The notes below the pieces were generated by a model. That model saw only the letters and a list, made by a program, of their open reading frames with translations, did not search any database and was not told the DNA's origin. Made by a program: the position numbers and the translations under genes. Of a DNA stretch of 64,000 nt, positions 1-64,000 are shown piece after piece (the first letter of the stretch is position 1; each line of letters opens with the position of its first letter). Origin of the DNA: a virus (Duplodnaviria; Caudoviricetes). The stretch is from positions 3,069-67,068 of IMG/VR virus record IMGVR_UViG_3300020577_008405. One strand, written 5' to 3'.

Positions 1-573
1 TCAGGTGTTGTTTACGAAAAGACAAACGGAAAAATGGGTCCTATTCGTTCAAGAATTCTAAGCGCCAATCATGTTCTTGAAACTCCTGCAATTGGATCTA
101 TTGAAGAAGATGTTGTAGAACTTTTTGGTATGCAAATTCCTAATGGCAAAATCCGCACTGATGCCGTTAAAATTGATCTGCAAACAGCAGATGGCAGGAT
201 TTGTGACGTACAGGTCTTAACATTAGGATCAAACGATCTACATGATGTTGCTGTTGCTGAAGCAAATTGTGATGCAGGAAATGTAGCAGAATTAGCTACT
301 GAAGCCCCAAATATGGGCGCCAAAGTGCTTGTTGTCGGATATCCTCAAGGAGTTAAACTGCCTATTGCAACCGATGGTTTTGTTAGCGGTTGGTCTAACG
401 GTTTTCTTCTAACAAGCGCAAGTGCAATTGGTGGAAACTCAGGTGGTCCTGTTTACCATAATGGTAAAGTTGTTGGTTTACTTGTTCGTGTAAGTGCATC
501 ATATTCGCATCATTCTCTAGCCGTTTCTCTTGAAGAATGTTTGATGCGAATTGCACAAACACCTACACTATAA
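1..573 (+). CDS. Trypsin-like serine protease (5'-truncated at window edge)
   Basis: Frame open from base 1 (SGVVY...ILSANHV); catalytic Ser motif GGNSGGPV. Confidence 0.85.
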   Translation, partial: SGVVYEKTNGKMGPIRSRILSANHVLETPAIGSIEEDVVELFGMQIPNGKIRTDAVKIDLQTADGRICDVQVLTLGSNDLHDVAVAEANCDAGNVAELATEAPNMGAKVLVVGYPQGVKLPIATDGFVSGWSNGFLLTSASAIGGNSGGPVYHNGKVVGLLVRVSASYSHHSLAVSLEECLMRIAQTPTL

Positions 574-643
574 AAACGATCTCTGTTGTAGAATACTTTT
601 GCATTCCACAAATCAGAACAATCAATACAGATAAGGTTTTTTC

Positions 644-925
644 ATGGATTTGGCTAAGATTATCAAGATCTTAAAACAAACAGCTAATGCTCCAAGAATG
701 TTTACATTCTCTATAGAGACAATGTTAATGAGAGTAACCACTCTTCTTGAATTGAGTGGAGTCAGTTTTAGTGTTACTGATTTTTATTCCAAACATGGCG
801 GTCGTATTGGTAATACTTACTTATTCACCCTTCCTGAAGGGAAAACCTTTGATGATTGGACACAGATAGTAGTTGATGATGCAATTAAGATGATCGAGGC
901 AAAACAAAATGAAAGCACGCATTAA
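644..925 (+). CDS. Hypothetical protein
   Basis: ORF in co-oriented gene run. Confidence 0.6.
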   Translation: MDLAKIIKILKQTANAPRMFTFSIETMLMRVTTLLELSGVSFSVTDFYSKHGGRIGNTYLFTLPEGKTFDDWTQIVVDDAIKMIEAKQNESTH

Positions 926-1097
926 AACCAGACAAATGCCTGGTGATGTTTCAAAGAAGGTTAAGCAAGCAATGCTTGAAGGCCATCATCCTGATAAAAA
1001 ACGAGCTAAAAACTTTAAAAAGAATTACGTTCTCTCTAGAGAACGTGCTGTTTTGAAAGAACGAACCAAAAAGGAAATTGAGAATGAAGCTTCCTAA
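909..1097 (+). CDS. Small basic hypothetical protein
   Basis: ORF overlapping both neighbours. Confidence 0.55.
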   Translation: MKARIKTRQMPGDVSKKVKQAMLEGHHPDKKRAKNFKKNYVLSRERAVLKERTKKEIENEAS

Positions 1098-2190
1098 GCT
1101 ATACAAGATCTCCTCAATAGGAGCTCAGCAAGAGTGGGAAATCTCAACAGATGGTAATGTTATCGTAACGCGTTGGGGTAAGGTTGGTGGAAAGATTCAA
1201 GAAACACAAGATGTAATTAAAGAAGGCAAGAATCAAGGTCGTAGCAATGAGACCACTGCTATTCAGCAAGCAGAGGCAGAAGCTACTAGTCAATGGGAAA
1301 AGAAGCTTAAGAGCGGTTATGTCAAGAGTCTTGACTCAGCTGAAGCTGGCGAAGTCGATGATGTGATTGAGGGCGGGATTTTGCCCATGCTTGCTAAGCG
1401 CTTTGATGAACAAGGCGACAAGATTACCTATCCTGCATTCGCTCAGCCAAAGTTTGACGGACATCGTTGTATTGCAATGGTTGACAAGAAGGGAGTTTGC
1501 ACTCTCTGGTCACGAACTCGCAAACCTATTACTGGACTTCCTCATATCATCAAGGCAATTGAGAATTCTGGTGCAAAGAATATCGTTCTCGATGGTGAGC
1601 TCTACAACCACGACTATAAGTCCAACTTCGAAGAGCTGACGAGCTTTATTCGTAATCCTGAGCCCAAAGAAGGCCATGAGGTTGTCGAATATCATATTTA
1701 TGATATCGCGGACAACACCCTTTCGTTTGTGCAAAGGCAGAACGAGATTGATAAGCTCTCTCTGTATTCTCCCCTTATCAAAGTGCAGACGTCTAAGGTG
1801 TTAGATGAAGATGAACTCATTACCATGTTCGAGGTGTTCTTGAAGCAGGGATATGAGGGTGCGATGGTTCGCAATGCAGCCGGTCTGTATGTCAACAAGC
1901 GGTCCAATGACCTTCAGAAGATCAAGGAATTCCAGGATGCCGAGTTTGAGATCGTGGACGTAGAAGAGGGTCGTGGTAAGTTGACTGGCAAAGCCATCTT
2001 CGTCTGCACTAATAAAGAAGGTGTTCGCTTCAAGGCTAAGATGAAAGGCGATCAAGACGAACTTGCTAAGTATTGGAAGACGCCTTCTCTTGCAATCGGT
2101 CGAATGCTCACTGTTCAATATCAAGGCCTCACTGGTAAAGCTGGTGTACCTCGTTTTCCAGTTGGATTGCGGTTTCGTGAGGATGTCTAG
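1078..2190 (+). CDS. lig: ATP-dependent DNA ligase with WGR-like N-terminal domain
   Basis: Motif I KFDGHRC, LDGELY, YHIYD, EGAMVR, KIKEF, OB-fold PRFPV; N-term VTRWGKVG. Confidence 0.95.
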   Translation: MRMKLPKLYKISSIGAQQEWEISTDGNVIVTRWGKVGGKIQETQDVIKEGKNQGRSNETTAIQQAEAEATSQWEKKLKSGYVKSLDSAEAGEVDDVIEGGILPMLAKRFDEQGDKITYPAFAQPKFDGHRCIAMVDKKGVCTLWSRTRKPITGLPHIIKAIENSGAKNIVLDGELYNHDYKSNFEELTSFIRNPEPKEGHEVVEYHIYDIADNTLSFVQRQNEIDKLSLYSPLIKVQTSKVLDEDELITMFEVFLKQGYEGAMVRNAAGLYVNKRSNDLQKIKEFQDAEFEIVDVEEGRGKLTGKAIFVCTNKEGVRFKAKMKGDQDELAKYWKTPSLAIGRMLTVQYQGLTGKAGVPRFPVGLRFREDV

Positions 2191-2192
2191 CC

Positions 2193-2603
2193 TTGAATAC
2201 GTTTCTTCCATTTGCTGATTTTGAACGCACTGTCAAGGTTTTAGACTATCGTCGACTTGGCAAGCAGCGAGTGGAATGTCAGCAACTGCTTAAAGCATTA
2301 GCTGGAGAAACAAAAGGTTGGGTTAACCATCCAGCCGCTAAAATGTGGCGAGGTTACGAACCCGCTTTACACGCATATAAAGACGCTTGTATCAAAGAAT
2401 GGATTGCTAGAGGATACAAGAATACGATGGTGCTTTCAAATGTAAAGGAATATGGGCTTCCATCGTGGTTTGGGGATGCTTCTTTTCATTTGAGCCATCA
2501 ATCTAATCTATTGCGTAAAGATGCCATTCACTATGGACCACATTTTCCAGGTGTCCCGCATGACTTGCCATATGTTTGGCCCTTACCAAAGGTTTCAACT
2601 TGA
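2193..2603 (+). CDS. Pyrimidine-dimer DNA glycosylase/DenV-like (MSMEG_6728-type)
   Basis: TFLP...LDYRRLGKQRVEC, HPAAKMWRGY, SHQSNLLRKD; TTG start. Confidence 0.85.
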   Translation: MNTFLPFADFERTVKVLDYRRLGKQRVECQQLLKALAGETKGWVNHPAAKMWRGYEPALHAYKDACIKEWIARGYKNTMVLSNVKEYGLPSWFGDASFHLSHQSNLLRKDAIHYGPHFPGVPHDLPYVWPLPKVST

Positions 2604-2833
2604 ATCCTCAATATCCACATAAGAAATTTACGATACGGTATAATTTAGAAACAAATTCTTTCCATCTCTTTGATAATAAAGACGTTTGTATTGGTGAAGA
2701 TAAAAATGGTCGCGAACTTGCTCGAGAAGCTTGGGATTTAGGTGCTGAGGAAGTTTGCTACGATTACGATCTAGGGATTGATGAGAAGCTTCCATTAAAA
2801 CCATTACATGAGAAACACAAAACGAGAAGTTGA
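2576..2833 (+). CDS. Hypothetical protein
   Basis: ORF in gene run. Confidence 0.5.
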   Translation: MALTKGFNLNPQYPHKKFTIRYNLETNSFHLFDNKDVCIGEDKNGRELAREAWDLGAEEVCYDYDLGIDEKLPLKPLHEKHKTRS

Positions 2834-3101
2834 GTGTCTTAAAAGAATGCAATCACTTACTCCAATGTTTGAGGAGTTGATTGCATTCTTATTGCAGGAA
2901 TTCTTGTTATCTAAAGAAGAATTAAAAGCAATTAAGGTTTCTCCAGAACAAGCAAGAATGCTTCAAGCAAAATTAGCAACCCTTTCTGATGAGAGGTTGT
3001 TGCAGCTTTTAGAGTATGAATGGACTCTTCTACCGACTGAGCGAATCCGAATTAATATTGTAACTGATCGCGGTTTTAAAGAGTTCATCGCTGAAACATA
3101 A
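2808..3101 (+). CDS. Hypothetical protein
   Basis: ORF in gene run. Confidence 0.55.
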   Translation: MRNTKREVECLKRMQSLTPMFEELIAFLLQEFLLSKEELKAIKVSPEQARMLQAKLATLSDERLLQLLEYEWTLLPTERIRINIVTDRGFKEFIAET

Positions 3102-3115
3102 ATTTTGGAGTTAAA

Positions 3116-3310
3116 ATGACTGATGACGACTTTATAATTCAAAAAGTTGTTTCTGGAAATGCATTACCAAATACATTTCTTTCTGATGCTTATTGGGAAG
3201 TTCTTAATAAGATTGACCGGCGAGAAATGAAAGTTAATCATTTTTATTGGCATTTTAGCATTGAAAGTGGTCGTGTAAATCATCGTAAATCACGCTTTGA
3301 CAAGACGTAA
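3116..3310 (+). CDS. Hypothetical protein
   Basis: GGAG RBS, ORF in gene run. Confidence 0.55.
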   Translation: MTDDDFIIQKVVSGNALPNTFLSDAYWEVLNKIDRREMKVNHFYWHFSIESGRVNHRKSRFDKT

Positions 3311-3322
3311 TAAGGGAATACA

Positions 3323-4309
3323 ATGGCTAAAAATGGTAAGTTTGAAGTTAAGCAAATCACCGCCTTTAACGATATTATCGCAGGGCGAGTAAAGGAGCTG
3401 GGCGAGAGTGATCTGTGTTTCCAAAACAATACGCATATCGTCCAGTTAGCATATAAAGATGGAGATGAAGAACGAAAACTACAGATTAAGCCAGGCTTTC
3501 ATACGCTCAGCGAGAGTGCTGCAGGTATTACGACTTCTCGGATTGAGTTCCGCCAACGAACTCTCCTCGAAGATGTTACTAGCACAAAGTCTATTATTCA
3601 AGAAGCTCGGCTATTCTTTAGTAAACTGTCGGTATACGATAAGCTTGGCCGCCCTAAAAAGCGTGGAGTGCTTTTATACTCTGCTCCCGGATACGGGAAA
3701 TCCTCTTCTATCGAGAAATTCTGTGTTGACTTTGCACATGAAGATCCGGGAACAGTCGTTCTTGTCTGGCCCACATCCCAAATTGATGCTGACAGCATCG
3801 TCCACTTCCTTAGCCATCGTGCCGAGTATACCCCTGAATGTACTCGGGTAATCTTGGTTATTGAAGATATTGGTGGTGGAGAACCTGGAGATGATCGAGG
3901 AACTCGGGCGGTTGGGTCAGGGTTGCTTAATCTTCTTGACGGAATTGGCATTACGTTCAAACTTCCCACGTTTATCGTAGCAACGACCAATCATCCTGAA
4001 TCGCTCTTGCAGGCTCTTGCTGATCGACCTGGCCGCTTTGATCGGCTGATTAAGCTTAATCCTCCAACGCATGAGGAGAAGATTCGCCTGCTTACCTTCA
4101 TTTCAAAGCGCGAACTCACTGACGATGAAAAAGCTTGCATTGGTAAAAAGGGAACAGAAGATTTTTCTGTTGCCCATCTTGAAGAGATTGCGGTTAGAAG
4201 TCTCTTGCATGACAAGTCATATCTAGAAGTTGTTCAAGAAATGATTGACCACACTAAGCTCTTCAAGAAGAATTTCGAAGAAAAAGGTAACTTCGGCTTC
4301 GGTAATTAA
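3323..4309 (+). CDS. AAA+ ATPase (classical clade)
   Basis: Walker A APGYGKS, Walker B VIED, ATTN, SRH DRPGRFDR. Confidence 0.9.
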   Translation: MAKNGKFEVKQITAFNDIIAGRVKELGESDLCFQNNTHIVQLAYKDGDEERKLQIKPGFHTLSESAAGITTSRIEFRQRTLLEDVTSTKSIIQEARLFFSKLSVYDKLGRPKKRGVLLYSAPGYGKSSSIEKFCVDFAHEDPGTVVLVWPTSQIDADSIVHFLSHRAEYTPECTRVILVIEDIGGGEPGDDRGTRAVGSGLLNLLDGIGITFKLPTFIVATTNHPESLLQALADRPGRFDRLIKLNPPTHEEKIRLLTFISKRELTDDEKACIGKKGTEDFSVAHLEEIAVRSLLHDKSYLEVVQEMIDHTKLFKKNFEEKGNFGFGN

Positions 4310-4311
4310 AA

Positions 4312-4383
4312 GAGTAGCGTTGGATAAGCGCAAACGCCCGACAGCAAACCTGACGGCGAGAGTTCGATTCTCTCGGCTACTCC
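4312..4383 (+). tRNA. Degenerate tRNA-like element (possibly Cys GCA-derived)
   Basis: GAGTAGC/GCTACTC stem and perfect T-arm GAGAG-TTCGATT-CTCTC; anticodon stem does not pair. Confidence 0.35.
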
Positions 4384-4412
4384 TGCAGTATATTCAAACA
4401 AGGAATAAATAA

Positions 4413-4670
4413 ATGACTACTACCCTAAATAAGACTATTCTAAGCGTTACCCGTCGTACGAGCAAGGGCTTCACGGTTGGCGAGATTTATGATCGTGTTG
4501 TCAATCGTCTTGTTGCTAATGGAGCTGTCTTGGTTGCTCCCTATAATAGCGTTCGTGCTCGAGTTTACGAACTTGCTCGTGATGGCAAGCTTCTAACGAC
4601 CGGTTCACGCAAGGACCCTATCTCACTACGTGAGGCAAAGGTATTTGTTGTGGGCACTCACACTGTCTAA
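4413..4670 (+). CDS. Small protein, possibly winged-helix DNA-binding
   Basis: AAGGA RBS; FTVGEIYDRV...SVRARVYELARDG pattern. Confidence 0.6.
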   Translation: MTTTLNKTILSVTRRTSKGFTVGEIYDRVVNRLVANGAVLVAPYNSVRARVYELARDGKLLTTGSRKDPISLREAKVFVVGTHTV

Positions 4671-4681
4671 TTAAGCAACGG

Positions 4682-4754
4682 GTTCTTGTAGCTCAGTGGT
4701 AGAGCAGGCTGCTAGAGATGCAGCCGGTTGTGGGTTCGAGTCCCTCCAAGAATC
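4682..4754 (+). tRNA. Atypical tRNA with 9-nt anticodon loop
   Basis: Acceptor GTTCTTG/CAAGAAT, D-arm GCTC-AGTGGTA-GAGC, GGCTG-CTAGAGATG-CAGCC, T-loop TTCGAGT. Confidence 0.75.
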
Positions 4755-4769
4755 TTTCAAAGAAGCGGT

Positions 4770-4843
4770 TTTCTTGTAGCTTAATTTAGGAAGAGCATCC
4801 GATTCCCAATCGGATGGTGTAGGTTCGAGTCCTACCAAGAAAT
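4770..4843 (+). tRNA. tRNA with CCC (Gly) anticodon
   Basis: TTTCTTG/CAAGAAA acceptor, TCCGA-TTCCCAA-TCGGA, GTAGG-TTCGAGT-CCTAC; no encoded CCA. Confidence 0.85.
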
Positions 4844-4855
4844 TAAGGAGATAAG

Positions 4856-5545
4856 ATGAGTGATGCTAGAAAAGCTGTTTGCAAATACTGTCAAACAAAC
4901 CTTATTTGGAACTGGAATTTCTTTTCAAAAGAACCTATTCTTACAAATGAATTTGGTCATCATCACGATTGTAAGGGTCATGCACAGGATGTCTTTCCTG
5001 GTTGGTGTAAGAAATGTAACGCCCCTGATCTTGTTTGGATTCGTAAGAACCATCAAATGGAACTTACTGAGGCGTATGGATTACCTCATACTTGCGAGCA
5101 AGATCAAGTTATTGAAGACATATCAGCTGCAAAATGCTTGCACTGTAAAACTAATGGATTATTGTGGCTTAATGTTTTAGGTAAATTTACATTAGTTAAT
5201 ACTAATGGAGAGAAGCATTCATGTGCTGAATATACTGCTTTTGCCACTGATTGGGCTGAAGCAAAACGCATTAACTATGCACTTGAAAAGAAGTGGTTGA
5301 AATCTATTCCTGATGGCACAGAATGCAAAAAATGTAATGGCAGAGGCTTTACATCTTATCTTAGTAATAATAAAAGATTGTGGAAGAAATTTAACTCAAC
5401 CGAACCGATTACCGTTGTAAAGCGTTGTTTAAAATGTAAACAACTTGGTACTTTTACAAAAAGTAAAAAGCAATTTTATCTTAGACAACTTAGAAGGAAG
5501 TATTGGCCATATAATGGTGCTTATCATAAGTGGAAAAATCACTGA
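4856..5545 (+). CDS. Multi zinc-finger protein
   Basis: Three CxxC...GxxHxC repeats plus CKKCNGRG/CLKCKQLG. Confidence 0.75.
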   Translation: MSDARKAVCKYCQTNLIWNWNFFSKEPILTNEFGHHHDCKGHAQDVFPGWCKKCNAPDLVWIRKNHQMELTEAYGLPHTCEQDQVIEDISAAKCLHCKTNGLLWLNVLGKFTLVNTNGEKHSCAEYTAFATDWAEAKRINYALEKKWLKSIPDGTECKKCNGRGFTSYLSNNKRLWKKFNSTEPITVVKRCLKCKQLGTFTKSKKQFYLRQLRRKYWPYNGAYHKWKNH

Positions 5546-5820
5546 TGAAAAAGAAAAATCTTCTTAAGACTCGCGATCACCTTATGGTTAAGGTGATTAA
5601 TGGTGTTACTAAGGCTGGTATCCATAAGGATCATAAGAAGGAAGCTAATAAGCGAGCTTCTCGTTCTAAAGTAGAAATTGAAGATGAAGAAGTTTGTCTT
5701 TGGTGTACCTTTCCCTATAAGGACTATCCCTTACCAAAGGATACATCTGAGCAAGTAGCTAGAGAATTGGGTTATTGTTCTATTTCGTGCCTCGAAATGG
5801 ATAGCGATACAAAAGACTAA
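5530..5820 (+). CDS. Hypothetical protein (C-terminal Cys pairs)
   Basis: ORF; CLWC...CSISC. Confidence 0.55.
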   Translation: MEKSLMKKKNLLKTRDHLMVKVINGVTKAGIHKDHKKEANKRASRSKVEIEDEEVCLWCTFPYKDYPLPKDTSEQVARELGYCSISCLEMDSDTKD

Positions 5821-5821
5821 A

Positions 5822-6208
5822 ATGAGCAAACGACTTGAGCGATTGAAAGAAACTGCATATAAGGAAGCGCTTAAAAGTACTGGTATTCAGCGTCATGGTG
5901 CTATTGTTCTTGGCAATGGAGGCCGTATTCTTGCCAAAGCATGCAATAACTATGACAATGGATGTCATGCAGAGGTACGTGCACTCAAGCGTGTTCCTCA
6001 TGATGCTAAGGAATGTGCCGTTGCTATTATTGTAGTACGTGCTCGCAGAAATCAACGCTTTGGTTTGAGTCGACCTTGTGTTGCTTGTCAAGCCGCACTC
6101 AAAGCAGCTAACATTGATGTTGTGTACTATTCAACTAATAATGAAACTTTAGAATATGAAACTTTCCACGAAAACGAGCACCGGCCAGTTTTTATTGAGG
6201 GTCATTAG
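5822..6208 (+). CDS. Zn-dependent cytidine/nucleotide deaminase-fold protein
   Basis: HAE (CHAEVRAL) and PCxxC (RPCVAC). Confidence 0.85.
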   Translation: MSKRLERLKETAYKEALKSTGIQRHGAIVLGNGGRILAKACNNYDNGCHAEVRALKRVPHDAKECAVAIIVVRARRNQRFGLSRPCVACQAALKAANIDVVYYSTNNETLEYETFHENEHRPVFIEGH

Positions 6209-6308
6209 AGAATTAGGCTTAATATCTTTTGTAACTGGATATCAAGCAAGCATTTTGTTAACAGTTCGCGGCTTTAAAGGAGTGACACGTGAAAACAACT
6301 TTTGGTGA
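6156..6308 (+). CDS. LxL-motif microprotein (50 aa)
   Basis: MKLSTKTSTGQF-LLRVIRELGLIS-FVTG...; overlaps both neighbours. Confidence 0.6.
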   Translation: MKLSTKTSTGQFLLRVIRELGLISFVTGYQASILLTVRGFKGVTRENNFW

Positions 6309-6501
6309 TTTGATGGGCGAATATGAGCATTCGCGAGATACAGTTAAGCGGTTTGGAACTTGGGATAAGTTAGATGCGTTTGTGGAAAATCTTATTAGTC
6401 AATTAGCAACTAAGCCCACTAGTGTAAGTACTGACAATCAGCCTCAGCAGCAATTTGGTTTTGATGATATGGGATCTGTTGTTCCGGTGACTCATGACTA
6501 A
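6289..6501 (+). CDS. Hypothetical protein
   Basis: AAGGAG RBS, GTG start. Confidence 0.6.
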   Translation: MKTTFGDLMGEYEHSRDTVKRFGTWDKLDAFVENLISQLATKPTSVSTDNQPQQQFGFDDMGSVVPVTHD

Positions 6502-6862
6502 GCCACTTGATAATAGTTGGCAACGGTATCCAGAAGCTCGTGTTCGAATGCGCGAGGATAGTATTAAAACTATTTTAGAAGGATTAGGTGAGAATGGTTT
6601 TTGTATTGATGCTGGTACAAGAGTTGATCTTGTAGATGAAGGGATTTATGTCAACATTCTTTTGAATGTTGGAGAACATGGTAATATTGTTGCTCTTCCC
6701 ATTGACGTTTTAATTCCAACTGAAATTCCTGAGGATGTTCCCAAGAAGACTCGGAAACCAAGAGTTGCAAAAACAGCACCAGTTGTAGATATTCCACTTT
6801 CAGTTGAAGAAGAGACTTCAGCTTCTGAGGAAGAAGTACAATTAGTAAATGAAGATTTGTAA
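6494..6862 (+). CDS. Hypothetical acidic protein
   Basis: ORF in gene run. Confidence 0.6.
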   Translation: MTKPLDNSWQRYPEARVRMREDSIKTILEGLGENGFCIDAGTRVDLVDEGIYVNILLNVGEHGNIVALPIDVLIPTEIPEDVPKKTRKPRVAKTAPVVDIPLSVEEETSASEEEVQLVNEDL

Positions 6863-7313
6863 GAAATGTCAATTATCTAAATCAATAGAAGAATTCCATG
6901 TTGGCAGAGCTAAATGTAAAGTTTGTAGGGAAGTTTATTTAACTTCTTATAGAAGCAAAAATAGTCAAAAAACTAAGTCTAATAAGAATAACTGGAAAAG
7001 AAATAATCCAGATGCTAATAAGTCAGCTAGTCTTAAATGTGACTATGGTATCGACTTAGATCAATATAAAACTATTTTAGACAAACAGAACAATGCTTGT
7101 GCTATTTGCAAGAAAGATAAAGATTGCTTTAATAAGGCCTTAAGTGTTGATCATTGCCATAAGACTAATTTGATTCGTGGTCTTCTTTGTCTGAGATGTA
7201 ATAGATCACTTGGTTTATTGTTCGACAACCCTGAGTTGTTTCGAGCTGCTGCTGAATATTTGGAGAAAGCCTATGCCCAACAAGAAACAGAAGAAGCTTT
7301 ATACGTCACCTGA
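6849..7313 (+). CDS. Endonuclease VII-family (His-Me finger) homing endonuclease
   Basis: CAICK...LSVDHCH...IRGLLCxxCNRSLG. Confidence 0.85.
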   Translation: MKICKKCQLSKSIEEFHVGRAKCKVCREVYLTSYRSKNSQKTKSNKNNWKRNNPDANKSASLKCDYGIDLDQYKTILDKQNNACAICKKDKDCFNKALSVDHCHKTNLIRGLLCLRCNRSLGLLFDNPELFRAAAEYLEKAYAQQETEEALYVT

Positions 7314-7614
7314 AAAGCCTTTTAGAGATCCGGATCACATTAGTAAAAGAGGTGTTTGGTATTTCTGGAGCCCAGAGTGGGTTCGGGGTACAGATTCAAC
7401 AAATAAGTCTTTCGGTCGAATTAAGGCTATTAAGGAATACAATACGGTCAATCTTTATATGCAGAGTAAAGATGGAAATCTAACGTATATTCAAGGCAGT
7501 ATTCAACAAGAATTTAAGGATTGGCACGAGAAGCGAAAGATTGACTATTTCTTTTTAGCTGATGAGCTTGATCCAGATGCTCTTGATGACATTATTCTGT
7601 CTTCTGAGAGTTAA
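7273..7614 (+). CDS. Hypothetical protein
   Basis: GGAG RBS before ATG 7273 (shorter than track ORF). Confidence 0.6.
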   Translation: MPNKKQKKLYTSPEKPFRDPDHISKRGVWYFWSPEWVRGTDSTNKSFGRIKAIKEYNTVNLYMQSKDGNLTYIQGSIQQEFKDWHEKRKIDYFFLADELDPDALDDIILSSES

Positions 7615-7616
7615 TC

Positions 7617-8102
7617 TTGAGTGCGATTATTGTAGCAATTGTATTGCTAGTTGTAATTATCGGCATTGCAGCTATTTTTATGGTTCCAGCATTTCTTCGC
7701 CAGAACATTCCCTGGCGAGTTTTACCAGGAACAGCAGTCAAATATCATGCCTTAGTTCCAATTTCTGAAGCTGCGCTTAAGGAAGCATATCTTGAAGCAC
7801 TTGTTCAGCTACGGACTCATACTGATTTCATGCCTGCAACTTTATTTAAAGTTGCAAATGAGTTACATATTGTTGTTCAAAATGTTAAAGATTGGAATTC
7901 ACCGATGCATGGGAGTAAGGTAGCCGGCATTGCCGATGGATTCACAATTTATATTGGAGTAGACTTTGCGGCATTACTCCACGAAATGGCACATGTTGCT
8001 GAATTTGTAGATGGCAGCATTGATAATGCTCACGCTACTTGGGTGAAGCGTGGCATTTATAAAGCCGATGATGCTTTTCAAGTTACGCTTAAAGCGAAAT
8101 AA
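7617..8102 (+). CDS. Membrane-anchored putative metallopeptidase
   Basis: N-terminal hydrophobic helix; HExxH (LLHEMAH). Confidence 0.6.
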   Translation: MSAIIVAIVLLVVIIGIAAIFMVPAFLRQNIPWRVLPGTAVKYHALVPISEAALKEAYLEALVQLRTHTDFMPATLFKVANELHIVVQNVKDWNSPMHGSKVAGIADGFTIYIGVDFAALLHEMAHVAEFVDGSIDNAHATWVKRGIYKADDAFQVTLKAK

Positions 8103-8111
8103 GTGACACTG

Positions 8112-8801
8112 CTACGGTCGACTATTACAGCGACTAATACGAAAAAGAAGTCTATTTACTAATTCATCTTTTTCTTGAGTTGTAATAGGAGTAGCGAGAT
8201 GAGTCAAACGATTTTTACGAAAAGCTGTACGGTCAATTGGTTCAATAATTTTATCTGCTAATCCAAGTTGACATGCTTCTTCTGCAGAAAGATATAAGTC
8301 TCGTTGACAAACATCTTGCCAAAATGATTTTGGCATTTTGCTATTAGATGCATAAATATCATATAGCTTGTCTTGAAGACGTACAGCTTCTGCAAGTTCA
8401 ATCTTAGTATCTGTATGGGTTCCTTTGACGCTTTCAGTGCCATCATGAACCATGACAGTAGTATTGGGGAATAGGTATCGTTCATCACAAACACACATAA
8501 TCCATGTGGCACTACTTTGAATAATACCACCACCAAAGAATTTTACTGGACAAGGACATGATAGAATTTCATCCACCAAACGCAACATGGCGTACGGATC
8601 CCCGCCTCCAGAGCTCATATATAGCTCAATGGGTTTATGAGGGTCATCGAATGTCAGAAGGTGTAGCGCGCGCACACAATGCTCTATCGAACGTGTGGTT
8701 ACTTCTCCGATGTCTTCCAAAGTTGGGTCTGTGCACACACCGAAGTATATACGACGCTGATCGAAATCTAAGCCAGTCTCTAAAATATTATCGTCGGTCA
8801 T
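8112..8801 (-). CDS. clpP: ClpP-like protease subunit (copy 1)
   Basis: YMSSGGG, QSSA (Ser), VMVHD (His), RDLYLSAEEA...GLADKII (Asp). Confidence 0.9.
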   Translation of the reverse strand: MTDDNILETGLDFDQRRIYFGVCTDPTLEDIGEVTTRSIEHCVRALHLLTFDDPHKPIELYMSSGGGDPYAMLRLVDEILSCPCPVKFFGGGIIQSSATWIMCVCDERYLFPNTTVMVHDGTESVKGTHTDTKIELAEAVRLQDKLYDIYASNSKMPKSFWQDVCQRDLYLSAEEACQLGLADKIIEPIDRTAFRKNRLTHLATPITTQEKDELVNRLLFRISRCNSRP

Positions 8802-8829
8802 AGAAGTATTCTACAAGGAGAAAACATAG

Positions 8830-9099
8830 ATGTCTAAGAAAGAAACAATTGAAGAATTTTTGGCTAGGGGTGGACAAATTACCAAATGTGCTTCCGCTCC
8901 ATTACCTGATGAAGAAGAAGATAATCGGACTAATCCGACTTCTGCAACTAGTTCAACTATGATGACTTTAGCAGAAGGCGCACTTTATTATGCCGAGTCA
9001 CGAGCTAAACCTAAAGAACGTAAGAAGATTGAAGATAAGCTTATCAACTTTGCCGCACTTCCAGCAAGTTTATTAAAGTACATGCCTAAGAAGAATTAA
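8830..9099 (+). CDS. Hypothetical phage protein
   Basis: AAGGAG RBS; ETIEEFLARGGQIT N-terminus. Confidence 0.65.
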   Translation: MSKKETIEEFLARGGQITKCASAPLPDEEEDNRTNPTSATSSTMMTLAEGALYYAESRAKPKERKKIEDKLINFAALPASLLKYMPKKN

Positions 9100-10421
9100 A
9101 ATGGATCTGTTTTAATTACTAATCTTCCATCTACGAAAATTAATGAACCGCTTTGTCCTGAAGGACTTAATTTCGCAATTGGAGCTACGTCATTATCATT
9201 AGTATCAGGGAAAGCACCTGGAATATTAAAAGCAAAGATACTAGCCGCTGCAGCCAACTTGAACGGAAGTCGAGTTTGAGTTTGCTGCAGCGTTGACATT
9301 TGAGTTAAATAGCCATTCATTGGCTCAATAGCATTTGGTAAGGCAACTTGAGTAACACCTTCACCAAATGCTTTATGTAAAGCAGCATCCAAATCCAATA
9401 ATGCAATTTTCTGTCGGAAAGTGACGCCTAAATTAGTTGAAACAACTGGCGTACCTGGCGGAATAAATTGCTCAATACCTACTTGACGAATAGTATCGGG
9501 CGACGCTGGACCTGGCAATCCCAGTTCAATAAGTTGCCCGATACCAATACCAAGAAATTCTTTATCTAGTTCTTTAATTGCTCGCGGTGTACCCACAGCA
9601 ATTGTTTGGTTAATTCCTTTACCAATAAAAGCTCCTGGACCCACAATTTCTGGTGAACCAAACGAAACATCTTGGTTAATTCCAAGATTACTTAATGTTA
9701 TTGGATTTAAGTCGCCAACTGGTGACCCAAAATCAATTAATTGAGCAATACCGACGCCTAATGGTTGAAGTTGTCGAATAACGCTTGGAGATCCAAGTTC
9801 AATAAGTTGCTCAATACCAATACCATTTGGGCGTACTGCCGTTAAGGACGTTGGCGTTCCAAAATTAATTAATTGCTCAAAACCAAGGCCATCAGGACGT
9901 ACGGAAGTTTGAGCAGTTGGATCCCCAAGTGTTATTGGTTGTTCAAAACCGAGACCAACAGCGTCTCCGTTCATATTGATATTTGGACTACCTAAAATTA
10001 CTGTTTGATCAACACCCACTCCAATACATGCAATGGTTGCTGGCAAGATAACATCTACGACTAAATTTGGCCAATTAGGATCATTTTCCGATAAAACTGT
10101 ATCAGGCAGAATTTTTAAAGTATAAGTATTAACAGCACTTAAGGCACCAGATAAATTAAGAACAATGATACGTGTATTGGCTGTAAATGTTACACTTGAT
10201 ATCGAAGGTACACTTGGCCCTAATAAAGTATAACTCGATGTAGCAGTACTCGCTGTATTCAGCAAATCAGGAAATTGGATTGTTATAGTATTAGGACCAG
10301 CTACTCCATAACGAGCTGTCCATAACATTCCTCGTACATCAGTATTTCCCCTTATCTTAAAAGCATATGAAAGAGGCTCAATGGAAGCATTAGCTGGCTG
10401 TGTATAGTCAAAAGCTGCCAT
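9096..10421 (-). CDS. Repeat-containing putative virion protein
   Basis: Nine GxGxxQxIxxGxP repeats; modules shared with neighbours. Confidence 0.75.
   Translation of the reverse strand: MAAFDYTQPANASIEPLSYAFKIRGNTDVRGMLWTARYGVAGPNTITIQFPDLLNTASTATSSYTLLGPSVPSISSVTFTANTRIIVLNLSGALSAVNTYTLKILPDTVLSENDPNWPNLVVDVILPATIACIGVGVDQTVILGSPNINMNGDAVGLGFEQPITLGDPTAQTSVRPDGLGFEQLINFGTPTSLTAVRPNGIGIEQLIELGSPSVIRQLQPLGVGIAQLIDFGSPVGDLNPITLSNLGINQDVSFGSPEIVGPGAFIGKGINQTIAVGTPRAIKELDKEFLGIGIGQLIELGLPGPASPDTIRQVGIEQFIPPGTPVVSTNLGVTFRQKIALLDLDAALHKAFGEGVTQVALPNAIEPMNGYLTQMSTLQQTQTRLPFKLAAAASIFAFNIPGAFPDTNDNDVAPIAKLSPSGQSGSLIFVDGRLVIKTDPF
10353..10420. repeat. 68-nt exact direct repeat, copy 1 (copy 2 at 10788-10855)
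   Basis: Identical sequence encoding the N-terminal AAFDYTQPANASIEPLSYAFKI of two adjacent genes. Confidence 0.95.
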
Positions 10422-10424
10422 TGA

Positions 10425-10856
10425 TTATGTGTCCAGATAAATAGCAATATTACCAATTGCATTCGCAACAGATGAAATTCCATCTGAAAAGGTATTTTCT
10501 TTAATAAATAAAGAATAGTTTTGTCCAATAGTTAATGAACCAGATAATGTCAGACGAATAAAAGTTTTTCCAGCAGTAAAGGTAACTGCAGAAACAGAAG
10601 GTGCACTAGGACCAGTGATAATGTAGTTTGATGTTGTGGTCATTGATGCACTAGATACTAAAATGCGATCAGTTTGAATGTAAAGAAAAGAAACACTTCC
10701 ACTAGGAGAATAACGTAAAACACATGGAATTGGACCATTTCCAATTCCATCTATTACTGCTGTACCAGCACTTACAGGGAATAAGGCTATCTTAAAAGCA
10801 TATGAAAGAGGCTCAATGGAAGCATTAGCTGGCTGTGTATAGTCAAAAGCTGCCAC
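10425..10856 (-). CDS. Putative virion protein (Ig-like/beta-rich)
   Basis: Homologous to N-terminal part of 9096-10421. Confidence 0.7.
   Translation of the reverse strand: MAAFDYTQPANASIEPLSYAFKIALFPVSAGTAVIDGIGNGPIPCVLRYSPSGSVSFLYIQTDRILVSSASMTTTSNYIITGPSAPSVSAVTFTAGKTFIRLTLSGSLTIGQNYSLFIKENTFSDGISSVANAIGNIAIYLDT
10788..10855. repeat. 68-nt exact direct repeat, copy 2
   Basis: Base-by-base match to 10353-10420. Confidence 0.95.
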
Positions 10857-10872
10857 AAGTCAAACACTCCTA

Positions 10873-11883
10873 TTATAAACTTGGTGCTACTGACATAGCG
10901 ATCATTTTTGAACCCAATAACACTCTTTCAATATTGCCAACGCTTGGAAAAACACTTCCTACTGCAACTTGTGAACCACATTCCCACATGTCAGGATATC
11001 TACCTCGCATTCCTTTACGATCAGCGGTATTCTCATATAAATAACAACAAGGAATAGAGTCAACTGTACTATCTAATACGTTTGTAGATGTATATGAGCT
11101 AAGTGTGATGCTCGCAGGATAGAACCCTATGTCAGCTATTCCTGCATCGCTACCTGTTAAAGCAGTGGTTCCATTAGTCGATAATCCTCTAATATTACAT
11201 ATTGGACTAACCCCCATGACTCCACGTCCCGAATCTAAAAAATGCGTTAAACAAAATGTTCTAGCAGGATCAACAGTGTGATACTCGACTAATCCTTCCA
11301 TACTAATATAAGTGTCAAAATAACCAGTTCCATTTCGTGAACGTAACCAGCGGAAATTACCATTAGCATCTATATTTAGATGGATTTTACCAGCACCTGC
11401 AGTAGTCGAACAAAATTGAACACTTGCTGCAACTGATTCTCCGGTTGAAGTTGGACGTGCCGTTGTAGATCCACCAGAAAAAACATTCTTAGAAACAATG
11501 ATTGAGCAAGTTTGATCATTCGTTGGACCTATATAGTCAAAACAAAAATACCAAGGTCCATCTAAAAGTGCAGTAGGTGATTTAATCACAAACCAAGTAT
11601 GAGCTGTACCGGCGTTTGCGCGAATCCAATCAGCATTTGTAAATGAGCCAGCAAAATGAAGTCTATCGGTAGTATCAATACCAGCAGTTGTACTGTTAGA
11701 ACTACCTTCAAGAGTCCAATAACAGGTACCGGGCCTGGCTCCTTCTGGACCATTAGTGCCAGATAAATTGCCAAGAAGCATAGCACCAAAACCCCAAATA
11801 CTGCTGTGTGCGCATCGACTAGCAGTGGTTGAATCTGCAAGTGCAAGATTAGCGGACGTATACCATTGTTTTGATGTTGACAT
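10873..11883 (-). CDS. Putative virion/tail accessory protein
   Basis: G/S/T-rich composition, structural-gene context. Confidence 0.6.
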   Translation of the reverse strand: MSTSKQWYTSANLALADSTTASRCAHSSIWGFGAMLLGNLSGTNGPEGARPGTCYWTLEGSSNSTTAGIDTTDRLHFAGSFTNADWIRANAGTAHTWFVIKSPTALLDGPWYFCFDYIGPTNDQTCSIIVSKNVFSGGSTTARPTSTGESVAASVQFCSTTAGAGKIHLNIDANGNFRWLRSRNGTGYFDTYISMEGLVEYHTVDPARTFCLTHFLDSGRGVMGVSPICNIRGLSTNGTTALTGSDAGIADIGFYPASITLSSYTSTNVLDSTVDSIPCCYLYENTADRKGMRGRYPDMWECGSQVAVGSVFPSVGNIERVLLGSKMIAMSVAPSL

Positions 11884-11892
11884 GTATATCTC

Positions 11893-12306
11893 TTAGGTTA
11901 ATTTGAAAATCTTGTTAGTACCAGAATCAGGTGTGAATGTAATATCACCACCGTTAGTTGCAAATGGGAGAGATACACCTGTCGTCGTGTCAATAAGAAC
12001 TAACAAAGGACTTGTAGCAGCAGACCCAGTGTCTTTATAAATAACAAAGTATCTCACAGTTGAACCGCTTGCCACAGCACTAAAAGTAACTGCGGAACTA
12101 TTAAATACACCATTAGTAATACTAATTCCACCCATTGCCACTGGCACGCCAATAACAAATGTATTTACGTCACTCCAAAATTGATGTGTTGCTATATTAG
12201 GTGTATAGGAACTAGACACAAGAGCTAGCTTGATGGTATCACTGTCGAGAACAAAACTACCGTGTAGTAAGCCTTGTTTGCCGAGAGTGTAAAGTGCATT
12301 TGACAT
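11893..12306 (-). CDS. Putative tail/virion protein
   Basis: NALY...DTIKLALV...NGGDITFT pattern typical of phage minor structural proteins. Confidence 0.7.
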   Translation of the reverse strand: MSNALYTLGKQGLLHGSFVLDSDTIKLALVSSSYTPNIATHQFWSDVNTFVIGVPVAMGGISITNGVFNSSAVTFSAVASGSTVRYFVIYKDTGSAATSPLLVLIDTTTGVSLPFATNGGDITFTPDSGTNKIFKLT

Positions 12307-12331
12307 ATAGATTTTTCCTCTTGTATAAAGA

Positions 12332-12673
12332 TTACGTTGGATTGATTTTCGATACTAAAATTCCGTCAACGAATGTTAACTGACCTGTTGTACCTAAAGT
12401 AGTTAACTTTGCTAAAGTTACAGTTGTTGAAAGTCCAGTGGGCAATGCTCGTTTAATGTTAAAAGCTACTAACATGGCTGCCACTAAGGATTTAAAGGAA
12501 GCTTTGACTTCAGTCTTAACTGCTTGTACTTCTGGCGTATCATAAAGCATTAATGGGTCATAGAAAGGCATACTCAAATTATCTTCGACACCTTCCGAAA
12601 ACGCCTTTTCTAAGTCACCTTCTAGAGTGATTAATCCCGTTTCTTGATCTGCTGTGATTATTAGCTTTGCCAT
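12332..12673 (-). CDS. Putative virion protein
   Basis: Homologous to C-terminus of 9096-10421 (KAFxEGV; GxLxFVDGxLVxKxxP). Confidence 0.7.
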   Translation of the reverse strand: MAKLIITADQETGLITLEGDLEKAFSEGVEDNLSMPFYDPLMLYDTPEVQAVKTEVKASFKSLVAAMLVAFNIKRALPTGLSTTVTLAKLTTLGTTGQLTFVDGILVSKINPT

Positions 12674-12760
12674 AAGCCTTCAATATTAATAGACAAACTT
12701 AAAACTATTAATATTCTACTTCGAATTCAGTTAACCAATCCGAATCAATTATTTCGTACA

Positions 12761-12976
12761 ATGAAACCTCTTGATTTGGTTCGAATTAAAGAAAGCTGTA
12801 AGTTAGATTATAAGGGAGTTCTTCCCGTTGAAGAACAGTTTGTTTTCATGGGAGAGATTAATCAGATGCCTGGCCATGGTGTTTTTGCTGTATTAGGGTC
12901 TGGAAAGCTGTATACCGGCTTTCATACAGATTCTTTTGAAGTTGTTCGCACTGGAGATGAGGATCTCGATGGTTGA
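12761..12976 (+). CDS. Hypothetical protein
   Basis: ORF after AATCCGAA...TACAAT motif. Confidence 0.65.
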   Translation: MKPLDLVRIKESCKLDYKGVLPVEEQFVFMGEINQMPGHGVFAVLGSGKLYTGFHTDSFEVVRTGDEDLDG

Positions 12977-13169
12977 ACAAGTTACATACTATTGGCGCTT
13001 AGTTAAGAGTTATATGCGTATGGGTGAATATAACAAAGCCATTAATAATGCATATGACCTTATCATGGAATGTGTTTTTCTGTTACTGATGTCTATTGTT
13101 AGGTTGCCTTTTTTGTTGCCCGCTGTTCTAATCATGCTTGTTGCGAAGTTCCGAAGTAGTAAATCATAA
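12969..13169 (+). CDS. Small membrane protein
   Basis: Hydrophobic C-terminal half; ATG 12969. Confidence 0.5.
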   Translation: MVEQVTYYWRLVKSYMRMGEYNKAINNAYDLIMECVFLLLMSIVRLPFLLPAVLIMLVAKFRSSKS

Positions 13170-13233
13170 AGATAGTATCTAATCCGAAATAATACCCTCT
13201 TGTTGTAAAACCCGCTTAGGAGATTGTTAATAA

Positions 13234-14370
13234 ATGAAGCCCTCTAATATTAAGGCAGTTCTGGACCTCGCTCTCAAGGCGAATGAAATTAATGAAGTCG
13301 TTAACCCGATGTTTACGGGCGACGCTGGACTTGGTAAGTCACAGATCGTTCAGCAGTGGGTTGAGGATGTGCGGGCGAAGGACCCTGAGTTTGGGTTTAT
13401 CGATCTTCGCATTGCTTACCTGGAGGCACCTGACCTTATCGGCTTCCCCGAGACTGGTAAGGACACCAACGGCCTCGAGCGCACGATGCACCGTCTTCCT
13501 GAGTTCTGGCCGACTTCTGGTCGCGGCCTGATTCTGCTCGAAGAGCCCAATCGTGGCACGACGGGCGTCATGAACTGCCTCATGCAGCTTCTGACTGACC
13601 GCAAGGTGCACAACTACAAGCTTCCGCCCGGTTGGATGATTGCTGCGTGTGTTAACCCGGATTCTTCCGAGTACGATGTTAACACGATGGATGCTGCTCT
13701 CAAGGATCGCTTTGAGGAATTCGAGGTTGAGTACGACGCTCTCACATTCATGGAGTTCATGGAGCAGAAGGGCTGGGATGCCAACATTCAACGCTTCGTT
13801 GGTAACGGTGTTTGGATTTATAAGACGCCCAAGGAACTTGGTCAGAATGGCAAGTACATCTCACCTCGTACTTGGAGCAAGGTGAATGCTGCCGAGCGCG
13901 CTGGTATGAGTCAGAACAATCGAATGCTCCACCGCATTACGGTTTGTGGCATCTTGGGTAAGGACATTGGCAACGAGTATCATTCGTATTGCTTCGATCA
14001 GGCTCCGGTTACCGCTCAGGAAATTCTCAAGGACAAGAAGGGAGCATTCAAGCGGCTCAAGGAACACTGTTCGCAGGACAGCTACCGCGGCGATATGATT
14101 CCTGTCACGGTTGATTCCATCATCAAGGCTTACGGTGGTAAGAAGGACAAGTGCACGGCAGAGCAGATTGATGAGGATACGATGGTGGAGGTTGCCAAGA
14201 TTATCCCGGCTGATCAGACTGCCAACCTCATTAAGGGGTGCGGCTATGCAGTTGCGAAGGGTCGCATGTCGGACTTCCTCAATCAGTTCGTTAAGGATCA
14301 CCCTGAGCTCATCAACATCATGAAGAGCAACATTAAGGTGAGTCGCGCAACTGGTGTTGACAAGAAGTAA
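13234..14370 (+). CDS. MoxR-like AAA+ ATPase
   Basis: Walker A GDAGLGKS, Walker B LLEEPNR, MDAALKDRF; AGGAG RBS. Confidence 0.9.
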   Translation: MKPSNIKAVLDLALKANEINEVVNPMFTGDAGLGKSQIVQQWVEDVRAKDPEFGFIDLRIAYLEAPDLIGFPETGKDTNGLERTMHRLPEFWPTSGRGLILLEEPNRGTTGVMNCLMQLLTDRKVHNYKLPPGWMIAACVNPDSSEYDVNTMDAALKDRFEEFEVEYDALTFMEFMEQKGWDANIQRFVGNGVWIYKTPKELGQNGKYISPRTWSKVNAAERAGMSQNNRMLHRITVCGILGKDIGNEYHSYCFDQAPVTAQEILKDKKGAFKRLKEHCSQDSYRGDMIPVTVDSIIKAYGGKKDKCTAEQIDEDTMVEVAKIIPADQTANLIKGCGYAVAKGRMSDFLNQFVKDHPELINIMKSNIKVSRATGVDKK

Positions 14371-14386
14371 GAAGCAAGTTGTTTAA

Positions 14387-14423
14387 GATTCACTAGTGGG
14401 ATTGTTGGCGCCACTAGTGAATC
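14387..14423. terminator. 13-bp hairpin after AAA gene
   Basis: GATTCACTAGTGG / CCACTAGTGAATC; no strong U-tail. Confidence 0.5.
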
Positions 14424-14486
14424 ATCAATTTCGCTTCTATGCTTGTAGTAGTGACGCCATAAACGATCTTTTAAGATTGACTTTAT

Positions 14487-14555
14487 TTGGGGCTAGCTTA
14501 AACTAGAGCGGGTGGCTTGTTACTACCAGGTTCTGGCTGAATCCAGAGCGCCGAA
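14487..14555 (+). tRNA. Degenerate tRNA-Thr(TGT)
   Basis: GGTGG-CTTGTTA-CTACC arm; 6-nt T-loop CTGAAT; G-G mismatch in acceptor. Confidence 0.55.
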
Positions 14556-14585
14556 TAAAAGTGAATCACAGATTAGGCGCCACTC

Positions 14586-14664
14586 TCCTAATTAGTTTAA
14601 TGGCAAAACGTAGTTGTAACGTGGAGTTACAACTGAGTTGAAGGTTCGATTCCTTCGTTAGGTG
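14586..14664 (+). tRNA. tRNA-like RNA with 10-bp anticodon stem
   Basis: TCCTAAT/GTTAGGT, GTTT-AATGGCA-AAAC, TAGTTGTAAC-GTGGA-GTTACAACTG, GAAGG-TTCGATT-CCTTC. Confidence 0.7.
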
Positions 14665-14873
14665 ATTATGTCTATATATCCTGTTACAGCAGATGAAGAG
14701 GAAGTACGTAGCGTTTATCACATATTATCTAAGGTTTTACGTCTGTTACGCGATATGGTGAAAGTTATTTTGATGGTCTTTTTATTGTAGGTAAATGGAA
14801 GAAAGCTCAAAAACAATTAAAGATTTCGAATGGTGAAATAAACCACTAAGTAGTAGTTTTCATTGGAGAATAA

Positions 14874-15221
14874 ATGAGTTATTCGATTGTTACCGTAGTG
14901 TATGGTGTTCCTCTTAATGACGATTGCATCGACTTGATCAATAAGTGGGAATCTGATACTAATGACGATAAGTGGTTCGAAGATGATGATGGAACTTGTG
15001 GTTTTACTACTCTTTATTCTGCCAGTGGTCCTCACAATGGATATTGTGGGGTTGAACTGGATACACTTGAATCTTATGGCAATCAGCTTGTTAGTGAAGT
15101 TCGAATGATTCCAACTGAGACTGAAATTAAAGAAGCTACTGCTCGTCTCGACAAGCTCCATCCTGAACTTCGCAGCAAGGTTGGTCCTATTGGCGTTTAC
15201 TTTATCTGGAGTGATTCATGA
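14874..15221 (+). CDS. Hypothetical acidic protein
   Basis: GGAG RBS. Confidence 0.7.
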   Translation: MSYSIVTVVYGVPLNDDCIDLINKWESDTNDDKWFEDDDGTCGFTTLYSASGPHNGYCGVELDTLESYGNQLVSEVRMIPTETEIKEATARLDKLHPELRSKVGPIGVYFIWSDS

Positions 15222-15835
15222 CTGCAAAAGTTGCTAAGTCGCGCACCTTGATTAAACTTGATGACAAAGTCATTGAGATTGTAGAAAGTAAAAAGGGACT
15301 TAAGGCTAAATATCTAACAGATGAAGAAGCGTTTGATGTCAATGTCTTCGAAGCTCCTGTTGAAGAATTAGTTCAGAATGACATTAACAGACTAACCAAT
15401 GAAGCATACAAAGAGCTTCAAGAATCTTTCAAAAACACTCTAAAAGCCAATGTTCTGAAAATAGTTGGTTTTGATAATAGATGGCCCAACAATAATTGGG
15501 AAGTTGATCATTGCAATGGTCGTAGTTCACTTCTAACTGAATTTATTGGCGCAAAAGTTAAAGAAATGTTTCATGAAGAATTTAACAATATGTCTCAAGA
15601 CGATGTTCAAAAGTTGCTTGAACCTGTTAAAACGACTTTTGTTGCAGAGTTTAAAAAAGTATTTGAGCGCGAAGTCCGCTCTCAAGCACGCGAAGCTGCT
15701 TACAAAGAAGTTCAAGCATTTGTGAAGCAGCTTGCTGCCCAACAGATCCAGAAATATCAAAAAGATCTTATTAAAGGAGTTGAGCTTTCTTTCTTAGGAC
15801 GCACAGCTAAACCTGAAGATCCTGAAGACAACTAA
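15218..15835 (+). CDS. Hypothetical helical protein
   Basis: ATGA overlap with upstream gene. Confidence 0.7.
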   Translation: MTAKVAKSRTLIKLDDKVIEIVESKKGLKAKYLTDEEAFDVNVFEAPVEELVQNDINRLTNEAYKELQESFKNTLKANVLKIVGFDNRWPNNNWEVDHCNGRSSLLTEFIGAKVKEMFHEEFNNMSQDDVQKLLEPVKTTFVAEFKKVFEREVRSQAREAAYKEVQAFVKQLAAQQIQKYQKDLIKGVELSFLGRTAKPEDPEDN

Positions 15836-15888
15836 GAAGTTTCTTTTCTGAATATAATATTACTTGTTAAACAACAATAGGAGATTGC

Positions 15889-17283
15889 ATGTCATCGCGC
15901 CTTAGAGGAAAGCTGGAAAAAGACCTTCTTGACAAGGAATTTGTTCCGGTTGAAGTAAAGAGTCAGTGTCTTTCTACAGTAATTTATGAGTGTTGCACGA
16001 AGACACACCAGTTTATGGGTGCTGTGCTGCAAAGTCTCACTATCAATTATAGTCATCAGCTGCCCACTGCAGGCATTCTGTTCAATACGGATGCCAAGCA
16101 CTGGGAAATGCTTATCAACCCATACTTCTTTTGCCGCAAGCTCAATGCTGAGCAGCGCAAAGCAGTGTTGCTCCATGAGTTGAGCCACATTCTCCACAAG
16201 CATCCGCTTCGCGTTCCGTTTCTTAAAATTGCGATGCGTAAGCGTGTTCTGATGAACATTGCGGCTGATATGGCTATCAATCAGTTCATTAAGAATATCC
16301 CTGATGGTTGTCCGCAGTGTACGCCTTATGACCCGGACCATCCGGTGCCTTGCCCGAATGAGATGTGCCCTGGTCGAGGTATCTTCTTGCGGGACTTCTA
16401 TGACATTGATGATAAGACTAAGGCTCGTATTCCGTGGAAAGCTAATCAGACCATGGAGCATTATTACGAGAAACTGCTTACTCGCTTCGAAGATCCTGAT
16501 GAAGATAAGGATGGAGAAGGTAATGCCGGTGGTGGTGCTGCAACCGGCGATCTTCCTCAGACCATTGATGAGCATCTTTGGGACAATGGCGCGGTTGAAG
16601 AAAAAGACATGCTGGATGCCACTGAGGAGTTAGCGAAGCGTGCGATGGTGAAGGCACGTCTTGATTATGACTCTCTGCCAGGTTCAGTGCGTGAACTTCT
16701 TGAAGACATTAAGTCGCGCCGAGCTGAGCTCAATTATAAGCAACTTATTATGTCGGCAATGAAGCGACATGCGTCAGGACACGATCGTGACTTCACCTGG
16801 ACTAGACCGTCTAAGCGATATGGAAATAAAGCGCGCGGAACTAAAGTTGGACAGTTGCCTAAGCTTCATAATTTTATCGACACGTCTGGGTCTATTTCAA
16901 TTGAAGAAGCCAACGGCTTCCTTGACGTTGTGGACCAATTCCTTCGAGTCGGTAGTCGCAAATGTGACTTGGGATTCTTTCACACCGAACTTTATAAAGA
17001 TGACAAGTATAAAATGGGTACCAAAGTTGCCCGAGAAGACATTCAAAGCGGTGGAACTGATCTCACACCGGTAATGAAGCGAATTCTGGATCAGAAGCCT
17101 GATTTGAGTGTTATTCTCACTGATGGATGCTATGGTGACGTGCGTTGCGAGGAATGGATGAAGCCTGGCGAGAAGTTCCCTCAGGTTCTCTTCGTTATCT
17201 CCAAGGATGGCACGACTGATCACCCGTTGAAAAGATTCGGCGAAACAGTTAAGATACCTGATTCAGCTACGTTTAAGAAGTAA
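15889..17283 (+). CDS. Metallopeptidase-like + VWA domain protein (DUF2201-type)
   Basis: LLHELSH, AADMAINQ, MIDAS DTSGS, GGT, TDG. Confidence 0.9.
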   Translation: MSSRLRGKLEKDLLDKEFVPVEVKSQCLSTVIYECCTKTHQFMGAVLQSLTINYSHQLPTAGILFNTDAKHWEMLINPYFFCRKLNAEQRKAVLLHELSHILHKHPLRVPFLKIAMRKRVLMNIAADMAINQFIKNIPDGCPQCTPYDPDHPVPCPNEMCPGRGIFLRDFYDIDDKTKARIPWKANQTMEHYYEKLLTRFEDPDEDKDGEGNAGGGAATGDLPQTIDEHLWDNGAVEEKDMLDATEELAKRAMVKARLDYDSLPGSVRELLEDIKSRRAELNYKQLIMSAMKRHASGHDRDFTWTRPSKRYGNKARGTKVGQLPKLHNFIDTSGSISIEEANGFLDVVDQFLRVGSRKCDLGFFHTELYKDDKYKMGTKVAREDIQSGGTDLTPVMKRILDQKPDLSVILTDGCYGDVRCEEWMKPGEKFPQVLFVISKDGTTDHPLKRFGETVKIPDSATFKK

Positions 17284-17284
17284 T

Positions 17285-17404
17285 ATGGAAGTCACGGACA
17301 GATGGCGTAGATATGTGTCTGTCCGTGACTTCCTAAGTATGCTATATGTCTTAGAATTGATTTCAAAGAATTCTTATTGGGCAGCAAAAAGCGCGTCAAG
17401 GTAG
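17285..17404 (+). CDS. LxL-motif microprotein (39 aa)
   Basis: MEVTDRWRRYVSVRD-FLSMLYVLELIS-KNSY... Confidence 0.65.
   Translation: MEVTDRWRRYVSVRDFLSMLYVLELISKNSYWAAKSASR
17287..17333. repeat. Perfect 16-bp inverted repeat inside microprotein 5' end
   Basis: GGAAGTCACGGACAGA / TCTGTCCGTGACTTCC. Confidence 0.9.
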
Positions 17405-17407
17405 ACG

Positions 17408-17527
17408 ATGAAAGCAACAAATAAACACAAATCGTCTGTTACAGAAATTGATGTTGCTTATATGCACAAGCGACAGCTAATAAGATTTATGCGACTGTTA
17501 CGATTAACAAATAAAATTCTTTTATGA
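17408..17527 (+). CDS. LxL-motif microprotein (39 aa)
   Basis: ...HKRQ-LIRFMRLLRLTN-KILL. Confidence 0.55.
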   Translation: MKATNKHKSSVTEIDVAYMHKRQLIRFMRLLRLTNKILL

Positions 17528-17718
17528 ATCGAAATAGTAAATCATTAGATTGGCTTTCACTTGACTCTGAAGCTTTAGTAAACTCTACTTTTCGTTTTTT
17601 CGCTGTCTTACTTACAGTTAAACTTATAACTGCAGATACCTTTTATTCTATGGGTACCAATCGGTTAATTGAAAGATTAATCAATAGTAAATTTCCTTAC
17701 AATACTATTGTGAAATAA
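17524..17718 (+). CDS. LxL-motif microprotein (64 aa)
   Basis: ...STFR-FFAVLLTVKLIT-ADT; ATGA overlap. Confidence 0.6.
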   Translation: MNRNSKSLDWLSLDSEALVNSTFRFFAVLLTVKLITADTFYSMGTNRLIERLINSKFPYNTIVK

Positions 17719-17740
17719 CCTTCTGATATAATCATAACTT

Positions 17741-18367
17741 ATGGCCAATGAAATTCCTACCATTCTAGAAAAGTTCCAGCAAGTCCTTGATCTTGCTAAA
17801 GAAATCTCACAAGACGAAGATACTCTTGAAGAATTAGCCAAGAGTTGTCCTCGTTGTGGTAAGCCTAGTAAGAATAAGAGTAATTCTTCTGGCCGTTGCG
17901 CTAGTTGTCTTAAGAAACTAGCTGCTAATAAAAAGAAGGTAGGACATTACTTACATGAGCATAAAGTGGCAGATGACGCCCTTCGACGACAAAAGGGCAA
18001 GAACGGTACCGCTCATAAGAAGTCTTCTGGCCTTGGGTCTCGTGAGTCTATCATCAAGCAAACACATGCTGCAGAAGCTAAATCAGGGCAAGTTCTCTCC
18101 CCTGATCGAAAAGATAACTCAAAGGGTTATTCTGCTAAAAATACTCGGATGGTCCCTCCCGAACTCAACCGAGGTCGACACCATGTAGATAAGAAGAAGT
18201 TAGCGGCCTGGAAAAAGCGATTAAAGAAGGGCGATATCACTGAAGATGAGCTTTACACTTTCATCTTAGCTAAAGCTGATGAGACTCAACCTGAACTTGC
18301 AGAAAAACTTATTCAAATGTCACCGTCAGAAGTAATGACCATGATTTTTGATGAAGATGTAGAATAA
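17741..18367 (+). CDS. Basic Zn-binding protein with degenerate His-Me finger motif
   Basis: CPRC/CASC; SPDRKDNSKGYSAKNTRMV. Confidence 0.6.
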   Translation: MANEIPTILEKFQQVLDLAKEISQDEDTLEELAKSCPRCGKPSKNKSNSSGRCASCLKKLAANKKKVGHYLHEHKVADDALRRQKGKNGTAHKKSSGLGSRESIIKQTHAAEAKSGQVLSPDRKDNSKGYSAKNTRMVPPELNRGRHHVDKKKLAAWKKRLKKGDITEDELYTFILAKADETQPELAEKLIQMSPSEVMTMIFDEDVE

Positions 18368-18388
18368 TTAAACACAACGAGATCTATA

Positions 18389-18886
18389 ATGTCAATTTTG
18401 CTTCTTGGCTCCCTTATTGGTGCAGGACTTGTAGCAGTGTCAGTATTTATTGTTGGCATCGTTCGGGTAGTTAAGTTGTATAAGAGACTTAAAAACGAAG
18501 AACGTGATCGAGAGCAAGCTCAGAAATATTTAAAAATGCTTGCAGAAGAGCAAGAGCAAGCCAACCTTCGTTTGCAAGAAACACTGAAACTTTTGCAGCG
18601 GCGACAGATTAAAACGCCACAAGCACAGAAAACTGATCCAGCTTCTACTATTCAGGATAGACTTAAGAAGGCTGGTGAACTTACTGTGAAGCAAAGCAAG
18701 ATTGATACTCGTTTAGGTCATGAATCTATTATGCAGCATAATGAACTTGAATTAGAGAAGCTTGTTGTGCTTAAAACTATTTTAGCTGATGGGTTTGATC
18801 CTGTTATTACCATCCGTTATAACTCAGGTGACCGAGAAATGGCACTGAGTGCTTATGTTGAATCAATTAATAAGGTACTTGTCTAA
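18389..18886 (+). CDS. Membrane-anchored coiled-coil protein
   Basis: N-terminal TM helix then heptad-rich region. Confidence 0.7.
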   Translation: MSILLLGSLIGAGLVAVSVFIVGIVRVVKLYKRLKNEERDREQAQKYLKMLAEEQEQANLRLQETLKLLQRRQIKTPQAQKTDPASTIQDRLKKAGELTVKQSKIDTRLGHESIMQHNELELEKLVVLKTILADGFDPVITIRYNSGDREMALSAYVESINKVLV

Positions 18887-19251
18887 TGTCTTTTCATATT
18901 GTCACTGATAGATGTTTTTTAACTTGTGAAAAAGTTATTGCCATAGTTATTGAAGATGCTTTACCTGAAGAAGAGTTGGAAACAAAGAGCAAGGCTAAGA
19001 AGTCGAAAAAGCAAGAGCCGCTGTATAGCACTATCTCTATTACGTATAAGCTTACAAATTCAAACAGTAATTATGATGGTGAAAGCTTATTGGAAATTCG
19101 TATTTCTGAAAAAGCAAAAGCACTTTCTATTTACAATGAAATCATTAAGCAAGTGCAGGAGCAGTTTCCTAATGACATCTTTTTAGATAAACTTGTACAT
19201 AACTTGTTAGGTGATGCTTCTTGTGAGATTGTTGAACCCAAAAAGAAGTAA
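18886..19251 (+). CDS. Hypothetical protein
   Basis: TAATG overlap. Confidence 0.65.
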   Translation: MSFHIVTDRCFLTCEKVIAIVIEDALPEEELETKSKAKKSKKQEPLYSTISITYKLTNSNSNYDGESLLEIRISEKAKALSIYNEIIKQVQEQFPNDIFLDKLVHNLLGDASCEIVEPKKK

Positions 19252-19276
19252 TTAAACGTAAATATCAACATTATTT

Positions 19277-19312
19277 AACGCACTCACTAAAAAATCAATG
19301 AGTGCGTTTTTT
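19277..19312 (+). terminator. Rho-independent terminator
   Basis: AACGCACTCA...TGAGTGCGTT followed by T-run. Confidence 0.75.
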
Positions 19313-19328
19313 AATTTGAGAGAGAAAA

Positions 19329-19520
19329 ATGCACAATAACATTCAATGGTTTGTTTCTTATCACGTAAGTTATTTTAACCGAGATGTAATCAGCGGACCT
19401 TTTGATTCAGCACATGAAGCAGATTCTCACGCACAAGACATTTCTTCTTATGAAGGTGTAACAAATTGTTTCTGCTATTTCGAGAATGTCGATGAACTTC
19501 TCGATAAGTCTCTTGCTTAA
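19329..19520 (+). CDS. Hypothetical protein
   Basis: ORF with purine-rich RBS. Confidence 0.55.
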   Translation: MHNNIQWFVSYHVSYFNRDVISGPFDSAHEADSHAQDISSYEGVTNCFCYFENVDELLDKSLA

Positions 19521-19595
19521 GAGCTAAAATCTTTTCCGAAAATATAGGTATATGTGATTAGGACATAGTCTTAATTTAGTAATATTTGAGGTGAT

Positions 19596-20351
19596 ATGGG
19601 GTCGCTTAAAGATGAAGCATTTGAAAAATTAGATTATCTTTCACAGCTTACAGAAATTGTTATTGCGCCGCAAAATGAACTGCTTGCGCAGTTTCCGGAT
19701 CGTGTAGAACTTACGTTAGAGCAAATTAAAGGTATAAAGGCCACTAATTGGAGTGGTTTAGGTTTTCGGTTAGAAACAAGTCATGCATTGCTTGCTATAA
19801 AAGGTGAAGCAAGGTGGATTGATTTACAAAAATTAACTAAGTATTTTACTCTTGAAGCATCACCTGATTTGCAAATAGATTTTGCCAACAATACAATGAC
19901 TGGCAAACTTTCACTTGTAAAACTAGTGAATCAAATTGAAGATAAAGAAGTCTTAGAGTTTGCTGTTAATGATGCTTGTTCAATTTTAAACTCTTACAGT
20001 TGGAAAAGTAAGAAAACGAATGAGAAATTAGTAACGGTTCTTAATACAATTGAATCTGGTCGCGGTACTGCATGGTGGATATCAGTGCAAAATGATAAAA
20101 CCCATCGTTCAATTACTCGTCAAGGCTATGATGAATTAGTTAAATTGTTTCGAGAAATTATTCTTGAAAACAAATGGCGAATTCGCGATGTTAAGATTAT
20201 TGTAAAACTTGGCGAATGGGTAAATTCTTACTTAGCAGATGCAACTGATACTAGTTTAGGATTGGTGAATCTTGTGAAACTCAAGATTATGCTTGAGAAG
20301 GATCTCCCGATCTATTCTATTGGCGAGGTGAAAAATGCCAACCCCACTTGA
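19596..20351 (+). CDS. Hypothetical protein
   Basis: GAGGTG RBS. Confidence 0.7.
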   Translation: MGSLKDEAFEKLDYLSQLTEIVIAPQNELLAQFPDRVELTLEQIKGIKATNWSGLGFRLETSHALLAIKGEARWIDLQKLTKYFTLEASPDLQIDFANNTMTGKLSLVKLVNQIEDKEVLEFAVNDACSILNSYSWKSKKTNEKLVTVLNTIESGRGTAWWISVQNDKTHRSITRQGYDELVKLFREIILENKWRIRDVKIIVKLGEWVNSYLADATDTSLGLVNLVKLKIMLEKDLPIYSIGEVKNANPT

Positions 20352-20808
20352 ACGTTTGCAAAAAATCATTACAGCACAAATTCCAAGTCATGTAGTGTAT
20401 GTACCAGATGACAATACTACTGCCGATACTTTCCTTCTAAAAGCTGTCATAGTATCTAACAGTCAACAGATTCCAATTCCAGACGATGCTGCACTTCAAG
20501 CAGCTCTTAAGTTTCAAGTCCAAGAGATCTTTCAAAGAAGCGATGGCATATATAAAATTGATGCTAATCCCGAGCGTCTTTGGAGTTATATTCGGCATAA
20601 GGTAAGTGCAGAATATAACAGCGTTAGTCCTCGCTGTGAAGCAACTAAGCGTAAGACTACTAAGTTCATCAATAGTATTCTTTTAGACAATGTTCATTTA
20701 GCGAATTACGTTATTCAAGTGTTTTTGAAGATACAGTCTACTGCCGATGTATCAGACTATGAGGCTTTTGAGACTCTAAGGAGAAGTTATGGAAAACGGA
20801 CTCGATGA
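20335..20808 (+). CDS. Hypothetical protein
   Basis: GAGGTG RBS, overlap. Confidence 0.7.
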   Translation: MPTPLERLQKIITAQIPSHVVYVPDDNTTADTFLLKAVIVSNSQQIPIPDDAALQAALKFQVQEIFQRSDGIYKIDANPERLWSYIRHKVSAEYNSVSPRCEATKRKTTKFINSILLDNVHLANYVIQVFLKIQSTADVSDYEAFETLRRSYGKRTR

Positions 20809-21343
20809 AATCGAGACGGCCGAAGAAGTAGAAGAAAAGGTAATTGTTAAGCGTAAGCTCAATAATGAAGATATTATTAAGTATGAGCCAATGGTTGAAA
20901 AGTTCATTCGTGATAGTTGTATGAAGAACTGGAATGAATCTCGAACAGGTGGTTCTGATGTTCCACTAGGCGCATCTGGTTATACGCTTAACGATTTGCG
21001 TCAGCATCTTCGTACTGAGATTTGCGTAGCATTACAGAATTTTAATCCCGACTATCGTACTAAAGAAGGTCGATCAGTTAAGGAGAGTACTTTCGTATAT
21101 CAACATCTTACTTTTCGAGTTGGTCAGCTGATGAAGCGGCTCACTAAGAAGCGTAATGGATATGGTGTTCGACATAACCCCGTCCATCTTGTTATTGAAG
21201 CCGGTGTTGAAGAGTTAGACTATCAAGACCTTGATCTTGCATTAGCTTTAGACCGACGCGCAGAAATTACAAATGAAAAGAAGAGTCAGGTAGAGCAATT
21301 CTTAAAATCTAAATCTAAAGGATTTGGCAGATATGAGTCCTAA
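20789..21343 (+). CDS. Sigma70 region-2-like protein (no evident region 4)
   Basis: YEPMVEKFI...NDLRQ...ALQNFNPD...KESTFVYQHL resembles regions 2.1-2.4. Confidence 0.6.
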   Translation: MENGLDEIETAEEVEEKVIVKRKLNNEDIIKYEPMVEKFIRDSCMKNWNESRTGGSDVPLGASGYTLNDLRQHLRTEICVALQNFNPDYRTKEGRSVKESTFVYQHLTFRVGQLMKRLTKKRNGYGVRHNPVHLVIEAGVEELDYQDLDLALALDRRAEITNEKKSQVEQFLKSKSKGFGRYES

Positions 21344-21998
21344 TCCTGTAAAAATAGTAGCTATCTCAGATACACATAATAAACACGATAGCATTACGAT
21401 TCCGCCTTGTGACATTTTGATTCATTCTGGTGATGAGTCTATGATGGGCAAAAAAGAAGAAATTGAAGCATTTGCTTACTGGTTTGATAAGCAACCAGCT
21501 AAGCATCTTGTGTGGACACCAGGAAATCACTCGGTTAAGTTAAAGGCTCATTGGCCTGGATCAAAGCGTTGGCTATCAGACATTAGTCCAAGGACTAATG
21601 TTTTAGTTAATTCACATGTAACACTTGAAGGTCTCAAGATTTGGGGAAGTCCTGTCACACCATGGTTTCATGATTGGGCATGGAATGTTCAGCGTGGTCC
21701 AGATATCAAGAAGTATTGGGACATGATTCCTGATGATACTAATATTGTTGTTACTCATGGTCCTCCAAATGGAACTTTAGATAAAGTTGCTCCAGGAACT
21801 CCGTGGGAACAAAATGTTGGTTGTGAAGAATTAGCAACAGCGTTACTTAGAGTTAAGCCTAAGTTAGTAGTGTTTGGCCATATTCACGAAGGATATGGTT
21901 GTCAACTTTCGCAAGGCATTATTTATTGCAATGCGTCTATTATGGACACTGGATATAAGCCAGTCAATGCTCCTTGGGAACTCACACTCTATGTTTGA
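21324..21998 (+). CDS. Calcineurin-like metallophosphoesterase
   Basis: SDTH, SGD, GNH, THGPP, GHIHE. Confidence 0.92.
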   Translation: MADMSPNPVKIVAISDTHNKHDSITIPPCDILIHSGDESMMGKKEEIEAFAYWFDKQPAKHLVWTPGNHSVKLKAHWPGSKRWLSDISPRTNVLVNSHVTLEGLKIWGSPVTPWFHDWAWNVQRGPDIKKYWDMIPDDTNIVVTHGPPNGTLDKVAPGTPWEQNVGCEELATALLRVKPKLVVFGHIHEGYGCQLSQGIIYCNASIMDTGYKPVNAPWELTLYV

Positions 21999-22128
21999 AA
22001 AGGCTAAAGAGCAAGTAGAACGAATTCTTATTTTTCCTGCACAAGTAGTTTTGTTTTTCTCAGTGGTTATCTTAGTAGAAGCTGGTAATCGAATTCAAAA
22101 ACTTTGGAAACATAGTTATGAGCAATGA
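21991..22128 (+). CDS. Small hydrophobic protein
   Basis: ATG 21991 overlapping upstream stop. Confidence 0.45.
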   Translation: MFEKAKEQVERILIFPAQVVLFFSVVILVEAGNRIQKLWKHSYEQ

Positions 22129-22312
22129 ACTTTGTATATGTGGTCATTTGTGGGCTGACTATTATGACTGTTCATATTGTCTTCATGAAGAATGCTGTTG
22201 CGGACCATGTACAGAATGTGGAGTACAGTTTGTGGAAGCTCCAGTGAATCAGGGAATTTGCCCTAAATGTAAAGTAGAACTTAACTCTAACTCGGAGAAA
22301 ACATGCGATTAG
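22118..22312 (+). CDS. Small Cys-rich protein
   Basis: Multiple CxC/CxxC pairs. Confidence 0.55.
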   Translation: MSNELCICGHLWADYYDCSYCLHEECCCGPCTECGVQFVEAPVNQGICPKCKVELNSNSEKTCD

Positions 22313-23004
22313 TAGAAGGAAAGCTAGGCCGCCGCAATAATGAAGATAGTGAAGAAAGCGAAGCAGTGTCACAGCCGATGGTATTGAATGAAATTCTTGA
22401 TGAAAATGGCCCAATTTGGGTCAATAAGTTCACAGAAGATTCTGCTCGAGCTTTCGTTAAGCAGCTTCATTATCAGAGCCGGCGTGACACGACCGCTCCT
22501 ATCTTAGTTTACATTGATTCTGATGGCGGCGAAGCTTACGCTCTACTAACCATGATTGCTGCTATTGAGCAAGTTCCCAATGAGATTATCACCGTAGCTC
22601 TAAGTAAGGCTTTCAGCGCAGGTGCTGTCTTACTTGCTTGTGGCGACGTAAGATTCGCCAGTGAACATGCCACAATTATGTTACATGAAATCAGTGCAGG
22701 CGCTGTTGGACATATTGATGACATCAACGTCCAACACGCTAGCATTACTAAACTGAATGAAAAAATCATGAAACTGATGGTGAAAAAAATTAAGTTTAAG
22801 GGTGGAGCAGTTGCCTTTAAGAAGCTTCTTTCTGGTCCTCGAGATCTTTACTTAGACGCCGAGGAAACCAAGAAGCTTGGACTTGTAGACCATATTGGTA
22901 TTCCGATGTTGTATAAGAATGTAACAATTCAACACGTCTTGTCGTCAAACCCTCGTAAGGATCCCGATGAGTCACCTTCTAAGAAAACCAAAACTTCGTC
23001 TTAA
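22303..23004 (+). CDS. clpP: ClpP-like protease subunit (copy 2)
   Basis: YIDSDGG, AFSAG (Ser), IMLHE (His), RDLYLDAEE...GLVDHI. Confidence 0.9.
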   Translation: MRLVEGKLGRRNNEDSEESEAVSQPMVLNEILDENGPIWVNKFTEDSARAFVKQLHYQSRRDTTAPILVYIDSDGGEAYALLTMIAAIEQVPNEIITVALSKAFSAGAVLLACGDVRFASEHATIMLHEISAGAVGHIDDINVQHASITKLNEKIMKLMVKKIKFKGGAVAFKKLLSGPRDLYLDAEETKKLGLVDHIGIPMLYKNVTIQHVLSSNPRKDPDESPSKKTKTSS

Positions 23005-23185
23005 TGGACAGCCTGTAAGAGTCGTAAACGGTCAAATGGTTGATTTTTTAGATTTTGATTTTAATCTTCCATCAAAGACAGAAGAAGTAACATGTACATG
23101 TGGCGCCCAAGCTATTGGGTGTTTGCCATATGCCGCAGGACATACAGAGTATTGTGATGTACATGAAAGTAAGTCTAACAATTAA
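22967..23185 (+). CDS. Hypothetical protein
   Basis: CTCG...H..YC motif. Confidence 0.5.
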   Translation: MSHLLRKPKLRLNGQPVRVVNGQMVDFLDFDFNLPSKTEEVTCTCGAQAIGCLPYAAGHTEYCDVHESKSNN

Positions 23186-23196
23186 TTGAGAAAACT

Positions 23197-23679
23197 ATGG
23201 ATCCACTAAGACACGTAAAGTTTTTTGCTACCATTAAACATGCTGGCCAGGCATATTCTGGCGGTTTGCCATATACACATCATTTGGCAGCTGTCGAACA
23301 AGTTCTACGGCGTTTTAATATTGCTGATGAAAACTTGCTAATGGCGTCTTGGTTGCATGATGTTGTTGAAGACACAGAAACCAAGTTGAAAGAGATCGAA
23401 GAAATGTTTGGTTCAGAAGTTGCTCGACTTGTTGGTGCTGTAACAAATGAAGAAGGCGTCAACCGGAAGACACGCAATGCTCTTACTTATCCAAAGATTC
23501 GCAATAACGGTGAGAAAGCAATTCGACTTAAGTTAGCTGATCGCATCGCGAATGTTGAAACTGGTGGTAATTTAGTTGAAATGTATCGCAAGGAATATGA
23601 AGACTTTAAGCGCGCCTTGTATACGCCAGGTCAAGCAGAGGACATGTGGGGACATCTAGATCATCTACTGAACAAGTAA
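23197..23679 (+). CDS. Stand-alone RelA/SpoT-type HD hydrolase (small alarmone hydrolase-like)
   Basis: HAGQ...PYTHHL, WLHDVVEDT, KLADRIAN. Confidence 0.9.
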   Translation: MDPLRHVKFFATIKHAGQAYSGGLPYTHHLAAVEQVLRRFNIADENLLMASWLHDVVEDTETKLKEIEEMFGSEVARLVGAVTNEEGVNRKTRNALTYPKIRNNGEKAIRLKLADRIANVETGGNLVEMYRKEYEDFKRALYTPGQAEDMWGHLDHLLNK

Positions 23680-23849
23680 CAGTAGGAATTATAAAGGTAA
23701 TGTACCTGTTGAAATTAGCGTATGTTAAGGAATATAAAGTTCCATATTTCAATGCGCTAAATAAATTAAGACGACTAATAGAACGCACTAAAAAGGCAAG
23801 AAGGAAACAATTACATGAGCACACACCGAGTCGAAGTGGTAAAGATTGA
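23646..23849 (+). CDS. LxL-motif microprotein (divergent; start uncertain)
   Basis: IIKVMYLLKLAY. Confidence 0.45.
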   Translation: MGTSRSSTEQVTVGIIKVMYLLKLAYVKEYKVPYFNALNKLRRLIERTKKARRKQLHEHTPSRSGKD

Positions 23850-24963
23850 TGCTGTTGAGAAACACCCTAATGCTGATAGGCTTGAATTAGCAAAGATTGA
23901 GGGATGGCAAGTTGTTACTGGAAAGGGTAATTTCCAAGCTGGCGATCTTGCACTCTATATCCCTGTAGACTCAATTCTGCCAAACTCACTCGAACTGCGT
24001 TTATTCCCACCTGGATCTAAGATCACTCTTAAGAAGGGTCGTATTCGCTCAATTAAGATTCGTGGTCAGATGTCGCAAGGGATGATTATTCCGCTTAGTG
24101 ACGTCGAGCAAGAAGTTGCTGCCACTTGGGATGGTAAGTCCAAGTTGCCTAAGTATACTGTTGGACTAGATCTTGCAGGAATGCTTAACATCACTAAGTA
24201 TGAGCCGCCTGAAGTTTCTGAACCGCAAACGATGCGGACTAAGAAGGCTAGCAAGAATCAGATCAATCCTAACTTCAAGAAGTATACTGATATTGAGAAT
24301 ATCAAGTGGTATTCTGACATCTTCCAAGAAGGTGAGATGGTATATATCAGTGAGAAGCTGCATGGAACTTCCGCTCGATACGGATATGTTCCTCGTCATT
24401 ATGAGGGTTTTCTAGCACCCGTTAAAACTGCCATTATGAGCTTTTTGGCGAAGTGGGGCGTGATTAAGTCACACCAGTTTGTTTATGGTTCACGTAATTG
24501 CCAACTTCAGACTGGCTCCAATAAGAGTTGGTACTCTGAGGATGTTTACACGAAGATTCTCAATCAAGAAGACATTAAGGCTAAGTTACAGCCTGGTGAA
24601 TGTGTTTACGGTGAAATCGTTGGTCATAATATTCAAACGAATTACACGTATGGCTGTAAGGAAGGCGAGCATCTCTTCTTTGTTTATGATGCAATGGTAG
24701 ATGGAAAGTGGCTTGATTTTCCTGCACTTGAGCGTTGGTGCGGTCGTCGTGGTTTTACTATGGTTCCCAAGCTGTATGTTGGTCCTTGGAGCCAGGAAGT
24801 TCACATGAAGCATCGCGATGGTGATTCGACTATCGGTGGTCAGAAAATTCGTGAAGGAGTTGTTATTAAGCCTGTCGTTGACCAAGACTCCATTTGCGGT
24901 CGGAAAGTGCTAAAGAGCATCAGTGATGCGTACTATCTCGAAGAAAACACCGATTTTCATTAA
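23815..24963 (+). CDS. RNA ligase, DRB0094/Rnl5-like with N-terminal OB domain
   Basis: HPNADRLE, EKLHGT, VYGEIVG, FFVYD, REGVVIK. Confidence 0.9.
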   Translation: MSTHRVEVVKIDAVEKHPNADRLELAKIEGWQVVTGKGNFQAGDLALYIPVDSILPNSLELRLFPPGSKITLKKGRIRSIKIRGQMSQGMIIPLSDVEQEVAATWDGKSKLPKYTVGLDLAGMLNITKYEPPEVSEPQTMRTKKASKNQINPNFKKYTDIENIKWYSDIFQEGEMVYISEKLHGTSARYGYVPRHYEGFLAPVKTAIMSFLAKWGVIKSHQFVYGSRNCQLQTGSNKSWYSEDVYTKILNQEDIKAKLQPGECVYGEIVGHNIQTNYTYGCKEGEHLFFVYDAMVDGKWLDFPALERWCGRRGFTMVPKLYVGPWSQEVHMKHRDGDSTIGGQKIREGVVIKPVVDQDSICGRKVLKSISDAYYLEENTDFH

Positions 24964-25087
24964 AGATAGTGCTGACCATCTAGTTGCGTTTGCGAACACC
25001 CTATTAAAGTTATTCCCGCAAATAACTAAGTGGGATTTGTATACTATCGAAATCATTCGTTTTAGTAAAAGGTGGAGTTCTGATTAA
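24926..25087 (+). CDS. Microprotein, LFP variant (53 aa)
   Basis: MRTISKK...FANTLLKLFPQ. Confidence 0.5.
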   Translation: MRTISKKTPIFIKDSADHLVAFANTLLKLFPQITKWDLYTIEIIRFSKRWSSD

Positions 25088-25112
25088 AAATAAAGATAGA
25101 ACTGAACAAATT

Positions 25113-25238
25113 ATGAATGGCGGACTTTACTTTAATCGTTTCTTTTGGGTACTTGCTGCCTTGTTTCCTAAGCATGATGTTTGGTATGAACAGCTTTCAG
25201 CAGACGAGATTCGCTTAGCTTCAAAACGAAATGTATAG
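25113..25238 (+). CDS. Microprotein, LFP variant (41 aa)
   Basis: MNGGLYFNR-FFWVLAALFPK. Confidence 0.55.
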   Translation: MNGGLYFNRFFWVLAALFPKHDVWYEQLSADEIRLASKRNV

Positions 25239-25266
25239 TGTATATTAGTTTTTAAACGAGAACAAA

Positions 25267-26280
25267 ATGAACCAACCATTAGTCAAAATGATGTTTGGAA
25301 GTCATGTTTATGGAACTGCGCTTCCGACTTCTGATAGAGATTTCAAGGGGCTCTTTCTTCCCGATGCTGAATCGCTAGTGATGCAGCGAGCAGCCAAGCA
25401 TTTGAATAATTCTACAAAGAAGAATGATTCAGTACGAAATACAGCAGAAGACGTTGATGATGAAATGTTCTCATATCAGACTTACATGGAACTTATTCGT
25501 CAAGGTCAGACTGTCGCATTAGATATGTTGTTTACTCCGCAGCAGTTTTATTGTGCCGATGTTGTTGTAAGTCCATATTGGCGCGAAATCGTTGATAATG
25601 CAAGTAACCTTATTCACAAGGGAACTAATGCTTTTGTCGGATATACGAAAGCACAAGCGTCTAAATATGGCAACAAGGGCGATCGCCTTGCGGCTTTAAA
25701 TCTCTTCATGAATGTTATGAAGGATTGGGATGGACGCAAGGAGCTTGGCGAATATGCTACTGAAATTACTGCACTCTTAAAATCAATTAATCCTAAAGAA
25801 GCTGAAATAGTCTTAATTCCTTCTCCTAACGGCTTAAACGAAACTCGCGATGTACCCCACCTATCCTTAGCTAATAAGAAGGTAGGTTATACTTGCTCAG
25901 TGGAATATGCACGTCAGGTATGGCAGTTAGCTTTAGATAAGTATGGACATCGTGCAAGACTTGCCGAATCCAATGAAGGAATTGATTGGAAGGCTACTAT
26001 GCACGCAGTTCGTATTGCAGCAGAAGCAAAAGAACTTCTTCTTACTGGCCATATTACATTTCCACGGCCAGAAGCGCTTCTGCTTCTTGCAATTCGTCAA
26101 GGCCAATTACCATATAAGCAAGTCGAAGAACTAATTGATCAAGGATTAATGGATATTAAGGAGGCAGAGCTTAAATCCCATCTTGCCAATAAACCAAATT
26201 ACGAACTTATGGAAAGCCTTGTTTCTAAGGCTCATTGGTCAGTTATTCATGAGCAAACTCTACTCATGAACCGCTTCTAA
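25267..26280 (+). CDS. Pol-beta superfamily nucleotidyltransferase
   Basis: FGSHVYGT..TSDRDFKG; C-terminal KATMHAVR helix. Confidence 0.85.
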   Translation: MNQPLVKMMFGSHVYGTALPTSDRDFKGLFLPDAESLVMQRAAKHLNNSTKKNDSVRNTAEDVDDEMFSYQTYMELIRQGQTVALDMLFTPQQFYCADVVVSPYWREIVDNASNLIHKGTNAFVGYTKAQASKYGNKGDRLAALNLFMNVMKDWDGRKELGEYATEITALLKSINPKEAEIVLIPSPNGLNETRDVPHLSLANKKVGYTCSVEYARQVWQLALDKYGHRARLAESNEGIDWKATMHAVRIAAEAKELLLTGHITFPRPEALLLLAIRQGQLPYKQVEELIDQGLMDIKEAELKSHLANKPNYELMESLVSKAHWSVIHEQTLLMNRF

Positions 26281-26281
26281 A

Positions 26282-26476
26282 ATGTTTGAAATACAAACAA
26301 TCCATAATAGTGTTAAGAAATTTTGGATTGTGTTGTATCGTTTAGAACTAATTTCGTATGATGTAGCTATAATTCTAGTTGCTTTAACTTACGATCGCCA
26401 TAACTTCATTTTACGATGGCAAAACCAAAAAAAAATCAGAGAATGTATAACTAAAATATATGAAAATTCTTGTTGA
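26282..26476 (+). CDS. LxL-motif microprotein (64 aa)
   Basis: FWIVLYRLELIS. Confidence 0.7.
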   Translation: MFEIQTIHNSVKKFWIVLYRLELISYDVAIILVALTYDRHNFILRWQNQKKIRECITKIYENSC

Positions 26477-27038
26477 TATGGATGGAATTGTTACTGATAC
26501 GCTTCCAGCTTGGTTGAAGCGTATTTACGAACTTACTGGTGTTTCTGTTGAGCCAGAGAAAATCCAGAAATGGAATCTTTGTGACAATCCGCCGCTAGAT
26601 AAGCTCGATCACAAACTTATTGTTGATATCTTAAACGAAAAAGATTTCAACATCAATCTGCCGCAAATGGCTGATGCTACTTATTATCTTAAGCGTCTTC
26701 ACGATGCTGGACATGATATCAGCATTGTAACAGCAAGACACGGAATCACCTGTATTTCTGAAACCATTCAATGGCTTGAAATCATGATGCCGTGGTTTAA
26801 TGTTGCTAAGAAAACCTGGTTTTGTTATGAAAAACACAGGATTATTGCTGATGTACTCATTGATGATAAAGCTGAAAACTTAATTGAGTACCGCAAAATG
26901 CACCCTAATGCTCATTTGATTACGATTGACTATATCTTTAATAAGCATGCGCCTAGTGATACTAAGCGTATCTTGAAGAATGGATATGAGTGGGAAGCTA
27001 TTGAAAGCTATATCACTAAGCTCTCTAAAAAGGACTAA
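26460..27038 (+). CDS. 5'(3')-deoxyribonucleotidase (HAD)
   Basis: DMDG, IVTAR, LIDDKAEN. Confidence 0.9.
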   Translation: MKILVDMDGIVTDTLPAWLKRIYELTGVSVEPEKIQKWNLCDNPPLDKLDHKLIVDILNEKDFNINLPQMADATYYLKRLHDAGHDISIVTARHGITCISETIQWLEIMMPWFNVAKKTWFCYEKHRIIADVLIDDKAENLIEYRKMHPNAHLITIDYIFNKHAPSDTKRILKNGYEWEAIESYITKLSKKD

Positions 27039-27767
27039 ATGAAATACGAAAACATTCATGAAGCATATACAGGAGTTTTGAAAGACGTCTATAATAATCC
27101 TGATTATCGAGCTGCACCTCGTGGCCTTCCTATTCGAGAGAAAGTGGATTATTCTTTTACGGTATTAAATCCAACATCTGAGCCAATTAAAACGGCAGAT
27201 GTCGAAAGGAATAATGTCATTGCAGACTATACAAGAAAAGAATTCAATCTTTATGACTCAGGGTCTAATAAGGCTGCTGAGTTTGCTCAAGCTAGTAAGT
27301 TTTGGGAAAAACTTGCAAATCCAGATGGAACTATCAATTCGGCTTACGGCTTTTTATTATGGAGAAATTACAGTTGCACCTCCAACTTTAGTAATCGCGC
27401 CATGACTCCTTGGGAGTGGGCTAGAGAGTCTTTACAGGCAGATAAAGATACTCGCCAAGCAATCTTAAGGTTCAATCTACCTGAGCATTGTTGGATTGGT
27501 AATAAAGACTTCACTTGTACGCTTACAGGTAACTTCTTAATTAGAAATGACAAGCTCTTTCTGACGATGGTAATGCGGTCTAACGATGTCGTATATGGAC
27601 TTACATATGACCTTCCTTGGTTTTGCAGCTTAATGGACAAGATGTTAGAAGAACTAAAGCCAACTTATCCGAATCTACAGAAGGGTACATATACGCATTT
27701 CGCCCATTCTTTACATATGTACGATAAAGATGAAAGTACGATTAAGAGCATGTTGGGGATAAGTTAA
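27039..27767 (+). CDS. ThyA-fold enzyme, dCMP hydroxymethyltransferase-like
   Basis: DFTCT...FLIRND...MRSNDVVYGLTYD...HSLHMY; Asp at the position of ThyA Asn177. Confidence 0.75.
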   Translation: MKYENIHEAYTGVLKDVYNNPDYRAAPRGLPIREKVDYSFTVLNPTSEPIKTADVERNNVIADYTRKEFNLYDSGSNKAAEFAQASKFWEKLANPDGTINSAYGFLLWRNYSCTSNFSNRAMTPWEWARESLQADKDTRQAILRFNLPEHCWIGNKDFTCTLTGNFLIRNDKLFLTMVMRSNDVVYGLTYDLPWFCSLMDKMLEELKPTYPNLQKGTYTHFAHSLHMYDKDESTIKSMLGIS

Positions 27768-28252
27768 TGGCAAAAGGTGAAGCTAGACAAAAAACCTGTT
27801 TGACTTGTAATTCTAGCTTCACCGCTCACAGAAGCGATGCTTGTTTTTGTAGTTTCCGATGTATGAGAAATAGTCCAAGCAATAAAGAATATTTACAGAA
27901 ATACAATAAATCATTTAACGGAAAATGGACACAAATTGTCAGTAAATGTAAGAAACTTGGTCAAGAGTTAGGATTAACTAGAGAAGAATGCATTGAATTA
28001 TGGCAGCAACCATGCCACTATTGCTCTAAGTCTTTAGATGGTGTACAAGGAATTAGTTTAGATAGAATTAATAATAATCTGAGTTATATTAAAGGCAATG
28101 TGCTTCCGTGTTGTGGAATTTGCAATAAAATTCGCAATACTTTTCTCACTGTAGAAGAGATGGAAGTAGCTATGAAGGCCGTTCTTGAATTTAGAAAGTC
28201 TAAGATGATTGGTACTGTTGCAGTACCTTTAGAAGGTAAACCTCTATGTTAA
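27767..28252 (+). CDS. His-Me finger (HNH-like) homing endonuclease
   Basis: CHYC...SLDRINNNLSYIKGNVLPCCGICN. Confidence 0.8.
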   Translation: MAKGEARQKTCLTCNSSFTAHRSDACFCSFRCMRNSPSNKEYLQKYNKSFNGKWTQIVSKCKKLGQELGLTREECIELWQQPCHYCSKSLDGVQGISLDRINNNLSYIKGNVLPCCGICNKIRNTFLTVEEMEVAMKAVLEFRKSKMIGTVAVPLEGKPLC

Positions 28253-28506
28253 GTGTTTGTGTATTTATTGTAGTAGTTTTTCGTTGGTGGTTTTTTGAGT
28301 GGTTACTTGGAACTAAGCGAATGCTACTTTTAGATAGTTTGTTATTTACTATTGGTGCTGCAATGTTTTTTGCTGACCCCAAGAGTGGATTTTTTAATTA
28401 CCTTGTAGGTAGTTTTTGTGTTTTTATCGCATTACACTCAAGCATTCGTTATATGCGATATGACAATTTTATTAAAGGAATTAAGGATGGAAACGCTAAC
28501 AAATGA
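28246..28506 (+). CDS. Small multi-pass membrane protein
   Basis: Three hydrophobic segments. Confidence 0.55.
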   Translation: MLSVCVFIVVVFRWWFFEWLLGTKRMLLLDSLLFTIGAAMFFADPKSGFFNYLVGSFCVFIALHSSIRYMRYDNFIKGIKDGNANK

Positions 28507-29218
28507 ACAATTTGAGAAAGTTGAAGAATTAGATTCTGTAATTGAGGGAGTACAGAATCTAAAAGAGAAACTTGCGCACTATCAACTTAATAGTGTTTAT
28601 TTGTTTGAGCGAATTGATTACTTCAACCCTAAAAACACGTGGGTTGAAAAAACCCACACGGGATTCCCTATCAAATACAAAGTTGTTTATATATCAAAAA
28701 CTGGCGTACCTTATCTACGACGTATTTCTGTAGCTGGAAATCCAGTTGGTAATGCTTTTATTCCACCAGAAGCACTTGCGATTCAAGCTTTAACAAATGT
28801 AACTAAAAATGAAACCTTGTTAAGCGGGAATTCAATTGTTGCTCGTTTTATCCCTGACCCAGAGCAACTTGATGCAATTCTTCTTCAAGAAGAATTTGAT
28901 CCTATGGAGCAACATAGAAAAAAGTCTCAACTTTTTAATGAGATCAATAAACACAATAAATCAGTCTTAGTCCGTACTGGTTCTGATTACAACAGTATTG
29001 CTACGTTTTTTAAGAACTTGCAACCTGGTGATAAGTTTTGGACTTCTGTAGAAAAACAGTTTGTTATTCAATCAGTTGTTAAAGTTAATCGTGAGTATGT
29101 AATTACTTGTACTGATCACAATCAAGCAACTGTCGAATTTCGTTTCAAAGATTTTATGTATAAGCGGCTATATTCTGCTCAACCGCGATCTTTCCGCAAA
29201 GAGACTCGAAGTGAATAA
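28487..29218 (+). CDS. Hypothetical protein, paralog of 34114-34866
   Basis: YLRRISVAG, RFIPDPE, LQPGDKFW. Confidence 0.75.
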   Translation: METLTNEQFEKVEELDSVIEGVQNLKEKLAHYQLNSVYLFERIDYFNPKNTWVEKTHTGFPIKYKVVYISKTGVPYLRRISVAGNPVGNAFIPPEALAIQALTNVTKNETLLSGNSIVARFIPDPEQLDAILLQEEFDPMEQHRKKSQLFNEINKHNKSVLVRTGSDYNSIATFFKNLQPGDKFWTSVEKQFVIQSVVKVNREYVITCTDHNQATVEFRFKDFMYKRLYSAQPRSFRKETRSE

Positions 29219-29375
29219 CAAACTGAGACCTGAAAAAATACGTCGAAAAATAGGTTATCTTCGACATATGAATGCACGAAATCCTACATCTGGAGCAAAT
29301 AGAAATACTTGGACTGTGTTTTGGATGATCTTATATAAGTTAAAATTAACTACTAAACTGCATTACCACTTCTAA
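29211..29375 (+). CDS. LxL-motif microprotein (54 aa)
   Basis: GTG start overlapping upstream stop; FWMILYKLKLTT. Confidence 0.65.
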   Translation: MNNKLRPEKIRRKIGYLRHMNARNPTSGANRNTWTVFWMILYKLKLTTKLHYHF

Positions 29376-29408
29376 TCCGAATCAATATTTCTTCACAAGG
29401 AGATACAC

Positions 29409-29840
29409 GTGTCCACACTGCCGAATGTAGTTTCTACTCCCGTTGAGCCGGTTTCTGATGAACAGAAGGAATTTCTCGCTGAGGCTGAAGTTATGGACCT
29501 CGGACCCATCAAAGGCAAGACGTATGTTGTTGCTGTTGGTACGGGTGATCCCAACAAGGTGAAGTTTCTTTGTTCAACAATTCACGGTCCTTACGATTTC
29601 ACTGAGATGTGCCAAGAAGTTGGCGAAATGTGGGTTCAGCATCAGCATCATGCTAAAGTAATCATCATGGAAAAGGATCCTAAATCTCGTGTTCTTTTGC
29701 TTGATGCGAACACGATTGATTACATTGAAGCCCACTACGTAGACATTATCATGGAAGAGACGTTGGCTGGTTTCCAAGATAAGGAGTTTACGTGCAGCGC
29801 TGGCACTATCGAAGAAGCTCCTTCTGAAGAAAAGAAGTGA
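29409..29840 (+). CDS. Hypothetical acidic protein
   Basis: AAGGAG RBS, GTG start. Confidence 0.75.
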   Translation: MSTLPNVVSTPVEPVSDEQKEFLAEAEVMDLGPIKGKTYVVAVGTGDPNKVKFLCSTIHGPYDFTEMCQEVGEMWVQHQHHAKVIIMEKDPKSRVLLLDANTIDYIEAHYVDIIMEETLAGFQDKEFTCSAGTIEEAPSEEKK

Positions 29841-29841
29841 C

Positions 29842-29988
29842 ATGACCACAACGAGCCAATTACTACGATGGTTACATATGGCTCATTTTCTTTCATTTAT
29901 TCGGACTATAAAGTTAATTAGAAATCACACTGGTACTGAAGCATTAATTCTGGAGTATAGACGTATATGTCCGCCTCTAGAACCATAA
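29842..29988 (+). CDS. LxL-motif microprotein (48 aa)
   Basis: FLSFIRTIKLIR. Confidence 0.6.
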   Translation: MTTTSQLLRWLHMAHFLSFIRTIKLIRNHTGTEALILEYRRICPPLEP

Positions 29989-30152
29989 CTTCAAAAATTC
30001 TTTTAGATAGTCATCTTAAAACATTTAATTGGTTTTTTTGGATTTTGAGGGAAACAGGTCTTATAAAGAAAATGACCTTCTATGAGATAACTCATAATAC
30101 AGCTAAAGAATTTTATGGTGCGCGCATCACTTCAACACTTAAAAGCTTTTGA
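29967..30152 (+). CDS. LxL-motif microprotein (61 aa)
   Basis: FFWILRETGLIK. Confidence 0.65.
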   Translation: MSASRTITSKILLDSHLKTFNWFFWILRETGLIKKMTFYEITHNTAKEFYGARITSTLKSF

Positions 30153-30240
30153 TTATCTTCTTTGGTGTATATTTAGATTAAAATTAATAAGCAAGAAGAG
30201 TATGGATGACACATATTCGCGTTCGCGCTTTTTAAGATAA
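30115..30240 (+). CDS. LxL-motif microprotein (41 aa)
   Basis: LLWCIFRLKLIS. Confidence 0.65.
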   Translation: MVRASLQHLKAFDYLLWCIFRLKLISKKSMDDTYSRSRFLR

Positions 30241-30244
30241 AGTT

Positions 30245-30377
30245 ATGACTAGCTCACTCAAATCAGAACAATGGTTGTATTTTGTGCGTTTTTTTCCGAT
30301 CACTTATCTATTTAAAACTAATTGATCCCGTAACGAGTAGTATTTCATTAAAGAAAGCACATAATCGTACTCTTTAA
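30245..30377 (+). pseudogene. LxL-motif microprotein frameshifted at a T7 run
   Basis: Removing one T from 30289-30295 gives MTSSLKSEQWLYFVR-FFRSLIYLKLID-PVTSS... Confidence 0.55.
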
Positions 30378-30383
30378 AATAAA

Positions 30384-30542
30384 ATGACTCGGGAACAATT
30401 AGTTTTGGCAGATTATTTTTTGTCACTTGGTGTGCTTTTAGGACTCTTTTCTCGTAAAGCTTCAAACACAGCCTGGTGGAGAGTGCGTGATCGAATGGCA
30501 CGCAATGAGCCTGGATTAGGTAAACTCCATGAAAGACTTTAA
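30384..30542 (+). CDS. LxL-motif microprotein (52 aa)
   Basis: FLSLGVLLGLFS. Confidence 0.55.
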   Translation: MTREQLVLADYFLSLGVLLGLFSRKASNTAWWRVRDRMARNEPGLGKLHERL

Positions 30543-30699
30543 AAAACTATCTCGTCGTGATCAGCATTCTTGGATTGATGTTATGGATAGTTATCTTATG
30601 TTCTGCTGTAAACTTAATCTTATTTCAAGCGAATGTAATGCAGCTTGTTGGGATTTTGTGGTTGATAAGTATTTAACAAAGGCAAGAAAATATGACTGA
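30529..30699 (+). CDS. LxL-motif microprotein (56 aa)
   Basis: YLMFCCKLNLIS; overlaps orn start. Confidence 0.6.
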   Translation: MKDFKKLSRRDQHSWIDVMDSYLMFCCKLNLISSECNAACWDFVVDKYLTKARKYD

Positions 30700-31213
30700 T
30701 TATCTTTGGGCTGATTGTGAAATGACTGGGTTGGACAATAAAAACTGTCGAATTATCGAAGTTGCATGTATCCTCACTAAGGACGATCTTGTTCCTTATA
30801 GTCAATTTGAAGCTATTGTTTATCAAAATCCGCACGTTGGATGGGAACAAGTAGCTAAGGAAATGCATAAGAAGAGTGGTCTTTTTGATTTAATTCAAAA
30901 CGAAGGATTAGACGAGCGTGGTGTAGTTGCTGAACTTGTGTTTTGGCTTAAAGGCAATGTTGGTACGAATTTAGTTAATCTTGCTGGCAATTCTGTTCAC
31001 TTTGATCGTGGTTTTCTAATTGAACAATGGCCGGAAATTAAGCCCTTTTTGTCGCATCGTCATCTTGACGTTAGTTCATTCAAGATTTATGCAGAAGGAC
31101 AAGGAATTAAGAAGTTTAGTTCCACCTTGCCTGCTCATCGAGCTATGGATGACATTGAACACTCGATCAAGGAGTTTAAGTATTACTTAAGTGAATTAAA
31201 GAAGCTCCCATAA
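30692..31213 (+). CDS. orn: Oligoribonuclease (DEDDh)
   Basis: WADCEMTGLD, AGNSVHFDRGFL, HRHLDVSS, HRAMDDI. Confidence 0.9.
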   Translation: MTDYLWADCEMTGLDNKNCRIIEVACILTKDDLVPYSQFEAIVYQNPHVGWEQVAKEMHKKSGLFDLIQNEGLDERGVVAELVFWLKGNVGTNLVNLAGNSVHFDRGFLIEQWPEIKPFLSHRHLDVSSFKIYAEGQGIKKFSSTLPAHRAMDDIEHSIKEFKYYLSELKKLP

Positions 31214-31221
31214 GGAACAAC

Positions 31222-31728
31222 ATGACAACAGTCCTTACATCTTTTCTTATATCTTTAGTTCCTTTAGACATGAAAGTGTCTACTTGGCCACTCGAAGGTA
31301 TGAATGGAGAACTTAATAATATTGCTTACATGGAGTCATATTATGGGACTTATGTCAACCATGAACCACATGTTCGTGGAGCGTTTCATACTGCTTTTGG
31401 TTCGCTAGGACTAAAACCAGTTACTGCTCATGATCAGTATTTGAAGTCCCCAAGACTTCAAAAGCAATTTCCGGGTCTTCAAGATGAAAAAGTTTTCTTG
31501 CAAGAGTTTTGGCGCAATCGTTTACTTTATGTGCAATGTGCCAACTTTCATTGGTATTATTTACGATCAGTGACACCTACATTAGCGAGAGCTGTTTATT
31601 CTTGGCGATGGGGTTTGACTGCTTCTAATAATGCAACAGATGAGCAGATTGCAACTGATTCATATACGGCTAAATATGCCATACTCACGCAACGATATAT
31701 CGATGCAAGAACCATCTCCAAGCGTTAA
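31222..31728 (+). CDS. Hypothetical protein, possibly lysozyme-fold
   Basis: AAGGA RBS; IAYMES resembles the SLT catalytic Glu motif (weak). Confidence 0.5.
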   Translation: MTTVLTSFLISLVPLDMKVSTWPLEGMNGELNNIAYMESYYGTYVNHEPHVRGAFHTAFGSLGLKPVTAHDQYLKSPRLQKQFPGLQDEKVFLQEFWRNRLLYVQCANFHWYYLRSVTPTLARAVYSWRWGLTASNNATDEQIATDSYTAKYAILTQRYIDARTISKR

Positions 31729-31861
31729 TGGTATATATCCACCATACTTAGCTTATGCATATTTAATTAACTTTTATTGGACTCTTCATACATTAAAGTT
31801 AATGTCAGATTCTGTTTTTACTTTAGCTAAGCAAAAAGTGTTTGAAAAATATTTATGGTAA
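31703..31861 (+). CDS. LxL-motif microprotein (about 52 aa)
   Basis: FYWTLHTLKLMS. Confidence 0.6.
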   Translation: MQEPSPSVNGIYPPYLAYAYLINFYWTLHTLKLMSDSVFTLAKQKVFEKYLW

Positions 31862-32877
31862 CTCTACTTACAAGAGACGAATTTCGCAATGGTGTATTTG
31901 CTCGTGATGGGCATAAATGCGTTATTTGTAAACTACCTGCTCAAGACGCTCATCATATTTTAGAGCGACGACTTTGGCCTGATGGTGGATACTACTTAGA
32001 TAATGGAGCAAGTCTTTGTGGTGAACATCATATACAAGCCGAACAGACTACTCTAAGTTGTCCTGAAATTCGTGAGAAAGCGGGTATTGCTAAGATAGTA
32101 TTACCACCTCACTTATATCGTGATCAAGAGTATGACAAGTGGGGAAACCCTATTCTCCCTAATGGAACTAGGTTAAGAGGTGATCTTTTTTCTGATGAGA
32201 GCGTGCAAAAGATTCTGCAACCTGTTTTATCACTTTTCACGCATCACGTCAAATATCCAAGAACCTATCACGTCCCCTGGTCACCAGGAATGACAAAAGA
32301 TGATAGGGCCATGCCTACGGATGGGCCCTTTATTGGACAAGAAGTAGTGGCAACTCTTAAGATGGACGGAGAGAACACAACTATGTATCGAGATTATGTT
32401 CATGCTCGATCATTAGTTTATGAGCCCCATCCATCAAGAAATTGGGCAAAAACTATTCATAGTCGGATTAGCCATGAAATCCCCGAAGGTTGGAGGATTT
32501 GTGGAGAGAATCTAGCAGCAGTTCACAGCATTGAATACAAGGATCTTCCTAGTTATTTCATGATTTTTAGCATTTGGAATGACAAGAATATTTGTCTTTC
32601 TTGGAAAGAAACAGTTGAATGGGCTCAACTTTTAGACCTTCCAACTGTGCATGATTTTTGGCAAGGTACATATAACAATGAAGGATATGGAATCCGTGAA
32701 GCGTTTAGTAACAATTACGCTTCTACTCATGAAGGATATGTGATTCGACTAGCTGGATCCTTTCCTTATTCTGAGTTCCGTAAAAGTGTAGGCAAGTATG
32801 TGCGTAAAAACCATGTACAAACTCATGGGCATTGGATGCGGCAAGTAATGCGGCTAAATGGTTTAGCTAATGCCTAA
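31855..32877 (+). CDS. HNH-domain / ATP-dependent RNA ligase fusion
   Basis: CVIC..DAHH..NGASLCGEHH; KYPRTYH, KMDGEN, CGENL, EGYVIR, KYVR. Confidence 0.85.
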   Translation: MVTLLTRDEFRNGVFARDGHKCVICKLPAQDAHHILERRLWPDGGYYLDNGASLCGEHHIQAEQTTLSCPEIREKAGIAKIVLPPHLYRDQEYDKWGNPILPNGTRLRGDLFSDESVQKILQPVLSLFTHHVKYPRTYHVPWSPGMTKDDRAMPTDGPFIGQEVVATLKMDGENTTMYRDYVHARSLVYEPHPSRNWAKTIHSRISHEIPEGWRICGENLAAVHSIEYKDLPSYFMIFSIWNDKNICLSWKETVEWAQLLDLPTVHDFWQGTYNNEGYGIREAFSNNYASTHEGYVIRLAGSFPYSEFRKSVGKYVRKNHVQTHGHWMRQVMRLNGLANA

Positions 32878-32971
32878 ATAGGATAGTGTTAATCCAGAAG
32901 TACGAGTAAGAAAATTTTACCTAACAATAGCAGTTTAAAGATAAAGAATATAAAAATTAACATTAAGTAAA

Positions 32972-33139
32972 ATGCTACTCACTCACTTAGCCATTAAGTC
33001 TCGACTAACGGCATCTAAAATAACAATGTTACAGACAACTGTACTTTTCTTATGGATGCTACGTATACTACATTTAATTAGCATTGATACAAATTGGTGC
33101 GCGCGGAATTTAGTTTACGATGAGTACAAATACCTATAA
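32972..33139 (+). CDS. LxL-motif microprotein (55 aa)
   Basis: FLWMLRILHLIS. Confidence 0.65.
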   Translation: MLLTHLAIKSRLTASKITMLQTTVLFLWMLRILHLISIDTNWCARNLVYDEYKYL

Positions 33140-33296
33140 TCGTCATATCGTATTTCCCTTTGGAGGCTTTCAATATGCGAGCTTTCGAAGATTGCGCGCT
33201 ATGTGGCCTTCGGGCGGCGATGCACAAATTTCTTTTATAGGGTTTTTAACAATCTTATCTAGGTTAGGACTGTGTTCTGCAAGGCATTTAGACTAA
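33120..33296 (+). CDS. LxL-motif microprotein (58 aa)
   Basis: FLTILSRLGLCS. Confidence 0.6.
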   Translation: MSTNTYNRHIVFPFGGFQYASFRRLRAMWPSGGDAQISFIGFLTILSRLGLCSARHLD

Positions 33297-33305
33297 AAGG
33301 AATAG

Positions 33306-33857
33306 TTGTTAATGACAATACTGTTAAATAAAGTACCTGTTCTAGATAAAGGATTTGTAGCTACATACGATACTAGTTGTAATAGCACGAAGTTAAATGA
33401 ACTTGCCGTTGAGTTCTATAAACGACTCGATGGCAAGTTTCTTTGTGAGAATTCTTCACTAACAGTGATGATGAAATGTCCGCTGTTTATTCAACTGAAT
33501 CTCTCACAATTCAATCTACGAATTACTAATTTACCAAATATCGGCTCAGATGAACTAGAGTGTTATTGCCCTAATGCAGGTGAGATTGGTAGTGGTGATT
33601 TTCAGGTTGGCATTGATATCTCAGAAGACATGAAGCGGACATCATCTGCATTATTGATGAACCATAAGGCTTATCAAGCTGATGGCTGTGATCGCTTTAT
33701 GTCACAAATCCTAACACCTATCAACACTTACACAACCATTCTTGTTCATGGATTGTATAATGATTGGAGCAGGTTTATTTCACAAAATAATGCACCTGCC
33801 CCAATTGCAGCTTATATCATTGCTGTGGGGCAGTTGCTTAAAGCTGAGTGGCAATGA
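33306..33857 (+). CDS. Degenerate ThyX-like protein
   Basis: VLDKGFV N-term, KCPLFI, ILTPINTYT; lacks RHRx7S motif. Confidence 0.55.
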   Translation: MLMTILLNKVPVLDKGFVATYDTSCNSTKLNELAVEFYKRLDGKFLCENSSLTVMMKCPLFIQLNLSQFNLRITNLPNIGSDELECYCPNAGEIGSGDFQVGIDISEDMKRTSSALLMNHKAYQADGCDRFMSQILTPINTYTTILVHGLYNDWSRFISQNNAPAPIAAYIIAVGQLLKAEWQ

Positions 33858-34117
33858 CAAAGAAACCAACCCAAAAAACAGAAAAAGGCCCAGTTCTAGA
33901 AAAGACTTACGAAACAGAGATTGAATTCATGTGTCCTGTTAGAGGCTTAGTTAAGCAAACAGTGACGATTAAGAAATATCAAAGTCAAGATGAAGCTGGA
34001 CATCCAGTAGAAAACATTCGCCACAGTAGCAGTGTCGCTGATCTACTAGATAGGAAACATTCAGGACTCCCTCTGTTTGAGGATGAAGAAGATAACGAGG
34101 ATACTACCTTTTCATGA
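33848..34117 (+). CDS. Hypothetical protein
   Basis: Overlapping ORF in gene run. Confidence 0.65.
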   Translation: MAMTKKPTQKTEKGPVLEKTYETEIEFMCPVRGLVKQTVTIKKYQSQDEAGHPVENIRHSSSVADLLDRKHSGLPLFEDEEDNEDTTFS

Positions 34118-34866
34118 AATACGAAATTACGCAAACTGATCGCGACATAATGGAACGCGATATGCATACTGATCGAACGCTTAAACACCTTCGAAATCTT
34201 TCATTTTATAAATTTACTATTGGCGATGTTTTGATTCGCGAAGAGAAGTATCGAAAACATGGTTCGCATGATGAATACGAATGGAAGCCAATGACTGCTT
34301 CTTGTGGATTAAATAACAAATATGTTTATATATTTGAAAATGAACTTGGAATTGGTTATATTCGTCGTTTAAGTGTAAATGGACGCAAATTTGTTGATCA
34401 TCCGATGTGTGTTACCACTTTTGATCCTGACCAAACCAGGTTTTCTTTAGATCCAGAATACGCTGATCATATGCTTTTATCAGGCGAGGATGATGAATTC
34501 GATACCCAAACTCGTTATGAAACACTTAAGAAGAAGAAGGAACGTGTTAAGCGCATGAATGCAAAGCTTGCTCTTAAACTTGATACTAGCAATGAATTAA
34601 GTGTTGTGACTTGGATGAAAAGTCTTAAGCCAGGTGATACACTTTGGTGGGGCAATGGTCTTAGTAATATTCGTAAAGAACCCCTTGTTGTTCAATCTGT
34701 AACAACGAATACTAATTCATGGGGTTATAACCAAAATACCCACACTCTAAAATGTGTAGATGTTAATAATCCAACTGGATATCCTCACACATTCCAGTCA
34801 AATTATATGGGACCATATTGCTTCTTTACAACACGACCACATTTCGCTGATGAGGTACTTGACTAA
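34114..34866 (+). CDS. Hypothetical protein, paralog of 28487-29218
   Basis: YIRRLSVNG, RFSLDPE, LKPGDTLW. Confidence 0.75.
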   Translation: MKYEITQTDRDIMERDMHTDRTLKHLRNLSFYKFTIGDVLIREEKYRKHGSHDEYEWKPMTASCGLNNKYVYIFENELGIGYIRRLSVNGRKFVDHPMCVTTFDPDQTRFSLDPEYADHMLLSGEDDEFDTQTRYETLKKKKERVKRMNAKLALKLDTSNELSVVTWMKSLKPGDTLWWGNGLSNIRKEPLVVQSVTTNTNSWGYNQNTHTLKCVDVNNPTGYPHTFQSNYMGPYCFFTTRPHFADEVLD

Positions 34867-35903
34867 TGAAAAGTAGGCATCAAGAAATCAAAATAAATAA
34901 TACCTATTCTAATTGGACGGTTACTAGTTTACCATTTTTAGATGGAAAGTTTTATAAAGTTTCTTGCCAATGCACTTGCGGTAAAACTAAAAAAGTTAAA
35001 ACACATAATTTATTGAGTGGCAAAAGCAAAAGTTGCGGTTGCATTCAACAAAAGGCCTTAGTCAAGAATTTAACTGGAAAACCATCTAAACATCGTGTTT
35101 CTGCGGCAGTAAAGGCGATTAACCAAATTCACAATTCTTATAAATTTGGAGCCAAAAAAAGATCTCTTTCTTTTTCTTTAACTAAGTCGGAATTCACAAC
35201 ACTATTACAACAAGAATGCTCATATTGTGGTAAATTAAATAGTAATCTTAAAAATAATATTAATGGATCTTTTACTTACAACGGCATAGACAGAGTTGAC
35301 TCAAATATTGGATACGAACTCTATAATGTTGTTGCATGTTGCTCAACATGCAACATGATGAAAAACGACTTACCATTAAATGAATTTTATGAACATCTTC
35401 GCGCTATAAAAACTTATACAACTAAAGATCTATTTAAGATTACTGAACGCAAATTAAATTATCTTCACGCTAAGGCTACGGCTGTTGCAGCCGCATCACA
35501 TGACATCCACACTAAAGTTGGAGCGATCGTGTTAGATGCTAAAACGGGAGCGGTCTTAGCAGAAGGTTACAACGGTTTTGTGCGGCATGCTCCTGATATT
35601 ATCTTGCCTACGAGTAGACCTGAAAAGTATGATTATATGGTCCACGCAGAAATGAATGCACTTTGCCACGCTGGGAGACAAGGCACCAAAGTGGATGATA
35701 GTATTCTGTATACAACTTTGTCTCCATGCAAGCTTTGTTTGCGCTTGATGTGGCAAGCAGGAATTAAGGATATTTATTTCAAAGAAAAATATAAAGACTT
35801 TGAGGAATGTACGTCTATGTTGGACTTAAAAGTATCTTTAAATCAAATTGGTGACTTTTATCATATGATAGTGAGTACTCGTGACCAAGCAAAAAACATT
35901 TGA
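34866..35903 (+). CDS. Homing endonuclease-like / dCMP deaminase fusion
   Basis: CQCTCG...SCGC; GIDRVDSNIGY..NVVACCSTCN; TKVGA...GYNG...HAEMNAL...SPCKLC. Confidence 0.85.
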   Translation: MKSRHQEIKINNTYSNWTVTSLPFLDGKFYKVSCQCTCGKTKKVKTHNLLSGKSKSCGCIQQKALVKNLTGKPSKHRVSAAVKAINQIHNSYKFGAKKRSLSFSLTKSEFTTLLQQECSYCGKLNSNLKNNINGSFTYNGIDRVDSNIGYELYNVVACCSTCNMMKNDLPLNEFYEHLRAIKTYTTKDLFKITERKLNYLHAKATAVAAASHDIHTKVGAIVLDAKTGAVLAEGYNGFVRHAPDIILPTSRPEKYDYMVHAEMNALCHAGRQGTKVDDSILYTTLSPCKLCLRLMWQAGIKDIYFKEKYKDFEECTSMLDLKVSLNQIGDFYHMIVSTRDQAKNI

Positions 35904-36060
35904 TAGATTGTTTTATAGCTTAAATCATAGAATTGCCTTAGAGCGGTTTTTCTTTACATTAAAGATTCTTAAACTATTTGCGCTAGACAAGAGTAGATGG
36001 TCAATAGAATTACGCTATAGTGAACAAAATGCTTTTATAGATAGACATGGATCTTTTTAA
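35881..36060 (+). CDS. LxL-motif microprotein (59 aa)
   Basis: GTG start; FFFTLKILKLFA. Confidence 0.6.
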   Translation: MTKQKTFDRLFYSLNHRIALERFFFTLKILKLFALDKSRWSIELRYSEQNAFIDRHGSF

Positions 36061-36211
36061 GAAAAGACTTAAAACCCCCTCGGGGGTATTAATTAGTGAA
36101 GTCGATCTTATTCACTTTTTTACTATGTTGAGCAAATTAAAACTAATTAATAGTGATACTAGTTATCAGGCTTTTGTGCGCTTTAGCGATAACTTAGAGC
36201 GCGTTGAGTAA
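36047..36211 (+). CDS. LxL-motif microprotein (54 aa)
   Basis: FFTMLSKLKLIN. Confidence 0.65.
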   Translation: MDLFKKRLKTPSGVLISEVDLIHFFTMLSKLKLINSDTSYQAFVRFSDNLERVE

Positions 36212-36589
36212 CCATTTAATCATACCGGCTAGAGTACCGATTGCTGCAATAGCACCGCCTAATTTTGCTAAGAAAACTACGCGAGCTTTCCACCAATCGG
36301 CGACCGCTGTCGAACGTAGTAGTTCTAATTCCACTGGTGCAATGCGCTGATCAAGTCGTTTAACATAGCTCTCAAGTAGATCAGTTCTTTCCATGTGATC
36401 TTTTAAAGAAGCTGTATTAATATCTAGAATATCTGTATTTCGCTTTAAGATTTCATTTCGCTCTTGTTCTTGATCAATGTGCATATTAAACTTAGAGATA
36501 TGAACCTCTAATTTAGTATTAATATCAGACACTTTGTCTGACATAGAATCAAGTTTCTCGACAACATTGTCGATTTTGTCGTTCGCCAT
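36194..36589 (-). CDS. Coiled-coil protein with C-terminal TM (holin-like)
   Basis: Heptads, then hydrophobic C-terminus. Confidence 0.55.
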   Translation of the reverse strand: MANDKIDNVVEKLDSMSDKVSDINTKLEVHISKFNMHIDQEQERNEILKRNTDILDINTASLKDHMERTDLLESYVKRLDQRIAPVELELLRSTAVADWWKARVVFLAKLGGAIAAIGTLAGMIKWLLNAL

Positions 36590-36600
36590 GGTAATAGTCC

Positions 36601-36933
36601 TTATTTCTGAGGAGGTTTGTCTTCCTTGTCTTTAGATGGAAGAGTTTTTGAAGTTTCCTCAGATACTGTTGCACCAGTACGCCAATTACGACCAAAATAC
36701 AAGAATGACGAAGCGTAAAAGAACTCTAGGGCGTTACTAATATCTACAACTCCCATATGTCCACTCCACTTACCAACCAAGCCTAAGATGACTAAGATTG
36801 AAGAGATGAACACTAATGTAAGAGAAACGGAACCTCTTCCTGTCTTAGGATCTCTAACCATTGGAAGAGGAACTCCGTACATATTAAAGGTTTGAACTAG
36901 CTTTTGAAGTTCTTTTAGAAGTTGTCGTAACAT
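36601..36933 (-). CDS. Two-TM membrane protein (holin-like)
   Basis: Two hydrophobic helices, charged tail. Confidence 0.55.
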   Translation of the reverse strand: MLRQLLKELQKLVQTFNMYGVPLPMVRDPKTGRGSVSLTLVFISSILVILGLVGKWSGHMGVVDISNALEFFYASSFLYFGRNWRTGATVSEETSKTLPSKDKEDKPPQK

Positions 36934-37034
36934 AGAGCACGCTTACAGGATGACTAAGGTAATAGTATCAGGTTTGCGGGTATAATTTTGTTGGACGATT
37001 GTCTAACTTTTTAAAAGTAATAAAGGAAAAACAA

Positions 37035-37412
37035 ATGAAACTTGTAAGACTTACAGATGCACGGTTACATACAGCGCTTCAGCGGCTCGGAGCAGCATCC
37101 GTACCCCTGCGGGTAGCCTTTAAGCTTAAAGGCATTCAATCTCGAGTTGAAGAAGAACTTAAGAAGTTTGAACAGTGCCGTCAAGAAGCACTAGTCAAAT
37201 TTGGCAAGAAAGACCCCGAAGGGAAATTACTTACTAAGCCAGATGGAGCAGTTGAATTTGACCCTGAGCAAATGCAACTTTTTGTTTCAGAACTCAATGA
37301 ACTTGGCGAAACAGAAGTAAGCATACCAACCTTAAATGTCATTGAACTTGGAGACAAAGTAGAATTATCAGCTAATGACTTATTTGTCTTAGAGGGCATT
37401 TTAGTCGAGTAA
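37035..37412 (+). CDS. Hypothetical phage protein (possible chaperone)
   Basis: AAGGA RBS before ATG 37035. Confidence 0.65.
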   Translation: MKLVRLTDARLHTALQRLGAASVPLRVAFKLKGIQSRVEEELKKFEQCRQEALVKFGKKDPEGKLLTKPDGAVEFDPEQMQLFVSELNELGETEVSIPTLNVIELGDKVELSANDLFVLEGILVE

Positions 37413-37430
37413 AATTTAAATTTCGTAAAT

Positions 37431-37461
37431 AAAAAGGTCGGGACTTGCGTCCCGACCTTTT
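37431..37461. terminator. Bidirectional terminator
   Basis: AAAAAGGTCGGGAC-TTGC-GTCCCGACCTTTT between convergent genes. Confidence 0.9.
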
Positions 37462-37484
37462 ATAGTTTCTAAGCTACTGATTTA

Positions 37485-37901
37485 TTATGCTAGTGCAACG
37501 CCATCGTTCGCAACTACCTGCCAACGAAGAGCACCACCAACTAGAACTGAACGAAGCATAATGCTATCGCGCGCAGCACCAAATGTCATCGTGGTGTTAC
37601 CTGCCTGATTAATACCCTGCGCTGAAGTAATTACTCGGTTACCACCGAAGACGTTCATATTCAAGATAAGAACTTGGCCTAAGAAGGTAGGAATGGCAAG
37701 CGTGTTAGTTTCAGCGCCTGCAGAGGTAATGTTAATTGTAGCACTTGTCGTTACAGGAATTGCTGCGCCCGTTCCAGGATCTGCAACTGAAAGAGGAATA
37801 TAAAGTGAAAGATTGTCAATCGCATCTGAAATTTCAGTTGCTTCAGAGCGCTTAGCGAGCGCTGCTTCTAAACGTTTACGTGCTTTTGTTGATAGAGCCA
37901 T
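37485..37901 (-). CDS. Putative virion accessory protein
   Basis: Shares N-terminus with 37985-39409. Confidence 0.7.
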   Translation of the reverse strand: MALSTKARKRLEAALAKRSEATEISDAIDNLSLYIPLSVADPGTGAAIPVTTSATINITSAGAETNTLAIPTFLGQVLILNMNVFGGNRVITSAQGINQAGNTTMTFGAARDSIMLRSVLVGGALRWQVVANDGVALA

Positions 37902-37902
37902 A
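37861..37902. repeat. 42-nt exact direct repeat (copy 2 at 39369-39410)
   Basis: Encodes MALSTKARKRLEAA in both genes. Confidence 0.9.
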
Positions 37903-37984
37903 TATCACATCCTTTGTGTATAGGAACCACCGGAGAATCCGGGGAACCATCTACAGCAATAATACCACAGGATTAGAGTTGAAA

Positions 37985-39409
37985 TTACTCGTAAATGTAA
38001 GTGCCGTATGGATTAGGTACCAACGGGAAAACTCTTGGAGAGTTACCTCTGAGAGTCACTAAGGTTCCAGTTGTACCGTCAACGGAAAGTTCGTTGCCTG
38101 ATACGCTTAGAGTAGCTGTATTCGAGATTTGAACACGAGCACCTTTTACAGCAACTATGCCGTTAGTATTGCCCGAACCAGAGCAAGTTGCTAGCGCGCA
38201 TATAGCATGATTTTGAGCACTTAAGATAGTGGTACAGCCATTAAAGAACATAGTAGTGGCAGATGCTGAAGAGAGTGTTGCACTAGCGTTGGTTGATCCT
38301 ACAGAAATCGCCGTTGTTGTGTTTATAAATCGCATGCCAGATGTTATAAGAGCCTGAGATCCAGCATTGAGACTCAAACCGGTAGTCTGACCTTCAAAAG
38401 TAGATGTTCCGATTGAATATAGAGAAGGACCTGTGCCAGTACTTATCGCAGTAGCGCCATTTCGAAAATAAGAATTGAAGAGCGTGAAATTACGTAAAGC
38501 GGTTGCAGACGTTATGCCATTGCCAGTGGTATCGTTAAAAGAGACGTAACATTTAGAGAGAGTTAGAGTAGATCCAGAAGTACAGGAAACTCCCGCCGTG
38601 TTAGTTCCAGATGTACGCAATAGACTTACGTTTGCCAGTGTAACAGTAGCGTTACGAATAGTAACTGCAGAATTACCGCTGGCTAATCCAGTAGAATCAG
38701 CCACCATTGTCGATATAGTTATATCATTGGAGTTAGGAGTTATAAGGTCGGAAATTGCTATTCGTGCTACACCAGATCCTGAGGAGGTTAACATCACACT
38801 ACCAGTATTAATTACAGTTCCGACTTCCCAGATTGAATATGCTCCGGAAAGTGCGCTATTTGACGCAGCCGTGATCGTTGTAGCTGTATTTGAGATGATC
38901 GGGTAATAAATAGAGCTAACTAAAACAAAGCGTCCACGAAGTTCATTAACTGTCCAAGACTGCCCTGCGTCTGTTAAGACAGCAGCTAAATCAACCAGAC
39001 TGCCTGTAGCAGTCCCAGATGTCGTCCCCGATGTTAGTACTGGCGCTATCCAAGTGCCAGCAATAGTAAGCGAACCTTGAGTTGGGGTCGATACCGTGGA
39101 CGGAGAAACAGGTGTAAATGCTCCACCGTTAATAGAAAAAGCGTTAAAAGAACCAGCACCAACCTGAATGATTGCAGCATTTCTATTGACCTTACGAGCC
39201 AATGAGTCAATCGCAGCTTGAATAGACCTAAACGGTTTTGTTACAGAACCATCACCAGAATCTGATCCTGTTACAGAAACATTCAATGTGAGTGCAGTAT
39301 TGACATTAGTATCTAAAACTGAGTCAATTGCATCTGCAATTTCAGTTGCTTCTGCCTTTCGTGATAGTGCTGCTTCTAAACGTTTACGTGCTTTTGTTGA
39401 TAGAGCCAT
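37985..39409 (-). CDS. Tailspike-like beta-helix protein
   Basis: VSVTGSDSGDGSVTKPFRSIQAAID motif followed by pectin-lyase-like repeats. Confidence 0.7.
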   Translation of the reverse strand: MALSTKARKRLEAALSRKAEATEIADAIDSVLDTNVNTALTLNVSVTGSDSGDGSVTKPFRSIQAAIDSLARKVNRNAAIIQVGAGSFNAFSINGGAFTPVSPSTVSTPTQGSLTIAGTWIAPVLTSGTTSGTATGSLVDLAAVLTDAGQSWTVNELRGRFVLVSSIYYPIISNTATTITAASNSALSGAYSIWEVGTVINTGSVMLTSSGSGVARIAISDLITPNSNDITISTMVADSTGLASGNSAVTIRNATVTLANVSLLRTSGTNTAGVSCTSGSTLTLSKCYVSFNDTTGNGITSATALRNFTLFNSYFRNGATAISTGTGPSLYSIGTSTFEGQTTGLSLNAGSQALITSGMRFINTTTAISVGSTNASATLSSASATTMFFNGCTTILSAQNHAICALATCSGSGNTNGIVAVKGARVQISNTATLSVSGNELSVDGTTGTLVTLRGNSPRVFPLVPNPYGTYIYE

Positions 39410-39440
39410 AATTAAGTCCTTTTAATTATTTTATCACGGG

Positions 39441-39893
39441 TTACATTCGTGCAAAAATGAGTTTAACAAGCCGATAGATCTTATCAACAATCGAAGACTG
39501 AGCTACGATAGCATCCTGGATTTCCTGAGCCTGAATAAGGCCTGCTGAGTTCTGAGAGCGAATAGAAACCTGATTTACAATAGAAACATCAGCGATATTG
39601 GAGTTAGCACCAACTAAGTTAACAGCATACTGACCGTCCTCAAATAGAATCGTATATCCGTTAATGATCTCAATCACTCTGGCAAGCGTAGTACCACCTA
39701 CTGATACAGGAGGATTGTGGCTGTGAGTGGCTGGATACAGCATACCGTCTTCTGAGTCTTCAAGATCTTTAAGAATAAGTCGGAAAGCGTTAATATCCAG
39801 CGAGCGAATCTCAGTAGGTACTAGCTGAACCACAGCGAGGTCAGCCTTAGGAATGTTGATTATCCGTGTACCCCAGTCAATTGTTATCGCCAT
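39441..39893 (-). CDS. Putative virion protein
   Basis: Structural cluster, GAGG RBS. Confidence 0.65.
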   Translation of the reverse strand: MAITIDWGTRIINIPKADLAVVQLVPTEIRSLDINAFRLILKDLEDSEDGMLYPATHSHNPPVSVGGTTLARVIEIINGYTILFEDGQYAVNLVGANSNIADVSIVNQVSIRSQNSAGLIQAQEIQDAIVAQSSIVDKIYRLVKLIFARM

Positions 39894-39904
39894 TTACAAC
39901 CTCG

Positions 39905-40105
39905 TTAGCGCGACGTAGGTCCAGATCCCATAAGCATAGCGCGTAATAGATTCACCGTTCTCTCTAGATTATCTATTCTACTATTAAGTGTTGTAATCGT
40001 AGAGTTAAGGCCATCAATTTTGACCTGTTGAGCAAAGACCTGATCTGACATGCCCTTTAATGTCTGTCTGACAGTTTCGGTGTTACGGCGATTTAGTTCG
40101 TCCAT
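39905..40105 (-). CDS. Small coiled-coil protein
   Basis: Adjacent ORF. Confidence 0.55.
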   Translation of the reverse strand: MDELNRRNTETVRQTLKGMSDQVFAQQVKIDGLNSTITTLNSRIDNLERTVNLLRAMLMGSGPTSR

Positions 40106-43100
40106 TTATTGGTCCGGGATAAGTTGTAAGGTAGTCGATAATCCAGTTGTACTAGATACTGTACCAGAAATACCTGCTGTTCTGTACTTTGTCTTTGCAG
40201 GGAAAGAAGGGCCAGTGTGTGATGTCCAGGTCCCGCTTCCACCATTTACTAAAGTGTTTTCGTTACCTGAAATGTCAACATAAGGATTAACAGTATCATT
40301 AAGCGGCCACTCTGCCTTTAGACCAGCGGTACGAACAGGATCGAAGTTAGTGCGTTCTGCTTCGATTTCTGCATCTGAAAGTATAGCATCCCAAACTCTA
40401 GCGTGTGAAACGATTGCTGCACCCAGATACAAGTTTCCTGATGTTCCGTAGTGAAGAATTCGCTGAGTGGTACCTAAGAGAGCTTCCGTTCCTGTGTACT
40501 TAGTAACTGCCGCACCTTCTGTACCTACATACAAAGCTAGTGATGTTCCGTTGCGAACAACACCAACGAAATACCAAGTTTCGACAGTTAAGGTAGGACC
40601 AGTAGCTATAGTAGCAAATCCATATCCGTTTGTAAGTGTTAATACACCACCATTTAAATAGACAATGAAGTTAGATCCGTTTGCTTCTGCTTCAAATGGA
40701 ATTGAATCAGTTACACCAGTAGGACGTTTAAGCCAAAAGGTCGTACTAAAGAAATTAAGATCAGGAACAATGGTCAAATCAACAGTTTTAAGAGCATCGC
40801 CAATTGCATTGAAACCTAAGCCACCTGGCGAAGCAGTGTCGGTGCCATAACGAGCTCTGCCAGTAACGTTTTGGCTTGATGCTAATGAACGAATATCAGA
40901 AATGACTCCGCTGCCGTTTGTCTTTCCAGCAATTAGGACGCCTGTCGTAAGGATAGTTCCTGTAGCAGGTGTTGTAGGTGTACCGCTTACTTTGAACGTG
41001 AACGTATTAGCGCCGGTACTAGTAATAATGTGAAGACCATTATATTCAGCTTGATTGGCTCCCTTAATTAATGCTTTCGAACCTGTAGTTAAACCGTGAG
41101 CTGTACATGTTGCTGTCGCAGTTGAACCAGTGCGAGTAATAGTAGTTGATTTCTGATATGGTAACGGTCCAGTAGCATCTGCAGCGGTAACTAGTACGCG
41201 TGCTCCAGAAATCACGCTACCTGAAGTCGCATCGATTGCAGTGACTTGCGTAGTGACCGGCGCAATAATTAATGTTGTTGAAGCACCAGTACCATTTCGA
41301 ATAGTTGGTGCAGTGCCATTGGTAATAGTAAGCGTTACTGCACCACCAGAATCATTAAAGATTGCCGCACTGTTTGTTCCATCAGCTCCAAAGCTTGTCC
41401 AAGTATTTCCGTTGAGAGTGAAGCTTCCTGTCGCGGTTAAACGTAGAGCATGACCGCCGCCACCAGTAAAAGTGCACAAAGAAAACTTATCTGGTGTTGC
41501 AGTAGAAAGCCATCGATTGCCTGATGCAACTGCTGAAACATCTAGCAAACAACTAGTAAAAGTAGATGTACTGTTAGTTGTAACAGAATCATTAGTCGTT
41601 GGTACTGCCTTGATAGTACTTGAAAGTAAAGTCAAACTTGAAGCATCAATAGTTGAATAATCGTTGATTGTAAGGCCGGTTACTGTAATTGCCTTATTAA
41701 GCGTGATTGTTCCTGCGCCAATAACTGACAATCCTGAAAAGTTGTATGTAGCAGACGCACTAGCACTTGCATGTAAGCCCCACTTATAGCGGCTTGGAGA
41801 GCTGATAATGCTATTCTTGTGAATGATAGTGTCTGAAGCACCAGGATAGTAAATCAGACCAGCATAGTTATCAACACTATTGTAGTAAACTTCTTTTAAT
41901 GTCTTGTTGTATTGCCGAGGAAACTCAGCGGCAGTAGCATCGAGCGAGAGATAGACTGGGTTGGTACCACCGTCACCGATCTGTACAGGACCAAGGAATA
42001 GTGCTTGGTTGGCACCTTGGCGAATAGCTGAACGTCGCTCATGTCCATCAGCATAAGAAGCAACGATTTGGTTCATACTCAATGGATTGGCAGCATTGCC
42101 ACCCGCAATAGTGCAAGTATCAAGTGCCCAAACACTTCCCGCTAACCAGTTAGCCGCGACGATTTTGGAGCTAACCATTAGTCCAATTTCAGTAATAGAA
42201 GCCGTATTTAAAGTTCCCGTAGTTTGTAATAAACCAGCGGTTGCATCAGTATTAATAACAACCGGTTGGTGACGCTGAACGCCCCATGAAGTTCCGGCAC
42301 CGGCAACATGCCATACTTTAAAGTTGCTTGTAGTTGATGCTAGACCGATAGCAACACCGCAAGCACCAGTGAGCGCCGCAGAGTCTGTCGTTTGAATGTC
42401 GACGGGTAAATAAGGTTGAATGTGAAAAAGGATATTCTTTGATGCAAGAGTAGTACGTGCAACAAGAGTAGTACGTGTTCCTGCGAATGAACCGTTTGTC
42501 GTCACGCCGGTAAAGTTATTCATAGCATGGTATGAGTTAATACCAGAGTCTGCGCGGGTCACAGTAGCGCCACCGTTTGCCAACGGACGCCCATTAATTG
42601 TTCCAGTGAACGGTGTAGTAATAGTAGCAGCAGGAACAGAGTCGCTGTTAAATGCAGCGCCTGTAAAAGGCGAAACATAAACAGAAGCATCAGCCGAACA
42701 ATATCCAGGAATAATGGTTGCACCAGTTGCAGGAGGGTTAATGGCAATGACTGCTTGTGTAGCAACAAGCGCAGACATCTGGGACATGGTGACAGTTGGT
42801 GTTACTCCAGCTACTGCTTGAAATCCCCAAGCACAACCATCTGCATGAGCCGCACCATCCTTACCAGCAATAAGTTGACAAGGACCCTCAATGATTGATG
42901 GAACAGAAGCACCGTCAGGCGCTGCTGCCCAAATTAGTAAACAATTATTTCTATTAGTTGTTAATGTGGGTAGGTTCTGCTTTGAAGTATTGTTATTTGC
43001 ATTTGCAAACTTCGTTGAGTTAAAAGGTGTCGAAACAATACGCTCGTTGTTAGTTCCTGTTTCTGTCACTAAACCTGTTCCAGAAGTCACCGTGATTGTA

Positions 43101-44071
43101 TCGTTGGCGTTGGTTGTCGTAGTGATGCTCTGAATAATCTTAGTAGTATTGTTACCAGCGTTTGTAAAACCAGTCATGTCAATGGTGTCGTTAACTTCAA
43201 AACCATCAGTGGCAAATGAGCCAGTTGTGCGAATAAAGGTTCTATTGGTTGCATTGACGTTAATAGTTAGTGCAGCTGAACCTGTATCATGAACTTGAGC
43301 AACATCCCGGATAGAAATGAGTTCTACGTCAGCAGTTTCAGCGGTAGTGTTGTAGAAGAATGTTGTAGCGACTGGCTCAGATGCTGAAGCAATTTTCCAA
43401 ACCACTGTTAGTGGCGCAGGCGTTGTACCAGCGTAGTAAGCAAACAACTGTTTCCAACCAGATGAACCGCTTGTTTCAACTGGGATAACCCAAAGTTGCG
43501 TACAGACTGGACGAGTAGTGATGCTTGTGAAAGCACTGACACGGCTACGGAGCCAATAGGCACTAACACCGTTTACAGTTGTTGTAGCCCAGTTTGTCTG
43601 CGGAACGTGAGTTACGCGAGCATGTACAGTTGTAGCTGCCTTAAAACTTGTCGTACCGTCTGAAGGTGTATTAACAGTGACCCATGCCGCGCCATTCCAG
43701 TATTCCCATGTATTGGTCCAAGTTCCTACGCCAGCAGTACTAAACAAAAAATCAACTTCGCTAAATGTTGTAGCAGAACCTACGTAAAAAGCGTCATTGA
43801 CTGTGGGTGCCGCGGCAACAGGAAAGAAGTCTGCAGCTGTCGCGTCGTTCGCGGCTGTGTCATAGTTTGTAAAGGCACCGAGGACATCAAGACGTGCATA
43901 TTGCGCAGGCATACCACCAATGACGTTTTGAGCTGCAGCTGTTGCAGAGTCATCCATCGAAATGATGGCAAGTAGTAAATCGCCTGCTACATAAACAGGG
44001 GTCGGCGCTTCGACATGCTTAAATGTCGTCGTAGCGTGATACCCCTGACTGAAGTCTCGAATCGCCGGCAT
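40106..44071 (-). CDS. Large tail fibre/adhesin with LamG-like domain
   Basis: 1321 aa T/G/A/S-rich; WYFVGVVRNG...RVWDAILSDAEI. Confidence 0.8.
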   Translation of the reverse strand: MPAIRDFSQGYHATTTFKHVEAPTPVYVAGDLLLAIISMDDSATAAAQNVIGGMPAQYARLDVLGAFTNYDTAANDATAADFFPVAAAPTVNDAFYVGSATTFSEVDFLFSTAGVGTWTNTWEYWNGAAWVTVNTPSDGTTSFKAATTVHARVTHVPQTNWATTTVNGVSAYWLRSRVSAFTSITTRPVCTQLWVIPVETSGSSGWKQLFAYYAGTTPAPLTVVWKIASASEPVATTFFYNTTAETADVELISIRDVAQVHDTGSAALTINVNATNRTFIRTTGSFATDGFEVNDTIDMTGFTNAGNNTTKIIQSITTTTNANDTITVTSGTGLVTETGTNNERIVSTPFNSTKFANANNNTSKQNLPTLTTNRNNCLLIWAAAPDGASVPSIIEGPCQLIAGKDGAAHADGCAWGFQAVAGVTPTVTMSQMSALVATQAVIAINPPATGATIIPGYCSADASVYVSPFTGAAFNSDSVPAATITTPFTGTINGRPLANGGATVTRADSGINSYHAMNNFTGVTTNGSFAGTRTTLVARTTLASKNILFHIQPYLPVDIQTTDSAALTGACGVAIGLASTTSNFKVWHVAGAGTSWGVQRHQPVVINTDATAGLLQTTGTLNTASITEIGLMVSSKIVAANWLAGSVWALDTCTIAGGNAANPLSMNQIVASYADGHERRSAIRQGANQALFLGPVQIGDGGTNPVYLSLDATAAEFPRQYNKTLKEVYYNSVDNYAGLIYYPGASDTIIHKNSIISSPSRYKWGLHASASASATYNFSGLSVIGAGTITLNKAITVTGLTINDYSTIDASSLTLLSSTIKAVPTTNDSVTTNSTSTFTSCLLDVSAVASGNRWLSTATPDKFSLCTFTGGGGHALRLTATGSFTLNGNTWTSFGADGTNSAAIFNDSGGAVTLTITNGTAPTIRNGTGASTTLIIAPVTTQVTAIDATSGSVISGARVLVTAADATGPLPYQKSTTITRTGSTATATCTAHGLTTGSKALIKGANQAEYNGLHIITSTGANTFTFKVSGTPTTPATGTILTTGVLIAGKTNGSGVISDIRSLASSQNVTGRARYGTDTASPGGLGFNAIGDALKTVDLTIVPDLNFFSTTFWLKRPTGVTDSIPFEAEANGSNFIVYLNGGVLTLTNGYGFATIATGPTLTVETWYFVGVVRNGTSLALYVGTEGAAVTKYTGTEALLGTTQRILHYGTSGNLYLGAAIVSHARVWDAILSDAEIEAERTNFDPVRTAGLKAEWPLNDTVNPYVDISGNENTLVNGGSGTWTSHTGPSFPAKTKYRTAGISGTVSSTTGLSTTLQLIPDQ

Positions 44072-44085
44072 AAGCTCTTCTCTCC

Positions 44086-46272
44086 TTATGCGTCGGTTGT
44101 GCGAATCGCTGTTGCGCCGCCGCCTGCTGAACCAAGGGTCGCAGTCGTCTCGAAGGTCTTGATCGGCGTACCGCCACCGTCACGAACTCGAACGAAGAGC
44201 GAGCGATCGGCCAAGTAAACAACCGTGAAGGCTTCTGAAGCTGCACCAGCAAGCTTATCAATATAACTGATAAACGTATTATTGCCAGTAGTTGCCTGAT
44301 TAACACCAGAGAAGTCTGTTGCGCCAATAGTGAATGTTGATCCAGTAAAGCTTGTGTAAGCTACTCGACGATAAACACCCGTGTCTAATAGAATACGAAT
44401 TGTTCCAGTAGCGGGCGTATCAGTTGGAATCGCGGTATTTACCACAACTGAAGTTACTGCAGCACCTGAAAGTGTGCCGTTAAGCGTGAACTGATTGAGT
44501 TGTAGTGTACCACCAGATTCTGGACCGACAAGAACGCGGTCTTCAGTAGAGACCAAGCCACCGAGTGTAAATGTAACGTTGTTAGGAGGAACTCGTTGAG
44601 TATTAGTGAGGTCAAAGAGTTTATCACTTGCTGATAGGTCAGCTGTTTCAACACCAATACCATAAGCACCGATGAGAGCAGAACCAGTCGAAGCACCAAG
44701 GAATGGATATGAGAGGCTTCGCTCTGTAGCAGTGCCAGAAGTTGTACCGGTCGCTGCAGAAGTAACACCAGTAATAGTAACACCAGTACCAGGTGCTGTG
44801 CCTGTAAGAAGTTGAATCCACATCTTTGTAGATGCAGCAACTGAGTCAACGGCTAGAAGGATGCCTGTTCCGCCGGCCCAAGAAAGACGTTCAACTGCAC
44901 TGAACGAACCTGCTCGAGGGGTTGTCATTGTAAGTTCGTGCGTGATACCACGGAAGAGTTCACCAGGAACAGTATAGAGTTTGTGGCTAGCATGTACTGA
45001 GAATGTCAAATCGTCAGTTGCAGTTGCTGCCCACGTACCGGTGTTCTGTGAACGGTTACCTGCGTGAGTACCTGATGTCGCAAGACCACGAACATGTAGA
45101 TAGTTTGAAGCATCACCAGTATATTCGACAGAGATAGTATAGTTCGTCGAAGCTACCATTTCATACGGGGTTGAGAAAGTGAATTCAACTGTTTGATACG
45201 CACCAGTAATAGATGCAATTGAAACGTTAGCAGAAGTAGCGAGCGCAGCACCTGTTGGGACTGATGAAGTACCAAATGTACCAGAGTGAGCGTAAAGTTT
45301 AGCAACTACGTTACCTGCCACAGAAGGCGCTCCAGCACCAATCTTTAAATCAAAGAATGCGCGAGTAAGATATTGTGCATTTGTTCCGTTAGCAAATGAC
45401 TGTGCTTGACCAGTGATCGTACCGTTACCAAGGTTAAAGTTGGTTCCAACATCGGCGCATGAAGATTCTACTGTTGCGCGACGTGATAAGTACTTAGCAC
45501 GTTCAAAGAGTTGGTTGATTGTAAATGTAGCTCTATTCCATTCAGAGTAATATCGTTCAACCACCGTATTGTTATCAACATCTAGAGAACGATATCCTTC
45601 AGTATTGCTAATAGTTGTCCAAGTCTTGATAGTGGCCGCAGCAGTAGCATTGTTAAGGTCATCTGAGTATTGTAAAGCGAAAACGTTGTTACCGCGCGAA
45701 GTACCGTTGATCTTGAATTCAGAGAACGTTTTACCCATTTCGCGGGTTTGGCCAATAAGTCGACGACCATCAATATCTGCTGCACCAGAACGTACTTTTA
45801 CCATAAAACGATGGCTAATACCTTGTGTTGCATCTGCATTGTATGCAGTAGTCCAGAAGTTAGGAGAGATGGCTGCACCGTTCTGAATAACTTGAAGATA
45901 AGTACCAGCGGGAGCGAAACATACGATACCGTCATAGATAGTATCGCCGTTCGACTGTACGATCGAACCATCGTACAAGAATCGAGCTGTATAGTCATCA
46001 ATGTTATAGCCGTTTACGAGCGTCACAAGGTTGTCCGTTGCGCGCTGTGAAGCGTCAACATCTGTAATATCTAGAATGTCGTTGCCGGCAGCTTGGGCAT
46101 CATCCATCAAGTCGCCAAGCCAACGGTGAAATGCAATGACTGTGTAAGTCGCTCCTGATCCTACATATCGAATTGCGCCTGATGCGCTAACGCTGAAATC
46201 GTCGGCAATAGCCATATATATCACTCCTAAAAGTTGTAACTTGATAATTATAACGGTTACCAAGTTAGACAT
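44086..46272 (-). CDS. Large putative tail/virion protein
   Basis: T/G/A-rich; probable start MAIADDF after AGGAG. Confidence 0.75.
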   Translation of the reverse strand: MSNLVTVIIIKLQLLGVIYMAIADDFSVSASGAIRYVGSGATYTVIAFHRWLGDLMDDAQAAGNDILDITDVDASQRATDNLVTLVNGYNIDDYTARFLYDGSIVQSNGDTIYDGIVCFAPAGTYLQVIQNGAAISPNFWTTAYNADATQGISHRFMVKVRSGAADIDGRRLIGQTREMGKTFSEFKINGTSRGNNVFALQYSDDLNNATAAATIKTWTTISNTEGYRSLDVDNNTVVERYYSEWNRATFTINQLFERAKYLSRRATVESSCADVGTNFNLGNGTITGQAQSFANGTNAQYLTRAFFDLKIGAGAPSVAGNVVAKLYAHSGTFGTSSVPTGAALATSANVSIASITGAYQTVEFTFSTPYEMVASTNYTISVEYTGDASNYLHVRGLATSGTHAGNRSQNTGTWAATATDDLTFSVHASHKLYTVPGELFRGITHELTMTTPRAGSFSAVERLSWAGGTGILLAVDSVAASTKMWIQLLTGTAPGTGVTITGVTSAATGTTSGTATERSLSYPFLGASTGSALIGAYGIGVETADLSASDKLFDLTNTQRVPPNNVTFTLGGLVSTEDRVLVGPESGGTLQLNQFTLNGTLSGAAVTSVVVNTAIPTDTPATGTIRILLDTGVYRRVAYTSFTGSTFTIGATDFSGVNQATTGNNTFISYIDKLAGAASEAFTVVYLADRSLFVRVRDGGGTPIKTFETTATLGSAGGGATAIRTTDA

Positions 46273-46987
46273 CTACGATTGTAACAGCGAGATTAGTCAA
46301 GTTGCCATTACCGTCATATGTAAAATCTTCAACACGCTTCTTTGTCCCAATAGTTGTTTCAATTTTTGTAACGTTACCAAGCGTATATGTATACACTACT
46401 GATCTAGCCACAAATCCAGTTTGTAGTACATCTACTTTTAGGGCCTTAGTTCCGGCCACAGTAGAGATTCCAACTGTATCAGTACCATCTGAGACTTTAA
46501 CAGGCCAAGCATTAGCATTGGTATTTGCTGCTCCCTGACCCACTGTATCAACTGTAATAGGCGGAACAGTAAGTGTTGCACTAGTAGGAAGTGGATTTGC
46601 GGCATTAATCTTGTTGCCTTTCTCATCGACAAGAATGGTTCGCTTGGCTACTAATGGCTCTTCTTCATAAACTGCGCGCTCAAAGTCATCACTTGTTACA
46701 AGTGGTCGTCTTTGTTCATTAGCAAAAATTTGGGCAGTTGCTGCTGTAGTGTAAGCAGAAAGATCAGTAAAAGCGTTTGGACTACCTTGGATAGGTCCTA
46801 CAATCAACTCAGTAGCACTTGAAACTCTTTTAACTTCGAGTTCAAGATTCACTTGACCTGTTGCAGTAATAACTACAAGTTGTTGGACTCTAAATGGAGT
46901 TGTATCAGCGATCGTGACAGAGCCATTAGCTCCACCGTTCGCTGTAAAAGCTTGTGCTTGTATTGCAGCTAATCGTTTCTCAAACAA
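46265..46987 (-). CDS. Putative virion protein
   Basis: TTG start after GAAGG; YD-like C-terminus. Confidence 0.65.
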   Translation of the reverse strand: MFEKRLAAIQAQAFTANGGANGSVTIADTTPFRVQQLVVITATGQVNLELEVKRVSSATELIVGPIQGSPNAFTDLSAYTTAATAQIFANEQRRPLVTSDDFERAVYEEEPLVAKRTILVDEKGNKINAANPLPTSATLTVPPITVDTVGQGAANTNANAWPVKVSDGTDTVGISTVAGTKALKVDVLQTGFVARSVVYTYTLGNVTKIETTIGTKKRVEDFTYDGNGNLTNLAVTIVDV

Positions 46988-47002
46988 AACAAACCTTCCT
47001 TC

Positions 47003-47506
47003 TTAGTATCCGTCGTTACCTCTGCCGCTATCATTAATCTTAATTCTATCCCAGTATTCTCTTTCTTCTTGCTCATTCTTGAATCGTTGACTGATAGGTT
47101 TAGTAGCTTCTATGAGCCAATTATTAATTCCTTGACCCCACTCTGATTCAGCTTTATTCATATCTTCTTGAGAAGAAAAACCATTTTGCTGTGCCCACAT
47201 ATTTCTTGCGGCAGCTGCCATTTCTTGATTAGAAGGTTGACCTGGAGTAGGACGTACACCGAGAGCGCCACCTTTTTGCAATTGATTAGCTAAACGTTGA
47301 GCATGTTGCTGTTCTAATACTTCTTTAGCTTTTGCTAAAACCTGTTCACGATTCAACTTTGAAACAGGCTTATTGAACATTCGAGCAACATCGGCTGCTG
47401 CACGCTGAGCGGGCGATAAGGTTTCTTCGTCAGCGAGGGCTTTCTTTAATACCTTAAAGCGATAAATCAAGTCACCTAATTCTTTATTAATCTCGTCCTT
47501 CGTCAT
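47003..47506 (-). CDS. Hypothetical (putative head-associated) protein
   Basis: Structural cluster. Confidence 0.7.
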   Translation of the reverse strand: MTKDEINKELGDLIYRFKVLKKALADEETLSPAQRAAADVARMFNKPVSKLNREQVLAKAKEVLEQQHAQRLANQLQKGGALGVRPTPGQPSNQEMAAAARNMWAQQNGFSSQEDMNKAESEWGQGINNWLIEATKPISQRFKNEQEEREYWDRIKINDSGRGNDGY

Positions 47507-48851
47507 TGTCTTCCTCGCTCTTTTTAAGTGGCTTCTTAGGTGGATTCTTAGCTTCTTTTAGCTTTTGTTCATGCTTAATGCCAGAAATCTCACCTTTGTG
47601 TTTTGCTTGTTCTTTCAGTTGCGCTTCCATCATCTTAAGTTTTAATTCATGTTCACGCTTTTTGAATTCAAGTTCAAGCTTTAATTCTTCTTGATGTAGC
47701 CTTAATTCCAACTTCTTCTTTTCTACCTCAAGCATTTTTAACTCGCGATTAGCTTCAGCATCACCTTCAGAACCATCTGATTGCTCAGATTCTTTCTTAG
47801 CTCGCTCGTACTCGAGATCTAACATACGCTGCTTATGAGCTGTCTCGAGAGCAGCAGGATTATTGCGCTGAGCTTGTTCGTGCTCAACATCAGCCATTCT
47901 CTGCTTGTGAGCAGCATCCTGATCAAGCAATGCATGTTTCTTTTGTGCCTGTTCAAACTCGAGATCTTGCATGCGCTTTTTGTGTTCACGTTCGGCAGCT
48001 AGACTTTGTTCGTTATGTGAATGTTCTAGTTCAGCTGACTTCTGAGCATTCGTAACATCGATATTGGACATTGCACGAGTTGCTTCGGCCTTCGCAGCCT
48101 TACTCTCGTCGATCTCAGGAGCATGATGTCCATGAACGATATATGCAATTTCTTGCTCTGAATATCCTTCTTCAGCAAGTGCTTCCATAAGTTCCTGAGG
48201 ATCAACGGGTAAGTCTCCGTTGCCTTCTTCAGGATTTTCTTGATCGGGCTGTTCTTCTTGTCCTTCTTCAGAACCTGCTGACACTGCTTCGGGTGGACTC
48301 TCGCCACCTTCCATTTGCTCAGCTTCACCAGGAACTTCCTGTCCTTCAACTGGTGGAGCTTGCGTTGCTACATTACCTTCTTCAGGTGCAGGTTCGTCAT
48401 CACCCATTGCTTCCTCTAGACTCATGAATGCCTTATTGTGGTCTAATGCTTTCTTGAGAGCATTCCAGCGAGCCTTAGGATCCTTCTTTAGTGGCTCTGA
48501 TCCTTGTACGACTTCTCGCTTACCATCAGAAGTTATATCTAACATTTCTTCCTTAATAACTGCAGTAGGATTGTTTCCTAAACGCGCAATTTCTTCTGGC
48601 GAAAGTGTTTTCACTTTACCACTTAACGCTTTTCGGCGTTTTAACGTATTCTCAGCAGCAGCTTGCTGTTTCGCTGAAAGTTGACCAGCTTTTGTACTAT
48701 ACGCCTTAACATTCTTATTAGTACCCACTTCAACCACATCACCAGTGTTCCGAGCTTTTCGCTCTTGATTAGCATGAGCTTGATATTGTGCACCGGCTGC
48801 AGTACCTGGAGGACCATAGGCGCTCTTCTTCATATTCGCGTCATCTGACAT
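47487..48851 (-). CDS. Acidic/coiled-coil putative internal head protein
   Basis: HKxRMxDxExExA repeats; LKKA/LKKS motifs. Confidence 0.7.
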   Translation of the reverse strand: MSDDANMKKSAYGPPGTAAGAQYQAHANQERKARNTGDVVEVGTNKNVKAYSTKAGQLSAKQQAAAENTLKRRKALSGKVKTLSPEEIARLGNNPTAVIKEEMLDITSDGKREVVQGSEPLKKDPKARWNALKKALDHNKAFMSLEEAMGDDEPAPEEGNVATQAPPVEGQEVPGEAEQMEGGESPPEAVSAGSEEGQEEQPDQENPEEGNGDLPVDPQELMEALAEEGYSEQEIAYIVHGHHAPEIDESKAAKAEATRAMSNIDVTNAQKSAELEHSHNEQSLAAEREHKKRMQDLEFEQAQKKHALLDQDAAHKQRMADVEHEQAQRNNPAALETAHKQRMLDLEYERAKKESEQSDGSEGDAEANRELKMLEVEKKKLELRLHQEELKLELEFKKREHELKLKMMEAQLKEQAKHKGEISGIKHEQKLKEAKNPPKKPLKKSEEDNDEGRD

Positions 48852-48863
48852 TTTATTATCTCC

Positions 48864-49688
48864 TTACAGGTACGACAGCAAAAATCTCTTCTGATAATGA
48901 CCACGTGCAGCTTCTTTTTGACATTGAACAATTTTTTCAAGTTCTGACAAACGTTGCTGTAAAAATGCTGGTCCAGCTGTTCCAACACTTTGTGATGTTC
49001 CATCAATACTAATACCAACTGAAGAATAAGGAAACAAAACAGGACCTAAAGTTGACAGAAATCTATATGCTGCTAAGTTTTCAATCAGTCCAGCTAATAA
49101 TGCGGGAACTTGACCTTCTGGGAAACCAGCTGTATATTCAACAAGAATAGCACCTGGCCAACTAGAAATTTGTTGGCTATTAAAGGCATGATACCCCAAA
49201 CCACTATACACGCTAGCGACAAATCCAGAAATACTTACGCCAGTAGCAGGAACAAGCTGTACCGTTCCGTCTTGTGGTTGAACATGAATAAACTCTAAAG
49301 GCATATCAACTAATGGATTTGTTGCTTGTCCATTATTAAAAGTAAGTTGGAACTTATTTACATTTAAGATTGGTGCATGATGAAGTTGTAAATAGCCAAA
49401 ACTCCAAAATTGCATTTCACGATTATAATCGTGACGTTCAGCAAATTGAGTTGGAGTGATATAAAGATCAAGTTCATGCTCAATTTCAGAAATACTTTCA
49501 GCAATATATGTTTCCAAGGTAGCATCTTCTACTGTTTCACCAGTCAACCTAGATGTCAAAGGAATACCGAACAAACTCTGCTTCTTCATTTTTGCTGCAG
49601 TAGGAATAGGCAAGTACCGATTAGCACCATTTTGATCAATAGCCCATGATGGAAAAGGTTGAACCTGATTTGTTTTAGAAATTGTCAT
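48864..49688 (-). CDS. Putative head-tail connector/neck protein
   Basis: SEIEHEL, VEYTAGF, GISIDGTSQS pattern; AGGAG RBS. Confidence 0.55.
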   Translation of the reverse strand: MTISKTNQVQPFPSWAIDQNGANRYLPIPTAAKMKKQSLFGIPLTSRLTGETVEDATLETYIAESISEIEHELDLYITPTQFAERHDYNREMQFWSFGYLQLHHAPILNVNKFQLTFNNGQATNPLVDMPLEFIHVQPQDGTVQLVPATGVSISGFVASVYSGLGYHAFNSQQISSWPGAILVEYTAGFPEGQVPALLAGLIENLAAYRFLSTLGPVLFPYSSVGISIDGTSQSVGTAGPAFLQQRLSELEKIVQCQKEAARGHYQKRFLLSYL

Positions 49689-51478
49689 TATTCGTCTCCT
49701 TCGCCACCAGATGAATACTTAATGTTTGTTAGTTTTGGACCAGTTTGCTTAGGTGCTGCGACTGGCGTAGGTACTGCTGGTTGAGCTGCTTGACGTCGAA
49801 CAATTGGAGCACGAACCGCCGTAACACGCTTAAATCTATCCTGAATATCAGGGTGATGTTGTTGCACAATTTCTGCCACTGACTTTTTAGGAATATTAGC
49901 AGCAGGATTAATAATCGTGGTGACGCCTTCTTTATTCGTATGCTTAATTGGTGCAGCATTTTCAGCACGACGTTGCGCTTCAAACTGCTTAGCACCAGCC
50001 CGCATCGTAGTTGGAATTTCGTCTTGTCCCTTTAAAGCTGTTTGCATCAAACCACGCATTTTATTCGCAAGATGTGTTGTGAACTTTGCCTTACTAGCGT
50101 GATTATGGTCATAGTCATTGATAGCTTGGAATAAAGCATGCATACCGGCTTCATGCAATACACCAGCATCAATTTCTCCTCGTTTGGCTTTTTCACTAAG
50201 ACCAAGTTTACCGAGTACGTGACGCGCTGCCTTACCAATTTGTGGGTGGTATCTTGCTACGAATTGATCAACTGCGCGCTTCTTAGCAGGATCCTGGAGC
50301 GTTGGGTGATCTCCTAGCACAGTATTAACATCTGCACGAGTCTCTTGCTCAGGAGCATCCCAATCGGCTGCTTCAGAAAACTTCTTACCTTTCTTATTAT
50401 AATTCTTCATATACTCTTGAACGAATTCTTGATGTCCAGAAGCAAACTGTGCGCTTTTGTCTTGCTGAATACCGCTTGGTGCGCTATCTTCATCTTCACG
50501 ACCGCCACCGACATGTTGAATACCTTCTTCAACAGACATGGCTCCGGGTTGAGCACCACCACTTGCAATGTGACGAAGCTTTTCATCTTTCATTTGGTTA
50601 AAACGCGAAAGAGCTTGACTACCTTTCTTGTGAGCTTCATGATGTGAGCTTAATGCATTCATCAAGTGCTGAGGGTTTTGCTTATTCCAATCATCGTGGA
50701 ATTTACTCTCCATTTCCATTTGAGTAATTGGATCAGCATTCTGAAAATCAGGTGATTGAGAAAAAGCATTGTATGCTTTTTGACGATCTGCATGTGACAA
50801 GTTTCGCGCTTCAATTAAACGTCCTTGATGATGTTGGACAGGATTAACATGCGCTTCAGCTTCTAATCTAGCTTTATCTCTTGCACGTGAAGCCCATGGA
50901 CGTGTATATTCACGCATTTGAGTAAGTTCTTCAGGAGTTGGTTGCAAGTCACCAGAAACTGATTCTTCTGACTCTTGGGGCGGTGGAGTTGGAGCAGGTG
51001 GAGTTATCCCTTGGCGACGAACTATTGGTCGCCGAGCCGATTGTTTTTCGTCAGATTCGCGTCCTATTGTAGGTTTATCCACAATAGAAGGACTAACGCC
51101 TTCACCACGTTTTGGTGACCATTTATCAGGAGCAATAACAGAATCAGCTCCGTCATATCCTTCTTCTTCACCTAATAATTGAGCTTCTGGCTCTTCTTCA
51201 AGAGGTTCAGTTTCACCATCTGAATCTGCTGATTCTGTTTCGCCATGTTCTGCTAACCATCGGTCTGCATCATCACCTTCATCGAAATTTAACTCAGGAT
51301 CTTCGGGAACTTCTTCTTGTTCATCCTGGTCCGAATAGTCAGGATTCTCGTCTGAGAGGCGACGTCTAGCCTTCTCTAAAAATTCTTTTACAACTTCTAA
51401 TGTATTAGGTTCCCAAGTTGACATATTATTTCTTCCCGCCTTTTGTTGCAGCGTATTCTCTAAGACCTGGAATTCCAT
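49688..51478 (-). CDS. Low-complexity protein with embedded sigma70 region-2-like domain
   Basis: YHPQIGKAAR...LHEAGMHALFQAINDYD...KFTTHLANKMRGLM. Confidence 0.7.
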   Translation of the reverse strand: MEFQVLENTLQQKAGRNNMSTWEPNTLEVVKEFLEKARRRLSDENPDYSDQDEQEEVPEDPELNFDEGDDADRWLAEHGETESADSDGETEPLEEEPEAQLLGEEEGYDGADSVIAPDKWSPKRGEGVSPSIVDKPTIGRESDEKQSARRPIVRRQGITPPAPTPPPQESEESVSGDLQPTPEELTQMREYTRPWASRARDKARLEAEAHVNPVQHHQGRLIEARNLSHADRQKAYNAFSQSPDFQNADPITQMEMESKFHDDWNKQNPQHLMNALSSHHEAHKKGSQALSRFNQMKDEKLRHIASGGAQPGAMSVEEGIQHVGGGREDEDSAPSGIQQDKSAQFASGHQEFVQEYMKNYNKKGKKFSEAADWDAPEQETRADVNTVLGDHPTLQDPAKKRAVDQFVARYHPQIGKAARHVLGKLGLSEKAKRGEIDAGVLHEAGMHALFQAINDYDHNHASKAKFTTHLANKMRGLMQTALKGQDEIPTTMRAGAKQFEAQRRAENAAPIKHTNKEGVTTIINPAANIPKKSVAEIVQQHHPDIQDRFKRVTAVRAPIVRRQAAQPAVPTPVAAPKQTGPKLTNIKYSSGGEGDE

Positions 51479-52784
51479 TCATAATAGTTTCGTGATGCTG
51501 CGCTGGTACATGCGCTAAAGCTTGATAAGCAGACTCTAGAGGATGTACGGGTGCAGTAGGTGCTACTGCCGCTTTAGGTTCGGCAGGTTTTACCGCAGGT
51601 GTAACTGGAACTTGCTTTCTAATAGTTACACCTTTTGGTGGCGCACCTGGTGCAAGGTGACGAATTGATTTAGGCAAAGCGTCAACGTTAATTTCAGGTT
51701 GTGTAGCAGCCTCTGGTGCTGCAGAAGCTTGAGTTTTTGTTGGCGTAACTGGTGTAGCAGTCGTAGTTTTCGCGGCAGCGGCAGCTTTTGCGGCAGCTGC
51801 TTCTGCATACTTCTTAGTGTGTCCAGGTGATTCGGCGAGCGGAATACCATCATAAAAATTAGGTCCCTTTGTTTGGCCACGCTTCTTATAACCCTCTGGA
51901 TCGGCAGTAAATTTAGCTTTTTGACCTTCCATCCATTTTTTGTGATGTTCACTACCACGCCAGCCAGTATGCGCATTTGCAAAGTTTTGCATAGCTTCTG
52001 GCGTCATATGATCCGCTTGAATATCAGCCACCCCGCGAATAGGATGCATATCGAATTCGTGTGGGGTGTAATCTTGTTTATTAGGCACATCTTCGATATG
52101 TAGATATGCCTTCTTTGCATCAATATCAGCAGGAGAGCCAATCTGAACTTCTTCCCATGGATATGCGCCTTTGTGGGGCATTTTGCCAACTGCTTCATGT
52201 CCAGGATGTGGAGCCATTTCTAAATAGTGATAATCAGGAATAGAAGTTGATAAATCATGATCACGCTTAGCACCCTTAGAAGGACGGGCGCGTAGTAACT
52301 TAGCATCTCGCTTAAACCGTCCACTAGGAACTCTTTCTAGAGTAGTATAGTTAGTTTCCCACGGTGCTAGAGGTGGGTAATCAATACCAAGTTTACCTTG
52401 GGAGTGAGCTGATGCTCGAGCCGTCAAGTGCATTAAAGGAATAGCATGTTCAAGATGCTGATCTGCAACTTGGCGAAGATGGCTTTTTTGCTTCTCATCG
52501 GTTGCAGCATGATGCGCCTTTAAAGCCGCCTTATAATGTGATAAGTGATGGCTAAGTGCATCACGAAGTTGAGTTGTATCAGTTCGATCTAAGTTAGCAC
52601 CAAAGCTAGTTAATGGAGCATTAGCATTAATGCCAGTAAGATGAGTAGGCTTAGCCATCTTCTCAAGAGCATCAACAACTGAATTAACAAAAGAATCTTC
52701 TTCGATATTAGCTAACAGTTGAAGAAGACTAGTATTGCCATCCGCTTTTCGTAAAAGGATGGCCTTGAAAGAGTCAAGTTCCAT
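51426..52784 (-). CDS. Putative internal virion protein
   Basis: His-rich; Ala/Pro/Thr tail; structural cluster. Confidence 0.7.
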   Translation of the reverse strand: MELDSFKAILLRKADGNTSLLQLLANIEEDSFVNSVVDALEKMAKPTHLTGINANAPLTSFGANLDRTDTTQLRDALSHHLSHYKAALKAHHAATDEKQKSHLRQVADQHLEHAIPLMHLTARASAHSQGKLGIDYPPLAPWETNYTTLERVPSGRFKRDAKLLRARPSKGAKRDHDLSTSIPDYHYLEMAPHPGHEAVGKMPHKGAYPWEEVQIGSPADIDAKKAYLHIEDVPNKQDYTPHEFDMHPIRGVADIQADHMTPEAMQNFANAHTGWRGSEHHKKWMEGQKAKFTADPEGYKKRGQTKGPNFYDGIPLAESPGHTKKYAEAAAAKAAAAAKTTTATPVTPTKTQASAAPEAATQPEINVDALPKSIRHLAPGAPPKGVTIRKQVPVTPAVKPAEPKAAVAPTAPVHPLESAYQALAHVPAQHHETIMNGIPGLREYAATKGGKK

Positions 52785-52793
52785 AGGTCACCT

Positions 52794-53111
52794 TTATGGT
52801 TGTAGTTTAGGACGCTTCTGTTCACGAGCAACTTGAACGAAAGCAGCAATAGCAGCAATAACCACTGTCACAGTGGATTTTGTATCATCAGGATTGCCGT
52901 CGCCAGTGTTAAAGACAATAATCTCGCCAGCAGACATAGTCGCAGCAAGAACACCATCAATTGTTACTGTAGTAGCACCAGTAGCCCTTACGCGAAAAGT
53001 TGAAGCCTTTGTCAGCTCTAAGGTACCAGTGTTGTTAGTAATTTTCTCTTCCCACGTAAGACCACTCTCAGATTGGCGAAGAGTCTCTGAAATAAGATTT
53101 GCTGTACGCAT
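52794..53111 (-). CDS. Small putative virion protein
   Basis: AGGAG RBS; beta-rich. Confidence 0.65.
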   Translation of the reverse strand: MRTANLISETLRQSESGLTWEEKITNNTGTLELTKASTFRVRATGATTVTIDGVLAATMSAGEIIVFNTGDGNPDDTKSTVTVVIAAIAAFVQVAREQKRPKLQP

Positions 53112-53112
53112 G

Positions 53113-53143
53113 TATAGCTCCTGTTAAACACCCAGGAGCTATA
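53113..53143 (-). promoter_or_regulatory. 11-bp hairpin occluding the RBS of 52794-53111
   Basis: TATAGCTCCTG-N9-CAGGAGCTATA immediately before ATG. Confidence 0.7.
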
Positions 53144-53161
53144 GTACCACTTGTGAAGTTA

Positions 53162-53181
53162 ATCCGAAAATGCTTTCGGAT
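53162..53181. terminator. Short hairpin after microprotein gene
   Basis: ATCCGAAA-ATGC-TTTCGGAT. Confidence 0.5.
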
Positions 53182-53324
53182 CACTTTCTTTTCTTCATCT
53201 TGACATTGTGAGTCATTTTATGAAATAGCACAATGAATTCACCAAGAACAGGATTGGAAATCAGTCCTAATCGTCGGAATACAATAAAAGGCGCCATATA
53301 CATGCGTACATGCTTATATTTCAT
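53181..53324 (-). CDS. LxL-motif microprotein (47 aa)
   Basis: TAATG coupling; PFIVFRRLGLIS. Confidence 0.65.
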   Translation of the reverse strand: MKYKHVRMYMAPFIVFRRLGLISNPVLGEFIVLFHKMTHNVKMKKRK

Positions 53325-54970
53325 TACAATTTCCAGCGCCCATCAATCATATTCACTAATTGACGTGAACCATCGCTATAAACAACACAGTGAGTTTGCA
53401 TCCAATTGCTCGGACCTTGGTTATAACCAAGTTTAAGGAAAGAAGAAGTCCCTACTGCAAATGCCCCATGCCAAATACCCGGACAATGACTATGACCGGT
53501 GACAGATAAGCCATATGACTTACGCATATTCTTGATATTACCCTTAGAACCTGCAGGGCCAATATCGCCATGAGCTCCTAATTGAATACCTGCTACTTTA
53601 AAATCTTCATCTCGTTGTAGCCAACGAATATTTTCGGCCTTAAGACCAACTTTTTCAGCACCAGTCTTAATTGGATCTTTTCCATCTAACATTGCCTTAG
53701 CGAGATCTAGAGAGAAATAATGATTTTGGGGATCGTGAGCATACTTAGCATACCGTAAGTAATCTTTTGACAAAAACTCATCATGATTAGACTTGATGAC
53801 AACTACTTCATCAACTTGTTTTGAGAACCAAGTTAAATCGTCACGAAGTCCAACAAATTCCTGCTCTAGAGACGGAACACCATTCATAAAATGCATTGTC
53901 TTAACGACAATATTATGCTCTTCGTGATGGTTAATAGACTTACCGTTAAAGGTATCGTGAAGAGCAACTTTCTTAGGTTTAAAGAAACCTAGCATCTCTC
54001 CTGTACACTTATAAACCATAGGATCGGTTTCACCTGAATGCCAATCACCACACACCAAGACTTCAGGAGCTTCGTCTACAATCCTGCCATCTGGATGATA
54101 GCGCTTACCAAAGTGAACAAAACTACCTTCTGCATTTAACATTTGAATCTGTGTGTAACCATATAAAGCATCATCAATAATGTTTACAAAAATTGCACCC
54201 ATCACATGATGCTTGTCGGCGATATAAGCTGTTCTCTCAGACATGTAATTTGATGTCACATAATTAGGTACTGTAATGGCACCTGTAGTCATCATGACAT
54301 GTGGCAACTTCTCATTAGACGTTGACTCAAGAGTCATACTCTGTTTAGGAGATGCGAACACAAAGCTACCTTCACGCTGACCAATATCACCAAGACCAGT
54401 AGTCGGATTGATTTGCTTTGCAGAGAGCTTAATGGTACTAATGAAGAAATTAGAATTAAGGTGAGTATCCTCAACAACTAAACAATCCTTAGCTAATCGC
54501 TGATCAATTGTGCCATATCCACCTCGATTATAAGTTTTATTATGAGCAGGATCAGAGGCAACTAAGACAAGCATTGCTGCTTTGTTCTGTTTGCAGAAAC
54601 TTTTTAAACTAGCATGAAAACCAGAATGTACAGCACATCCAGTAACTGCAGTAGTGATAATAAACTTTTTGTGCTGTTTTACTACCTTATGAAGTTTATC
54701 ACTTAAATCACTTTCATCCATTAAATCAACAATCTCAACATCAAAAAACTTTTTCGGAAATTCTTCGCGGGCTTCTTCTTCTAATTTTCCTAGCGAAGAA
54801 AAGTGATGCTTAACAGAATCTTTCGTGTGACCACGCTCGCATAATTCATCCATTTTAGGAGCACGGGAGAGCTCTTCAAATAGATCTGAAAAATCTACGA
54901 TGATTTGGTGCTTCTTGTCTTCACTTTCTGTCTCGTCTTTAACGGACTTCGGCGTCTTTGATTTACTCAA
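53324..54970 (-). CDS. Calcineurin-like phosphoesterase-domain protein
   Basis: GDWH, LHD, SNHD, HGD, GHSH. Confidence 0.75.
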   Translation of the reverse strand: MSKSKTPKSVKDETESEDKKHQIIVDFSDLFEELSRAPKMDELCERGHTKDSVKHHFSSLGKLEEEAREEFPKKFFDVEIVDLMDESDLSDKLHKVVKQHKKFIITTAVTGCAVHSGFHASLKSFCKQNKAAMLVLVASDPAHNKTYNRGGYGTIDQRLAKDCLVVEDTHLNSNFFISTIKLSAKQINPTTGLGDIGQREGSFVFASPKQSMTLESTSNEKLPHVMMTTGAITVPNYVTSNYMSERTAYIADKHHVMGAIFVNIIDDALYGYTQIQMLNAEGSFVHFGKRYHPDGRIVDEAPEVLVCGDWHSGETDPMVYKCTGEMLGFFKPKKVALHDTFNGKSINHHEEHNIVVKTMHFMNGVPSLEQEFVGLRDDLTWFSKQVDEVVVIKSNHDEFLSKDYLRYAKYAHDPQNHYFSLDLAKAMLDGKDPIKTGAEKVGLKAENIRWLQRDEDFKVAGIQLGAHGDIGPAGSKGNIKNMRKSYGLSVTGHSHCPGIWHGAFAVGTSSFLKLGYNQGPSNWMQTHCVVYSDGSRQLVNMIDGRWKL

Positions 54971-55631
54971 AATTTTCTCCTAAGTTAAGGTTCCGGAGAA
55001 TCTCATTAAAATTCTCATCAACGGTTTTGCCTTCTACATCAATTATACAATGAGAGAATGCATTAACCATGCCATCCATGTCCTTAGCCACCTTAACCAT
55101 AAACTCATTGCCTTTGGCTTCAATAGCGTCACCCTGCGTAAACTCTTGTTTAGCCTGTTGAGCAACTGCTAAACTTTTTGAAGGATCACTCTTAAGATAA
55201 ATAACCTTGTCATAAAGTTCAGACCAATCGCAACCAGTGCCACGACAAACTTCATATGCCAATTGGGCTAAAAGCAAATGTGGATTGCCACATACATGAC
55301 CATAGGAAAGACCTGATAAAATTCCGCGATCTTGAATAATAAAATCATACTCTTGAAGAGCTGGAATAATAACCTTTTCGATATGAATCGATCGAATTGC
55401 TTGACTAACAAATTCACGAGCAACTACAGTCATTTGTGATTCGTACTTAGCATCAAGCATAACCGCACGTAGTTCCATTGTCAATGGAGCAAGCGGCGAA
55501 CCTGGTTCTTTAGTTTCTAAGACACGAAAACCTTTTGCCCTTAAATGCTCCGCAAGCTTTTTACAATGAGTTGTTTTACCGCATCCTTCAACACCCTCGA
55601 ATACGTAATACTTAGCCTTACGTTGTTTCAT
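54963..55631 (-). CDS. tmk: Thymidylate (dTMP) kinase
   Basis: FEGVEGCGKTT, TKEPG, IIQDRG. Confidence 0.9.
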   Translation of the reverse strand: MKQRKAKYYVFEGVEGCGKTTHCKKLAEHLRAKGFRVLETKEPGSPLAPLTMELRAVMLDAKYESQMTVVAREFVSQAIRSIHIEKVIIPALQEYDFIIQDRGILSGLSYGHVCGNPHLLLAQLAYEVCRGTGCDWSELYDKVIYLKSDPSKSLAVAQQAKQEFTQGDAIEAKGNEFMVKVAKDMDGMVNAFSHCIIDVEGKTVDENFNEILRNLNLGENFE

Positions 55632-55639
55632 GTTTATTC

Positions 55640-56026
55640 CTATATAGAAGAATCGTCCGGAAGAAAACCGGAAATATCGATATCTTCCGATATAGATTGT
55701 ACATCTGGGGATGATTGGATGGTTACTGGAAGCGTATATGTGCCCATCGTATACGTGGCACCAGACATGAGACTACAGCAAATAACGCAATATGTATTGC
55801 CAAGGTAATCCGGAAGAGATCCTTGGCACACATGTGGTTTAGGTATCGGCGTTGTAATCGGCATACCTACATATTGACCAGATGTAAATCCAAAAGGGTT
55901 GTCCCTCATGGATTTAATCGTGTCTCTGCTCGCTTCCGAGTTAGACCAATCTTGATCGGACCTGACTTTGCCTGTATAAAGTAAATTTTGCTGCTCTTGT
56001 TGGATCCCCAGATTTGCTTTTGCCAC
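55640..56026 (-). CDS. Hypothetical protein (start uncertain)
   Basis: Overlaps 55906-56157 in another frame. Confidence 0.45.
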   Translation of the reverse strand: MAKANLGIQQEQQNLLYTGKVRSDQDWSNSEASRDTIKSMRDNPFGFTSGQYVGMPITTPIPKPHVCQGSLPDYLGNTYCVICCSLMSGATYTMGTYTLPVTIQSSPDVQSISEDIDISGFLPDDSSI

Positions 56027-56157
56027 GCTTCCGTTTGCCGGAATTTCGTCTGGTTCACCTTGCCCTGCTCGCGGCGCTTCTTCACATACTCTGGATCTTT
56101 CATCCGTTTCTGGTGGTACTCACGGGCGGCGGCATTCTTCTCTTCCTTGCTGCTCAT
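55906..56157 (-). CDS. Basic protein ending in truncated GIY-YIG/T5orf172-like motif
   Basis: IYFIQAKSGPIKIGLT...RL; TATAAT upstream. Confidence 0.5.
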   Translation of the reverse strand: MSSKEEKNAAAREYHQKRMKDPEYVKKRREQGKVNQTKFRQTEAWQKQIWGSNKSSKIYFIQAKSGPIKIGLTRKRAETRLNP

Positions 56158-56241
56158 CTGTTTGCGTGCCTTGGTTAACGCCGCTGGTGCTCTAATCCTG
56201 CTGAGTTAGTATTCATAAGAAGATTATACCTCAATAATTTA

Positions 56242-56313
56242 TCACAACCTATAAAACAACTTCAATTTATATAGTATATACCTAAACCTCATCATCCTGT
56301 GATGGTCAGTCAT
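56242..56313 (-). CDS. LxL-motif micropeptide (23 aa)
   Basis: MTDHHRMMR-FRYILYKLKLFY-RL. Confidence 0.65.
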   Translation of the reverse strand: MTDHHRMMRFRYILYKLKLFYRL

Positions 56314-56318
56314 GTAAT

Positions 56319-56432
56319 TTATTTATAAGGGTTAAACAGTTTCAACTTGTAAAGTAAAAATTTTAATTTTAACATTTTCTCTTGGGGAGAAAGATATTTT
56401 ACATAAGGGTCTAAGGTGTATGGATAAGACAT
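56319..56432 (-). CDS. LxL-motif microprotein (37 aa)
   Basis: LKFLLYKLKLFN. Confidence 0.7.
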   Translation of the reverse strand: MSYPYTLDPYVKYLSPQEKMLKLKFLLYKLKLFNPYK

Positions 56433-56437
56433 ATAGT

Positions 56438-56539
56438 TTAGCTAAGTTTACCACATAATTTTAATTTATAAAGAATATACCTAAATTTCATTTTCCAATG
56501 GCGAATCGCCATATTCTTTAATACTTCACTCCAATCCAT
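56438..56539 (-). CDS. LxL-motif microprotein (33 aa)
   Basis: FRYILYKLKLCG. Confidence 0.7.
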   Translation of the reverse strand: MDWSEVLKNMAIRHWKMKFRYILYKLKLCGKLS

Positions 56540-56544
56540 TTTTG

Positions 56545-56626
56545 TGGGTGTGGTAGGGATCGAACCTACTTGACCGAAGTCGACGGATTTACAGTCCGTT
56601 GCCTAGTCCATTAAGGCGGCACACCC
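56545..56626 (-). tRNA. tRNA-Tyr(GTA)
   Basis: GGGTGTG/CACACCC, ACGGA-CTGTAAA-TCCGT, long variable arm, GTAGG-TTCGATC-CCTAC, A73. Confidence 0.92.
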
Positions 56627-56633
56627 GTTAATA

Positions 56634-56774
56634 TTACTTAGAATTGAGATACAGTTGCTGTAATTCGTTATTACTTATAAAACGATAATTCTTATTAAGA
56701 TCTAACACATATAGCATCCACATAAAATTCTGAATAACTCCACGATCAACCCATTTCCATTTCATGGTTTTCAT
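56634..56774 (-). CDS. LxL-motif microprotein (46 aa)
   Basis: FMWMLYVLDLNK; sits between two tRNA genes. Confidence 0.7.
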   Translation of the reverse strand: MKTMKWKWVDRGVIQNFMWMLYVLDLNKNYRFISNNELQQLYLNSK

Positions 56775-56776
56775 AA

Positions 56777-56849
56777 CGATCTCTAAGAGAATTGAACTCT
56801 TATTTACTAGTTGAGCAAACTAGTCGCTCTACCGTTGAGCTAAAGAAGC
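56777..56849 (-). tRNA. Atypical tRNA-like gene with 9-nt anticodon loop
   Basis: GCTC-AACGGTA-GAGC, ACTAG-TTTGCTCAA-CTAGT, AAGAG-TTCAATT-CTCTT; weak acceptor. Confidence 0.6.
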
Positions 56850-56902
56850 AAGTGATAGTCGTTCGTACTCAGGCAGTGAAATACGAATATGAGGCCTACT
56901 AA

Positions 56903-57337
56903 TTATCTCGCGACCTTGTCACTTAACAAAATTCCATCTAAGTGCTCTATTTCGTGCTGCAACATCTGTGCTCTTAAGCCGCCAGTATTCATAGTGTGAC
57001 TAACTTTATCAACGTCTTGATATGAAACTGTAATCTTCGAAAAGCGCTGTACGTCTTCAAAGATGCCCGGGAAAGAAAGACATCCTTCTTTCATAAACTT
57101 CTTTGTACCACCAATGCGTTCGATTTTAGGATTGATATAGATCTCCTTGCCGTTACCTACATCAGCCACGATGACACGTAGAGGCGTTCCAATCTGGATT
57201 GCTGAAAGACCGACACCTTCATACTGATACATCACTGCAAACATGTTGTGAATAAGGATTTGCAAGTCGGTGGAAAAATCCACTTCAGACGACACTTGCC
57301 GCAATTTTTCGTCCGGAAAAACTACCAACATAATCAC
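56903..57337 (-). CDS. def: Peptide deformylase
   Basis: GVGLSAIQIG, EGCLS, QHEIEHLDG. Confidence 0.95.
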   Translation of the reverse strand: MIMLVVFPDEKLRQVSSEVDFSTDLQILIHNMFAVMYQYEGVGLSAIQIGTPLRVIVADVGNGKEIYINPKIERIGGTKKFMKEGCLSFPGIFEDVQRFSKITVSYQDVDKVSHTMNTGGLRAQMLQHEIEHLDGILLSDKVAR

Positions 57338-57458
57338 GTCTCCATAATCGTAATAGAATCAGAACAGCAAGAAAGTTATGAGACAAGTCCGCATTACGTG
57401 TTAGATCCGACTTTTTAAAACGTGGTCTAAGGTGAGGCGGTATCCATAGCGGAGGCAT
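57285..57458 (-). CDS. LxL-motif microprotein (57 aa)
   Basis: FLAVLILLRLWR; overlaps def start. Confidence 0.5.
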   Translation of the reverse strand: MPPLWIPPHLRPRFKKSDLTRNADLSHNFLAVLILLRLWRRDYVGSFSGRKIAASVV

Positions 57459-57461
57459 AGA

Positions 57462-58433
57462 TTAGTACAGTTTGTGGTGTTTTTTAAAGCGATCAAGCGC
57501 ACGTTTTACGACCGCGTTATTAAGTTGCTTTCTTAAATGCTTGCTTTCTTCATGTGGACCCTGGTAGTCCCAATCCCAAGTGGACATAGCCTTCTCATGA
57601 GCATTTTGAACCTTTCGATCAAGCTTTGGATCAGATTCGACTTTGCCATAAGTGGGTGTATAAGTAACACGTTCATCACCAATACCCCAATCTTCTAATG
57701 GGATTCTATGATCCGGTCTCATAAGATCATGCATATCAGCCCATATTTGATTGTTTTTGTGGGCGCGAATATTGTAAGAATGTGGAGCGAGATTGTCCGC
57801 TCCATGAGTATGTGCCAGTGTTTCAATAGCATCAATTCCACCATTATTATCGTGAATATGTTTCAAGGAAGGAGCATCTCCCGTATGATGATTGATAATT
57901 TCTGCCATGTCTTCATGAGAAATTGGCTTTCTCTTGAAGCTGCCATAGGTGTTGTCGTCTTCGAGATCAATCTCATCTTGCGCCTCACGAAGTTTACCTA
58001 AATGTCCTAAATCAATTTGACCTTTAGGTAAACCCAAAGCGTACTTCCTAATTGCACCACGAATATTGTCCACACTATGGAGCTGAGGTCTTTCCCCCGT
58101 TTGTTCTTCCACCTGATCATGCAGTACTGCTAAGAAAGGAGGTTCAGGATGCTTAACAGGGACCTTATTCAAAGGAATAGGTGTTTTCTGTGAAGGAAGA
58201 GTGGCAGCAACTTTGGGCGCAGCAGCCATTGTGTTTTTTAAGTGTGTGAAAAGTTCTGAAAACATCTTATTAGATTCACTATGTGGAACTGTCTTCGGTA
58301 GATTAACGCTCTTACCGAGCAACTCCCACTGACCATTGGGCAATGTTTTAAGAAGCTCAAAAGGCTGTGCCTTACTTCGCTTATCTACCACGATAGATAG
58401 TTGCTCTAAAATTGATTTAATTAAGTTTTCCAT
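57462..58433 (-). CDS. Hypothetical His-rich (putative virion) protein
   Basis: LIKS, NGQWELLGKS motifs. Confidence 0.65.
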   Translation of the reverse strand: MENLIKSILEQLSIVVDKRSKAQPFELLKTLPNGQWELLGKSVNLPKTVPHSESNKMFSELFTHLKNTMAAAPKVAATLPSQKTPIPLNKVPVKHPEPPFLAVLHDQVEEQTGERPQLHSVDNIRGAIRKYALGLPKGQIDLGHLGKLREAQDEIDLEDDNTYGSFKRKPISHEDMAEIINHHTGDAPSLKHIHDNNGGIDAIETLAHTHGADNLAPHSYNIRAHKNNQIWADMHDLMRPDHRIPLEDWGIGDERVTYTPTYGKVESDPKLDRKVQNAHEKAMSTWDWDYQGPHEESKHLRKQLNNAVVKRALDRFKKHHKLY

Positions 58434-58440
58434 AAGCTAA

Positions 58441-58968
58441 TTATAACCTATCTTTAGGTGCAATCCACGGCATTCCTAGAAAACATAAAGCAGCTTTTTC
58501 ATCAGAAAAACAGATATTCGTCGAATCGATAATTCGCTCAAAATAAGGTGGATTGGCCCATGAATATCCAAGTGACAATATATTTGCCCTAATCTTATCG
58601 TTGAAGTTCTGTGAACCTGTAGTAAACAGTAGTGCATTGCCCATGCATCCAGGTGGCACAAAAAAGACATCTAAGCAAATCACCTTATTGCCGACTTTCT
58701 TAAACAATAAATAACCAAAAGTAGAAGCACTAAAGAAATCAGCGCGCTTTTGCCAACCAAGTTGAGCTAAACGAGCCTTAATCCCTTCCTTTTCCTCAAT
58801 AGAAGAAACGGGGATAAGCATGTCTATATCGTTACACCACCACTTACCTCGGCGATAAGAACCGGCAAGAATATAGTCCTCGATGTGTAATTGTTTAGCA
58901 ATTTGCTTGGCCGTTAGCCAAACAACCCAACGATGAAGTCTAACTTGACCTGGAAAATTCATTGACAT
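58441..58968 (-). CDS. polX: Minimal X-family DNA polymerase
   Basis: AGSYRRG...DIDML, LDVF, FTTGSQNFN, EKAALCFLGMPWIAPKDR; 175 aa. Confidence 0.85.
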   Translation of the reverse strand: MSMNFPGQVRLHRWVVWLTAKQIAKQLHIEDYILAGSYRRGKWWCNDIDMLIPVSSIEEKEGIKARLAQLGWQKRADFFSASTFGYLLFKKVGNKVICLDVFFVPPGCMGNALLFTTGSQNFNDKIRANILSLGYSWANPPYFERIIDSTNICFSDEKAALCFLGMPWIAPKDRL

Positions 58969-59019
58969 ATAAGAATACTTGGGGGTTCGAACCCCGTAGC
59001 TCCATGCAGTATCCCGCTA

Positions 59020-60273
59020 TCACTCTCGAGTGGGAGTATTGATAGCCTCGATGAGAAGATTATACTTTAGGTAATCTAGAACCTCTAAAGAAGTTCCGGA
59101 AAATATCGCAACACTTTGTGCGCGCCTATTAATCGCTATAATGCGACTATCACTCAATGCGGTTCCTGTTCCCCTTTGCTTCAAACGTTCAAGCACAGTT
59201 TCCTTTGTTTCAATAACAAAAATTGGCTTGATATCGAACTTGTCAGTATTTCGTTTAATGAAAGTAGAAATGCCAATCGACAAATCATAAATTAACGGTT
59301 TATTGAGTTTACTAAGTTTTAGCAGTTCATCTACATGGCTCTTTTTATCTGCAGAATCTGATGACAAATAAGACACATTGTTTAGCTGATTACATATCCA
59401 TGACTTACCAGAACCCGATACTCCGCATATTAGATACAATATTGGTTTAGTAACTAAAACCTCATCTTTATATTTCCATGTTAAACCGCCAGCGCTTTTA
59501 TATCGGCCTTGAATATTCTTAATGATAGAGGATCCTGGGCAACCAACAGTGCTAGCTGCTTCCTTAATAGAAGGAAATTCCCTACCATCACTAGCAATAA
59601 CCTCCTTTTGTTGAGTTTTATAAAACTCGGCCATTTTAGCCTGAGTCTCAGGAGAATTGAGCGAGGTTTTTACCGCCAATGAAATTTGCTTCTTAAGCTC
59701 ATCTGTAGTATTTGCTTTAGCTCTTTCTGATGCTGCTTGTCGATGCTCAGGATCCGCCCAGTATTCTTTCCGTTTTTCACTAATATTAGTTCTAAAGTCT
59801 TCGTCTTCCCACATTGCTTTCGATTGCTCAGAGCGAGCAATGGCAAGCTGAGGATCAGTTTTAAATCGCTGCTTATGTGAAGAAGACATTTTGGCTCTAA
59901 CTTCTTCAGGCACAATGGCTCCGAGTTTTGCTTGTCGCATTTTTTCTATTGTCTCCGGAGCAAAGAAATGTCCATTTCCTCCTTCTTTTAAATTGTAACC
60001 ATTGGGAGATAAAGTATTTCGACTTTCAATAAAGAACCTTTCAAGTTTATCTAATTCATCCTGAGAAGAAGCTTTAGCTAATTCTTCAATAGAAAAATTC
60101 TCTTCTCCATATTTCTTAATAGCATCTCTAATTGCCTTACAACCAGAACTTGGAAAAGTATGTTCTATAAATCGTTGTTCTAAATCTCTTATTGTTTGAC
60201 CAATATAAACTTTATTATTGAGCTTATTAGTTATCTTATAAATAATCATAGAGCAATTATACCCCACAATCAT
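59020..60273 (-). CDS. GIY-YIG/NUMOD3 homing endonuclease fused to P-loop kinase-like domain
   Basis: IIYKITN..NKVYIGQT, NGYNL; CGVSGSGKS. Confidence 0.85.
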   Translation of the reverse strand: MIVGYNCSMIIYKITNKLNNKVYIGQTIRDLEQRFIEHTFPSSGCKAIRDAIKKYGEENFSIEELAKASSQDELDKLERFFIESRNTLSPNGYNLKEGGNGHFFAPETIEKMRQAKLGAIVPEEVRAKMSSSHKQRFKTDPQLAIARSEQSKAMWEDEDFRTNISEKRKEYWADPEHRQAASERAKANTTDELKKQISLAVKTSLNSPETQAKMAEFYKTQQKEVIASDGREFPSIKEAASTVGCPGSSIIKNIQGRYKSAGGLTWKYKDEVLVTKPILYLICGVSGSGKSWICNQLNNVSYLSSDSADKKSHVDELLKLSKLNKPLIYDLSIGISTFIKRNTDKFDIKPIFVIETKETVLERLKQRGTGTALSDSRIIAINRRAQSVAIFSGTSLEVLDYLKYNLLIEAINTPTRE

Positions 60274-60280
60274 ATAAACA

Positions 60281-60313
60281 AGAAGGGCTTGGAGTGTTCG
60301 TCCAAGCCCTTCT
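60281..60313 (-). terminator. Terminator after capsid gene
   Basis: AGAAGGGCTTGGA / TCCAAGCCCTTCT 13-bp stem. Confidence 0.75.
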
Positions 60314-60339
60314 AACTACTTTATTTTGTTAGTAAGTTA

Positions 60340-61785
60340 TTACTTACCGGCGTTCTTGAAGAAGCAGTTGAATCGCGGAGTGTACACAAAGAGAGCGCCA
60401 TAGAGAACAATGGCAAACTCAAGTGCAGTGGTGACAATCGCGAAATTTATTTTACTGAGCGGAGCAAGCTGTTTGAAGCGCATGTTCTCCGCGCTCATGT
60501 CAAGTAGGAAAGCCTCGCCGAGACCGGGGAGCTTCGCACCAGCGCAGCGATAAACACCCGCACCAGCGTTTGCCCAGTTACCTGCAAACTTTTCAGTTCC
60601 TGCAGCACCGCCTGGAGCACTGACGTAAACCTTCCACGTCTTTACGCCAGCAGGAACAGAACCCATCGTAACATCGATGTTTTGACCAACGGTTAGAGTG
60701 ACCGCACCCGAAGCGACAGGGGCTGATTCACCTGAATCGTTAACCGCAGTAACCTTCACCTGATAAACGCCAGCCGCAAAGGTTGAACCTGTGCCAGCTG
60801 CTGCGCCTGATGCCGTAAACGTTGAAGCAGGAGCCGCTGTACCGCTTGCTACTGCGCGAACACCTGAACGAGGACGTAGGAATAGGTTAGGCTTGAGGTC
60901 GATCGCACCAGCAGTGGTCTGAATCTTCGATACGTCGTAACCAACAGTCTGTGACGCAAGACCAGGTGACGAACGGAACTGAGGATAGAACTGCTTAACG
61001 AATGCCGAGATTACTGCAGGCTCAGCGTGTAGTTCGCTAGGTGAACCGAAGTTCTCTAGTGCAATAACTGCTAGACGCTCGATATCATCTTGAGCCATAA
61101 CTGCACCAGCAAGGTCCTGACCGATTGAACTGGTCGTACCATAACCGTTGAAGTCGCCTGAAATCATCTGCGCATCCGTATCGCCCTTTAGAAGCTGCTT
61201 TAGAAGACCGCTCATCGCGATTGAGCTGCTAGGAAGATCTGCATCCGAGCCACTCATTGCGCCAGTCGTCTGGGTCTGATAGTGTGCATGACCCCAGTAT
61301 AGCTCGCGCTCAACGTTCTTCAGAAGATGCATCGTGCCTTCTTTGGCTTGCTGTGCAACAATGTCACCGACAGTAACTCGAACTAGAGTCATCTGGTGGC
61401 TAACACGTCGACGCGTGCCGAAGAACACGATCTTCTGACCATCACGTACGTAGGTCGAATCTTCCTCTTGAGGAGCTCCACCTTCGCCGAGATAAGGTGC
61501 TGAATCGCTACCGTACGAAATTAGACGGTTGTACTGTTCAAATAAGTTGTATGCCTTATCTACGCTAACAGCAGGCCACATCTTAAGGTTCTTCATATCA
61601 AACGTAACGCTCTTTAGAGTCGTTTCGAGTGATTCAGCCTGTAGAACACCACCATAGGTGAGGTCTGTAGGCTTGCCTGCGCCGCCGTAGCCTGCGCTAA
61701 TTGCCTTGTTAAGTGCCTCGATTTCAGCCGCTGACACGAGACCGGACTCGAGACCCTGTAATACTTGATTAACTGTGTCGTTCAT
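60340..61785 (-). CDS. Major capsid protein (Herelleviridae-like)
   Basis: AGYG...LQAESLE N-term, EGGAP..DS, C-term FAIVLYGALFVYTPR; next to scaffold; AGGAG RBS. Confidence 0.85.
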   Translation of the reverse strand: MNDTVNQVLQGLESGLVSAAEIEALNKAISAGYGGAGKPTDLTYGGVLQAESLETTLKSVTFDMKNLKMWPAVSVDKAYNLFEQYNRLISYGSDSAPYLGEGGAPQEEDSTYVRDGQKIVFFGTRRRVSHQMTLVRVTVGDIVAQQAKEGTMHLLKNVERELYWGHAHYQTQTTGAMSGSDADLPSSSIAMSGLLKQLLKGDTDAQMISGDFNGYGTTSSIGQDLAGAVMAQDDIERLAVIALENFGSPSELHAEPAVISAFVKQFYPQFRSSPGLASQTVGYDVSKIQTTAGAIDLKPNLFLRPRSGVRAVASGTAAPASTFTASGAAAGTGSTFAAGVYQVKVTAVNDSGESAPVASGAVTLTVGQNIDVTMGSVPAGVKTWKVYVSAPGGAAGTEKFAGNWANAGAGVYRCAGAKLPGLGEAFLLDMSAENMRFKQLAPLSKINFAIVTTALEFAIVLYGALFVYTPRFNCFFKNAGK

Positions 61786-61798
61786 ATTATCTCCTTAA

Positions 61799-62542
61799 TT
61801 ACTTAATGTTATATTTCGAAACAATCTTATCCAGATCGTGTCCCATCTCAGCCATTGCGATGTCATTGCTGTCAACGCGCGAGCCAGACTTTTTCAAATC
61901 AAACAACTTTGAAGCTACTTCAGACTTCGATAGAGTCTCAACCTCATCTGCTGACTTCAGCAACGGAGCTGCACCCTTGTAACCAACGCCCTTAGCAGGT
62001 ACAGGAGCATCTGCTAGTTTGGTAACAGTTTCAAGGATAGAAGCGAGCTGCTTCTCAAGTGCGCCAACTTTTGAATCAACATAACTCTTCATGAGAGTAT
62101 CAGCGTCTTCTAGAGACTTCTTCATTTCACCCTTGTGCATGTCGAGAAGTTTCTTAGCCATATCCTTCTCTTTCTCTTCGTGCTTAGGATCATCCTTGTG
62201 AGGTTCGTCTTTCTTGTCCTCTTTCTTGTCTTCGTCCTTCTTATCTTCAGCCTTGCCCATGTCAGCAGCAGCGTTTACACCTTCGCCCTTGCCCATGTCA
62301 GCTGCGGAATTGACGCCTTCGCCCTTTTCAGCGACTTCGTCCTTCTCTTCATCCTCATCTTCCTTCTTATCTTCAGCCTTCTCAGCAAGTTTGCCATTAG
62401 CAGGCTTGCCAGCGATGCCATCAGCACCAGGACCCTTGAGGTCCACTTCAGCGGCCGAAAAACGAGACTTCTTGAGCTCTTCAAGCTCTAGCAGTGTCTC
62501 ATCAATTAGGTCAGTGAGGCTCTTTTTAAGTTCCTCTTTCAT
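61799..62542 (-). CDS. Capsid scaffolding protein
   Basis: Highly charged, upstream of capsid gene, repeated [LM]xKS. Confidence 0.7.
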   Translation of the reverse strand: MKEELKKSLTDLIDETLLELEELKKSRFSAAEVDLKGPGADGIAGKPANGKLAEKAEDKKEDEDEEKDEVAEKGEGVNSAADMGKGEGVNAAADMGKAEDKKDEDKKEDKKDEPHKDDPKHEEKEKDMAKKLLDMHKGEMKKSLEDADTLMKSYVDSKVGALEKQLASILETVTKLADAPVPAKGVGYKGAAPLLKSADEVETLSKSEVASKLFDLKKSGSRVDSNDIAMAEMGHDLDKIVSKYNIK

Positions 62543-62570
62543 AGTTATAGCTCCTTAGTTAGCTTACTAA

Positions 62571-62978
62571 TTACTGCCCCATACCAGTTAGTTCAGCGTG
62601 GCCACGGATCGTTGCTGAGAAAGTTGCATCAACATTCTCAAGAAGAATATCATTGCCCATACCAACAAGAACCTTGAATACCTTAGCAGCAACAACTGAA
62701 TCAAGAACGTCAGTGATTGCATCAGCCGCAGTGCTTGCGCTCTTAAGCTTAAGAACACCGGGGTTAACAACGCCAACACCTAGGAAAGGTGAAGCAGCAG
62801 GTGAAACACCGCCCATAGGAAGATCGATTGAAGCAGCAACATACGAAATAGTGAGATCGTTTGAACCGTTCTCAATAACAACAGCAGAACCTGAATTTGA
62901 GTTGACAGTAAGACCTAATTGTTCGCAGTTGCGAGCAATCTTCGCCATAATCTGTGCAACAGCGGAAGTAGATGCCAT
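62571..62978 (-). CDS. Putative head decoration/structural protein
   Basis: AAGGAG RBS, high-expression codon style. Confidence 0.6.
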   Translation of the reverse strand: MASTSAVAQIMAKIARNCEQLGLTVNSNSGSAVVIENGSNDLTISYVAASIDLPMGGVSPAASPFLGVGVVNPGVLKLKSASTAADAITDVLDSVVAAKVFKVLVGMGNDILLENVDATFSATIRGHAELTGMGQ

Positions 62979-63101
62979 GTGAGTTTTCTCCTTAAAAAAT
63001 TACGTAAAAGCTTTACTAAGACCCCACTCTACCATGGGCCACCAGTTAAACTCCTGGCTTTAAAGGACAAGTCAACCTCGAGACAAGATATTATCTATAC
63101 T

Positions 63102-64000
63102 ATGGCAAAACGACCTCTAGAAATTGACATGTGTGCAGGATCTCAACTTAGAGACACCCAAGGCGAAATGTTAAATGTAGATGGAGCTGACATTTCTGAA
63201 CTGGAAACTGGCCGTGGAAGGATAAATGATAACCACGGAAAGGGATTTTTTAACTGCTTGGGTAAAGTTCTCTCTGCTAAGCGAATCTTCAAATCAGAAG
63301 ATTGTGAAGATGACAGACAGAAATACTACTGGGAAAAGGTAAAAAGTCCTTATATTTATGTTAAAGCTCAACTGTTTGACGATGAGGACCACCCCAACGC
63401 TAAGGCCGCGGCTGCAATCCTACGAAATGTGCATAAGACTGATTGCCCGCTTAAGGTGAAGGCGTCAGTAGAGGGTGGGGTTATTGCAAGAGGGATTAGT
63501 GATCCAGCGCTGCTAGCCAGGACTAAGATCCACTCGATTGCTCTTACCTTCGTGCCGGCCAACCAGGCCACTCTCGTCGAACCGCTCAACCTAGATAAGA
63601 GTGAAGTGGACGCTGACGCAGATATGGTTCTAATTAAGTCAGTGATGCATCTTGCTGAAACAATGGTTCCTTCGTTTCGCCATATCGCTCGGGATGCCTC
63701 TGCCGAACGTATTGAAAATAACGTTAATCAAATCTTGGCAGCATTGGGCACCGAAGATGCGCTCAACCTAAAGAAGGCGCTTCTTCAAGATGCTCTTGAG
63801 GGCAGGATCGCTAACAACATCGAGAAAATTCACATGCTTGTTAAATCCAGTGCAATGGAGAAAACTCTCATGGCTGGATATGGTGGTGCGGGTGCCCCCA
63901 CTGGAATGACTGGTGGCGGAGTTCTTCAGAGCGAGTCTCAGGAATTAGGCCCAAAGAAGCTATCCTTTATTACGTGCGATCACTGCGGTAAAGAACAAGT
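63102..64000 (+). CDS. Prohead protease (3'-truncated; absent from ORF track)
   Basis: Open frame to window end; DTQGE, NDNHG, ASVEGGV, IALTFVPAN. Confidence 0.8.
   Translation, partial: MAKRPLEIDMCAGSQLRDTQGEMLNVDGADISELETGRGRINDNHGKGFFNCLGKVLSAKRIFKSEDCEDDRQKYYWEKVKSPYIYVKAQLFDDEDHPNAKAAAAILRNVHKTDCPLKVKASVEGGVIARGISDPALLARTKIHSIALTFVPANQATLVEPLNLDKSEVDADADMVLIKSVMHLAETMVPSFRHIARDASAERIENNVNQILAALGTEDALNLKKALLQDALEGRIANNIEKIHMLVKSSAMEKTLMAGYGGAGAPTGMTGGGVLQSESQELGPKKLSFITCDHCGKEQ

Follow-up and report, generated by a model that had tools for sequence, protein, structure and literature searches.

On the minus strand of the window, the 64,000-nucleotide stretch of viral DNA that was analysed, a tRNA-like gene and a tRNA gene are interleaved with four very small ORFs at 56242-56850. 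The order is tRNA-like(GCU), 46-aa ORF, tRNA-Tyr and then the 33-, 37- and 23-aa ORFs, and the coordinates, gene order and peptides of the original prediction were all correct. The elements of the cluster are the following:

56776-56850, minus strand: tRNA-like gene, anticodon GCU (ARAGORN, Ser-GCU; Rfam tRNA model, 45.4 bits)
56634-56774, minus strand: 46-aa ORF, W-rich, predicted full-length (two-helix) member of the microprotein family; ATG 2 nt past the tRNA-like gene; orthologues in L001, L002, L003, L004 and L007; family HMM 43.2 bits
56544-56626, minus strand: tRNA-Tyr(GUA), canonical, variable arm present, no encoded CCA
56438-56539, minus strand: 33-aa ORF, short member, helix 1 only, core FRYILYKLKLCG; HMM 30.4 bits
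56319-56432, minus strand: 37-aa ORF, short member, core LKFLLYKLKLFN; HMM 20.6 bits
56242-56313, minus strand: 23-aa ORF, short member, MTDHHRMMRFRYILYKLKLFYRL; orthologues in L007, L001, L002 and L003

The ATG of the 33-aa ORF lies 5 nt past tRNA-Tyr, and the 37- and 23-aa ORFs each begin 5 nt past the preceding stop codon (spacers ACTAT and ATTAC). In all five relatives, start codons were found 1-5 nt past tRNA 3' ends. The gene order is identical in L007, a closer relative of the window; in L001-L004 it runs from the tRNA-like gene to a W-type ORF and then to a MTDRHRMMRFRY-type ORF. The tRNA-Tyr gene occupies this site only in the window and the L007 lineage and is absent there in L001-L004. 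Its identity to the L007 copy is 96%, against only 76% for the tRNA-like gene, and in a DNA search of the phage collection only the tRNA-Tyr portion was matched, in unrelated phages. An ORF fragment at 55906-56157 resembles by eye a GIY-YIG or T5orf172 remnant; neither this fragment nor its L007 counterpart had a Pfam or PHROGs match.

The tRNA-like gene departs from a canonical bacterial tRNA-Ser (long variable arm, 5-bp anticodon stem, purine 37): the anticodon stem has 6 bp, the long variable arm is absent (the variable region is 4-5 nt) and the anticodon loop reads U-U/C-G-C-U-C-A. Across five relatives, 12 of its 24 pairs show compensatory changes. The purine-rich 3' acceptor strand forms a Shine-Dalgarno (SD)-like tract (AGGAG, AGGGG or AGAGA) that lies 4-6 nt ahead of the 46-aa ORF start. 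Three tRNA-like genes with lengthened anticodon stems are present on the contig, and neither tRNA of the cluster encodes CCA.

The three short cores had been reported to share the string LYKLKL with a site at 29211, and a six-frame scan bore this out: in the 67-kb contig the string occurs exactly four times, in the 33-, 37- and 23-aa ORFs and in the plus-strand ORF at 29211-29375. A looser regular expression gave five matches, whereas 30 shuffled versions averaged 0.03. The original statement understates the relationship, as the 46-aa ORF is also a family member (43 bits with the family HMM). The family core can be written F-x3-L-[YW]-x-L-x-L-I-S-x2-T, and the helix 1 part of it, F-x3-L-[YWF]-x-L-x-L, was found in all four cluster ORFs (20.6-43.2 bits, compared with a best score of 11.9 in five shuffled genomes). 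Further members lie elsewhere in the window:

6156-6308, plus strand: 50-aa member, core LLRVIRELGLIS; 35.2 bits; homologue P0017
17285-17404, plus strand: 39-aa member, core FLSMLYVLELIS; 38.5 bits; 1 nt past the stop of the upstream 464-aa gene
26282-26476, plus strand: 64-aa member, core FWIVLYRLELIS; 52.3 bits; homologue P0007
29211-29375, plus strand: short member, core FWMILYKLKLTT; 24.4 bits; 54 aa (GTG start) or 35 aa (ATG at 29268)
30115-30240, plus strand: 41-aa member, core LLWCIFRLKLIS; 32.0 bits; within a small-ORF run at 29842-30699
31631-31861, plus strand: member with uncertain start (52-76 aa), core FYWTLHTLKLMS; 39.8 bits; homologue P0016
32972-33139, plus strand: 55-aa member, core FLWMLRILHLIS; 46.9 bits; homologue P0015
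33120-33296, plus strand: 58-aa member of weaker fit, core FLTILSRLGLCS; motif HMM 22.2 bits, A3 HMM 13.2 bits
36047-36211, plus strand: 54-aa member, core FFTMLSKLKLIN; 39.7 bits

The cluster ORFs belong to a family of small, basic proteins rich in aromatic residues that is specific to this lineage and strongly amplified in it. It is found in a rare group of phages with genomes of ~170 kb and ~30 family copies per genome; the phage occurs in river and activated-sludge samples. We counted 12-15 members in the 67-kb fragment containing the window (G000) and 26-32 in the complete 172.6-kb relative (G003); the lower figures are from a profile search of the genomes at E <= 0.01 (12 and 26) and the higher ones from an HMM search of six-frame ORFs (15 and 32 above the best shuffled score). 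Among the 28 aligned members, 24 have a pI of 9-11, and the aromatic content is 10-23%. Members are stand-alone small ORFs (about 25-100 aa) packed between genes and outside longer ORFs; none lies inside a longer ORF in G000, though some do in G003. Their starts and stops abut or overlap adjacent genes: the member at 26282-26476 starts 1 nt past the stop of an RlaP-like nucleotidyltransferase gene, and the 3' end of the one at 31631-31861 overlaps the start of an RNA ligase. The counterpart of the 29211-29375 member in G003 reads ..AFWHTLIKLRLTS.., and the 30115-30240 member has weaker neighbours at 29872 (13.7 bits) and 30033 (14.6 bits). In G003, at least 12 members stand in a tandem array at 59.5-61.9 kb. 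Like this array, most of the family is not adjacent to tRNA genes; tRNA interleaving is therefore not a defining property of the family.

The family has no Pfam, PHROG, PDB or Atlas relative: Pfam and PHROGs searches with all 28 members gave isolated chance-level matches only, Foldseek found nothing in the PDB at E <= 0.001, and the ESM Atlas returned no usable match. The best VIA-align score was a Z of 5.1, and the matches were generic helical hairpins (ribosomal proteins, designed proteins, Twort Gp168), none of which stands out. A homologous-protein search with alignment A2 gave three matches, all from this phage group, and a search for related loci with A5 recovered the same four contigs only. 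Of 14 matches among 1.84 billion representatives in a profile search, 13 were from this phage group. The only match outside the six contigs of the group was P0006, a 462-aa protein of seven near-identical repeats that is probably a translated tandem repeat. A pattern match in L006 (FRYIFYKFKF) was set aside as chance, since it lies out of frame within a 115-aa ORF on an unrelated contig.

The window and L007 were compared codon by codon. Summed over the four ORFs, the differences came to 22.5 synonymous and 20.5 non-synonymous, giving a pS of 0.327, a pN of 0.060 and an in-frame pN/pS of 0.18 (binomial p = 2.6e-7). The ratio was 0.90 and 1.49 in the two other frames of the same ORFs, and the neighbouring PDF and Tmk genes gave 0.15 and 0.18, respectively. 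Taken singly, with only 6-17 differences each, pS and pN were 0.364 and 0.084 for the 46-aa ORF, 0.205 and 0.059 for the 33-aa ORF, 0.307 and 0.061 for the 37-aa ORF, and 0.455 and 0.017 for the 23-aa ORF (five synonymous changes to one non-synonymous). The differences in synonymous codons that had been noticed between the paralogues are real, and when relatives were aligned, the check that had been proposed as able to refute the original prediction, they persisted and saturated around a nearly invariant peptide. The 23-mer sequence is kept in L001 and L002 although pS is at least 0.9, its Arg codons interchange among AGG, CGG and CGA across the relatives, and the open frames are kept in six contigs. 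At the DNA level the cluster contains a single repeat, 64 nt long and with 70% identity between the 23- and 33-aa genes. As judged from these alignments, selection acts on the micro-ORFs at the protein level, and because of the frame-specific deficit in pN/pS against L007 we read all four as coding; they are very probably real, translated genes.

AF2 modelling of the full-length family, from a shallow 28-row alignment, gave a pLDDT of 82.8 with helices at positions 10-25 and 31-43. The full-length members (~45 aa), including the 46-aa ORF, are thus predicted to form a helix-loop-helix hairpin. Its conserved residues would make up the hydrophobic side of helix 1, the loop with I-S and the N-cap that opens helix 2. 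The 46-aa ORF has a variant (L-N-K...Y) of the I-S-x-x-T turn and of a helix 2 with a terminal conserved aromatic. The 33-, 37- and 23-aa ORFs lack the full hairpin and stop 2-5 residues past L-x-L; the L001 orthologue of the 23-mer has 44 aa with a helix-2-like tail and looks full length. It is very likely that all belong to one family in which the short forms are C-terminally truncated and keep helix 1 only. The three LYKLKL peptides may have arisen through local tandem duplication and lost helix 2 via early stop codons, being retained since helix 1 alone would still be useful. The proposal that the motif is the minimal functional unit holds in part: the truncated 23-mer is under strong purifying selection, but it derives from a two-helix protein.

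The original prediction also had the ORFs co-transcribed with the tRNAs and released by tRNA processing. A search of the coding strand across 56242-56850 turned up no terminator-like site. The only two promoter-like sites in the cluster are weak (9/12 matches); they lie upstream of the tRNA-like gene and inside the 37-aa ORF, and sigma-70 scans returned fewer sites than shuffled sequence, giving no support for a promoter per unit. One RNA-library contig of 174 nt (56454-56627) includes tRNA-Tyr and the 5' part of the 33-aa ORF, with DNA carry-over a possible source; the RNA-library contigs give patchy, low-depth cover and do not define transcription or its ends. A recognisable SD is absent from most members and present in about two thirds of the long genes, and the 33-aa ORF has neither an SD nor an upstream ORF for coupling. 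Co-transcription of the cluster with tRNA punctuation is plausible, and we consider it somewhat more likely than not. The whole cluster would be transcribed as a single polycistronic RNA in which the tRNA-like RNA and tRNA-Tyr act as punctuation, and RNase P together with 3' processing of the CCA-less tRNAs would release mRNAs with leaders of 2-5 nt. Alternatively, on unprocessed RNA, the 46-aa ORF could use the SD-like tract in the tRNA-like acceptor stem. Translation of the 37- and 23-aa ORFs would rely on termination-reinitiation over the 5-nt spacers.

A tentative proposal for function is that the family uses its conserved hydrophobic face as a module for contacts between proteins, which might serve self-association or one shared target, with the variable flanks diversifying it; the microproteins could in that case be early host-interaction effectors in take-over or counter-defence. 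A predicted complex between the 46-aa protein and the 33-aa peptide scored 0.02, a value that speaks neither for nor against an interaction. Overall, the explanation that we favour, by slightly better than even chances, combines translated genes, an amplified family, truncated forms, a tRNA-punctuated transcript and an interaction module.

A rather unlikely reading, but the best of the rivals, is that these are small RNA- or tRNA-binding proteins that chaperone, mask or protect the phage tRNAs and tRNA-like RNAs, or work alongside the RNA-repair genes to counter host defences that cleave tRNAs. Basic, aromatic-rich hairpins would suit such a role, one sub-cluster is joined to the tRNA-like gene in every relative, other members abut the RlaP-like RNA-repair nucleotidyltransferase and the RNA ligase, and the contig has the three tRNA-like genes with lengthened anticodon stems. 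Against this, most members, the G003 array included, are away from tRNA genes, the conserved positions are hydrophobic rather than basic and no RNA-binding family was matched. A wider reading strikes us as improbable, in which the microprotein genes are regulated and work as a single unit with the tRNA-like element. The acceptor stem of a tRNA mimic that does not decode would then sequester the SD of the 46-aa ORF, and host tRNA-processing or -cleaving activity would decide microprotein synthesis, from leaderless or SD-exposed mRNA. Together with their ~30 paralogues, the RNA-repair genes and the three tRNA mimics with long stems, the microproteins would make up a phage system for sensing and countering host defences aimed at tRNAs.

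It is equally doubtful that the proteins are minimal HTH-like DNA-binding regulators, with L-G-L-I-S-x-x-T-R as turn and recognition helix. The core is superficially like hydrophobic-x-x-L-G-hydrophobic-S-x-x-T-hydrophobic-x-R, one member reads ..IISYQTRMRNIN.. and the AF2 model is a helix-loop-helix. None of the 28 members matched an HTH Pfam model, however, even at E <= 0.5; the loop is one residue longer than the classical HTH turn, a bulky Leu stands where a small residue is expected and the third helix is absent. Some 30 paralogous regulators in one phage would also be implausible, and the short forms are conserved though they lack the putative recognition helix.

Still less probable are membrane-active or toxic cationic short peptides involved, for example, in host killing, lysis timing or superinfection exclusion. 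A net charge of +5 to +6 over 23-37 residues and a hydrophobic, aromatic core would fit, but the longest uncharged hydrophobic run is ~6-11 residues and K/R-interrupted, while about 18-20 are needed to span a membrane, and the full-length relatives resemble soluble hairpins. For the short cores the helical hydrophobic moment takes modest values (0.04-0.42), low in two of the three short forms (0.18 and 0.04), and a classical amphipathic antimicrobial helix was dropped on this ground. The least credible alternative, that the ORFs are not functional proteins and the motif is a DNA- or RNA-level element or a set of decaying duplicates, gains from the shortness of the ORFs and the lack of an SD in most of them, and is already disfavoured by the frame-specific excess of synonymous change, by paralogues that match as peptides while only ~70% alike as DNA, by Arg codons that swap between the AGG and CGN families and by open frames preserved in six contigs.

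Other resemblances of the motif were discarded. A promoter-like DNA motif (TATAAAT within the motif) was rejected, as relatives alter the DNA but not the peptide, and a leucine-rich NES-like pattern was dropped as coincidental. The bacterial beta-clamp-binding consensus is QL[SD]LF or QLxLxL, Gln-led and located at a terminus; the family has [KR]-L-x-L-[FIC] with no conserved Gln, so that the likeness is superficial and a clamp-binding motif was also rejected.

Gene callers routinely overlook genes shorter than ~50 codons, and here comparative genomics alone shows protein-level selection on a 23-codon gene and its neighbours. This phage lineage spends ~3% of its genome on ~30 copies of one two-helix scaffold with no known relative. 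It offers a tractable case for the role of amplified phage microproteins, for whether half a hairpin works alone and for tRNA processing in the expression of mini-cistrons in a bacterial virus. Should the family target a conserved host factor, its members would constitute small inhibitors of a new class.

The capsid protein shares 32% identity with its counterparts in SPO1-like (Herelleviridae) phages, which are known for arrays of small early genes for host takeover. Unlike the family described here, the SPO1 takeover genes are not one paralogous family, and no homology to them was detected. Twort Gp168 is a small helical phage inhibitor that binds the sliding clamp, and its structure with the clamp (7evp_D) was among the generic hairpins matched (Z 4.6, rmsd 2.4 over 36 residues); this match is tied with many unrelated hairpins and a relationship to Gp168 is not supported. 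In the E. coli tyrT operon, tpr, encoding a small protamine-like protein, lies downstream of the tRNA-Tyr genes on the same transcript, and here too a very basic micro-ORF lies directly downstream of a tRNA-Tyr gene. The present locus differs in having several ORFs from a ~30-member family, placed 1-5 nt from the tRNA ends, and we know of no sequence similarity between Tpr and this family.

As in the tRNA regions of the large lytic phages T4 and T5, tRNA genes are interleaved with small ORFs in an arrangement that is plastic between close relatives, and a GIY-YIG endonuclease gene lies near the cluster (59020-60273). SegB of T4, a GIY-YIG homing endonuclease, drives co-inheritance of adjacent tRNA genes, and the T2L tRNA region contains ORFs of unknown function (PMC2330249). 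In contrast to the T4/T5 regions, the ORFs here are a paralogous family whose members are also found far from tRNAs. In animal mitochondria, tRNA punctuation of polycistronic transcripts yields leaderless mRNAs. Although the window is from a bacterial virus, has an SD-like tract embedded in a tRNA-like acceptor stem and would be processed only as proposed above, coding likewise starts a few nt past a tRNA 3' end, and excision of the tRNAs would set the mRNA ends.

The - strand of 55800-57300 was read directly and compared with ARAGORN, Rfam and the ORF list, and all of these bore out the predicted order, in which short ORFs alternate with tRNA genes:

56903-57337: peptide deformylase gene (PDF), neighbour of the cluster in the region read on the - strand
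56776-56850, - strand: tRNA-like gene, anticodon GCU (ARAGORN, Rfam)
56634-56774, - strand: 46-aa ORF, starting 2 nt past the tRNA-like gene
56544-56626, - strand: tRNA-Tyr(GUA) (ARAGORN, Rfam)
56438-56539, - strand: 33-aa ORF, starting 5 nt past tRNA-Tyr
56319-56432, - strand: 37-aa ORF, 5 nt past the preceding stop
56242-56313, - strand: 23-aa ORF, 5 nt past the preceding stop

Translated in six frames, the full 67,068-bp contig contains exactly four LYKLKL sites, those predicted originally in the three shortest ORFs and at 29211-29375 (+), and a looser form of the motif matched five times, where 30 shuffles averaged 0.03. The sole DNA repeat within the cluster is 64 nt long and 70% identical, between the 23-aa and 33-aa genes, so the near-identity resides in the peptides and not in the DNA.

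Four related viral contigs (L001-L004) were found through the neighbouring 548-aa gene, one of which, G003, is complete (172,623 bp, direct terminal repeats), and a protein search added a closer relative, the 159.9-kb ENA contig L007. Its gene order is identical, with the tRNA-like gene, a 43-aa ORF, tRNA-Tyr and then 33-, 37- and 23-aa ORFs separated by the same 5-nt spacers. Nei-Gojobori counts between the window and L007 gave pS/pN of 0.205/0.059 (33 aa), 0.307/0.061 (37 aa), 0.455/0.017 (23 aa) and 0.364/0.084 (46 aa). Pooled, the four ORFs had a pN/pS of 0.18 (synonymous excess, binomial p = 2.6e-7), with 0.90 and 1.49 in the two other frames of the same DNA and 0.15 and 0.18 in the bona fide neighbour genes PDF and Tmk. 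The L001 and L002 orthologues of the 23-aa product (23-mer) carry 2 and 3 changes in their first 20 residues (1 and 2 relative to L007), synonymous sites are saturated (pS 0.9 or more), and Arg codons interchange between AGG, CGG and CGA. The synonymous differences therefore do not vanish on alignment with relatives but persist around a near-constant peptide, and the micro-ORFs are under protein-level purifying selection, as judged from sequence comparison. The alternative that they are non-coding is less likely.

Alignment of the cluster ORFs of all relatives placed the core of the LYKLKL peptides (for example ..IQNFFWLLWKLGLNK..) also in the W-rich 46-aa ORF, which with its orthologues is called W-type. 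A motif HMM run on all stop-to-stop frames, with the top score among five shuffled genomes as cut-off, retained 11 members in this contig; the HMM of the full-length family alignment (A3) found 15 here and 32 in G003, and an independent genome profile search (E <= 0.01) 12 and 26. Matches inside longer ORFs numbered zero in this contig and a few in G003, where a head-to-tail array of at least 12 members (44-99 aa; ~59.5-61.9 kb) follows the consensus ..F..xLYxLxLISxxTRxxhxxxW... The other window members start at 6156, 17285, 26282, 29211, 30115, 31631, 32972, 33120 and 36047, all on the + strand, and touch or overlap start or stop codons of adjoining genes for nucleotide metabolism and RNA repair (RlaP-like nucleotidyltransferase, ThyA-like gene, HNH endonucleases, RNA ligase, dCMP deaminase). 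A family microprotein gene sits immediately beside each of two RNA-repair genes, the RlaP-like nucleotidyltransferase (25267-26280, +; Pfam 6.1e-7) and the RNA ligase (31855-32877, +; Pfam 8.9e-28, PHROG 3e-128), and a repair pathway for tRNA or RNA may be present in this phage.

Outside this phage group the family was hardly seen. Pfam and PHROGs matched no member, Foldseek found nothing in the PDB at E <= 0.001, ESM Atlas gave no match, and VIA-align returned only generic hairpins (Z no higher than 5.1). When 1.84 billion representative proteins were searched with a profile, 14 matched, 13 of them from this group; the other, P0006, is a 462-aa repeat protein. Its seven near-identical repeats of ..SSNHKVRDSFQNFFWILYNKHLINLNTQKSQAIR.. 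resemble the W-type core, and its probable source is a tandem DNA repeat of some unrelated organism, read as protein. IMG/VR yielded the same four contigs and no further relatives. The capsid protein shares 32% identity with its counterparts in SPO1-like Bacillus phages, and sequencing runs with the locus came from river, activated-sludge and wastewater samples.

For a 45-aa array member (28-row alignment), AlphaFold2 predicted a confident helix-loop-helix (mean pLDDT 82.8; helices 10-25 and 31-43, loop G-L-I-S-N). Conservation is confined to the hydrophobic/aromatic face of helix 1, the turn I-S, the Thr opening helix 2 and one distal aromatic, with every other position variable. Most members have a basic pI (9-11) and are rich in aromatic residues. 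The 33-, 37- and 23-aa peptides and the 29211 member end 2-5 residues past L-x-L and so keep helix 1 only, and the L001 orthologue of the 23-mer, at 44 aa, runs on into a helix-2-like tail (..LKLFTTVRGDLVVFW..); the short forms are thus best read as C-terminal truncations still under selection. The proposal that the motif is a minimal functional unit is partly supported, since helix-1-only forms are selected, but the 23-mer reads as a truncated two-helix protein. A classical amphipathic helix for the short cores was dropped, their hydrophobic moment being modest (0.04-0.42).

In L001 and L002 the cluster consists of just the tRNA-like gene, a W-type ORF and a 23-mer-type ORF, the W-type ORF is duplicated in L003 and L004, and tRNA-Tyr with the 33- and 37-aa paralogues are additions of the window and L007 lineage. 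From this differing content, the region is seen to grow through insertions and local duplications. Just downstream of the 23-aa gene (56150-56244, -; L007 6520-6620) identity between the window and L007 is 100% over >110 nt, compared with 82-92% in flanking genes, which suggests recent exchange or recombination; within the stretch lies a conserved GGTATAAT (-10-like) box, which L002 and L003 have too. The ORFs 55906-56157 and 55640-56026 (-) look like one rearranged gene, which agrees in its C-terminal part with the end of a protein conserved in relatives (109-142 aa; L001 8915-9343) and whose N-terminal part differs, resembling GIY-YIG/T5orf172 by eye with no profile match; three to four genes that separate it from the microprotein cluster in relatives are missing from the window. 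A GIY-YIG homing endonuclease gene (59020-60273) lies 2.5 kb from the cluster. HNH or endonuclease VII-like domains occur at 34866-35903 (+) and 27767-28252 (+), one fused to dCMP deaminase, making the contig rich in homing-endonuclease-type genes.

The tRNA-like gene of the cluster, with compensatory changes at 12 of 24 pairs across five relatives, is by this comparison conserved as a structure and not as a sequence (window/L007 identity 76%; tRNA-Tyr 96%). Its anticodon stem has 6-7 bp and is kept in relatives through compensatory changes, the loop reads U-U/C-G-C-U-C-A, and a long variable arm is absent. The acceptor stem has a pyrimidine-rich 5' strand, and its 3' strand accordingly carries an SD-like purine tract (AGAGA, AAGGGG, AGGGG, AGGAG and AGGAG in the five relatives) 4-6 nt ahead of the W-type start codon, which lies 1-5 nt past the gene end. 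Neither tRNA gene encodes CCA, and the 33-aa ORF lacks both an SD and an upstream ORF. On the coding strand within the cluster no terminator-like sites were found, and the only two promoter-like sites are weak (9/12 matches), one just upstream of the tRNA-like gene and one inside the 37-aa ORF (56345-56316). A 174-nt metatranscriptomic contig (56454-56627) takes in tRNA-Tyr together with the beginning of the 33-aa ORF, although it cannot show ends and may reflect DNA carry-over. The predicted co-transcription with tRNA processing is a reasonable candidate model. Two other tRNA-like genes have lengthened anticodon stems, of 6 bp at 4681-4755 (+) and 10 bp at 14585-14665 (+; z = -4.1 vs shuffles); unlike the canonical tRNA-Tyr, the three long-stemmed genes may be non-decoding tRNA mimics. 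In G003 (L018 2944-3092, -) ARAGORN calls a tmRNA-like gene (tag peptide ASQKGQCWVTA) among ~11 dispersed - strand tRNA genes (11-47 kb).

We propose that the micro-ORFs encode translated microproteins of a clade-specific, amplified helical-hairpin family, and that the cluster would be expressed as a tRNA-punctuated polycistron. Either tRNA excision would leave a nearly leaderless mRNA, or the RNA would stay unprocessed, with the acceptor stem of the tRNA-like gene sequestering the SD; the 5-nt gaps after stop codons fit termination-reinitiation for the 37- and 23-aa ORFs. The conserved hydrophobic face could be an interaction surface, for self-association or a shared partner, diversified by the variable flanks, a picture that fits early host-interaction effectors (take-over or counter-defence). 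Its main rival is that the family binds RNA or tRNA, for which the basic charge, the neighbouring tRNA-like genes and the RNA-repair context speak. HTH regulators or membrane peptides are less likely readings.

This is an ORFan phage microprotein family, unusual in its copy number, half-domain members and welded tRNA junctions. For the spread of tRNA regions driven by an endonuclease, T4 SegB is a precedent (PMC2330249); the GIY-YIG gene near the cluster is comparable in position. The closest arrangements, none homologous to the family, are E. coli tyrT-tpr, where the transcript of tRNA-Tyr also encodes a small protamine-like protein (PMC3141248), the T4 and T5 tRNA regions interspersed with ORFs, mitochondrial tRNA punctuation, and the small-gene host-takeover modules of SPO1-like phages.
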